64,000 bases of DNA, taken from contig OZ024743.1 of assembly GCA_964016885.1 (NCBI GenBank), positions 319,548,001 to 319,612,000 of the forward strand. The letters are read 5' to 3'. How positions within the stretch are numbered: position 1 is the stretch's first letter; each line of letters begins with the position of its first letter. A model generated the notes under the pieces. It was not told where the DNA came from, ran no database searches, and worked only from the letters and a program-made list of their open reading frames with translations. Source of the DNA: Eledone cirrhosa (Eukaryota). Both the position numbers and the translations under genes were made by a program. Of the stretch, positions 1 through 64,000 are shown in pieces.

Positions 1-702
1 CTATTGTCTGCGGTGCGCAGCTGAGGCACTGCTCAGACTGGGTTGTATTGTCTGTCCCCCACTTTTTGTCGTTGCTTTTTTTTTTTCTTCTTTACATTTC
101 TTTTCCCTCCCATTTCTGTTTCCTTTAATAGTGTGTGTTTGCCTTTATTAGATATTGCTCAATACTTTTTATATAATGTCAATGGTTTTCCATGATATAG
201 TGAAATTTCGTTACTCAGTGGATTAAATGTGATTCAACATTCACTTTTGTGTTCACAATAAAATCAATATTTATATATTCCTAATGTAAACTATATTTTT
301 TCACCGAGAAGAAAAAAATGTATGTATAAGTCATTTTGTCAAAAGAAGAAAACTTCAGCGAATGTTTAATACTCTGTATAGATAACCTTCGTTTATATCC
401 TAACTAATACACATACGTTACAATGTTTACAAATAACATTTACTTCTTAGTTTGTAAAACCTGATTTTAAATAATAATCTTTACTAGTAAACATAGAAAG
501 TTACAATATTTACAATAAATTATCTAGCGAAAGAACTAATTCCTCCTTTCTTTTTATCTTTTTGGTTCCTCTTTTGTTGAGCAAATCTGCCAGGAAAGGA
601 ACCAACATACACCTCAACTTTAAAAATGACAATGTAGTGATGTTTGAAAGAAATCTTCAAGTGATATGCATCATGTAGGAGCAATTATTATATTCTAATC
701 AA

Positions 703-1215
703 ATTGGCAGAATCATTAGTGTTTCGGACAAAAGTAAATCAATAATTATATTCTAAGTAAACCTGACAGATTGAGAGAATCATTAGTGTATCGGACAAAA
801 GTAAAGCAATAGGATTTATGGAATTTATTTACTGCCCTTTACGTTCTAGGTTGAAATCCCGCTGGAATGAGCTTCACCTTTCATCCTTACGGGGTCGATA
901 AATAAAGTACCAGTAACGTTCTGAGGATCGATTTCATTGACTTTCCCTTTCCTGCTGGCCTTCTGCCAAAAGCAGAAAACATTATTATATTCCATTTAAG
1001 TGTGGTAGATTGTCAGAATTATTAGTGTGTCGATCAAAATGTTTTACGGTATTTAGTTACGGGTCTTCACGTTCTGGGTTCAAATCTCACTAAGATTAAT
1101 TTTGCTTTTCATCCAAAGAGAATAAAGTACCAGCAACGTACTAGGGTCGACATAATCGTCTTTTCCTCCACCCCATCTCAAAGTGCCGGCCTTGTGCCTA
1201 AATTAGAAACCTCTA
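703..1215 (+). mobile_element. Cluster of tRNA-derived SINEs (one partial, two near-complete)
   Basis: A/B-box-like head (gttcaaatc), body ctttcatcc...gtcgataaataaagtaccag...tggccttgtgcc. Confidence 0.8.
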
Positions 1216-1309
1216 TTCTCTCCGCATTACTCAACCTATGTAAAATATTATTCCTTAAAAATATTACAAACAAAATCAAGGGAGAAAGAAAAATATAAAA
1301 TAAAAAATG

Positions 1310-1427
1310 TGATTTCGAGGTCAGTCCCACTGCTTGGAACCTTGCGCAAGTGTTTTCTATAACCTCAGAGTGACAAATGCATGTGAGTGAGATTTAGTAG
1401 ACGGAAACTGTGTGAAAGGCTGTCGTG

Positions 1428-1463
<36 letters not shown>

Positions 1464-1476
1464 GGGGGGGGTTATA

Positions 1477-1558
<82 letters not shown>

Positions 1559-1760
1559 TGTCTCTGTGTTTGTCTGTGTGTCTGTATTTATGTGTGTCTG
1601 TATTTATGTGTGTCTGTATCTCTGTTTACGTTTACTGTTTGTTTACTTAGTAGTTCGACAAAACGGGATCCATAAGATAGAAGCAGGCAACATGGAATAA
1701 GGTGATGCCCCAACATGACCGCAGTCAAATAACTAAAATCCAGTAGAAGAATAATAGAAT
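1310..1760 (+). mobile_element. SINE with internal (TA)/(TG) microsatellite
   Basis: ttgcgcaagtgttttctata...tagtagacggaaactg...gccccaacatgaccgcagtc. Confidence 0.65.
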
Positions 1761-1990
1761 ATAAGAATATGCATGACATTTTGTAAAATAACAATTTCTC
1801 TAGCATCCAGTAAACAAATTATTCTCCGCGTTGCCAGGACACAAAACATGTAATTTCTTTTCCTGGTGAACATGAAAAAGCAAAATGAACTATAGCCAAG
1901 AAGAGCATAGCAAAACAAACAAACAAACAAAAAAAAAATCTGCGAAAAAGAAAAATATATGTATATATACACACATATATATGTATATAT

Positions 1991-2022
<32 letters not shown>

Positions 2023-2129
2023 CGACAGTCGATCGACTTTCGTCAAATCGGACCGAGGAAACAATGTTTTCATTGGTCTTTCCAATTACTAATACACCCT
2101 ATCGATCGCAACTCCAGGTAGAAGAAGCA

Positions 2130-2242
2130 ACTCGAAATAAAGTTTCTTGCCCAAGGACATAACGCATTGCCCGGTCCGGGAATCGAACTCACAACCTCAC
2201 GATTGCGAACCTAATTCTCTAACCACTCAGCCACGCGCCTTC
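2130..2242 (-). mobile_element. tRNA-like SINE head
   Basis: ggcgcgtggctgagtggttaga...gttcgattcccgg...tccttgggcaag; same head as 44434. Confidence 0.75.
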
Positions 2243-2336
2243 ATATATATATATTGCGTGAAAAAAAAATACATACATACATACATACATACATACATAC
2301 ATACATACATACATACATACATACATACATACATAC

Positions 2337-2874
2337 AACTTCGGAAAACAAAATACTTCGAAAAACCAAATTAACAACAAACGAGGAAGAATATATTGAG
2401 ACAGATGACACTAAGGAATACTGGTGGAACCTGAAAATAAAAACTGCCACCAAATTAAAGCACAACCAGCCTGATATTGTTGTTTGGGACCACACATTGA
2501 AAACGTGTTCTGTTGTGGAGATCAGCTGCCCACTTGTGGTAAACGTTGTCAGAAAAATACAGGAGAAGGAGGACATTGATGAGGAGTTTACAAATCCAGT
2601 ATCCAAGATACACCTTTAGCTTCATACCCATCATTATTGGAGCTACGTTTTATATGCCAACCCGCTTGGACCAAAGTATGACTGAACTTGGATTTGCTGA
2701 CAAAGAGCGCAGCTCCCTAATTCAGAGTCTACAAATGGCTGCGATAGCTGGCACCTTCAACATTTGCAAAACATTCTTGCGATTCAAGGGATGACAATTT
2801 CTTTTCTTTTACAACCTTGCCACCAGGAAGGTGGCCGGTCAAAAAAATATACTCGGAATTAAGAGAAAGAGATA
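2337..2874 (+). mobile_element. 3' fragment of R4-like family B
   Basis: EYWWNLKIKTATKLKHNQPDIVVWD...VVEISCP; (CATA)n on both sides. Confidence 0.88.
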
Positions 2875-5692
<2,818 letters not shown>

Positions 5693-5852
5693 GGTAATAA
5701 TAATATATTTGAAGACTAAAACCCAAGGAGGGCTCGATAAGGATAAATATATATCAAATATATAAGAACCGTAGAGCAAATATTTATTAAAATAACAGAT
5801 TAAAGTTTAAGCAAAGAATTGCTTAAACTTTAATCTGTTATTTTAATACATA

Positions 5853-5929
<77 letters not shown>

Positions 5930-5932
<3 letters not shown>

Positions 5933-6156
5933 CGAAGGAAATGTGGTAAGGAACCAGGTGGACCATAACGCACCAAAGTACTCAATACTTGGGGTAGTAG
6001 AGTGGGTAATAGGAACCAGTAAGACCCCGACGGCTGAGCTCAAGCCGTTTCGACGGCTAATTCTGGACTAAATGAAAATTTATCGGATAAATTTTCATTT
6101 AGTCCAGAATTAGCCGTCTAGACGGCTTGAGCTCAGCCGTCGGGGTCTTACTGGTT

Positions 6157-6160
<4 letters not shown>
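5930..6160. mobile_element. Short palindromic PLE-type insertion (gaccccgacggc family)
   Basis: Arms about 6010-6084 and 6087-6160 plus left tail 5930-6009; relatives at 10496-10636, 12490-12682, 14835-14913, 35470-35588, 50449-50553. Confidence 0.7.
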
Positions 6161-6219
<59 letters not shown>

Positions 6220-6222
<3 letters not shown>

Positions 6223-6580
6223 AGGAAGTTATAGTTCACTTGAAGCATTGTGTAATGAGGTATAAACGTTTGTATATATATAATAAAGCCAAAAATATGC
6301 AAGTATGGACATAGAATAAAGAATGCAAATGCAAAAGATATTATTGACAATTAGTCTTTTACCTTAGATTTATTTAAGTATCCTTAATTTTCGAGATAAT
6401 ATCTCTTCTTCGGAGAAGAGATATTATCTCGAAAGAGATATTATCTCGAAAATTAAGGACACTTAAATAAACCTAAAGTAAATGACTAATCGCCAACAAT
6501 ATCTTTTGCAGTTGCATTCTTTATTCCATGTCCATACCTGCATTGTTTTGGCTTTATTATACATATACCAACGTTTATAA
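6220..6580. mobile_element. Short palindromic PLE-type insertion, diverged arms
   Basis: Inverted arms around 6410-6435; left tail contains atgcttcaagtgaac; degenerate hammerhead CCGAAGA...GAAA. Confidence 0.7.
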
Positions 6581-6588
6581 GTAAATAA

Positions 6589-9540
<2,952 letters not shown>

Positions 9541-9541
9541 G

Positions 9542-9597
<56 letters not shown>

Positions 9598-9604
<7 letters not shown>

Positions 9605-10213
9605 ATACTTTGGGAGGGTCATGTTGCCAATAAGAAACACACGCACCAGTTGCTTTCACTTCAATTTATTATATATTTATAAATTTATAAATTTACAAAT
9701 TTACAAATTTACAAACTTATAAATTTCTGGTTGGTTGGTTGGTTCCACAACCAGATAGTTGTTTATATATATAGTCATAGTCCTTTCGTCACACACTCTG
9801 TGACCTCTTCAGTGACTGGGGATTCCTTTCTTCGTTTCTGTGCCTTTCCTTTCTTCTATCCCACGCCATTTTGTTTCTGAAACAAAATGGCGTAGGATAG
9901 AAGAAAGGAAAGGCACAGAAACGAAGAAAGGAATCCCCAGTCACTGAAGAGGTCACAGAGTGTGTGACGAAAGGACTATGACTATATATATAAACAACTA
10001 TCTGGTTGTGGAACCAACCAACCAACCAGAAATTTATAAGTTTGTAAATTTGTAAATTTGTAAATTTATAAATTTATAAATATATAATAAATTGAAGTGA
10101 AAGCAACTGGTGCGTGTGTTTCTTATTGGCAACATGACCCTCCCAAAGTATAACAATATCGGTTTCAATACACGATTTCAGATAAAGAATCTTGCTAAAC
10201 AAATTCAGAAACG

Positions 10214-10216
<3 letters not shown>
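9598..10216. mobile_element. Palindromic PLE insertion (family of 54898)
   Basis: Near-perfect arms 9598-9877 and 9879-10158; tail 10159-10216; hammerhead in each arm. Confidence 0.85.
9939..9983 (+). ncRNA. Hammerhead ribozyme (relatives at about 9773-9817 -, 55110-55155 -, 56681-56725 +)
   Basis: agtca CTGAAGA g gtcac-agagtgt-gtgac GAAA ggac TA tgact. Confidence 0.72.
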
Positions 10217-10304
<88 letters not shown>

Positions 10305-10323
10305 CATATATATATTGCGTGAA

Positions 10324-10397
<74 letters not shown>

Positions 10398-10411
10398 TAG
10401 ATAGATAGATA

Positions 10412-10442
<31 letters not shown>

Positions 10443-10864
10443 GAAATAATAATAAATTTGAAGACTAAAATCCAAAGATAATATATATATATATATAACA
10501 AAGGAATTGTGGTAAGGAACCAGATGGACCATAACACACCAGAGTACTTAATACTGAGGGTAGTAGAGTGGGAAATAGGAAAAAGTATGACCCCGACGGC
10601 AAAACTCAAGCCGTTTTGACGGCTATTTCTGGACTATACATATATATACTCGCAAATACTATTCAATCAGTCTCTGTAGTTCATGAGAAAATAGGATCAG
10701 TGTGGGTGTATACATATGAAGGTCATCTGCTCCATACAAAGCTTGACCACTTCTTGCATTTTATGTCTGTTCCGTCCCCGCATGGGATCTCAAATGGCTT
10801 TTGAGTCCTGAAAGCGCATGAAACATCTGTATAAAAATAATAAGTAATATAATGAGGTCTCATA

Positions 10865-10926
<62 letters not shown>

Positions 10927-10929
<3 letters not shown>

Positions 10930-11322
10930 CTTAGCCTTTGTCAAGGCAGAATTCTAGGAGTAGGAAAACTCTGATATAACACCTGCAACCCTGATGGTAT
11001 CCAATGATGTTGACTTGTTCTTCTTTTTGGTAAATATCATCTTGGTTAAGAGAGTGGGACTGGCTTTGTGCAGTGCCTTTGCTCACTATAAAAGCTTCAC
11101 GGCACAGGCATTGCTTTGTATCTGGAGATCTCTCTGCACTTGTCGTCACATGGTACCATGGGCCCAGCACTATGTGTCAATAATTGTCACAAGTGTAGTG
11201 TTTGTACCAGAGTTTTCAAGTGGTTGGCTGGATTAAAAAGTCACACTCGTTCGGCGCATCGGTAGGGGTTCTCCTACATGGATATAAAGTAGTGGCCGTA
11301 CTCGAAAACGAGTTGGCAGCCA

Positions 11323-11325
<3 letters not shown>
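10927..11325 (+). mobile_element. Non-autonomous RTE derivative family B, 5'-truncated
   Basis: High identity to 20795-21195. Confidence 0.8.
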
Positions 11326-11412
<87 letters not shown>

Positions 11413-11414
<2 letters not shown>

Positions 11415-11894
11415 CAGGTCTCTCACGAGTGCTACTGGTAACATTTAACCCAGTACAGCCTGACTCCTAGTCAGGGCGTCGGCGACTATACCGCAACCCC
11501 ACCAAGCTGGATGAAATACAAGACCCGTCAAAGGAAGGAGAAATCGTCAGAGTCAAAGGCCATCCAAATAGTACTTTTTTTTACTTGGGAGTGAAAGGCC
11601 CCCAGTTGCTGTCACAACACCTTTTTAAGATAGGGAAACTCTTAAAAAAAACCTGCAGCTTCGGAAGCATCCGATGATGTCGACCAGTTCTCCTTTTTGG
11701 GTAGTGCTTTCGATGCTCAGAGAGTGGGTCTGGTCGACTACAAGGCCTTTCCCCACTTACAGAACCTTCAAAGCACAGGCATTGCTTGTTCATGATCTGA
11801 TACACGGTCATGTTGCTGGCCGTAGGCTAAAAGTGCACCGTTTTCTTTAATCTGACAAGAGATTGCAATACTCTTAGCAGAGTTTGCAGCCATC
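11413..11894 (+). mobile_element. Non-autonomous RTE derivative (family A)
   Basis: 5' gtgctactggtaacat...cccagtaca...gcaaccccaccaag shared with family B; 3' gagtttgcagccatca. Confidence 0.7.
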
Positions 11895-12009
11895 AAATAT
11901 ATGTGTATATAAGCCATTAGCAGAGAAGGATGGACAGAGAAATTCACTTTCTTCTCTGAATGAAAATGTAAGTGAAAATTAATTTTTCTTGCTCTCTCTA
12001 TTTTATTAT

Positions 12010-12200
12010 TATTGGCTGTATCGGAAGAGGGTCGGACGCCGTGCTCTGACGCATAGAGTTACGGCCCTTGCCATTCTAAGTTAAAATCCCTCCGAGGATA
12101 AGTTTGCCTTTCATCCTTACGGTGTCGATAAAATAAAGTACCAGTAATGCACTGGGTAATTGCTGGCCTTGTGCCAAATGTAGAAACAATTATTATTATT
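12010..12200 (+). mobile_element. tRNA-derived SINE; further copies at 12947-13135 (+), 22221-22370 (+), 32402-32572 (-), 43220-43370 (-), 43410-43632 (+), 44852-45045 (-)
   Basis: Shared atcggtagagggtcggacgcc / ctttcatccttacgggg / taaaataaagtaccag blocks. Confidence 0.82.
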
Positions 12201-12406
12201 ATCACTATTTGTACAAATATGCAACTTAACAATACTCTGCATATCCGCAATTGACAATGCATTTAATGCTGAAACCGGTATTGTAAATAAATTAATGTTT
12301 TGATATTTCACCGAAAAAATCTCTTCAGCATTTTCTACTGAAAAAATCTTTTTCCTTTCTACTATTTGTTTTTATATATATCAACCCGTATGTTACCTTA
12401 CTACAT

Positions 12407-12489
<83 letters not shown>

Positions 12490-12491
<2 letters not shown>

Positions 12492-12678
12492 CAAGGGAAT
12501 TGTGGTAAGGAACCAGATGGACCATAACGCACCAGAGTACTCAAAACTTAGGGTAGTAGAGTGGGAAATAGGAAAAGGTATGACCCCGACGGCAGAGCTC
12601 AAGCCGTTTCGACGGCTATTTCAGTCCAGAAATAGCGGTCGAAACGGCTTGAGCTCTGCCGTCGGGGTCATATATTTT

Positions 12679-12682
<4 letters not shown>
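12490..12682. mobile_element. Short palindromic PLE-type insertion (gaccccgacggc family)
   Basis: Tail 12490-12567, arms about 12568-12622 and 12629-12682. Confidence 0.7.
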
Positions 12683-12744
<62 letters not shown>

Positions 12745-12749
<5 letters not shown>

Positions 12750-12945
12750 CTTTATGAATAACAATCAAAGAGTGTTTAAAACATTTAATCGCTTACGATG
12801 CTAGGATGAAACAATGGTAAGTGATTAAATGTTTTAAACACTCTTTGATTGTTACTTATAAAGTATTACAGCTCTGTAATATACTTGTTATTTTACATTG
12901 AGCTATTCTCAGACTTGTAATTGGATAATATTTAATATTACACCC
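12745..12945. mobile_element. Short palindromic PLE-type insertion
   Basis: Arms about 12745-12797 and 12817-12868; right tail homologous to 36140-36215 (ttacattgagcta). Confidence 0.65.
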
Positions 12946-13152
12946 ACGGTGGATTGGCAGTATCGGTAGAGGGTCGGACGCCATGCTTTGATGCATTGAG
13001 TTACGGCCCTTTATGGTCTGAGTTTAAATCCTGCCGAGGTTACCTTTGTTTCATCCTTACGGGGTCTATAAAATAAAGTACCAGTAATACACTGGGTAAT
13101 TGCTGGCCTTGTGCTAAACAAGTAGAAACAATTATATATATATATAGAAAGT

Positions 13153-13186
<34 letters not shown>

Positions 13187-13216
13187 TACATAGATAGATA
13201 CAATTATATATATTTA

Positions 13217-13273
<57 letters not shown>

Positions 13274-13276
<3 letters not shown>

Positions 13277-13448
13277 TTGTTATACTTTGGGAGGGTCATG
13301 TTTCCAATATATAATTAATAAATTGAAGTGAAAGCAACTGGTGCGTGTGTTTCTTATTGGCAACATGACCCTCCCAAAGTATAACAATATCGGTTTCAAC
13401 ACACGATTTCAGATAAAGAATATTGCTAAACAAATTCAGAAACGAAAT
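13274..13448. mobile_element. Minimal head-to-head PLE insertion (family of 9598/54898)
   Basis: About 28-nt short arm tattgttatactttgggagggtcatgtt followed by a long arm ending ...cagaaacgaaa. Confidence 0.78.
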
Positions 13449-13508
13449 ATATACATATACATATACACATATATAGATATATATATACGCACTCAGATAC
13501 ACTCCACT

Positions 13509-13760
<252 letters not shown>

Positions 13761-13774
13761 ATATATATATTTAA

Positions 13775-14470
13775 TTGATGCTAAATGGAAACCATTCAAT
13801 GTGGGTGTCGCGTCTCTGTCAAGGGTGTGTACTCTCACCTCTTCTGTTCATTATTTACACGAACAGGATTGACATGTGCAGCCGGGCTGGAAGTGGTATC
13901 ATGACAGGCGGGTGTAAAATTAGTCGGCTGGAATTTGCAGACGACATGGTGTTACTTAACACGACAGAAGGTAATCTCCGACTGTAACTCGATTGGTTTA
14001 TTGCCGAGTGTTGCTTGGCTTGAATGAAAATCAGTGCTGTGAAAATTGAGACACGTCCTCTCAAGGAAGCCTGCGCAGTGCTCTCTACATCTAAATGAAG
14101 TTCCACTGAAGCAAGTAGAGAAGTTCAAGTACCTCCGGGCCGTTCTCACGAGTGATGGCAGGCAAGAGGCTTAAGTGCAAGAATTGCAGGTGCTGTGGCA
14201 GTAATTCACCAGCTTCAGCAGTCAATGATCAGAAGAAGAGAGGTAGGCATGAAGGCCAAACTCGTTACCTATGGTCATGAATCTTGGGTAATGACCAAAA
14301 GAATACTATCGCGAATGCATGCGGCCAAAATGGGGTTCCTTCGAGTATGGCATGAGTATGGCTAGTCACACTTGGGGTTCGAGCCGGTTTCTTCTGACAG
14401 GATCCGCTGGGAGGAGTGTTTGAAGACTGCCATCATGAACCTTTTTGTAATATGTGGGCGAAGAAGAAGA
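13775..14470 (+). mobile_element. Decayed RTE-type LINE fragment
   Basis: QGCVLSPLLFIIY, FADD, VEKFKYL, YGHESW; (GAA)n-like end. Confidence 0.8.
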
Positions 14471-14681
14471 AATTTGCTAAGGTAAGATTCTTTTGTTATC
14501 TTGGCGATTAAATGTTCATTCTAACGTATTGTTTGGTTTTCAAAATTTCTTAAATTCGTGTTTCCTATTCAACAATGTCTCAAGCAATCTACATAACTCT
14601 GTTATCCCCCACTCTCAAGAGAGTGAAACTAATAAACCTTTGTTCGTACTGCCTCTCTGTTTTGTTCCCGTTCAATTTTTT

Positions 14682-14729
<48 letters not shown>

Positions 14730-14910
14730 CAACGAAACGACACAAAGGGTACAAAAAGTCTTATTACTTTCACGCTTTCTATGGAAAAAGGGAAAAAAAC
14801 TTCGACGTGTAAAGATATATATATATATATATATAGGAACAAGTATGACCCCGACGGCAGAGCTCAAGCCGTTTCGACGGTAATTCTGGTTGCTTATCAC
14901 ATTTCCTTCG

Positions 14911-14974
<64 letters not shown>

Positions 14975-15097
14975 GTACATTTTCGAATATTAATAATAAT
15001 AGTCGATCCGTTTGCAATTATGCAAACAGCCTGTTTAAAGCCATGTCAGTAGAATGACTCCATCATTCTTGCTCTTGTGTTGGCATGTAAATAGAAC

Positions 15098-15140
15098 TGC
15101 AGACAAAAATGTTTCTGGGTGATTACCCTTCATCAGTACA
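15098..15140 (-). ncRNA. Hammerhead ribozyme
   Basis: tgta CTGATGA a gggt-aatc-accc a GAAA catttttg TC tgca. Confidence 0.75.
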
Positions 15141-15241
15141 GTATACTGCTTACCTGCCAACTGTCAGAGCTAGTGAAAATATATATAATATATACATTGT
15201 ATTCAGCCATGTAGAGCGATAAACTATTTGTTACACACACT

Positions 15242-15272
<31 letters not shown>

Positions 15273-15383
15273 GTGTGTGTGGGGGTGGGGTGGGGGTGGG
15301 GTGGGGGTGGAGTACATATTAATACACACAAACACACAAATATAGATATAGGATTATGTTTATATAAATATGTTTGTGTATCT

Positions 15384-15423
<40 letters not shown>

Positions 15424-15499
15424 GTACACACACACATACACACATATGTGTGTGTGTATGGGGGGTATATATTAATACACACACACACAAATATATATA

Positions 15500-15543
15500 G
15501 GGTTATGTTTATATAAATACATATATATATATACGTACACACA

Positions 15544-15585
<42 letters not shown>

Positions 15586-15644
15586 TATATATATACATAT
15601 ATAAAATACTTTATAAATGCTATATAAATACATATATATATATA

Positions 15645-15706
<62 letters not shown>

Positions 15707-15765
15707 CATATATAAAATACTTTATAAATGCTATATAAATACATATATATATATACGTACACACA

Positions 15766-15829
<64 letters not shown>

Positions 15830-15878
15830 CATATATAAAATACTTTATAAATGCTATATAAATACATATATATATATA

Positions 15879-15936
<58 letters not shown>

Positions 15937-15970
15937 CATATATAAAATACTTTATAAATGCTATACAAAT
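15500..15970. repeat. Compound minisatellite, about 120-bp unit x4
   Basis: Repeated ataaaatactttataaatgctata + (TA)n + cgt(AC)n. Confidence 0.9.
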
Positions 15971-16216
15971 ACTATTCAGTAAGAGTGGTGAGAGTAGTTG
16001 AGACAAGACAGCTGGGAGATGAAAAGTGACGCCATAGCTGAACGTCAACAGCATATCTCACTGATCGGCTAATATCGACCAAGAAGAGAAAAGTAATATT
16101 CATGATGGGATCAGCCATGACGATGATGTCTACCTGATGCAATTTCGTTACTATAGAAACATTTACACTAAAGATCAGCATCAATTGAACCGTAACCAGG
16201 AGTTATTTAGAAACCA

Positions 16217-16223
<7 letters not shown>

Positions 16224-16247
<24 letters not shown>

Positions 16248-16296
16248 TAGGGGGAAAGAAAGAGAGAGAGAAGGGGAGAGAAAAAGGGACATAGAG

Positions 16297-16362
<66 letters not shown>

Positions 16363-16391
16363 GAACAGAGGGGGGCGGGGACAGATAAAGG

Positions 16392-16450
<59 letters not shown>

Positions 16451-16683
16451 TAGGAGGAGAGAAAGAGAGAGAGAAGGGGAGAGAAAGAGGGACATAGAGG
16501 AGGAGAGAGAGAGAGAGAAAGAGGAACAGAGGGGGGCGGGGACAGATAAAGAGAGGGAGAGAGAGAGAGAGGGAGAGAGTAGGGGGAAAGAAGGAGAGAG
16601 AGAAGGGGAGAGAAAGAGGGACATAGAGGAGGAGAGAGAGAGAGAGAGAAAGAGGAACAGAGGGGGGCGGGGACAGATAAAGA

Positions 16684-16755
<72 letters not shown>

Positions 16756-16862
16756 GGGCAGAGAAAGAGAGAGAGAAGGGGAGAGAAAGAGGGACATAGA
16801 GGAGGAGAGAGAGAGAGAGAGAGAGAGAAAGAGGAACAGAGGGGGGCGGGGACAGATAAAGA

Positions 16863-16898
<36 letters not shown>

Positions 16899-17393
16899 GG
16901 GGAGAGAAAGAGAGAGAGAAGGGGAGAGAAAGAGGGACATAGAGGAGGAGAGAGAGAGAGAGAGAGAGAGAAAGAGGAACAGAGGGGGGCGGGGACAGAT
17001 AAAGAGAGGGAGAGAGAGAGAGAGAGAGAGAGTAGGGGGAGAGAAAGAGAGAGAGAAGGGGAGAGAAAGAGGGACATAGAGGAGGAGAGAGAGAGAGAGA
17101 GAGAGAGAAAGAGGAACAGAGGGGGCGGGGACAGATAAAGAGAGGGAGAGAGAGAGAGAGAGAGTAGGGGGAGAGAAAGAGAGAGAGAAGGGGAGAGAAA
17201 GAGGGACATAGAGGAGGAGAGAGAGAGAGAAAGAGGAACAGAGGGGGGCGGGGACAGATAAAGAGAGGGAGAGAGAAAGAGAGAGAGAGAGAGTAGGGGG
17301 AGAGAAAGAGAGAGAGAAGGGGAGAGAAAGAGGGACATAGAGGAGGAGAGAGAGAGAGAAAGAGGAACAGAGGGGGGCGGGGACAGATAAAGC

Positions 17394-17440
<47 letters not shown>
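16224..17440. repeat. Polypurine minisatellite, 8 units with variable (GA)n spacers
   Basis: Repeated gtagggggagagaaag...gggacatagaggagg...gaggaacagaggggggcggggacagataaag. Confidence 0.93.
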
Positions 17441-17502
17441 TTTGTGTGTTTGTGAAAGAAAAAGAAAGGAGGAGAGGGGATGGTGTGTGAGAGCAGAAGA
17501 GG

Positions 17503-17559
<57 letters not shown>

Positions 17560-17921
17560 AAGGGAGCGGGGAGAAATCAGTGTCAAATACATTCTGTTGA
17601 CTGGCATCTGTAAAATGATAGCTTATAGGTATGTTACATAATTACAAGGACTCCTTGATAGACCAACATTTTATTGGAAAATAGTTGATAAGTATGTTGT
17701 TGTTGTTGTTGTTGTTTGTGGTGGTTCTTCGTTGGTTAAAACGTGGAGTGTCCCAGTTGTTTGGAAAATAATTATTAGGTATGTTAATGTTGTTGTTGTT
17801 GTTTTTTTTTGTTTTTCTTCTGGTGGTGGTTCTCCGTCGGTTACGACGAGGAATGTCCCAGTTGTTTGGAAAATAATTATAAATAAATAAATATATATAT
17901 ATATTATATATATATATATAT

Positions 17922-18657
17922 ATGTAAATATCTTTAAGTCGTTTGGAAGCCTCGGCAATGCAAATGGGTAAATCTCCGGGTAACACGATCCGGTGGTGGA
18001 GAGAGAGATGTAAGTGTGTGTACGTTGAGATGCGTGGTGTGTATAAGATGTGTAAGATGTGTAGAAGAATGAAGGGAAGAGTATAAAGGATAAAATTAAA
18101 ATAACAACACAAGAGAGAGTTACCTTGGGAGAGATTTAATAGTCCCTATATATTTCGGATTCACATCCATCAACTGGGGGTTTTTCTGGAGTGGGGGAAA
18201 TGTTGTCTGTCGGACAGGTGCGAAACGCGTCCTCCGCTGTTTGTTGTTTTGAATATCTTTGATATTGTTTTGAATATCTTTGATATTCAAAACAACAAAC
18301 AGCGGAGGACGCGTTTCGCACCTGTCCGACAGACAACCTTTCCCCCACCCCGGAAAAAACCCTAGTTGATGGATGTGAATCCGAAATATATAGGGACTAT
18401 TAAATCTCTCCCAAGGTAACTCTCTCTTGTGTTGTTATTTTAATTTTATCCTTTATACTCTTCCCTTCATTCTTCTACACATCTTACACATCTTATACAC
18501 ACCACGCATCTCAACGTACACCCTCTTACATCTCTCTCCCCACCACCGGATCTTGTTACCCGGAGATTTACCCATTTGCATTGCCGAGGCTTCCAAACGA
18601 CTTAAAGATATTTACTTATTATTCCACAATGCTTCAAGCAAACTTCAATACTCTCTT
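17922..18657. mobile_element. Palindromic PLE-type insertion
   Basis: Arms about 17922-18260 and 18282-18615 with a few differences; tail 18616-18657 (atgcttcaagcaaac). Confidence 0.8.
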
Positions 18658-18777
18658 ATATATATATATTTATATATATAGTAATAATAATAAATTTGAA
18701 GACTAAAATCCAAAGAGGGCTCGATAAGGATAAATATTTATTTATTTATTTATATACGTTTATTTAATTATATGTAT

Positions 18778-18825
<48 letters not shown>

Positions 18826-18849
18826 TGATATATATATTTTATATATATT

Positions 18850-19538
18850 TTTATGTGTATTTGGTGTATACATTCGTATGCGTGCGGGTACAGGCGTTGC
18901 GTGGGTTCTGTGCGTGCGTGTGGGTTTTATTTATTTTTTAATTTTTTTAATTTTGTACGTGCGTGTTTTTGTATACCTATGCCGAGTGTTTTCGCGTATG
19001 CCTGTGTATGTACGTATATGGATGCGTGTATGTATTTATTTCCATTACCTCTGTATTTTATTTATTTTATTCTTAACTCTGAAGCCGAGAATCATTCGGT
19101 TTCCTAGTTAGAATTTTAGTCTACGACTTCAGTTATACCATTTACGTAGTTTTGTCTTTGCGTGCAATTGTTCTCCCCGCTCCACATATGCCATATTATC
19201 TTCGTTTTTTCCGTTCATTTCCTGAGAACGTCTCTATGCACCACCTAATAGAATATCAGTCTACGACTTCTTTTATACCATAAACGTGGTTCTGTCTTTG
19301 CGCGTAATTGTTTTTCACCGCTCCAAATAATGACGTATTATATACGTTTTTTCCCGTTCTTTGCCAGGGAACGTTTCCACGAACCAAAGTATCGTCTTCC
19401 TGTCTTCCTCCGGTTGCAACGTTTTTTTGAAATATTCACTTGTGCGTTCACAGATTGACTTTATTAGTTTCAGAAGATCCCGTTAAGGGTGAAAGCAGCG
19501 ATTCTTTGCTTAAACTTTAATCTGTTATTTTAATAAAT
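18850..19538 (+). mobile_element. PLE-type 3' region with internal about 140-bp tandem duplication and degenerate hammerhead
   Basis: Duplicated agtctacgacttc...gaacgt unit; CAGAAGA-ccc/ggg-GAAA; end matches the mini-palindrome at 5755-5848. Confidence 0.55.
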
Positions 19539-19957
19539 ATATATATATATATATATACAAGTTAATATAAATTAATATATGATAAACACTAATACAATCA
19601 TATAAGCGTTTGTATTGCAAATGACCAAGTTAGCTAGATTGAAAAATACTAATTAGATTAATACAGTTTGGCTGTCTCAATTTAAAATAATAAATCAATA
19701 AAAACAAACCCATATTGGCAATAGCCGTGATACCTGGACAAATTTAAATTTCAAAATCCAAACATGTTCCGTAGACAAGTTTAAATTTCAAAACCCAAAT
19801 AAGTTTCGTAACGATAAGTGAAAAAGTGAAAAATTCCATTTTCTGTATTCATCAGCAGGTTATTTATATTAACTTGTATTTCACGGCTCAGAAATACTTC
19901 TCAGAAATACTTCTTTCTTTGAGCTAATTAATTGTAAAAGACTGTTTGAGTTTATAA

Positions 19958-20021
<64 letters not shown>

Positions 20022-20104
20022 GCATACATACGTGCATACATACATATATATATATATATAAACATACATAATTCATACACACATATACACACACATACAT
20101 ACAC

Positions 20105-20521
20105 ACATGGTGGAAACCAAGGCGTGTCCGAGCACAGCCACTTCTTAGAAGAAAAATAAAACTGACATTGTCAAAAATGTGTTATTTGTGTTGCTAACGT
20201 TGATGCCGACTTAGATTACTCTTCAAACCAGGAAGTGAGTTACATGTCATACCATATTGTGTGCAGGTAAATTTCTCGCCTGCTTCAGTTTGATTGGTGT
20301 GACATGTTGCGTGGTGCCGTGTGAACCCACATGCTGAGGGACACACTGTGATACGAATGTCAAATGTTAGACCAAGTTTGTGGTCCTCAAATGTCTTATT
20401 TTCATGATTATAACGTCTGCTATGAGTGTGTAGCCCAGTCTTTGACACGCATACGAGGCCGCATACAACACAGATAGGAATCCCTTTCGAAACACGATCT
20501 GGGAGCGGACTAACATCCTTC
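20105..20521 (-). mobile_element. RTE 3' fragment with three degenerate C2H2 fingers
   Basis: ICVVCGLVCVSKTGLHTH, PSACGFTRHH, FTCTQYGMTCNSLPGLKSNL. Confidence 0.7.
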
Positions 20522-20794
20522 ATACATACATACATACTTAATTCATACATACATAGATATACATAGATAGATACGTACGTATATACATACACATACATAC
20601 GTATTCATACACACATAAATATATACATAGATTCACGCAAGACACACATGCATTCAAACATACATACAAACATACATACACAGATACATAGATATATACA
20701 TATATATACACAGATACATAGATATATACATACCTACTTACACATATATAAATACATAGATATATATACATAAATACATACATACATACATACA

Positions 20795-21403
20795 TGATGG
20801 CTGCCAACTCGTTTTCGAGTACGGCCACTACTTTATATCCATGTAGCAGAACCCCTACTGATGCGCTAAACGAGTGTGACTTTTTAGTCCAGCCAGCGAC
20901 TTGGAAACTCTGGTACAAACACTACACTTGTGACAATTATTGACATATAGTGCTAGGCCCATGGTACCATGTGACGACAAGTGCAGAGAGATCTCCACAT
21001 ATAAAGCAATGCCTGTGCCGTGAAGCTTTTATAGTGAGCAAAGGCAGTGCACAAAGCCAGTCCCACTCTCTTAACCAAGATGATATTTACCAAAAAGAAG
21101 AACAAGTCAACATCATTGGATACCATCAGGGTTGCAGGTGTTATATCAGAGTTTTCCTTCTCCTAGAATTCTGCCTTGACAAAGGCTAAGGGGTCATCTC
21201 TCCCGGTGATTTTGGATGGCCATTGACTCTTAAGAGCTCCTTTGCCCTTTGACAGGTTTTGTTTTTAGTCCTGCAGGATGTCCAAAGTCACCCTCCTCAC
21301 CAAGAAACCTTGGTGGGGTTGCCAGTTTAGTCGCCAACGACCCGACCATGAGACAGGTTGTACTGGGATACATGTTACCAGTAGCACCAACTGGTGAGCT
21401 GAC
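20795..21403 (-). mobile_element. Bipartite non-autonomous RTE derivative (family B), apparently full length
   Basis: RTE 5'UTR motif ctaggagaaggaaaactctg fused to the last zinc finger (CSVCTRVSKSLAGLKSHTR) and 3' end cgagttggcagccatca(tgta)n. Confidence 0.8.
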
Positions 21404-22881
21404 ATACATACATACATACATACATACATACATACATACATACATACATACATACATACATACATACATGCATACACACATACATACATACAGACAGATT
21501 GACTGACAGACAGAAAGACAGATATACAGATATACATACATACATACATACATACATACATACATACATACATACATACATACATACATACATACATACT
21601 ATATACGCGTATAGAGGGAAAGGGGATAAAAAGAAGAGGACATTTTATAATTCACGACAAATCTACAATTTAGCCCACATTTATGATAATTCAAGCCTTC
21701 AATTATTCAATCATTCTTTCATTGTGATTTCCTCATCTTAGTTTAAAGAACAAAATTATTATATTCCGATAACACCAATGTATTATCCAGAAAGCAATTG
21801 ATACTTACAAGACCAAGTACTTTTAATGTAGAATTATTTGCACCATGCTTTAATATTATTTTTTCTAAATAAAGGTCTTGAAGAGAGAGAATACCCATAA
21901 TCTTTTCAGACGCTCCTAGATTACTGAAGAAAGCTAAAAAAGACAAAGAGAGAATGCAAACCCAATTATAATGCTATACAGTGTGGCAGGTGAAAGAGAT
22001 AAATCTAATCACATCCATAGACCAAGACAAGCCTACACTTTTTGGGACAAACGCAGCCAAAGCCGGATCTGGTTCTATAAAGTCAAACTATTCATATGAA
22101 ATGGTCCCTATATATACACTAACCCGAATCTATAGTTATATCCTCAAACATAGAATAGCTTTGAAACAAAAGACCGTTTGCGTACTATGTATTAAGAATG
22201 AAGTATATATTAAAATTAAAAGGCAGTGAATTGGCAGATTCGTTAGAACTTTCAGCTTTCTTCCCTCTAAATTTAAATCGCACCGAGGTCAGCATAGTAT
22301 TTCACCCATTCCAGGTCGATAAACAAAAGTACCAGTCTAATAATGGGATCGATTCTTCCTTTATAGCTCTTTCTCACTTCTTTTCTCTCACTCCCTATCC
22401 TTCTCTGGAAGAAATCTGCTGTATTCAGACCTGGGGAGGAGTTGGTTTCCACAAACGTCATATTTCAATATGGTGCCCTTACGACTCCATCAGGAGTTAC
22501 GGAAAAATATATTCAAATTAGCTAATACACTACGTAAACTCTTATGGGTGTAAGGTTTATAAGCAGTATTTTCCTTGACACTTAAGGAAAATACTCCGTT
22601 GTTGATGAAAGTATAATGCATGATTATACTATATGCACTATCTCTCGTCATTTCCAATGGAATAGGCTATCATGGTTCACTGAAATCTAGGCTTTGTCGC
22701 GAGGAGCTGTTCGTATTCTCTCTTCAAACTTAAACACTGCTCGGACTCAATTTACAGCCCCGGTTTCTCTAACATATCTTCTGGAATCTATCCACCAAAA
22801 GCACAATACAGCACACACATACATACACCATTACACAATGGTATGCATACACTTACACACAAACACATACACACACGTGGG

Positions 22882-22921
<40 letters not shown>

Positions 22922-23162
22922 TCACTCACTACCTCACTCACTGCATAGATTCATGTACTCATAATTTATTCATTTATTTTCTCCGTCTCTTCCCGTTGTT
23001 TCTTTGATTCTCCATCAAGTTTTTCGGTGGAGGACTTTGAAACGTCAAGATTAATAAGACGTAGGAAGCTTAGGCACATAAAATAACTGTAATTATAGAC
23101 AGTTGATATAAAATAATTTATAAAAATTGGGTAAAAACCTCTAGAGACAGAAACATCTTTCA

Positions 23163-23240
23163 ACGGCTGCTACGAAGATCCGAACGCCGTATCTCCCATA
23201 TACCGGCTATGTGCTCTAACCATTGAGCTGAGGGACTCCT
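23163..23240 (-). other. tRNA-like sequence (probable SINE head or tRNA pseudogene)
   Basis: agctcaatggttagagcac D-arm and gttcggatc T-loop, but no proper acceptor stem. Confidence 0.45.
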
Positions 23241-23665
23241 GACAACATCTTACAGTCTAAATTAAGGAGCTGAATCAAATATATTTTTCATTTCTCGGTG
23301 TCATATTAATAATTTAGATTTTTATCCTAACCCGCTTGTTGTTATGGTTGCTGCTATTGTTGATACTGCTGTTGTCGCTGCTGTTGTTGCTGCTGTCGTT
23401 GTTGCTTTTGTTGCTGCTGTTGTTTATTGTTATTTTTTCGTTTTTTCATCAATACACATATGCAATAACTGGAGAGTGGGTTAGTTGCAGACGTGCAACT
23501 TCGTATATAAATAGTTAGAGGATACATATGCAAACAACGGATCACCCTATGAAACCATTGCTACCTTAACATTTTATTAACGCCATGAAATAAATATAAA
23601 TATGAACGTGTGCTTGTGTGTGTGCCTGTGTGTACGTGCGTTCGTGTTTATGCATACATACATAC

Positions 23666-23741
23666 ATGATGGCTGATCCCTCGTTATCGAGTATGGCTAT
23701 TGCACGAGAAAAAAAAAATATATATACATATACATACACAT

Positions 23742-23781
<40 letters not shown>

Positions 23782-26700
23782 TAATAACAATAATAATAAT
23801 AATAACAACAATAATAATAACGACAACAACAACAATAATAATATACACATATATATATATATATACACAGATACGCACACACATAAACATATATACACAC
23901 ACACACACGATAGCAACTAACAGAGCTGCGATCGAATGTGACTTTTTAGCCCAGCCAATGATCTAAAATGTCTTGCACAGAGTCGGCAACCAAAACATTC
24001 ACTGGGAATAGCCGGCTGTGGTTGGAGTTCATGTACTTTTGCATGTCGTTTGAGCCCTCCTGCTGATTTACATTCTCTACCACATGCTTGGCAAGCATGA
24101 TGAGTAGCATCTACAACAGCAGCCTGGTAGTCAACCACTGGTCTTACTTTATCACTGCGAAGATGACTTTCGAGTCCAGCTTTGCTTAGGCAGAGTCTCG
24201 CACACACGCTGCATGTCAGCACCATAGGAGGACCCTCGCCGTCTGGAATTGAAACAGCAATGCCCTTCCTCACATCCCGCTTTACTTTCTCGTATGCGAT
24301 TCGAGATGCCTCAAAGGCAACTTTTCCCTCATATACAGTCTTTCTCCATTTATTACGATCAGCAGCAATATTCTCCCATGTATCAGCAGAGATGTTAGCG
24401 TCTTTCAAAGAGGCTTTCAAGGAATCCTTATACCTCTTTTTTGGTTTATGTGGCGGTCGTTTTCCTTTAACTAACTCTCCATAAAAGAGTTGTTTTGGTA
24501 TTCTAGAATCCTTCATCCTGGCAAGGTGACCACTCCAACGGAGTCGTTGCTTAAGCACAAAAGCTTCTATACTGTCACACATAGAGCTTTCCAAAATCTC
24601 GACATCACTGATGTGGTCCCTCCAGTGAACGCCATGGATCCGTCTGAGACACATCTGATGGAAATGCTCCAATTGCTTAAGGTGGTGTCGATATGTGACC
24701 CAGGTCTCGCAGGCATAAAGAAGAGAAGAGAGCACACATGCCTTGTACACCTTTACCTTTGTCTTTTTGCAGATGTCTCTCCGACCCCAGAGTCGCCTTT
24801 CTAGCTTTCCGAAAGCATCATTTGCTTTCCTTATCCTAAGTGAGATTTCACTATCAAGGTTGCTGTATCGATTGACAGTGCTTCCCAGGTAGACAAACTG
24901 ATCAACCACTTCAAGTCGTTTACCATACACATAGATATTTGGTTCACTGTACTGCTTACCAGGGGCAGGTTGGTACATGACGACGGTTTTCTTGGGACTG
25001 ACAGTCAATCCTAGGGCAGTGCAAGCGTCAGCAAATGCATTCAAAATGTGTTGCATATCACTCTCTGTGTGCGCTACAAGGTCTCAATCATCTGCATACA
25101 AGTGGTCTCTTATGATTGATGTACATACTTTTGTCTTTGCAGCAAAGCGCCTGATGTTAAATATGCTGCCTGAGGTTCGATATTGGATGTAAACACCATG
25201 CTCGCAATTCCTGAATGCAATACAGAAAACCATTGCAAATTATATGGCAAACATGGTCGGTGCTGGAATATCCCCCTGCTTCACTCCATTTTTTACTGAG
25301 ATAGGCTCCGACATGTTACCTCCGACATTAACCCAAGCCTTCATGTCGTCATGGAAAGACCTAACTAAAGCAAGGAGCTTATCAGAGCAACCAAGTTTCT
25401 GGAGAACCTTCCATAATGCATTTCTGTTAACAGTATCGAAAGCTTTTGTCAGATCGACAAAAACCTGATACAGATCCAAACCTTGTTCCATGCACTTCTT
25501 CTGGAGCTGTCTAGCTGAGAAGATCATATCAGTAGTGCCGCGTCCAGCACGAAAACCAGATTGACTTTCAGGAAGAACACAATCTGCAATGTTTGTCAGC
25601 AGACGGTCCAGAAGCACCCTACATAAAACTTTCCGTACGACAGAAAGCAATGATATACCTCTGTAGTTCCCACAATCATTCCTGTTACCCTTTCCCTTGT
25701 ACAAGACCACCATTACTGCATCTCTCCAGTCCTCAGGTACGGATTCATTAGCCCATATCCTGCCAAACAAAGAGTGAAGATGTTGCAGAAGTCTCTCACC
25801 ACCATATTGTAGGAGCTCAGCATGTATGCCATCCATACCTGGAGACCTTCCACTGTTCAGCTTCGAGATAGCCACTGCAACTTCCACAAGCGTCGGAGGG
25901 TCTGCGAGAGCTACTTTCACAGGACTTTCTGGAATGAGATTGAGGAGATCCTCATTGACGACAGACGGCTGATTCAAAAGATCATCAACGTGCTCTCGCC
26001 ACCTTCGTAGAATTCCTTGTGAATCACGAAGAAGTTCTTTGCCATCTTTGCCGCGAAGCGGTGTGACCAGAGAAGACGGTCCATAAACTTCACGCAAGAG
26101 ACTGTACAACAGCTTTGTGTTATTGGAATCTGACGCAGTTTGTATCTCATCAGCCTTCTCACTCCACCACTGATCCTTCATCTGAGAAAGACTCCGCCTA
26201 ACACGTGATTTTACATCCTTGAGTTCCTCATGCAACGTACACCTCTCCTGTGGTTTTGCCGTCAAGTAGCGTGACAGAGCACGCCTCTTATCAGCCAACA
26301 AGTCTTCTATATGTACATCATTCTCATTAAACCAGTCCTGGTGTTTTATCTGCACCAATCCCAGAATACGCCTGCCTACATCATAAACCGACTTTTTAAG
26401 GGTCGACCAATCCTCACCAAGATCTGAAACCTGCATCTGTTCTTGCAATGTCCTCTTCACATTTTTATCCTTAAGACGAGCAGCATTCAATCTTTTGGGC
26501 AGGGCAACACCAGGAGCCCGGATTTTACATTTAGTGATTAGTTTCACTTTTGCGCGTACCAGACGGTGGTCCGTCCAGCACTCAGCTCCACGAAGAGCAC
26601 GAACACACTGCACATCCTGTCTGTCACGCATCCTGACTAGGACGTAGTCCAAAAGATACCATTCCTTAGATGCAGGATGCATCCATGTGGTCTTGAATTT

Positions 26701-27290
26701 GTTCTTTTGTTGGAACATGGTGTTGGTAACACACAGATCCAGCTCCTCACACATCTGCAGCAGGAGCATACCATTGTTGTTACACTTTCCCACCCCATGC
26801 CTTCCGATTACATTCCATGTGTTAAAATCCCTACCCACTCTAGCAGTAAAGTCACCAAGCACGATGACTTTGTCTGCCTGAGGGATATTTCTTAAAACAC
26901 CTTTCAAGGCATGGTAAAAGGACACTTTTTCTTCATCGACAGAATTCATAGTTGGAGTATACACACTCACCAGGGTCGCATATCTTCTTTTGTCCAGCGG
27001 AATTCTCATGGACATAAGACGCTCACTAATCTCTACTGGGAATTCTTCTAATTTATTCACAAGAACAGTCTTAACAGCAAATGCTACCCCAGCCTCTCTT
27101 CTGGTTCCTTCATCTCTTCCTTTCCAGAAGAATGTATATTCTCCACAAAATTCTGTAAGATGACCATCTCCAGCTAACCTCGTCTCATATAAAGCCACGA
27201 TGTCAAGATCGTAACGTCGAAGCTCCTTTGCAACAAGAGCGGTCCTTCGTTCAGGACGCTCCACGATGACGAGCGGGACCAGGCTGTGAT
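23666..27290 (-). mobile_element. RTE-clade LINE, near full-length, two in-frame stops; APE endonuclease + RT + three C2H2 fingers
   Basis: ORFs 25240-27318 and 23917-25056 share a frame; motifs ETRL, LGDF, LDYVL, TDH, NYRGISLL, FVDLTKAFD, GVKQG, LYADD, RLRWSGH; 3' end ctcgataacgagggatcagccatcatg split off by microsatellites. Confidence 0.95.
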
Positions 27291-28384
27291 AACCTGGGGG
27301 CCCTGCCCTTATTGCCAATTATCTTTTTTGTTCCAGAACCTAAATTGCCAATTATCTCTTTTATATTGTTCTGGAACATCATTGAATTGGGGAAAAAAAA
27401 AAAAAAAAAGTAATAATAATAGTAACAATAATTTCTGTCAATATAAGTACATCACAAGTCTAAACACTGATTCTGTCAATATAAGTACATCACAAGTCTA
27501 AACACTAAAGATGCATGTGTGAATATGTATGTTCTTTCTTGAACATGGCGGACCTTGTTGTCTCTTGAGGTCACTGGTTGTGACTTGGTGATAACTCGTA
27601 TGAACATATAGCAAGATAAATGCAACTGTAATAATAATAATAATAATAATAATACACTATTAATAATTATTAATTAATGCAATTGTGCAATGCCTGTGCG
27701 TGACGAATATTTTTAAAGTGAGGAAAGACTGTGCACTGAGTCAATCCCACTCTCTGAGCGACAGTAGCTATAACCCGAAAAGAAGAAAAGATCAACATCA
27801 TCGGTAACTACTGAGCCGCAGGTTTTATGCCGGAGTTAACCCAGTTTCCTGAGATGCCTTCTCCTAGAAGAATACCCTGACAAGGGCTAGGGGTCCTTCA
27901 CTCCCAGTGGTTTAACTGCGCGATCGGGCATCCAGCCCGATTATTTCTATGTCCCCGCGCAAAAAACAAACAAAAAAAAAACTCACCTATTGACACTTAA
28001 TACGTACGACATACACACACGCGCACACACACACATACATACTCGCGCACACAACAACACTCAAACATACAAACAAACACACACACGCTACTCACTTACG
28101 CACACACATATATATATTACCGTCATTACTGATACAAGATTACAAGATTATATCATACATACATACATGCATACATGCATACATGCATGCATAATACACT
28201 CAAATTTATATAAGTATAAATTATACTTGTGTGTCTGCACCTCTTTATGTGCGTAGGTGTGCATATGTAGTACTATTGCAAGGTAAATTTGCCTGTTCAA
28301 ACACGCGTTAAATGTCAACCACATCAATTTTATTATCATATAATTAATTAGTGTTAATTAATCAGCCAATCGTTTGGTTTGTCA

Positions 28385-28495
28385 AAGCCTTTCCTTTCGT
28401 ACGCAGGGAGAAACCCTTCTTCGTCAGCAGAGTAAACAGCCCCCTAAATTTCTTCCAACCTGTCCTTATTCTAGATACTATGGCCTCGGATAAAT
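28385..28495 (-). mobile_element. Short RTE-type RT fragment
   Basis: EAIVSRIRTGWKKFRGL...GFSLRTKGK. Confidence 0.6.
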
Positions 28496-28599
28496 ACATA
28501 TAAATAAATACATATATGTATACACATATTTTATATATACACCCATGTGTAAATATTATATGGTCATCATGCATACACACATACACACATACAAACATG

Positions 28600-29250
28600 C
28601 ATGCCCACATGTACACACGTTTCTATTTCAATATGTTAGTCAAGAGAAGTTTGTTTGTTGTTCAGTTAATCATTTGACTTTGTTAGGTCCCACCATTACT
28701 TTTGTGACAAAGTTGACGATTGCAAAGGCAGGCTGTTCTGGGTCTAATTCAGCGAATAGATGGCAGGCATTGTCAGAGACCCCTCCTTGCTTTCGTGCAA
28801 TAAATCCAAACACCTTTGCACCTCCAGCACCGGGTACACTCACTTTGTTCCATCTCCGGTCTTCTGGATCAATTCCACAATATGTCACTGCTGTTACTGG
28901 GTAATGTCGCCGGAAGAACAGCTTTCTGTTGTTATCTGTCAGTGTAATGCCTTGGGAAGAAACTTTGAAATGTACTACAGTTGTTTTAGGTACGGGATCT
29001 AAACCTAAGGTCACTTTGGCTGCTTTAGCAACGGCTTGAGGTCCAGTCAGGGATTCTGTATCCACTGTATTTAGGTAGAGAACGTTGCAGGCTGATCCTG
29101 TAGCCAGTAAAGCAGCTGCTGAACCAGGAACTTCAGAACTGTGAGGACTTTCAGGATTGCTAATATCACCTGCTGGATCTGATTCAGGGAGAACTAATTT
29201 ACATGGCAGTGCCAGTGGAGTGATGGAATGCTGATACACAAGAGCAAATG
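28600..29250 (-). pseudogene. TNS: 5'-truncated intronless tensin copy (SH2 C-terminus + PTB domain + 3' UTR)
   Basis: [17 protein letters not shown]...[24 protein letters not shown]...[26 protein letters not shown]...[15 protein letters not shown]; uninterrupted to stop at 28670; no start context. Confidence 0.85.
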
Positions 29251-29290
29251 TTTCCTTTAGCGTCTATTTTTTTGGATTTGCGTGTATGTA

Positions 29291-29362
<72 letters not shown>

Positions 29363-29366
<4 letters not shown>

Positions 29367-30502
29367 CACGTCTGTAGAAGAAAGTTAAATAACAGCCTAC
29401 CAATATGCAACACGATGAGGTTATCTGGAGTATTATCAACAATACGTTCTGCTCTTTCAAGACAAAGACCCAAACCCAAACACTTTGTAGAAATGAATTT
29501 AACCTAACAGGATTGTGTGGCAGGTATTCCTGTCCCTTAGCCAACAGCCAATATGCTACAGTCAGAGAAGAGAAAGGTGTGTGTTACCTCTACATTAAAG
29601 AAGTAGAACGTGCAGCATTTCCACGGAGGATGTGGGAGAAGATTCAGTTGGATAACAACTTTGAAAAAGCAATGGCACAGATTAACACAAAGATGCTCTA
29701 CTGGCCTTCGTATTATCGCCGGAAGTGTCGCCTGAGATTGATTAGAATCAGGCAGTATTTGGCCAGAATGAGAAAACTTGTTTTGCGTAACAGGAGGAAG
29801 TTGGTTCCTTTACAGAGAAATATAGAACGTCGCGAGAAAAGACGAGAGGAGAAAGCATTGGTTGCTGCTCAACTTGACAACGCCATAGAGAAGCAGTTAT
29901 TAGAAAGACTCAAATCTGGGGCTTATAACGAGGTGTACAACTTCCCAATGAAAGCATTCAGCAAAGTTCTGGACGGAGAAGAAATAGAGGAAGAGGAGGA
30001 GGAAGAAGAAGAAGAAGAGATTGACAGTGAAGTGGAAGGACAGCGTGGGCTAATTGCAAAGGAGGTAGAAGAGGAGATGGAGAAGGAGAAAGGTGATGCG
30101 AGTACCTCTGGTTATGTGGACTATGTTCCTTACAATGAATTTGAAGAGAGTGACATCTTGAGGATCTTCGGTTGAGTAACTACAACTCTAGCAGTGATGA
30201 AGGAGATGTCGTCAATGACAACAAGGTACCAGGGTTGACGTTAGCAACGACGGGCGGGAAAGATAAGAAACGGAAGTAAGCACCATCATCGTTATCAGCA
30301 GAACATCACAAAGGAAAAACAAAGAAAATGTCAAAAAGACGTCCAAAAGTGACAATAGAGTATGAGACCGAGCTGGAGCAACCTTCCACCTCCAAAGAGA
30401 AGTTGAAATATTGAAATGTTATTGGAGGTCTGGAATGGGGGTGATGGGGGTGGGTTGAGGTGGTGTGGGTGAACTGGAATTTAAACAGTTTGCACATTTT
30501 TG
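29363..30502 (+). pseudogene. MAK16: Processed (intronless) MAK16 retrocopy with UTRs
   Basis: ORF 29405-30175 MQHDEVIW...[31 protein letters not shown]...[29 protein letters not shown]; frameshift near 30160, remainder (RPKVTIEYETE) out of frame; no introns; runs into a (TATG)n-like tract. Confidence 0.88.
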
Positions 30503-30739
30503 TCTGTGTATGTATGTATGTGTGTAGGTAGGTATGTATATATGTAGGTGTGTATGTAGGTATGTATGTATATATGTAGTTATGTGTATGTATGTAGGTA
30601 TGTGTAGGTATGTATGTATATATGTAGGTATGTATGTGTGTATGTATGTGTATATGTAGGTATGTGTGTATGTATGTATATATGTAGGTATGTATGTGTG
30701 TATGTAGGTATGTAGGTATGTATGTATGTCTGTATGTAG

Positions 30740-31330
30740 GTACTGGTAACATGTATCCCAGTACAACCTGTCTCATGGTCGGGTCGTTGGCGACTAAACT
30801 GGAAACCCAACAAAACGTTCTTGGTGAGGAGGGTGACTTTGGACATCCTGCAGGACTAAAAACAAAACCTGTCAAAGGGCAAAGGAGCTCTTAAGAGTCA
30901 ATGGCCATCCAAAATCACCGGGAGAGATGACACCTTAGCCTTTGTCAAGGCAGAATTCTAGGAGAAGGAAAACTCTGATATAGCACCTGCAACCCTGATG
31001 GTATCCAATGATGTTGACGTGTTCTTCTTTTTGGTAAATATCATCTTGGTTAAGAGAGTGGGACTGGCTTTGTGCACTGCCTTTGCTCACTATAAAAGCT
31101 TCACGGCACAGGCATTGCTTTATATTAGGAGATCTCTCTGCACTTGTCGTCACATGGTACCATGGGCCCAGCAGTATGTGTCAATAATTGTCACAAGTGT
31201 AGTGTTTGTACCAGAGTTTTCAAGTCGCTGGCTGGACTAAAAGGTCACACTCGTTCAGCGCATCGGTAGGGGTTTTCCTACATGGATATAAAGTAGTGGC
31301 CGTACTCTAAAACGAGTTGGCAGCCACCAT
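30740..31330 (+). mobile_element. Non-autonomous RTE derivative family B
   Basis: High identity to 20795-21385; microsatellite flanks. Confidence 0.82.
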
Positions 31331-31516
31331 GTATGTATGTATGTGTGTATGTATGTATATAAGTAGGTATGTATGTGTGTATGTATGTATATATATAGGT
31401 ATATATGTGTGTATGTATGTATATATGTAGGTATGTATGTGTGTATGTAGGTATGTAGGTATATATGTATATATGTAGGTATGTATGTATATATGTAGGT
31501 ATGTATGTATATATGT

Positions 31517-32043
31517 GCAACCCCACCAAGGTTTCTTGGTGAGAAGGGTGACATTGGACATCCTGCAGGACTAAAAACAAAACCTGTCAAATGGCAAAGG
31601 AGCCCTTAAGAGTCAATGGCTATCCAAAATCACCGGGAGAGATGACCCCTTAGCCTTTGTCAAGGCAGAATTCTAGGAGAAGGAAAACTCTGATATAACA
31701 CCTGCAACCCTGATGGTATCCAATGATGTTGACGTGTTCTTCTTTTGGTAAATATCATCTTGGTTAAGAGAGTGGGACTGGCTTTGTGCAGTGCCTTTGC
31801 TCACTATAAAAGCTTCACGGCACAGGCATTGCTTTATATCAGGAGATCTCTCTGCACTTGTCGTCACATGGTACCATGGGCCCAGCACTATGTGTCAATA
31901 ATTGTCACAAGTGTAGTGTTTGTACCAGAGTTTTCAAGTCGCTGGCTGGACTAAAAGGTCACACTCGTTCAGCTCATCGGTAGGGTTTCTCCTACATGGA
32001 TATAAAGTAGTGGCCGTACTCGAAAACGAGTTGGCAGCCACCA
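31517..32043 (+). mobile_element. Non-autonomous RTE derivative family B, in tandem with the previous copy
   Basis: High identity to 30805-31330. Confidence 0.82.
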
Positions 32044-32063
32044 TATATATATATATATATTTT

Positions 32064-32101
<38 letters not shown>

Positions 32102-32574
32102 GTAAATATAAATATATATATACATATATACGTACACGACACCGACAATATATACTGAATTGATGAAAGAACAGATGGTAAAGTGTCCAGACAGAGGTGA
32201 TAGTATTGAATCAATGAGAAAAACAGATGGCAGTAAACTACTTGACAGAACAGCAAAATAACAATATATATATATATACATTACTCCCGCTTTCTCTATA
32301 TATTCATATATATATAAGTAAAAAAAAAAAAAAAAACAATAACAAAGAGTGCAGTACGAACAGTGTTGGTATTAGGTTCACGCTTGAGAGTGGGATTTAT
32401 ATATATATAGTAATAATAATTGTTTCTACTTTTGGCACAAGGCCAGCTATTACCCCAATGCACCCCGTAAGGATGAAAGGCAAAGTTAACCTCGGCGGGA
32501 TTTGAATTCAGAATGGCAAGGGCCGTAACTCAATGCGTCAAAGCATGGCGTCCGACCCTCTACCGATACTTCCA

Positions 32575-34826
32575 CAAGGGCCGACATGTAGGGGACAATA
32601 CAAAGACAGGGACAGTGGTGGTTTACAATAAGGTCGAGTAAAAGTGCACAATGGCAAGACTAATTTAACAATGAAGATATAAAAATATAAAATAAACTAT
32701 GCATAAATATAACAAAATAAATTCATAGGGGGTGAACGACCCAGAGGTAACTCAGGTACCCCACCAATCCTGAACCACCCTGCGCTTCTAGGGCACCCAG
32801 GGAGAGCACCCCTCTCCTCAAGTTAGCTAGCCTATAGGCGCATGGTCAGGGTAGGCCCATTCACCCGGGCCTTTCTCGCCACATTCATCCACCTTTTAGC
32901 AAATGTACTGTGGGGGGGGGGGGGAGCACTTCTCTCTCCACCCTCAACTTCCTTTCCAGGTGAAACTTGAAGAAGTTGATAAGGGATTGGCCGAAGAGAA
33001 AAGTGTCTGTCTTCAGTCCTTTTAATCTGGTCCACCATATAACCTATTTCGCAACTGCCACCAGACAGAGGAAAATTGCCTGCTCTTCCTGACCTAAGGA
33101 AGACGGCGGGTCGATCTTCACTATAGACTCTGCCGATAGCCGGATCCGTTCCACACGCGACAGTAGCTGCTCGATATAACTCCACAAGTCAGTAATGCAT
33201 GGACATTGGACAAGTGCGTGCAGAATGCTTTCGTCGCTCTGTGCGCATCTTGGGCAGGTCCGTCTGACAACACTTCCGTGCCTTAGAGTTTATCCCGAAC
33301 CGGCAGTGAGCCCCGGTAGCACTGCCAAGCGAGGGATTTCTGGAAATTGTCCATCGTCCCCGGCTCGAAAGTCCTCCGGTACAGACTGGTCAGTTCGACT
33401 TCGACGAGGCCCAAAGCTTCTCCGAGTGCGTCATCGCACTTACCCACAACTAATCCTCTATAGAAATCGAGATTGAAAGTTCCACTGATCGCATTGCCCG
33501 CTTGGTAGAGAGCAGTGAGTGCCTGGCAACATTCCAGGTGCCAGTCACCCAGTCTTGGTCTCTTCTTGACCCAGGACTGCAGCTCAGTCAAAGAGACGAG
33601 CTGCGGAAAGACCCGTCTGATAAACGGCGACCACATCTGTTCACCGTTTAGGCAGAATATTTGGAGATGTCGCAACCTCAGCGCATGTCTGCGCATCATT
33701 AGCCACGACATGCCCAGCCCTCCGCGTAGAGGGTGCTGGCAGCAGATGGACCGCCTCACCAACGGAACCTGTCCTTTCCACAAACATTTGAAGAGGAGCC
33801 GTTCCAACTTGACGAGGCGCGGACGGAGGCAAGGCACGATGGTCAGGGGGTAGTAGATGACGGACGCGATGTACGCATTCGCCACTTCCGCGCGACATTT
33901 CAGTGATAGCTTCCTCCCAGCCCATTTTTGGGTGAGACTGGCTACTCTGCTCATTACCTCGTCCCAATTCTTTTCCACCTGGAGGTCTGGTCCGAACCAA
34001 ACCCCGAGCAACTTTGCCGGTCCGTCCGTCCAGCGCCCCACGACGCTATTGGACGGCATAGGCTTGCCTCTCCAGGTTCCGAGCTGCAAGCCCACCGACT
34101 TTTGCGGGTTAAGTTTGGCTCCAGTCAACCTTTCATATTCCTTCAATTAGGTCCCGACCACCTCAATTTCTGAGGTGTCCAACACCATCACGGTGATGTC
34201 GTCCGCATAAGCCGACACCGCCTTTCCACGTCCCGGTTCGAGTGGGATGCCCTGCAACAGCTCCAGCTTCCGTAGTAAAGGCTCGAGAGTCAATACGTAC
34301 AGAAGGGAAGAGAGAGGGTACCCTTGACGGACCGATCGGGAGGGCTGAAATGGTTCCGAGAGGTGGCCATTAACCTTGACTACCGAGCGTGTGCCGCTGT
34401 GCATTGCAGCGATCCCGCTTCTGATGACAAGGCCGAAGCCAGCTGCTTTGAGGACAAACTATAGATACCGATGGTTGACCCTATCGAATGCTTTCGATTG
34501 ATCTAAATTGATCAGTGCCCCACCGAAGCCAGGTTTACACCCTACCCTCCATGTATCGCATGAGGTGGTGATTGTCGTGTATGGACCTGGCTGGGATTGC
34601 ACAACTTTGAGCCTCCCAAACCAAATCATCGACAAGCGCCAATCTCTTTGCTAACACGTTGGCCAAAATCTTAAACTCTGTGTTGAGCAGAGTTATGGGC
34701 CTGAAGTTGTCTAATGTATCCCTCTTGTTCTCCTCTTTCCTTATCAGCGTCACCACTCCCCTGCTCACGGAACTGGGAATACTCCCATTCTGCTGTCAGT
34801 TGCAGTAGAGTGCTTCGAGGAGATCG
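32575..34826 (-). mobile_element. 5'-truncated, disrupted L1/Tx1-like LINE
   Basis: NFRPITLLNTEFKILA, SVRQGYPLSSLLYVL, SAYADD, LLGVWF, GGLG, and a C-terminal CPRC...H...C zinc knuckle spread over frameshifted ORFs. Confidence 0.9.
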
Positions 34827-34871
34827 GAGAACAATAATAAATGTGAAGAGTAATATATATATATATATATA

Positions 34872-35226
34872 TATGCAAAAGTTCTATTTAAAGTTGTTGG
34901 GATACAACAAGTAAATATTTTTATAACTGATATAAAGCACTCGACAAATTTTTGGAGTAGATATACGATATTAATAAATGGAAACTATATTTATAAAACC
35001 ATATTTATTTCATTATACATATTTCAGGGATACCACATTAAATGATGGTATGCCTTCATCAGACAAAATACAATATATAACAGTTTTACAAATAGGTTTG
35101 TAAAACTGTTATATATTGTATTTTGTCTGATGAAGGCATACGATAATTTAATGTGGTATCCCTGAAATATGTATAATGAAATAAATATGGTTTTATAAAT
35201 ATAGTTTCCATTTATTAATATCGTGT
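34872..35226. mobile_element. Palindromic PLE-type insertion
   Basis: Arms about 34963-35093 and 35097-35226, left tail 34872-34962, clear hammerheads; another short-end copy at 35617-35730. Confidence 0.8.
35119..35183 (+). ncRNA. Hammerhead ribozyme (mirror copy about 35006-35070 minus)
   Basis: tattttgt CTGATGA aggcatac...gtatccct GAAA tatgta TA atgaaata. Confidence 0.8.
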
Positions 35227-35251
35227 ATATATATATATATATATATATATA

Positions 35252-35449
35252 TTTAATATATAAAAGCTTCTACAGGACTAGAACTGTTTCATTCATGAGA
35301 AATCATCAGGGCTTCCTGATAATTTCTCACGAATGAAACAGTTCTAGTCCTGTATAAGCTTTTCTATATTAAAACATGTATACTCTGCTATGTATTGAGT
35401 ACCTTACTTACTGTGGTTACCCCCGATTCAACCCGGAATAACTTATCTT
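35252..35449. mobile_element. Short palindromic PLE-type insertion
   Basis: Arms about 35252-35310 and 35315-35373 with CTGATGA/CTGATAA...GAAA cores; right tail to 35449. Confidence 0.72.
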
Positions 35450-35583
35450 ATATATATATATATATACATATGAAAATGTATGACCCCGACGGCAGAGCTC
35501 AAACCGTTTCGACGGCTATTACCCTAAGTATTGAGTACTCTGGTGCGTTATGGTCCATCTGCTTCCTTACAACAAGTCCTTCG

Positions 35584-35622
<39 letters not shown>

Positions 35623-36061
35623 TAATAAATGGAAACTATATTTATAAAACCATAATTATTTTATTATATATATTTCAAGGGCAACCAAGGCAATTTTCGT
35701 GCGCTTTCATCAGATAAAATACAAAATATGTTTTATAAATGTTGACATACCCTTAGAAAAACTATCTTGACGGTTGAAGGTTCGCTGGAACAAATAAAAT
35801 AAACATTTTTATTTGTTTTCCCCACTCTTATCGTTGTCAACGCGCATCCTCTGTCTGTTTTTTCATTCTTTATTTTTTATTTTTGACTTTGAATATTTTT
35901 GTTCTTATTCATTTATTTATTTATTCTTATTACTTCATGTGTATGTATGTGTATGTATTTTGTCCATGCCCGTTGATACATATACGCTTATGTGACAGCT
36001 TATGTCTACGTCCTTTTTAAGTATATGCGCGTGGTTGAGTGTGTATGTTTGTTTATATATT

Positions 36062-36094
<33 letters not shown>

Positions 36095-36113
36095 CTATTT
36101 ATAGTTATGTATA

Positions 36114-37617
36114 TATTATAAACAACTATAAACAGGAAAGGTCAGTAATTTCCTACTATCTTATTACCAGTAAGAGAAATAGCTCAATGTAAGAACATCA
36201 GGTGTTTTACAGAGCAGGAAAATAAAGTAGACAATTATCAAAGTTGTGTTCAAATCATTTAATAGCTGACAATCGTTTCTTCCAAACTTTCGGTTGGAAT
36301 CATCGGAGCATTATCAATGTTTGTACATATAATTAACCTCCTATTCAACTGAACAAATATATAGATACATATATATTGATGTTGTGAGCAACAGTTTCGT
36401 ATTTACAGGGTGTACTGGATGCGACATATATTATACGGGAATTGTACAATAATTCAAATTAAAATTAAAAGCACAGAGTGGAATACATGCAACAGATAAT
36501 ACAAGAGAATAGTCTAATAATTAAAAAGGCATTGAGAAAGAAAGAGTACATTAGAAGTACATATGCAAGCGTGTAGAAAGTGCACATGCGTTCGTCATAT
36601 ATATGAGAAGGAAATAAGCAAAGGTATTATGCATATATAGATAAATAAATAAATACTGTATGGTAAGCAAATATGTTAATGTATTAAAATTTAATGCGGA
36701 TGTAATATGTTGATAGTGTTTGAATTTGTGTGTGTTGAGAAAATCAAAGTTATTTCAGTCTTTTCCATTACATATGTTGAATTATATTTTAGTTAATGTT
36801 TATATTGAATGTTTTAAGTTAGTTACAGTAATGGAGTGTAAATTAGTCTTATTGTATTCTTATTCATGGATTAGAGTTGTTCAACAGGTAGTTTTCAACG
36901 GTTTAATTTCCGGAAGTGCGTATGAGATCTAAGATTAAGGGGAGCTAATGCGTAAGGGGAGGTAACTAGTTAATTAAATTCAATTATTTAAATTCTTTGC
37001 TCTAATATATTGTTATATAAGTGAATCTCTATTACATAATGTTATATATTTATACTTGATTTTAAATACAGTGTATTTTCCTATAATATATTAAAGGTCT
37101 CATTAGATTGTTATCTATTCATTACTGGACAAGATATATGTTATGGAAAATTGTATAGTTGTTTATATGTCCAAGTAGTTATGTCATTTTTGTAATAATA
37201 TACATTATTGTGTGAAAAGTTAATCCCTTATATACAATGCTATTAATTTATATACTTAATTATAAATGTATATATACTTTATTATTACATATTACATTAA
37301 ATATCTCTACATATTATATATCCATTACTGTATATAATATAATTAAGCTATAGTAGTTATATCAAAAGGTGGTAACTTTATGCTTAATTCTAACAGTTAT
37401 TGTAGAGTATAATGTTAGAGATAAATAGGAGTTATGTAGAGGAAAGAGCTGATCAAAGAGTGTGTTCATGTGGGTGCTGATAAGTCCTAGATGTGAAGTG
37501 TTAATGGTGGTGAGGAATTAAAATCTGACATCGTTATATACTAGCAGCTAGGTTTAAAGTTATGGAACGATTGTCAACTATTAAATGATTTGAACACAAC
37601 TTTGATAATTGTCTAAT
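36114..37617 (-). mobile_element. PLE-type non-coding 3' region with short inverted terminal arm
   Basis: 37566-37615 is an inverted copy of 36228-36277; hammerhead 36264-36310; tail 36114-36227. Confidence 0.7.
36264..36310 (-). ncRNA. Hammerhead ribozyme, U4C variant
   Basis: gct CCGATGA ttccaa-ccgaaagt-ttggaa GAAA cgattg TC agc. Confidence 0.65.
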
Positions 37618-37618
37618 T

Positions 37619-37760
<142 letters not shown>

Positions 37761-37856
37761 TCCTTTTCTTCTTCACCCGTTGTTTCCTTAGCCTCATTTT
37801 CATATTTCTTATATTTTTGATTTCAAATCCATATTTAATAAAAACACCATGTTTTA

Positions 37857-37914
37857 TTCATTCTGACGACTGAAAGCAGATTTATCTGCTTTCAAGAAAC
37901 CACTGGTAAATGAA
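37857..37914 (+). ncRNA. Hammerhead ribozyme
   Basis: ttcatt CTGACGA c tgaaagcaga-ttta-tctgctttca a GAAA ccactgg TA aatgaa. Confidence 0.88.
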
Positions 37915-38106
37915 ATAATTATCTTATGTTGTTTATTACATAACTAATAAGCTCTGTAACCTATATAGAGCACTCTGTTTTCCTCTACATTTCCGACGGA
38001 ATTACTTCATTTATATATATATATATATATATATAAAGAAAAAAAAATGAAATCGAAAATGCAACTGGAGTCTTATTTAAAAATATATATATATATTTAA
38101 TTGGTT

Positions 38107-38144
38107 CCTTTACCGGTTTCGCAGTTCTTCTGCTTTTCAAAAGT
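38107..38144 (-). ncRNA. Hammerhead ribozyme with U3-A8 core
   Basis: ctt TTGAAAA gcag-aagaa-ctgc GAAA ccgg TA aag. Confidence 0.7.
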
Positions 38145-38177
38145 AGAGTTGAGATGGAGAGTCTGTGGTTTTTCTCA

Positions 38178-38230
<53 letters not shown>

Positions 38231-38477
38231 GTATAATTAGAAGTGCAGCAAGCAGACGAAGTGTACGATAACGTCGTAGGTTTATATATGTATATACAGG
38301 GTAGGAAACAGAGACTACATTAATGTGTATATAAATATGCACATTTTGAATATATAGACATGTAAACATGTGCCAGAAATGCGAATTTCCCCGCAAATTA
38401 AGATAAAAATTAAGAAGTACGCCAAGCAGCCGAAATCTTAAATAAAGTTATATCTGTACACACACACACACACACAG

Positions 38478-38547
<70 letters not shown>

Positions 38548-38604
38548 TTGCGAGTATAATATATTAAAGTTGAAAATTGCAAACTCGACTGTCACCACAT
38601 ATCA

Positions 38605-38643
38605 TGAACCTGAAGATTGCGAAAGCATGAAAGTACTTGTTCA
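38605..38643 (+). ncRNA. Minimal hammerhead ribozyme
   Basis: tgaac CTGAAGA t tgc-gaaa-gca t GAAA gtac TT gttca. Confidence 0.85.
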
Positions 38644-38841
38644 ATTAACACTTAGAACTTAATATTCTATCATACTATTTCATTATAATACCATTATATA
38701 TATTTTAAAGGATTGTAAATAAAACGAGTAAATCAGACAAAGTTGGAATTCCTCTTATTAATATAATCTTCTATACACAATCATACACACCCGTGTATAT
38801 TTACCTATCTATATCTATATATATATAAATTTATATCTATA

Positions 38842-38935
<94 letters not shown>

Positions 38936-39011
38936 TATATATAGATATATAAAATTATAAGTTTGAAGAACATTCAGACAAAGTATATCCAATTCTTTTC
39001 CTCGTTAGTCC

Positions 39012-39048
<37 letters not shown>

Positions 39049-39184
39049 CTTAAAAATGGAATAAGAATAAGAAGAAAGCAAGAACGTAGGGTGGGGGTGG
39101 GGGGTCCTCGTCAGTTGTCTACTGGGGGTCTCGGATATGTCAACGCTTTATACATACAGAGTGTATGAATGTAAGTATGTATGT

Positions 39185-39990
39185 ATGTTCTTGTTTTATA
39201 ATTTCACAAATGTTTGCCAATAGAGAGAGCGTCGGTTTCTAACACAGGTACAATACTCTCTCTTTGGAATTTACACAACATCAACTAGGTAGATATGTAT
39301 GCATGTATGCATGTATGCATGCATGCATGTGCAGGTTTGGATGTGTATGTTTTGAGTTATATGTGTGCATGTGCATATGCTTTGTATCTGTACAAGTGTA
39401 TATGCAGTTATCAGATGCAGAATGTCTGCCATAAAGGGATTGTTCTTGTAATTTCCTAACTAGTCGTGTTCTTTCTGTTCCTGTGAAGCCCAGCTTCTCA
39501 AGATTTGTATTGAGGCAGTTACTAACATACCCCAGTGCCCCAATAATCACAGGCATAAATCTGAAGGTATAATCAGGGTGGAATATCTGCAGATTTTTCA
39601 TCAGTTCTGCATAAATATTCTCCTTTTCGCTAATCCTTAATATTATATTGTCATCCACTGGGCAGCTAAATTCCACTACTGTGCATGCCTTCTTTTCCCT
39701 GTCCCATATCAGAATATCTGGTCTGTTATGCCTGCATTTTATTGGGCTTTTTACTGGAACATTCCACCAGTACTCTTTCATATTATGTATATGTCTTCCA
39801 CATTGCTGTAGTTTTAATGTGTTTATTGTCGGGGTTAGCGTTTCTACGGATTGCATCGTACAGTGTTTTGTCCACTACATCATACTTCATAGGTAGATAG
39901 TACCGCGATGACATCTTTGGACAGCTGCTTCGATGTTAACTCTGCAGAGTGTGCATTTGTTGTCATATCTAGATGTTTTGCCTGTATCCT
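39185..39990 (-). mobile_element. 3' fragment of R4-like family A
   Basis: EYWWNVPVKSPIKCRHNRPDILIWDREKKACTVVEFSCP; same 3' UTR; flanked by (TATG)n. Confidence 0.9.
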
Positions 39991-40136
39991 TATGTATGTA
40001 TGTATGTATGTATGTATGTATGTATGTATGTATGTATGTATGTATGTATGTACTTGTGTATATATATATATGTAATACACATGCACATATGTACGTATAT
40101 CTGTATATATGTACATGTGTGCATGTGTGTGTATAT

Positions 40137-40484
40137 GCGCGAGGATATTGAAATAGTCGGGCTGGACACCCGATCGCGCGGTTAAACCACTGGGAGTGAA
40201 AGGCCCCTAGCCTTTGTCAGGGCATTCTTCTAGGAGAAGGCAACTCAGGAAACTGGGATACCTCCGATATAAAACCTGCGGCTCAACAGATGATGTTGAT
40301 CTTTTCTTCTTTTCGGGTTATAGCTACTGTTGCTCAGAGAGTGGAATTGGCTCAGTGCACAGTCTTTCCTCACTTTAGAAAATATCTTCACGCACTGGCA
40401 TTGCAAGATAGAATTAATTAATAATTATTAATAATGGTATATCGTGCAATTTTCCATACTCGATAACGAGGAGACAGCCATCAT
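40137..40484 (+). mobile_element. Non-autonomous RTE derivative (family C); second copy at 27660-27960 minus
   Basis: ctagcctttgtcagggcattcttctaggagaaggcaactc; 3' ctcgataacgaggagacagccatca matches the end of the RTE at 23666. Confidence 0.75.
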
Positions 40485-40549
40485 GTATGTATGTATGTAT
40501 GTATGTATGTATGTATGTATGTATGTATGTATGTATGTATGTATGTATG

Positions 40550-40583
<34 letters not shown>

Positions 40584-40609
40584 TGTATGTATGTGTTTAT
40601 ATGTATGTA

Positions 40610-40694
<85 letters not shown>

Positions 40695-41059
40695 ATAAAT
40701 ATATAGATCGGTATACATATATATATATATTGATTGTATGTGTGTATATGTATGTATATATATATATATATTCTTATATATACACACACACATATATATA
40801 TATACATACATATATTTATTCATACATATATGGGGACAATAATTCAGCTGGTGTTTGACCTATTACATTTTCAACTTCGATATAATATTGATATATACCG
40901 TATTCTGTGTAGATCGCGCAGTTCATTCGCGCTTTTTCTTTTCGACGGGGGGTATACACCATAACTAAATGTTATACACCAAAACTAGGCTTTCCAGATA
41001 TTTTTCTGATCAAAAAGGGGTTTTCGTTAAACACGAATGCGCGCAATACAGGTAAGATT

Positions 41060-41216
41060 AAGGTACATGACATTATAAGTTATCTCCTTCAAAATACGAG
41101 TCTTGGGAAATCAAATAGTTCCAACGTTTTTTTTCATTGATTGTAGCGGTACCGGAGGTCATTTTATTTGATTGTCCTTTGTTCGTCGGTTACAATTTTA
41201 TAATCCCAAAATGATG

Positions 41217-41247
<31 letters not shown>

Positions 41248-42202
41248 TACTTCGATTTCAACCAAGTGAAGAGGTAGAAATCACACGGAGATAGATTAAA
41301 TCTTTAGGGAGGATGTGGAAGAGTGAGAATGTTTTTGCCAAAATTCCTATAATTGAATGTGCTTTGTGAGTAGGTGTATTATCGTAGTGCAGTGCTGAAT
41401 CTCCTGCAATGTCCTTTCGGACTCGCTGGACCCGATTTCGAGGACGTTCCAAGATATATTTGTAGAAGGTGATATTAGCTGTCTTTCCTAGAGATAAAAA
41501 CTGTTAGTGAACAATACCAGGGCTGCCGAAAAAATAATAATCTGAGTTTTGACCCTGGATCTGATAAAGCGTGTTTTCTCCGGATGAGAAATGTTCATGT
41601 GTCACTCCTCACTTTACCATTTTGTCTCTAGATCGTACTGATTAATCTCATGATTAATCTCCTGTTATTACTTTATCCAAGAAATTGGGTTCAATTTCAA
41701 GTTTTTCTAGCAAATCCAGACAAATTTCCACCCGGTCTGCCTTTTGCTCCACAGACAAGTATTTGGGCACTAATTTTGCACTAATTTTTTGCATGTATAA
41801 ATGGACTATCAAAACTGTGTAAAATGTATTTTTATCCAAGTCCGTTTTTTTCTACAATCTTTTTGGCCTTCTTTGAAAGCTTTGTGCAATACATACTTCT
41901 CGATAGAGTGGATCTCCATAAGCTTGTGTTGAAGTATTAAATGTTCGGTAGTAGGCTTTTGTTAAGATTCACACACAATTTGATTGCGTACCGTTATTCG
42001 ATATTTTGTTGCATTGTAAACTTAACATATGTTATAAATACGTCTGTACATAAAGAGCAATAACGCACGACTGATTCAATCGATCATTTTGAAACTAGTA
42101 TGCAAGTGGAACCAAGGTCATAGCCAACACTACTATATAGATCAACGAGGTGCTATTTTACTATGTCGCATATAGTACCCTCACTTTTAGGACAAACCTC
42201 AT
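41060..42202 (-). mobile_element. Decayed mariner transposon
   Basis: KISAKLVPKYLSVEQK, VITGD, LHYDNTPTH, an SPCDF-like segment and terminal YFEGD; TIR-like tatgaggtttgtcctaaaagt at the 42202 end. Confidence 0.82.
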
Positions 42203-42813
42203 AAATCGACCCCTGCTATTTTATGTCTGAGAACTAGGCAGAAATTCAAACCTCGTTTATAAGCTGAGGTAGCTAATCAACGCATTGTTTCAAAGTTGTT
42301 GTTTTTAAATTCCCATGAGTGGTGAACATACATATGAGTTTTTAATACTTTTCATATTTTGATATTTAAAATATCTTAAGTGTTGATTAGAGTATACGTT
42401 TACATAATGTTTTTTTTACCATTTCATCTGTTTTATAAAATTTCTCAAATTTGTTATTACTTCAGGCTACTCACATGCTGGGAGTTGTTGAAAGGAGATC
42501 GAATGATAGAACACTGTATAGGGAGGGATTCATAAAGAAGAAGAGGGAGGGAGAGACAGCAAGATTTCAATCTTACTTATGATTCAAGGAAAAGGTATAA
42601 TTAAGTCACAGGAAAAAACAACACCCTAAAAATCGGCAAAATACGCCGACCGACATTTAACCATAGATTTTTTGTGACATATTTCTTGGCTTAGCTAAGT
42701 ATAAGGTAAATAAGTAGTCCACCAATGTATCTAAATACCTAGACCACCAATGTATTTAAATACCTAGTCTACCAATGCATTTATATACCAATATATTGAA
42801 ATTGTTATCATAC

Positions 42814-42845
42814 CTTGCAATCTCCTGGAGAATACTTCCACTATT
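42814..42845 (-). CDS. GCH1: GTP cyclohydrolase I internal exon (equivalent to exon 4)
   Basis: (R)IVEVFSRRLQ(V); catttcag acceptor, gtatga donor; 32 bp; continues the frame of the previous exon. Confidence 0.93.
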
Positions 42846-44229
42846 CTGAAATGAGAGAAATAATAGCAATAAGAAATTAAACAAAACTGTATAATAAGAT
42901 AAAAACAAATAAACAAACCAACAAATATAAATTTTGTGAAGTTGTGCCATCTCGTGGTTACATAGAGTTTTGGGTTCCTAATCTTAGTGTCCTGAGTTCG
43001 ATACCTGAATTAAGCAGTCCATTGTGTCCTTCAGTAAGACACTTTGCTCTATTCCATTCAGCCGGTAAAAAATGAATTGTGACGAGACTAATACTCCACT
43101 GGATCGAATCGATCTTTGTCTTTCCACCGAACAACAATGGTGGTGTGAAGAGATGTTTCTAGGTACGGATCCATTATCAGACACTGCAAAGAATCCCATC
43201 CGATTCTTTAACATTTCTGCCAATCCACTTCCCTTGGATGGGTACGTTATCGAATCGTAAAGGATGAAAGGCAAAATCGATCCCGTTGAGACTTGAACTA
43301 GGAGAGCTGGAATAAATACCAAGGCATTTCATGCGAAATTCTAATGATTGCCAATTCTCCAGACACGCATTAGAAAGTGTTAATTGCTCTTTATTATCCG
43401 AGAAACGCATGAGGCGGTGCATTGGTAGTACCAGTAAAGTGTTGGACAACATGATTTGCGGCATGTTGTTACGACTTTTTACGTCCTGAGTTCAAATCCC
43501 CGATGTTAGCTTTGCCTTACATTCTTATGGAGTCGATAAAATAAAGTACCAGTAACGCACATGGCTTAATTTAATCGTCTTTCCCCTTCCACAAAATTGG
43601 TTGACTTGCGTTGAAATCAGAAACCATTATTAGAGAAAGTCAGTTAAGGATAACTTAAGCTAACGTCATTTTTATAATTCATTGTCTTTTATTGATTGTT
43701 ATGACAGGAGTGGTATGATTTGTTAAAAATGGAAGTTATATTGTCTAGAAACTGGTTATCTGATAAATGAATAAATTACGTTAAGACTTAAATACCACTG
43801 AATATTCTTAATCTTGCAGGCGTTAATATTTATATAAATTTGGCTCTCTTATGATTAATCAATATTTTGCAAGATGGAACACCTGCATAAATGGTGGTAA
43901 AAGCTCGCCGAATCGAATGTTATATGGACCGTAAGATTTTTTATTGTATTAAAAATGGAAGACATATAAACGTGACATAAAAGCATGACATATAAACACT
44001 TGTATCAAAATAAAAATCCAATATCATAATAATACTTGCATTCTTTTATTAGTTTTCAGTCACTAGGCAGCGGTCGTGCTGGAGCACAGACTTGAAGGGA
44101 TCTAGTCTATCATATCGATCCCAGTGCATATTTTTGTTTAAGTCCATAACTTATTTCATTGATCCATTTTTTCATCGAACCGTTAAGTAACAGGCCATTA
44201 ACACAAACACGGACAGACACACGCACGCA

Positions 44230-44261
<32 letters not shown>

Positions 44262-44279
44262 CGCACGCACGCACACACG

Positions 44280-44705
<426 letters not shown>

Positions 44706-45689
44706 ACCATAATGTATATATATTTTATTGGAATAAATATTTCTATGAAAACCTCGCTTTATCAGCTTATAGACACTAAATCACAATTTCTAATAGTTAT
44801 TTCATTATGTTTAATATCAGAGAATTTATAAGCCTGTGCTCTGTTCGGTTGTAATAATTGTTTCTACTTTTGGCACAAGGACAGCAATTATTCCAGTGTA
44901 TTACTGGTACTTTATTTTATCGACCCCGTAAGGATGAAAGGCAAAGTTAACCTCGGCGAGGTTTGAACTCAGACCATAAAGGGCCGTAACTCTTTGCTGT
45001 AAAGCATGGCGTCCGACCCTCTACCGATCCTGCCAATCCAACCACTTCGTTCTGTATTCAATGTATTTTACTTCCTGCATTAATTAATAAGTGAAATTGA
45101 TGCTTGTGGTGAGGAGCCTCAAACTGAAGGACTCAAAGGTCCCATTACGTTCTGTGGGAAAGGAACAGTAGTATAAAAGAGGCATGAGGTGGTGGCAGTG
45201 GGCGTGATTTTCACTAGTTATAACGCTAATCAGCATAACAGCTGGTAGGCTGATATTTTTCATTAAAACAAATACACATATGATAGTAAGTAGGATATGT
45301 GAATTAGTACAAAGTGTAGAGGGACAAATTTTCCGTTTCAAATTTTACTTAATTCCGGTTTTTACTTTTAGTAAATTTAATATTTTCCGTTTACACTGTT
45401 GATAAATTTCGATTTTTTTACCCCATTTTATTTCATTTCACGAGTAAATTACAAAAGTATGGATGGGGTAGGGAAAAATTACCAAGTTTTGGGAAGATGT
45501 TAGTTATAAAAATTATTCTGCTGCTTGAAAGTAGTTTGTAGTGTTCACCTGTTTAAGATCCCAGCTCTTTCTGAAGGACAAAAAAAAGTTCAAGGTAAAG
45601 TATTTGATGTTCTAGATTAGAGAGAGGTTTTGAAGTAAAAGAATATGTGGACACAGCAGATGTTTCAGAGATATTTAGGTGTGATGGGT

Positions 45690-46110
45690 TGTCGTCGTCG
45701 TCTTCGTCGTCGTCGTCTTCGTCGTCGTCGTCGTCGTCGTCATCGTCTTCTTCTTCTTCTTCTTCTTCTTCTTGGGAGGGTCAATGAGGTAGAATTATCA
45801 AGCACATTCCAGCGGGTCCTATCAGAAGCAACCGTCTCCAATTGATCCGGCTAGATCCCCAAGCGTGACCATCAGAACTCATGGACATTGTCCAACGAGC
45901 CTGATCAGGGTCTGCCCCTGGGTCTCCTGCTGGTTGGTTTTGCCCGTAAAATCTTCCCAGTGATTCTTTCCTCAGACATTCTAACCTCATGTCCATAGTA
46001 TTGGAGTTGTGACCTCTCAATTCAGAGAAGTAGCGTCTTTAGCTGAAGTGACTCTCATCTTTGAGTTACGCACTCCATCGCGTAACGTTACTCCGTATCG
46101 GTCACTTGTA
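45690..46110 (-). mobile_element. Decayed RTE 3' fragment with (GAA)n/(GAC)n tail
   Basis: RRPRGRP-like and WLD-like remnants followed by aagaag repeats. Confidence 0.6.
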
Positions 46111-46302
46111 TTTGCGGTCGTATATGTTGTTTAATGTCGAATATATTGTAAATGACTGGCAGAGAGTAGACTGAGTTCTAAAAATAGATTGATTGTAGTA
46201 ATTATAAAAGATTAAAGGAAATACACATCAAACATAAATCGATGCTCTATGATTTTAAGAATACTTATTTTCATTGAATAATTTACATGTGTTGATGGTA
46301 AA

Positions 46303-46352
<50 letters not shown>

Positions 46353-46435
46353 TATACTCCAGTCCTATAAACTGTAGAGTGCTACTTATCCGATATTTGC
46401 ATTAATTTATTGTGCTACAATAAAACTCACCTCCT

Positions 46436-46510
<75 letters not shown>

Positions 46511-46569
46511 CATATATACATATACATATATATATATATATACACACATATATATATATACATTTATAT

Positions 46570-46615
<46 letters not shown>

Positions 46616-47203
46616 GATAACACCATAGCATATTTGATTGTGAGCGCTGGGACGATGTTTTAACGCGAATAAAAGAACAATAATCCTTGTAGTAGATAAT
46701 TTATGCTACCATATTCTTAAAAAAGACTTCTAAGGGTATTGTAAACATTCTCTTTGATGGGAAATACTGATGTTGGATGTAAGCTGTGTAGCCATTTGCA
46801 CGTTAATTTCACGAGCAAGCTGGAACACTTATCGTCGAACCAGACGGAGATCCATTCTAATCAATGTACTATATATACGAATCAAGCATAATATATTACT
46901 AGAAAGAGTATCGTGTATAAGAACATATGATTATCTATCAATAGATATTTCATTGATTTGAGTATCAATACATACTGAAATATGTTCGTCGTTATTCTAC
47001 ATAAAGCTCACATTGTCTTTTTGGTAACAAAAGCTTGTTGAAATTATTATTTTTGTTGTAACTGTTGTTATTGTTATCGTTGTTGTTGCTGTGTTCGTTG
47101 TCGTCGTTGTCATGATTATTGTCATCGCTGTTATTATCTTTATTATTATCAGACCACAAGTTTATAATGTTTATTGTATTGTTTGTGCAACGTTTGCGAC
47201 CAA

Positions 47204-47293
<90 letters not shown>

Positions 47294-47317
47294 CAGCAGC
47301 AACAATAGTAGTAGTAT

Positions 47318-47359
<42 letters not shown>

Positions 47360-48343
47360 ATCTATCCTCTTCTTCGTCGTCGTCATCATTATGATTAGTA
47401 TGATTTTCATGTTGCTGTTGTTATTGTCGTTGTTGTTGCTGTTATTATAATCATTATCGTCATCATCATCATCATTACATCCCATTCTTTTTTTCCTTGC
47501 TATAAACAAATTTCCAGTGTCGTACAGCTGCTCTTGTGATCTATCATTTCTTCTAAGTTATTTCTTCTTCACTTAACATTATAAAAACACAAACGTGGAA
47601 TATTTTTCACGGCATAATGTATAAACATATTTCTTTTTTCCTCGTTTCCCTCATCCGTTCAATTTATGCTAGACTTCTTTAGAAAATGGAATACTGTGTG
47701 TAGAAGTAAAAGAATCGAAAAGACATATCCTGAATAAATATAGACACCTTCCAACTTAATAAAATACAACAGAATTGAATTACACTCGGCCCTTTGGAAA
47801 CAAAACTGATTCGTTCCAGAATATCACTTGTTATAGCATAAATTAAACTATACGTACTTAAGGACAATTCCTTCCAAAACCGCAATCGACTTTGAAAGTC
47901 TACACCCAAACCATCTCTTTAAAAATTAATATATCACAAATAATCAATAAAAAATAAATACATACAATAGAAACAATGCATAAATTGCAAGAATATATTT
48001 TAAAAATATTTTTGATATTTTTTTGTTAGAGGGAGTGAGACTAAGCGAACTTTTGTAACCTTAGGTTTTGATTTGTAATTTTTGTATGAATATCTTCCAT
48101 TGACCTAAATGCATTCGTTATTCGTTGCCAAATTATTGGAAAATGATTCACTGTCACAGTTTTCATTACCACGACCGTTCGTTACGAGAGGGCCCACTGT
48201 GTAGTGTTTCATGAAAATAAATAACTCTAACTGTTATATGTGCTAGCGCCTTATTACGATTTTTTAAATATCAAAAAATCTCTAGAGATTAAAGTTGGTT
48301 TTTCTTAGGCTATCCTAGATGAAAAGGTACATGTATACACACA

Positions 48344-48730
<387 letters not shown>

Positions 48731-48857
48731 GATAAATATAAATTAAAGTAAAGTGTTTTTTTTTTGTACCCGTTTTAAAATGGCTAAATGGAATCTTCCA
48801 CGCTTTAATTTCAACACACAGTCTCAGGTCAAGTCATCTACCAGACAAATAAAACTA

Positions 48858-48937
<80 letters not shown>

Positions 48938-48945
<8 letters not shown>

Positions 48946-49406
48946 ATACTTCGAGAGGATCATACTGTTGTAATAATATTGCCAGAAATAATAACAGAAC
49001 ACACTCACTGTTTGATTTGTTTTCACTTCTGTATCTTTTATATCTCCATAGTTAATTCATTTGGCCCTCAATATTTGTCATTGACTGACCAACGGTCAAA
49101 AATACATATATAAATACACATATATAGTCTAACAAAGTTCTTTCGTTGCACATCTGCAAAATCATCAGTGGTACTATTATGTTTCCTCCTGTTGTATTGT
49201 ATGCCTACGCCATTTTTATTTTATCTGTTTATTTATTTATTTATTTATTTATTTTTGTCTTCTTCTCTGCGCATGCGTTTGCGTGTGTGTATAGTGTTTG
49301 GTGTATGTGTTCGCGTTTGGGTGACAGTGTTTTGGTTATTGTATTCTATTTTAGTTTACTAGTGTGTGTTTATATGTGTTTGTTGTTATTGTGCTTGTGT
49401 ATATAT

Positions 49407-49441
<35 letters not shown>

Positions 49442-50411
49442 TATTTCGCTTAAGTCAGTATTGTTTGTTTGGGTGTTGTTATTCCATTCATTTTTTCTGT
49501 TTAGCTTTGGCTTTCTAAGCTCTATTTCACTTGCCTCTCTAGTTTGCCTATCTACTGGGTCATTTCTATGTTTAGATATTATTTTAATTTCTATGTTGTC
49601 TATGTTACCGTCATGTTGTTGTCTGGCGTGTTCGTATAGTACTGAACCGTTTCTTCGTCCTTTTATTTCCTGCCAGTGTTGTTCTATCCTTTCTCCTATG
49701 CTTCGAGCTATTTCGGCTATGTATGTTGTTGTCATGTTTCTGCAAGTACCCCCTGTACATGTTATGCTATAGACTATAGACTATTTAGGCAAATCAGAGA
49801 GGCAAGCGAAATAGAGCTTAAAAAATGAATGGAATAACAACACCCAAACAAACAATACGACTTAAGAGAAATATAAATAAATATATAAATATATATATAA
49901 ACAAGCACAATAACAACAAACACATATAAACACACACTAGTAAACTAAAATAGAATACAATAACCAAAACACTGTCACCCAAACGCGAACACACACCCCA
50001 AACACTATACCCACACGCAAACGCATGCGCAGAGAATAAGACAAAAATAAATAAATAATTAAACAGATAAAATAAAAATGGCGTAGACATACAATACAAC
50101 AGGAGGAAACATAATAGTACCACTGATGATGTTGCAGACGTGCAACGAAAGAACTTTGTTAGACTATATATATGTATTTATATCTGTGTTTTTGACCGTT
50201 GGTTGGTCAGTCAGTGATAAACATTGAGGACCAAATAAATTAACTATGGAGATATAAAAGATACAAAAGTGAAAACCAACCAAACAGTGAGTGTGTTCTG
50301 TTATTATTTGTGGCAATATTATTACAACAATATGACCCTCCCCATGTATAACAATATTTGTTTTGACTCACGATTTCATATAAAAAACCTCGCAAAACAA
50401 TTTCACCGCCG

Positions 50412-50412
<1 letters not shown>
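48938..50412. mobile_element. Head-to-head Penelope-like insertion with GIY-YIG remnant
   Basis: YIAEIARSIGERIEQHW...SVLYEH (49439-49735, minus); 49785-50355 inverted versus 48938-49550; related to the 54898 family. Confidence 0.88.
50119..50160 (+). ncRNA. Hammerhead-like motif (mirror copy about 49133-49172 minus)
   Basis: ca CTGATGA t gttgca-gacg-tgcaac GAAA gaac TT tg; stem I weak. Confidence 0.62.
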
Positions 50413-50451
<39 letters not shown>

Positions 50452-50633
50452 CGAAGGAAGTGTGGTAAGGAACCAGATGGACCATAACGCACCAAGTCCA
50501 GAATTAGCCGTCGAAACGGCTTGAGCTCAGCCGTCGGGGTCCTACTCGTTCCTATATATATATATATATATAAACATACACACACAAATATATATATATA
50601 TATATTCATCTACATACACATACATACGCACAT

Positions 50634-50665
<32 letters not shown>

Positions 50666-50669
<4 letters not shown>

Positions 50670-50802
50670 CAATTTTAACAAAAGATATTAAGCAACACTA
50701 ATAATAAATCAAAAAACATAAAAATAAACAAGCTTTTGACTGTTTTATATATATTTCAAAATTACGATGCTATGATGCTAGGTGTTTCCATTATTTTGTT
50801 TC

Positions 50803-50805
<3 letters not shown>
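50666..50805 (-). mobile_element. Inverted, diverged left-end fragment of the same Tc1 family
   Basis: Reverse complement of about 50844-50988 with several substitutions and a small deletion in the TIR. Confidence 0.85.
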
Positions 50806-50843
<38 letters not shown>

Positions 50844-50846
<3 letters not shown>

Positions 50847-52118
50847 GGGTTGGACAAAATAATGGAAACACCTAGCATCATAGCATCATAATTTTGAAAT
50901 ATATATAAAACAGTCAAAAGCTTGTTTATTTTTATGTTTTTTGATTTATTATTAGCGTTGCTTAATATGTTTTAATAAAATTGTTGTTTCATTTCAGATA
51001 TCATCAGAAAAAGGTAATTAAAATTCATTAAAATGACAGATCTATCGGACTTTCAAAGAGGTCAAATTGTTGGTGCTCATATGGCAGGCGCTAGCGTAAC
51101 GAAAACAGCCGAAATGTTTGGTGTATCAATAAGTACTGTCTCGAAAGTAATGACAGCCTTTGAGAAAGAGGGAAAAACCTCCTCGTCGAAACAAAACACC
51201 GGAAGGAAACCAAAACTTTCAGATAGGCACCGTCGAACTCTTACGCGAATTGTTAGAAAGGATCACAAAAGTACAGCTCCCAAAAATACTGCAGAGCTTA
51301 ATGACCACCTCGAGAACCCAGTTTCCACAAAAACTGTTCGCCGGGAGCTGCACAAAGCCGGATTTCACGGGAGGGCTGCAATCAGAAAACCACTACTTTC
51401 AATAACAAACGTTGCAAAGCGTTTAGAGTGGAGTAAAAACCTACAGAATTGGTCCCTAGAGCAGTGGAAGAATGTTATTTTCTCAGACGAGTCATCCTTT
51501 ACCTTATTTCCGACCACCAGCCGAGTATACGTGTGGAGACAGCCAAAAGAAGCAATTGACCCAGACTGCCTTCTTCCAACTGTTAAACATGGAGGAGGAT
51601 CTGTGATGATCTGGGGGCTATATCTTGGAAATCCGCCGGCCCAATGGTTTCCCTTCATGGCAGAATTAATACTCAAGACTAATTAAGCATTTTATCTGAT
51701 CAAATTCGTCCTATGGTTGCGGAAGAACTGTTTCCGGAGGGAAACGCAATCTTTCAGGATGATAATGCACCAATTCACACAGCTAAAGTTGTTACTGAAA
51801 AGCACGAGGAACATACTAGTGAAGTTGAACATCTTATCTGGCCACCACAGTCCTCAGATCTCAATATTATTGAACATTTATGGTGTATTTTAGAAAAACA
51901 AGTAAGGAGTCGATATCCTCCACCATCATCACTACAAGAACTGGAGACTGTTTTAGCTGAAGAATGGACAAAAATTCCTTTGGAAACAATTCAAACTTTG
52001 TACGAGTCCATACCTCGTAGAATTCAAGCTGTAATTACTGCCAAAGGTGGTCCTACCCCATATTAAAATTAATTTGTTTGTAATTTTAAGGTGTTTCCAT
52101 TATTTTGTCCAACCCCTG
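50844..52118 (+). mobile_element. Tc1-family DNA transposon, DD36E type, frameshifted
   Basis: 30-bp TIRs caggggttggacaaaataatggaaacacct, TA flanks; transposase 51033-52066 with GRKPKL, IFSDES, KHGGGSVMIWG, FQDDNAPIH, WPPQSSDLNIIE; frameshift near 51615. Confidence 0.95.
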
Positions 52119-52259
52119 TATATACATACATATATATATATATACATATATATACATATATATACATGTACATACACACTTACACATACATATATATATA
52201 TATAAAAATATATATATACATACAAACACATACATACACACATATATACACATACACAC

Positions 52260-52347
<88 letters not shown>

Positions 52348-52348
<1 letters not shown>

Positions 52349-52776
52349 ATGAAAAATTGAACAGGGACAGAACAGAGAGGCAGTACGATAAATGTTTATT
52401 AAATTCACGCTCAGGAGAGTGGGGGATAGATGGGGGACGACGTTTCGGGCATAAGCCCTTCTTCAGGTGAGAAGTGTGTGGGAACAGAGTTCAAAAGGTG
52501 TGTAGGGGAGTGGTGGAGAGACATATAGCGAAAGGAAACGGTGCGAATGAAAAATTAACAAATGAAGACAAAAAATATAATAAATAAAAATAAAGCATGA
52601 TCAAAATACAAGGAAAGAGAAAATTTAAAAATAAAGGCATGATCAAAATAAACTGAAATTAAAAGGGGGGTAAACAGGTGGTGGAAGGGTGTGGGGTGAG
52701 TAGGGGTGGTGGCGGGTGGAGTGGGGAGAGGGAGACGGGTGTCCGAGCGGGGAGGGCTGAAGGTGGTGTGTGTGGT

Positions 52777-52812
<36 letters not shown>

Positions 52813-54848
52813 AAAGTGAGGGTTGGGGGAAGAACGGGGTTGCATGTTCAGGAAGGTGTGTGTGGGGGGTGTTTTTGTGGGTCGGAGTGTCTGTGCGTGT
52901 GTGGATAGGGGGTGGGGGGAGAGGAATCAGGAGGCTGAGGGTGTAAATATGTGGTGGGAAGCACGTGTGTGTGGTTTAAGCGTGTTGTGGGTGTGGGTGG
53001 CGTGTGGATAAAAACATTTTTTGTTGGGGTGTGTGTGTGGGTGAGTTATATAGGTGATGGTGTAAGAGAATGGTTGAAAAGTTGGTAAGTTACACCGATG
53101 TTTGGAGATTTTGGTTAGAAGTCAAATTCGCGTGTGGGTAATCCAAGAAGCGGTGGTCGGAAGAGGAGAGATGTGGGATGCGCGCGCAACAGGAAGTGGT
53201 CAGCAGTGGGAGTGCTGTGGTCAGTTGGTGCTGAGAGGTGGTGGGAAGGGCATAGCAGCAGTCGGCGGAAGGTAGGGAGGCGAGGATGGGTAGGTGTGAG
53301 AGTTGGAGTGAGGAGGGTGTGTGTGTGTGTGTGTATTAGTAGGGGTGTTAGTGGGATGAGTGAGTGTGGAGCGGGGAGAGAAGGGTGTGTGTGGTTCTAT
53401 GGAGGGAGTGTGGTGTACTGGTGTGTGTGTAGTTTGGTGAAGAGGTGTTAGTGGGTGTTAGTATACGGGAGGTGGGGAGGGGTGGTATGAAGGTGTGAGT
53501 GGGGGTTAGTGGGGGTAGGGTGTGTAGAGGTGGTGGTGTACGAGGGTGTGTGGGTACGTGTGCGTGGGGTTGGAGGGTGTTAGTGATGTTAGTTGCGTGT
53601 GGGGTGGGTGGTGTAAGTGGGTGCGTGTGTGCGTGTGATAAGGAGGGGGGAGGAGGAGAAGAGGGGAGGGAAGGGATGTTAGTATGTTAGTTGGGGAAGG
53701 GTGGTCAGATGAGGGGTGGAGTGGAGGTGTTAGTATTGTTAGTGTGGGGTGGGCGGTGAAAAGGAGGGGTGTGTTAGTGGTGTTAGTGGGGGATAAGTGG
53801 GGGAGAGGGGGCGGTCGAACGCTAAAGGAATAAGGGTGGGGAGTTCAGGCCGGGGGGAGTGTGGGTCTGTAAGATGAAGATAGTGCGTTATTCGACCGTA
53901 AGGCGATGGGCGGGTGTTCCGTGGCACTGGAGTAGGCCACAGACTGTGAGATGGCGTGCGGTGTGTCCAGGGCCACCAAAGTGGCGGGCGATGGGGGAAC
54001 TGCCCCCGAGACGAATATCCCGGAGGTGCTCCGTGACTCGATCCGTCAGGCGACGTCCCGTCTGTCCGACATAAGTCGCGCTGCACTCCGTGCAACGAAG
54101 TCCGTAGACTAGGTTGGAGGAGGTGCAGCGGAAGGCATGCCGGACCGAGAGAGAGTGGCCGTTGGGACCCTGGAAGGTGGTGGTGTTGGTGATGTGGGGA
54201 CAGGTGTTGCAGCGGGGCCTAGAACAGGGGAAGGAACCGGGGGGGGGGGGGAGCGTGGGTTGGGGGGTAGGTAGCTGTGGACGAGGAGGGTGCGGAGATT
54301 GCGTGCGCGTTTGAAGGAGGGGAGTGGTGGGTTGGGAAGATGTGGGAGGTGGAGGGGTCGGACTGGAGGCGTCGGAAGAGGCGGCGGATGGTGCGGTGGA
54401 GGGGTAAGGTGGAGGGGTGGTAGGTGATGGGGAAGGGGAGACGGTGGGTGGGTGTGCGGTGGCGTGGGGTGAGGGTGGTGGAGCGGGGGATAGCACGGGT
54501 GCGGGTGAGAGCGGTGTAGACGAGAGAGGGGGGGTAACCTCTGCGGATGAAATGGCTGACTAGGGAAAGGGCCTGGGACTCGAAGTCAGCATCTCGGCTA
54601 CAGAGGCGGCGGATCCTGAGAAGTTGGGAGTAGGGAATGGAGAGTTTAGTGTGGGTGGGGTGGGAAGAGGTGAAGTCGAGGTAAGAGTGGGAGTCGGTGG
54701 GTTTGAAGAAGGCGGAGGTGACGAGGGAGTGGTGGGAGGGGTCGAAGGCGACGGAGATGTCCAAGAAGTGGACGTGGGTGGTGGAGATAGAGGTGGTGAA
54801 GTGGAGGGAGGGGTGGAAGGAGCAGAAGAAGGAGAGAAAGGAGTCGAG
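52348..54848 (-). mobile_element. Penelope-like element (Neptune-like), 5'-truncated: RT thumb, CxxxRCxxC linker, GIY-YIG, long 3' region with hammerhead
   Basis: HFLDI, KPTDSHSYLDFTSSHP, SIPYSQLLRIRRLCS, CSRPRCNTCPHI, NLVYGLRC, YVGQTGRRLTDRVTEH. Confidence 0.93.
52436..52470 (-). ncRNA. Hammerhead ribozyme of the Neptune-like PLE
   Basis: ac CTGAAGA a gggc-ttat-gccc GAAA cg TC gt. Confidence 0.78.
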
Positions 54849-54897
<49 letters not shown>

Positions 54898-54899
<2 letters not shown>

Positions 54900-56878
54900 T
54901 TCGTTTCTGAATTTGTTTAGCAAGATTCTTTATCTGAAAACGTGTGTTGAAACCGATATTGTTATACCTTGGGAGGGTCATGTTGCCAATAAGAAACACA
55001 AGCACCAGTTGCTTTCACTCCAAATTATTATAAATTAAATTATAAATTAAAAAATTTATAAATTTCTGGTTGGTTGGTTGGTTCCACAACCGGACGGTTG
55101 TTCATATATTGTCAAAGTTCTTTCGTCACACATTCTGTGACCTCTTCAGTGACAGGGATTATTTTCTTTATTTTGTGCCTCTCCTTTGTTCTGTCCGACG
55201 CCATCTTGTTTTTGTGTGTGTTGTGTGCTTAGTTTGTGCATGTGTTACATCCGGGTGTCTGTGTGTGTTTTTATTTGTATTTGTTTGTTTGTATTTGTTT
55301 ATTTGCTTGTATTTGCTTATCTATTTGTTTATTTACATGTTACTGTTTGGTTGTTTGTTCTATGTGTGTGTGTTTTCATTTTGTCCTTAATTGTAAGTTG
55401 TGATGTTGCTATTCCATTCATGTTTTCTATTTAATTTATGTTTATTGTCTCTGTGATTTGTCTAAACATTGCGTCTTTTCTGTGTGTAGATTTTATTTTT
55501 ATTTCTTTGTTCTCTAATTTACCCTTATGTTCTATTTTAGCATGTTGGTGGAGTACTGATGATTCTTTTCTATCTTGAAGTTCTCGCCAGTGTTCATTTA
55601 AGCTTTCTCCTATACTACGAGCTGTCTCACCTATGTACACTCTATTCTTATCTTTACATTGTCCTTCAGTACATCTTGTGCTATATACTATGTTTCTAGT
55701 TTTACAGTTAATATGGGGGCTTAGTTTACAGATTATGCATTCCTTATCTATACAGGGATGTCTTTGAAAAGGGTATGTATTGCTAATAAGTGTTTTTATG
55801 GAGGTACCTGGTCTTTCTACTATCTTAATATTTAGATTAAGTTAATCTAGGGCCCTTCTAAATTTGTAAGCTAGTTCACCTCTAGGGGTTGTATTGATGA
55901 ACATTACACTCTGGTATTTATTGCTATCATACCATGAATTTATTCTATTAACCTTATTCCTAGTTCTTTCTATTCTATTCCAAAATTTGCTCCTATACAA
56001 GGGGCAGGTCCCATTTGTATCATTATTTACCATTTTTCCCATTTGGTTCTGGCTCCTCTATATACTCTGATTTTATCTCTCTGATTGTAACCAGAGAACT
56101 GCAGACGGTAGATGAAGTGTTGTATGTGTCTCTCCAGTTCTTTGGGGTTGCACATGCGGGACACGTTTCTCATCACCCGTACCAAATCGGCAATCAGTAT
56201 GTTGATTTTGGTGTGATCCGAAACAGCTGAGTTTTGGTGGATCAGATATTTCGAAGTCATGGATTTGGCATAATGGGAATGGAGGATTTGTTTTTTGTTA
56301 TTAATGGTTTCTAACCAGAGCTCTGTGTCTAGTACAGGTAATCGATGGTTGAGGTGTTTGCTTGGGTAGTCTAGACAAATCACAGAGGCAATAAACATAA
56401 ATGAACTCCAACCAAAATTAAATAGAAAACATGAATGGAATAGCAACATCACAACTTACAATTAAGGACAAAATGAAAACACACACACACACATAGAATA
56501 AACAACCAACCAGTAACATGTAAATAAACAAATAAATAAACAAATACAAACAAACAAATACAAATAAAAACACACACAGACACTCAGATGTAACACATGC
56601 GCAAACTAAGCACACAACACACAAAAACAAGATGGCGTAGGACAGAACAAAGGAGAGGCACAAAACAAAGAAAAGAATCCCAGTCACTGAAGAGGTCACA
56701 TAATGTGTGACGAAAGAACTTTGACAATATATGAACAACCGTCCGTTTGTGGAACAACCAACCAACCGGAAATTTATAATTTTTTAAATTTATAATTTAA
56801 TTTATAATAAATTGGAGTGAAAGCATGGTGCGTGTGTTTCTTATTTGCAACATGACCCTCCCAAAGTATAACAATATA
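54898..56878 (-). mobile_element. Penelope-like element with inverted terminal copy
   Basis: RLPVLDTELW, HYAK, LQFSGY, YIGETARS...EH on the minus strand (55431-56372); 56417-56878 is an inverted copy of about 54956-55435. Confidence 0.9.
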
Positions 56879-57570
56879 TATATATATATATATATATATC
56901 ATCATCATCATCATCATCATCATTTCATTTTACGTCCGCTTTTTCCCTGCTTGCAAGGGTGGGACGGGAACTGATTCTGGCTCGATTTCTACAGCTGGAT
57001 GCCCTTCCTAACACCAACCTCATTTACAGTGAGTGCTGGGTGCTTTTTTGCCGTGGCACCTCCACGACCACTTTGCAGTGGAATGATATGGACCCCAGTC
57101 CCTATCATCTCATTTCTACAGCTAAGTAAACTGGAGCAATGTGAAATAAAATGTTTTGCTCAAGGAAACAACACATCACCCCGTCTGAGAATTGAACTCA
57201 CAAACTTTCGATTGCAAGGCCAATGCTCTAACCACTAAGCCATCTGCCTCCATTTATATATATATATGTGCCTCCATTTATATATATATTTATATATATA
57301 TATATATATTTCATATATATGTTCCAGAAGTGGTTGTGTGTGAGAGTGTCTGGATGTTTTGTTACTTATGTGGGGATGGGTAAGAAAAACTGTAGTGTTG
57401 TAGCGGTGCAGAAAGAATTAGGTCAAGTTGAAGAATTGTCAAGGATATCTGGATGTATTTATCACCTTGACTTATTTATCGTCTTCCTTATATAATCACA
57501 CACTACTATCCCAAGTATTCAGTACACTGTTGAATAATGGTCTAACGAGTATAATACTGGATTAATCCTG

Positions 57571-57621
<51 letters not shown>

Positions 57622-58114
57622 CCCCCCCCCCACACACACACACATACACACACACACACGCACACACAGACACACATATATATATATATATATATATTTC
57701 TCGACCGTTATATCGCGTGACTATCTCCCCCTCCGCCTTTTGGGATTCTTTCTCACGTCGTGTAGACGCGTTCTTGAGACTAGTAAAATGAGGTATCCTC
57801 TTGATAAGTCGGCAGACCTCGCAGGGACTCTATATCTTTGATATATTGTTTTTGTTTATGCCACGAAACTACGTAGTCGAGGAATTTAGGAACAGTTTGG
57901 GTATGATACATTTTATTACTAATTATATCTAAATGTTTCTTCTCTCTTCATAATGTATTTTTAACTCTGATACTGGTTCAGTCTAGTTCAAACTGAATTG
58001 GTCTGTCCCAGTCATTCATTGAGCAACATCGGTGAAGTTGGCACCCTTAACTCACAGTTGGGTGCGGATGCATTCATGTATATATGTGTGTGTCCGCATG
58101 TATCTGTGTGTTTC

Positions 58115-58169
<55 letters not shown>

Positions 58170-58279
58170 CAACAGAAATTTCATGATTTAGCAATATTCA
58201 AAATATCCGTACTATAGTGAGTAATATTCACTGAGATATAGATTGCACATCATTATAATGAGAAATTAAAAAGACCTAC

Positions 58280-58335
58280 CTTGCTAATTTACTTAATCCT
58301 AAAATTCTTTTGTTTGGTAAATAGCCAATGGATAC
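58280..58335 (-). CDS. GCH1: GTP cyclohydrolase I internal exon (equivalent to exon 3)
   Basis: VSIGYLPNKRILGLSKLAR; ttttttcag acceptor, gtaggt donor; 56 bp; phase compatible with the 110-bp exon. Confidence 0.95.
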
Positions 58336-58451
58336 CTGAAAAAAGAACAAATATAGAGGAATATCTATTATATTAAAGCTGTTGTAGATGGCGTTTAAAT
58401 AATCTGTACTGCGGAAGAGGTGATGATAAGGGTGTGTGCGATTTAGAGAGG

Positions 58452-58537
<86 letters not shown>

Positions 58538-58763
58538 ATGGTAGCGATAGTTGTGATGGTCGTTCTGGTGGTGGTCGTGGTGGTCCTAGTATTGGCTGGA
58601 GTAGCGGTGGTTTTGGTGATGGATTTGGTCGTGGTGCTTGTGGTTGTTGTGGGGCCCACAGAGCTAAATATGTTTTAATTCCACGCTGTAACAAGTATTT
58701 ATGAAAAAGGAATTGTAAATGTGTGTGTGGGGTGTGTGCGTATGTGTGTGTGTGTGTGCGATT

Positions 58764-58827
<64 letters not shown>

Positions 58828-59094
58828 AAGGGGTTATATGTTTACGAAGAATATCATTTATCTACAAATTATTACTGAGTAAAATATTCCATTTCAGTCA
58901 TATATTAAATATATTCGAATAATGTTGTATTGCTGCATATATATAGTTATGTATGATATTTATATATTATATACACATATGCCATACATAAATACATGCA
59001 TACATACATATGTACATAAGTACATATATACATACACATGCATACATAAAAACATATACATGCATATACAGACACACATATATACATACGTACG

Positions 59095-59172
<78 letters not shown>

Positions 59173-59183
59173 CATGCATACTC

Positions 59184-59605
59184 TACCATGACTACACCTT
59201 CAGATTTATGCCTGTGATTATTGGGGCACTGGGATATGTTAGTAACTGCCTCAATACAAATCTTGAGAAGCTGGGCTTCACAGAAACAGAAAGAACACTA
59301 GTTGGGAAATTACAAGTACAATCGATTAATGGAACAGAAAAAATATGTAAAACATTCCAAAAACTCTGCATCTAATAACTGCATATACACATGTACAGAT
59401 ACAAAGCGTATGCACATGCACACATACAACTCAAAACATCCACATCCACACATACAATAACATCCATACCTGCACACACATGCATACATATCTACCTAGA
59501 TGATGTTGTGTAAATTCCAATGAGAGAGTCTTGTAACTATGTTAGAAACCGATACTCTCTCTCTATTGGCAAATATTTGTGAAATTATAAAACCAGAAGA
59601 ACAAT
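59184..59605 (+). mobile_element. 3' fragment of R4-like family A
   Basis: Near-identical to 61530-61942 (YTFRFMPVIIGALGYV, tail gaaattataaaaccagaagaa) followed by (CATA)n. Confidence 0.9.
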
Positions 59606-59631
59606 CATACATACATACATACATACAAACA

Positions 59632-61942
59632 TATCGGAGATATTTCACTGACCTCTACCAACAAGTTATTAAGGGAGATACACTTATACCAGAATGGTTG
59701 ACATTAGCACAAACATTACTGGTCCCCAAGAACAAAGACACACACTTGGCAAAAAACTACCGACCCATTGCATGCCAGAACCTGATGTATAAGATGTATA
59801 CAGCCTGCCTGAACCTATTCCTCCAAGATCACTGTGAAAATAATAACATCATCACAGATGAATAAGCAGCTGGAAAGAAAGGGGTTTGGGGATGTGCTGA
59901 ACAACTCCTAATCAACAAAACTACGATGTCGGAGGTGCGACAACTTAGGAGGAATATGGGTACAGTCTGGCTGGACTACAAGAAAGCTTTTGATTCTGTT
60001 CCCCACTCTTGGATGATAGAGGCCCTCCAACTTGCTAAAGTCCCAGACATTATTGTCAGAGCCGTAGAGAGGCTGTCTTCTTCTTGGGCTACTATCCTAA
60101 GGTTAAAGACAGAGAGGGAGGACTCTATTTTCACTGATAAAATAAGATATTGCAGGGGTATATTTCAGGGGGACAGTCTCTCTGTGATATTATTCATCTT
60201 GTCATTAAACCCCTTGTCCAACATTCTCAAACGATATAGGAATGGAATTTGGCCAAGATAAATGTTCATATATTACTGTAAAGCGGGGGAAAACAACAAC
60301 CCAATCTAGCAACATTGTCATCAATGGTCTAACTGTTTCACCGATATCTGATGAGAACTGCTACAGATACCTGGGGATAGATGAGAACATATCCTTTAAT
60401 GGTATCTGTAATAAAGAACGCGTAACCAGGGAATACTACACCTGATTAAGAAAGATCTGGTCATCGGAACTCTCTGCGCAAAACAAAACAGTGGCTCACA
60501 ATGTGTTTGCTGTGCTTGTCCTAACACCAACGTTTGGAATACTCAATTGGACGATAGACGAAATCCGAGCAGTTGATGTTGGAACTCGAAAAATACTAAA
60601 CGACACCGGAAACTTCCATATCAACAGTGACATAGACCGCCTTTACTTGAAACGTAAGCAGGGAGGCAGAGGCCTAACATCAGTCCAGACAACATTTGAA
60701 TGTCGCATCATATCTCTCCGACAACATGTAAGAACCTCGAAGCGTAGGAGCCCGCTTCTTGAGCAAGTCTATCTGCATGAAACAGATAAGATCATGAGAG
60801 TTGGGAAGGAACTCTTCGAGTGATATTTCCTGTGTGATAATCAAAACCTTACACCCAGGGAAGTCGCTCAGCAGTATCGCAGTGAATCCATGGATGAAAA
60901 ACTGCATGCTTATCAGCAAAAAATCATGCATGGATATGTTGCCAGGAAGCTCCAGAGTGAGAGTAATATAGATAAAGTAATTAGTCTATCTTGAATCAAC
61001 AACCGCTATATTGGCTCCCACTTGGAAGGATACGCTTTTGCAATCCAAGAACAGGAGATTAACACGAAATACCTGATTCACAAAAGAGATAGGGATGCAG
61101 GCAAAACACCTATATGTGATAACAAGTGCAGACTCTGCAGAACTAACATCGAGCATATCACCCATGTCATCAGCAGCTGTCCAAAGATGTCATCGCGGTA
61201 CTATCTATCTATGAGGCATGATGTAGTGGCCAAAACACTGTACGATGCAGTTCCTAAAAATAATAGCCCTGAAAATAAATACATTAAAAGCTACAGCAAT
61301 GTGGAAGACATCCATGTACATAATATGAAAGAGTACTGGTGGAATGTTCCAGTCAAAACCCCAATAAAATGCAGGCATAACAGACCAGATATTATGATAT
61401 GGGACAGGGAGAAGAAAGCATGCACAGTAGTGGAAATTATCTGCCATGCAGATGCCAATATAATATCAAAGATTAGCGAAACGGAGAATCTTTATGCAGA
61501 ACTGATGAGAAATCTGCAGATACTCCACCCTGATTACACCTTCAGATTTATGTCTGTGATTATTGGGGCACTGGGATATGTTAGTAACTACCTCAATACA
61601 AATCTTGAGAAGCTAGGCTTCACAGGAACAGAAAGAACACAATTAGTTAGGAAATTACAAGTACAATCCATTAATGGAAAAGTAAAAATATGTAAAACAT
61701 TCCAAAAATTTTGAATTCTAATAACTGCATATACACATGTACAGATACAAAGCATACACACATACAACTCAAAACATCCACATCCACACATACAATAACA
61801 TTCATATCTTCACATGCAGACATGCATACATAATCTACCTAGTTGATGTTGTGTAAATTCCAATGAGAGAGTCTTGTGTCTATGTTAAAAACCGGCTCTC
61901 TCTCTATTGGTAAAAATTTGTGAAATTATAAAACCAGAAGAA
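59632..61942 (+). mobile_element. R4/Dong-like RLE LINE (family A), 5'-truncated and disabled
   Basis: NYRPIACQN, WLDYKKAFDSVPH, GIFQGDSLS, YLG, GGRGL, CRLC...HVISSC, RHD, NRPDI...VVEI restriction-like endonuclease; catalytic YxDD segment deleted near 60230; ends in (CATA)n. Confidence 0.92.
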
Positions 61943-61963
61943 CATACATACATACATACATAC

Positions 61964-62131
61964 ATGGTGGCTGCCAACTCGTTTTCGAGTACGGCCACTA
62001 CTTTATATCCATGTAGAAGAACCCCTACCGATGCGCTGAACGAGTGCGACTTTTTAGTCCAGCCAGCGACTTGAAAACTCTGGTACAAACACTACACTTG
62101 TGACAATTATTGACACATAGTGCTGGGCCCA
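61964..62131 (-). mobile_element. 3' fragment of RTE derivative family B
   Basis: [27 protein letters not shown] and the same 3' end, in (CATA)n. Confidence 0.8.
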
Positions 62132-62241
62132 TACATACATACATACATACATACATACATACATACATACATACATACATACATACATACATACATACAT
62201 ACTGTATTGTAACTATGAGTAAGATGGACACTTGTACTTAC

Positions 62242-62351
62242 TTTTCCCATAAAAGGTACCAGGTGGTGTTCACAGAGGGAGAACATTTCTATGTCTTTTA
62301 CAATAACCATTTCATCATGATCCTCATCAAAAATGGCGTCGTTTAATATAT
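62242..62351 (-). CDS. GCH1: GTP cyclohydrolase I internal exon (equivalent to vertebrate exon 2)
   Basis: Encodes (D)[36 protein letters not shown] including the CEHH zinc motif; tttctag acceptor and gtaagt donor; 110 bp. Confidence 0.96.
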
Positions 62352-62521
62352 CTAGAAACATGAAATATAGAAATATTAGCGGGAATATAGACAGTGTAGT
62401 CGTTCAAAATAATATAAAAATCTTTGTGAATCTTTTATTAAAATCGGTAGTATGTATGTATGTATGTATGTATGTATGTATGTATGTATGTATGTATGTA
62501 TGTATGTATGTATGTATGTAT

Positions 62522-63400
62522 GTTTCTCTTTCTCTTAATTTCGAGTACATTTTTGACCGGCCACATTCCTGGTTGTAAAAGAAAATAAATTGTCATCCCT
62601 TGAATCGCAAGAATGTTTTGCAAATTTTAAAGGTGACAGTTATCGCAGCCATTTGTAGTCAATGAATTAGGGAGCTGCGCTCTTTGTCCACAAATCCAAG
62701 TTCAGTTATACTTTGGTCCAAGCAGGTTGGTATATAACCTGTAGCTCCAATAATGATAGCCATGAAGCTGAAAGTGTATCTTGGATAGTGGATCTGCAAA
62801 CTCCTCATCAATGGCCCGTAGATGTCCTCCTTCTCTTGTATTTTTCTTACAACGTTGACATCAAGTGGGCAGCTGATCTCTACAACAGAGCACGTTTTCA
62901 ATGTGTGGTCCCAAACAACAATGTTAGGCCCGTTGTGCTTTAATTTGGTGGCTGTTTTTATTTTCACGTTCCACCAGTATTCTTTAGTGCCATCTATCTC
63001 AACATATTCCTCCTCATTTGTTTTTAGTTTTGTTTTCCTTTGTGTGTTCCAGATGGTTCTAGCTATCACATCGTATCTCATAGGGAGGTAGTAGCGAGAC
63101 GACATTCTTTCGCAGTTGGCAACAATGTGGCTAACATCTTCAATCTTTGTTTTACAAAGCCTATATTTATTGTCGACTGATGGCCCTCCTCTTTTGTGTA
63201 GCAGATATTTGGTAGGGATTTCTTGTTCCTAAATTGCAAAGAGATATCCTTCAAGGTGGGATGTCATAAACTTGACGGAGCTCCATGCCAGGTCTTTTGA
63301 ATGATTATTCACTCTATGATCTGTGTTTTTCGTCTCAGGTACCCATGCAAAACTTTCTCTGTACATTGGTGCATTTTTTAAATTTTGTTCGAACATTGAA
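62522..63400 (-). mobile_element. 3' fragment of R4-like family B
   Basis: MSSRYYLPMRYD...EYWWNVKIKTATKLKHN...VVEISCPLD; same 3' UTR as 2337-2874; flanked by (TATG)n. Confidence 0.9.
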
Positions 63401-63562
63401 TAGGATGTATGTATGAATATATGTATGAATGTATGTAAGTATGTATGTATGTAAGTATGTATGTATGTATGGATGTGTGTGTGTATGAATGCATGTTTGT
63501 ATGTATGTAAGCATGTGTATATGTATGATTATATGTGTGTTTTATACGTATGAATGTACATA

Positions 63563-63985
63563 TTCAACGGTGTCATGCAAGGCGACATACCTGCAACCAC
63601 TCTGTTCCCCATCTACTTTGCCGTGCTGCTGAGATATGCCTTCCAACACTTCGAAATCAGTGAATACTTGTAAATTAAAGCCTCTGGCAAAGTCTTTAAT
63701 CTAAAGCAGTTGAACACCAAGTCCAAAACATTTGGCACTCTTGTTAGGTAGGGAGTTCCTGTATTCTGATGATGCAGATTTTGTGGCTCACACAGAGGGC
63801 ATGCAGTTGTTATTGGGCACCTTCAATGCATGCACTGCGTTCGGGCTAAATATTAGCATAAAAAAGACTAAGTATCATGGTATTGCTGGTCATTGGCAAG
63901 TCCCTAGCAGGACTTAAAAGCCACGTCCGTAATGCTCATGCTTACATATCAAGCATTAAACGAAATCGAGTTGCGGCCATCATGT
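63563..63985 (+). mobile_element. Internally deleted RTE remnant
   Basis: NGVMQGDIPATTLF, FLYSDD, GLNISIKKT, then SLAGLKSHVR and gagttgcggccatcatg. Confidence 0.75.
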
Positions 63986-64000
63986 ATCTATATATGTACG

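Follow-up and report, generated by a model that had tools for sequence, protein, structure and literature searches.

Non-overlapping arms in head-to-head inserts of a likely Penelope-like element of Eledone cirrhosa, with twin priming as their best, unproven explanation

How does an insert arise that consists of two inverted pieces of one repeat family, neither of which contains the other? This question is raised by the insert at 14833-14913 in a stretch of 64,000 nucleotides from Eledone cirrhosa (GCA_964016885.1, contig OZ024743.1, positions 319,548,001 to 319,612,000 of the forward strand; the whole stretch is referred to as the window). With moderate confidence, and short of proof, the best explanation of this and related inserts is considered to be twin priming that uses both of the RT start sites known for Penelope-like elements (PLEs).

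All family coordinates given below (1-155) refer to window positions 5930-6084 as reference. The insert is composed of a tail-less arm of 53-57 nt and a tail arm of 24-29 nt, joined head-to-head and embedded in (TA)n:

14815..14835, no strand: left (TA)n target flank, the last ATA of which is common to the fixed tail-less start of the element
14833..14889, minus strand: tail-less inverted arm, reference 80-137, its outer end being the fixed internal site
14885..14889, no strand: head-to-head junction with microhomology of 4-5 nt (TCTGG)
14885..14913, plus strand: tail arm, reduced to the terminal 24-29 nt of a tail of 79 nt
14912..14973, no strand: right (TA)n target flank

Positions 14833-14889 align in plus orientation to reference 80-137 (93%, E 3.9e-19), and 14886-14913 in minus orientation to reference 1-28 (93%, E 1.2e-6). 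The best split places the inner ends at reference 24-29 (tail arm) and 132-137 (tail-less arm) with no linker, such that 51-55 nt of family sequence (up to reference 79) are absent between the arms. The non-overlapping opposite arms reported for 14835-14913 in a preliminary description are thus real, while the arm lengths given there (about 48 and 30 nt) had to be corrected to the values above.

Six copies of the family are present in the window, all starting in (TA)n and five of them inverted head-to-head; a distant tail-like match is found at 57499-57542. Besides the insert at 14833-14913, the copies are:

5930..6161, no strand: complete tail arm and tail-less arm, forming a perfect palindrome around a single central nucleotide, source of the reference
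10496..10636, minus strand: solo copy with tail, truncation point at reference 141
12489..12683, no strand: near-palindrome in which the tail-less arm exceeds the tail arm by 6 nt at the centre (134 vs 140)
35467..35588, no strand: gap-type copy, most diverged, gap of 8-13 nt
50449..50555, no strand: gap-type copy, flipped, gap of 32-33 nt

The tail is an extension of 79 nt, present at one end only and with a fixed boundary at 6009. All five inverted copies differ in their centre, and in four of them neither arm includes the other; in the non-gap inverted copies, the arms overlap by 55-76 nt. The inner ends are at 66-71 and 127-133 in case of 35467-35588 (microhomology of 1-3 nt, short end partly decayed) and at 46-47 and 139-140 in case of 50449-50555 (0-1 nt). 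Recurrence of the layout at 35470-35588 and, flipped, at 50449-50553, also part of the preliminary description, was confirmed: junctions differ, both outer ends are common, all three loci reside in (TA)n, and alignment to 5930-6084 yields gaps of 51-55, 8-13 and 32-33 nt. Target-site duplications are hidden at the family copies by the (TA)n flanks. Since a random join has a chance of 5-6% of sharing at least three letters, only the junction at 14885-14889 is clearly rich in microhomology; microhomology is strong at one of three gap loci and does not separate the models.

Three public RAD-seq runs and one contig set were mapped to the reference 5930-6084. Matches comprised 24,545, 25,356 and 28,386 reads, from runs of roughly 12.5-12.8 million reads each, and 21,670 of 17.1 million contigs, which reveals a high-copy family. 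Loose ends in (TA)n before 6009 were observed with 3,529, 3,073 and 3,076 reads (depth at 6013: 15,747, 15,933 and 17,981, respectively), showing that the position of the tail-less end is fixed and that it adjoins (TA)n. Among the 15 joints listed (of 27), 14 change strand: six are of gap type, six are partial overlaps, one connects the tail end to the short end, and one is ambiguous; joint 5956-6007 allowed no reading. The gap-type joints, each of them different, connect 5970, 5971, 5975, 5986, 6000 and 6000 to 6059-6069 and thereby establish gap junctions as a recurrent class whose breakpoints vary. Joining of the tail end straight to the opposite-strand tail-less end (joint 5930-6009; 36, 9 and 18 reads) perhaps reflects tandem units or insertion at the end of another copy. 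Four joints at 6015 were excluded from the gap count, since a subfamily with a different segment at 6016-6023 breaks the alignment there. Loose ends at 6059 (1,326-1,455 reads per run) stem from a related subfamily with different sequence beyond this point. Those at 6081-6083 (55 and 8 contig records; consensus agreement 0.64 and 0.86) may, tentatively, place the centre of 5930-6161 at the tip of a natural hairpin, and hint at an absent hammerhead half. Read depth was rejected as a measure of the gap:overlap ratio, these being RAD-seq data with 7,219 of 10,166 molecules ending at 6062 in X21, likely due to a restriction cut at AATT, within 6059-6062; moreover, PCR and contig building are likely to deplete palindromes in these libraries. 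An assembly artefact as cause of the layout was likewise rejected, since the fixed end and the gap joints were found in independent runs.

Judging from sequence features, the family likely represents the 3' end of a PLE. Only 155 nt of it are contained in the window and no ORF for it was found there; GIY-YIG-like coding pieces occur in other window families of like layout, with weak scores, none above the Pfam cut-off. GAAAC, a closing stem and GTC are visible by eye on the minus strand of the family copies, and 14833-14889 is likely, by eye, the 3' half of a hammerhead on the minus strand, which was not recovered by folding. Minimum-energy folds of the family copies yielded no hammerhead, the window copies contain no CTGANGA core, and a suggested upstream hammerhead half has no match in the window. 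The Rfam matches listed (150 of 235) include no hammerhead, just hairpin and microsatellite miRNAs below gathering scores, and motif scans of metagenome and viral contigs gave no matches. In several neighbouring families of the window, the hammerhead core reads outward from the centre. Assignment to a MITE or DNA transposon was rejected, since the two ends are unlike sequences.

The window is AT-rich, microsatellite-rich and dense in (TA)n-flanked inserts with two head-to-head arms, one of them carrying an extra end piece. It also harbours an uninterrupted ORF matching Ribosomal_L28e and Mak16 (29393-30175, possibly a MAK16 retrocopy), an ORF with a PTB domain (28670-29263, PF08416; a likely host exon), and a LINE, which we take to be RTE-like, with long ORFs for endonuclease and reverse transcriptase (23917-27318). 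A presumably Tc1/mariner-like transposon with 30-nt terminal repeats is located at 50844-52118, with an inverted copy of one end (50667-50805) across a (TA)n run.

According to the twin-priming model, both strands of the (TA)n target would be nicked; from one target 3' end, cDNA synthesis would begin at the tail terminus of the RNA, and from the second it would begin at the fixed site 79 nt inside the RNA. The internally primed cDNA would usually extend for about 50-60 nt and the tail-primed cDNA would stop anywhere, after which the two cDNA ends would be joined, often via short microhomology. Stopping of the tail cDNA before the internal site would yield a gap product (14836, 35467, 50451), and its passing this site would yield overlapping arms. 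Both cDNAs stopping at one place, or pairing through a natural hairpin, would yield a palindrome (5932); near-perfect palindromes require coupled ends, as would arise if both cDNAs reached the same RNA end and ran off it, or by such pairing. The sequences themselves establish the anatomy, two fixed outer ends, variable inner junctions and arms that do not include each other; PLE identity, the priming events, the joining pathway and the primary nature of the gaps are inferred. Within one locus, the arms carry the same subfamily variants, which would fit copying from one RNA and would equally result from two RNAs with a common source or from snap-back.

Snap-back, i.e., a tail-primed cDNA folding back and copying itself, requires one arm to lie inside the other. 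This is untrue at 5 of the 20 head-to-head loci of all families classified, partly by eye, in the window, and unmodified snap-back is therefore excluded at these five. The preliminary conclusion that the inverted arm cannot be a copy of the first cDNA thus holds for the present-day sequence, in which neither arm contains the other. Its further step from non-overlap to twin priming does not hold by itself, since non-overlap alone cannot separate twin priming from a fold-back that was trimmed one-sidedly, be it in the course of insertion or later; in sum, the twin-priming interpretation was partly supported.

In all nine gap junctions (three in the window, six in reads), the tail-less arm reaches at least reference 127 and the tail arm ends at 24-71. 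With a uniform end in 105-141, a tail-less end of at least 127 in 9/9 has p 0.0003-0.015 depending on the microhomology assumed, a value to be read with the reservations that the joints listed are 15 of 27, that the minimal piece length enters p, that a dimorphic site may break the alignment and so produce the ends at 6059-6063, and that one read joint may equal the 50451 junction itself. The solo copy ends at reference 141, i.e., in the range of the tail-less inner ends. The copy at 50449-50555 differs from the reference at 4 positions, all among the 40 common family variants listed (of 166, so that a difference outside this list need not be private). Together, the reach of the tail-less arm in 9/9 and this copy with only common-variant differences favour the gaps as primary products; the fixed start at (TA)n, the in vitro use of two RT sites, and a gap copy free of rare changes favour two primings.

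The tally across families is less favourable. The centre is at most 4 nt long at 8 of the 20 loci (2973, 5932, 6221, 9601, 13643, 17924, 34875, 35253), the tail arm is longer at six (5693, 6739, 12747, 13278, 36095, 54900), the tail-less arm is longer at five (12491, 14836, 35467, 48942, 50451), and locus 48445 was left unplaced. Outside the tally are 50667-50986, a presumed Tc1/mariner end, and 18681-19536 as a possible additional gap case. The eight short centres count against twin priming, since freely truncated cDNA pairs would rarely yield them, and so do several centres at or near hammerhead stems, which are places of easy fold-back. The arm asymmetry is even (6 vs 5), which is predicted by symmetric deletion, too. 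The strongest case of a longer tail-less arm among the other families is:

48942..50412, no strand: other PLE family of like layout, tail-less arm exceeding the tail arm by about 235 nt

The extra sequence of about 235 nt is a GIY-YIG-like coding piece (49551-49786), which the tail arm lacks and which shares 48% identity with another GIY-YIG-like piece, located at 55434-55841; the junction carries a 7-nt duplication, and the arms differ by 32 substitutions. Halves also occur alone in other families (tail-only copy at 46349-46439, tail-less solo at 35617).

Further inverted loci of the window display features of their own. The 2.8-kb inverted PLE insertion at 6739-9545 has 895 nt of 100% identical arms and a 49-nt spacer that continues the reading frame of the tail arm; its outer parts are less alike, a pattern possibly due to arm-to-arm conversion. 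The palindromic insertions 6221-6560 and 17924-18656 contain central tandem duplications of 17 and 21 nt, respectively. At 18681-19536, a partial tail and a long tail-less arm of another family, the arm containing a pair of 140-nt tandem units as well as a hammerhead-like motif of variant core, are arranged head-to-head with repeat DNA between them. Inner ends at 2973, 6221, 13643, 35253 and 36095 often lie inside a hammerhead core or stem or immediately upstream of one, which suggests RT stalling or cDNA pairing there.

Snap-back combined with trimming at insertion is an unlikely alternative, though the most probable one. Here, the hairpin formed by self-copying of the tail-primed cDNA would be opened off-centre and end-joined before sealing, and the fixed short end would stem from endonuclease resolution or from annealing to the target. 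It would accommodate the near-perfect palindromes at 8/20 loci, and the small central duplications at 6221, 17924 and 48942 resemble repeated annealing. As far as the available parts of these sources go, self-priming was proposed for PLE inverted repeats (PMC3846280), the PLE tail was ascribed to EN resolution (PMC8557442), and in yeast, fold-back has been shown to occur at breaks (PMC11724301). Trimming at insertion also permits young gap copies and would leave no palindromic allele. However, all nine gap junctions would need loss of the whole template arm plus part of the tail while the copy was spared, the second in vitro RT start site would go unused, and another family possesses a tail-less solo. 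Twin priming and snap-back may both operate in one family.

Deletion after insertion appears improbable. All inverted copies would have begun as palindromes, the centres of which were cut asymmetrically by cruciform cleavage and end-joining. The even 6:5 asymmetry across families and the microhomology at 14885-14889 are in agreement with this, and perfect palindromes in mouse acquire asymmetric centre deletions (review PMC8701086, available part); the mouse data, however, concern a 15-kb palindrome. Moreover, the least-diverged copy is already gapped, the older copy at 5930-6161, with its 2 arm differences, retains 76 bp of perfect palindrome, and the tail-less arm is almost intact in 9/9 gap junctions.

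Very improbable is an inherited short end, be it by transcription and retrotransposition of the inverted unit itself or by fusion of two neighbouring insertions through later deletion: joint 5975-6068 likely recurs (3 contigs, summed depth 138 vs 5-17 for listed single pieces) and 18681-19536 resembles two head-to-head pieces with repeat DNA between, but some joint recurrence is expected in a family of such size, all five inverted window copies have different centres, overlapping arms in a locus have common subfamily variants, and no TA is left at the gap junctions of 14833-14913, 35467-35588 and 50449-50555.

Returning to twin priming, one may propose, tentatively, that PLEs use it regularly and in a programmed manner: a dimeric enzyme would prime both target strands at a pair of fixed positions of a single RNA, the distance between these positions would constitute the tail, and the reach of the tail-primed cDNA would set a continuum of gap, overlap and palindrome. 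The head-to-head layout of PLEs is already published, and the available text of PMC8557442 calls the origin of PLE tandem and inverted structures undefined; published ideas comprise self-priming (PMC3846280, in part) and endonuclease resolution of the tail (PMC8557442). No publication assigning PLE inversions to twin priming was found in a search with thin coverage of the subscription literature, and the idea may be in print; the accessible portions of PMC9977147, PMC12910113, 10.1101/2024.12.14.628481 and 10.64898/2026.07.22.740005 contain nothing about the geometry of PLE junctions. As an element, the family is ordinary; its value is that of a useful, not decisive, test of mechanism. Gap-type junctions represent products beyond plain self-priming and link the RT start sites known from in vitro work to the inverted layout, and the high copy number of the family, together with its two fixed ends, renders the question countable in one assembly. 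If true, twin priming would help to explain the known inverted structures of PLEs, and the many short copies of this genome would provide abundant natural data on how PLEs integrate.

Among the closest known systems are the EN+ PLEs (Penelope/Poseidon, Neptune, Hydra, Naiad; PMC8557442, PMC3846280). According to the accessible parts of these papers, they share the head-to-head inverted, strongly 5'-truncated copy, a tail restricted to one of the ends and a preference for microsatellites, here (TA)n targets, as well as outward-reading hammerhead cores, here in neighbouring window families. The present family, the 155 nt of which yielded neither an ORF nor a clade assignment, has a longer tail (79 nt vs 30-40 bp published for EN+ PLEs in these parts), and wholly non-overlapping arms are not described there.

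With respect to mechanism, a close system is PAc, the purified Poseidon protein of the green anole, a predicted dimer which cuts and extends both target strands in vitro and begins RT at two sites bounding the tail (PMC11167929). Priming of one target end at each of two such sites would directly produce the gap-type inverted layout. Further likenesses are the AT-rich targets and the use of uncleaved hammerhead RNA as template, the arms of the present family extending past the putative cut site. In contrast, the PAc products were formed in vitro and those reported here are genomic products alone; the main text of PMC11167929 does not tie the two sites to inverted insertions.

Twin priming of L1, as described in the available parts of PMC2912911 and 10.1101/2024.08.27.596794, likewise involves a second DNA end priming inside the RNA, head-to-head arms, and a gap or overlap with microhomology at the junction, L1 inversions being of gap type in 66% and of overlap type in 17% (10.1101/2024.08.27.596794). 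In L1, however, the internal site is variable and depends on chance complementarity, whereas it is fixed at 6009 in the present family, which has no poly(A). Perfect palindromes are common here, and overlaps are frequent and long, up to 900 nt compared with the L1 median of 22 nt.
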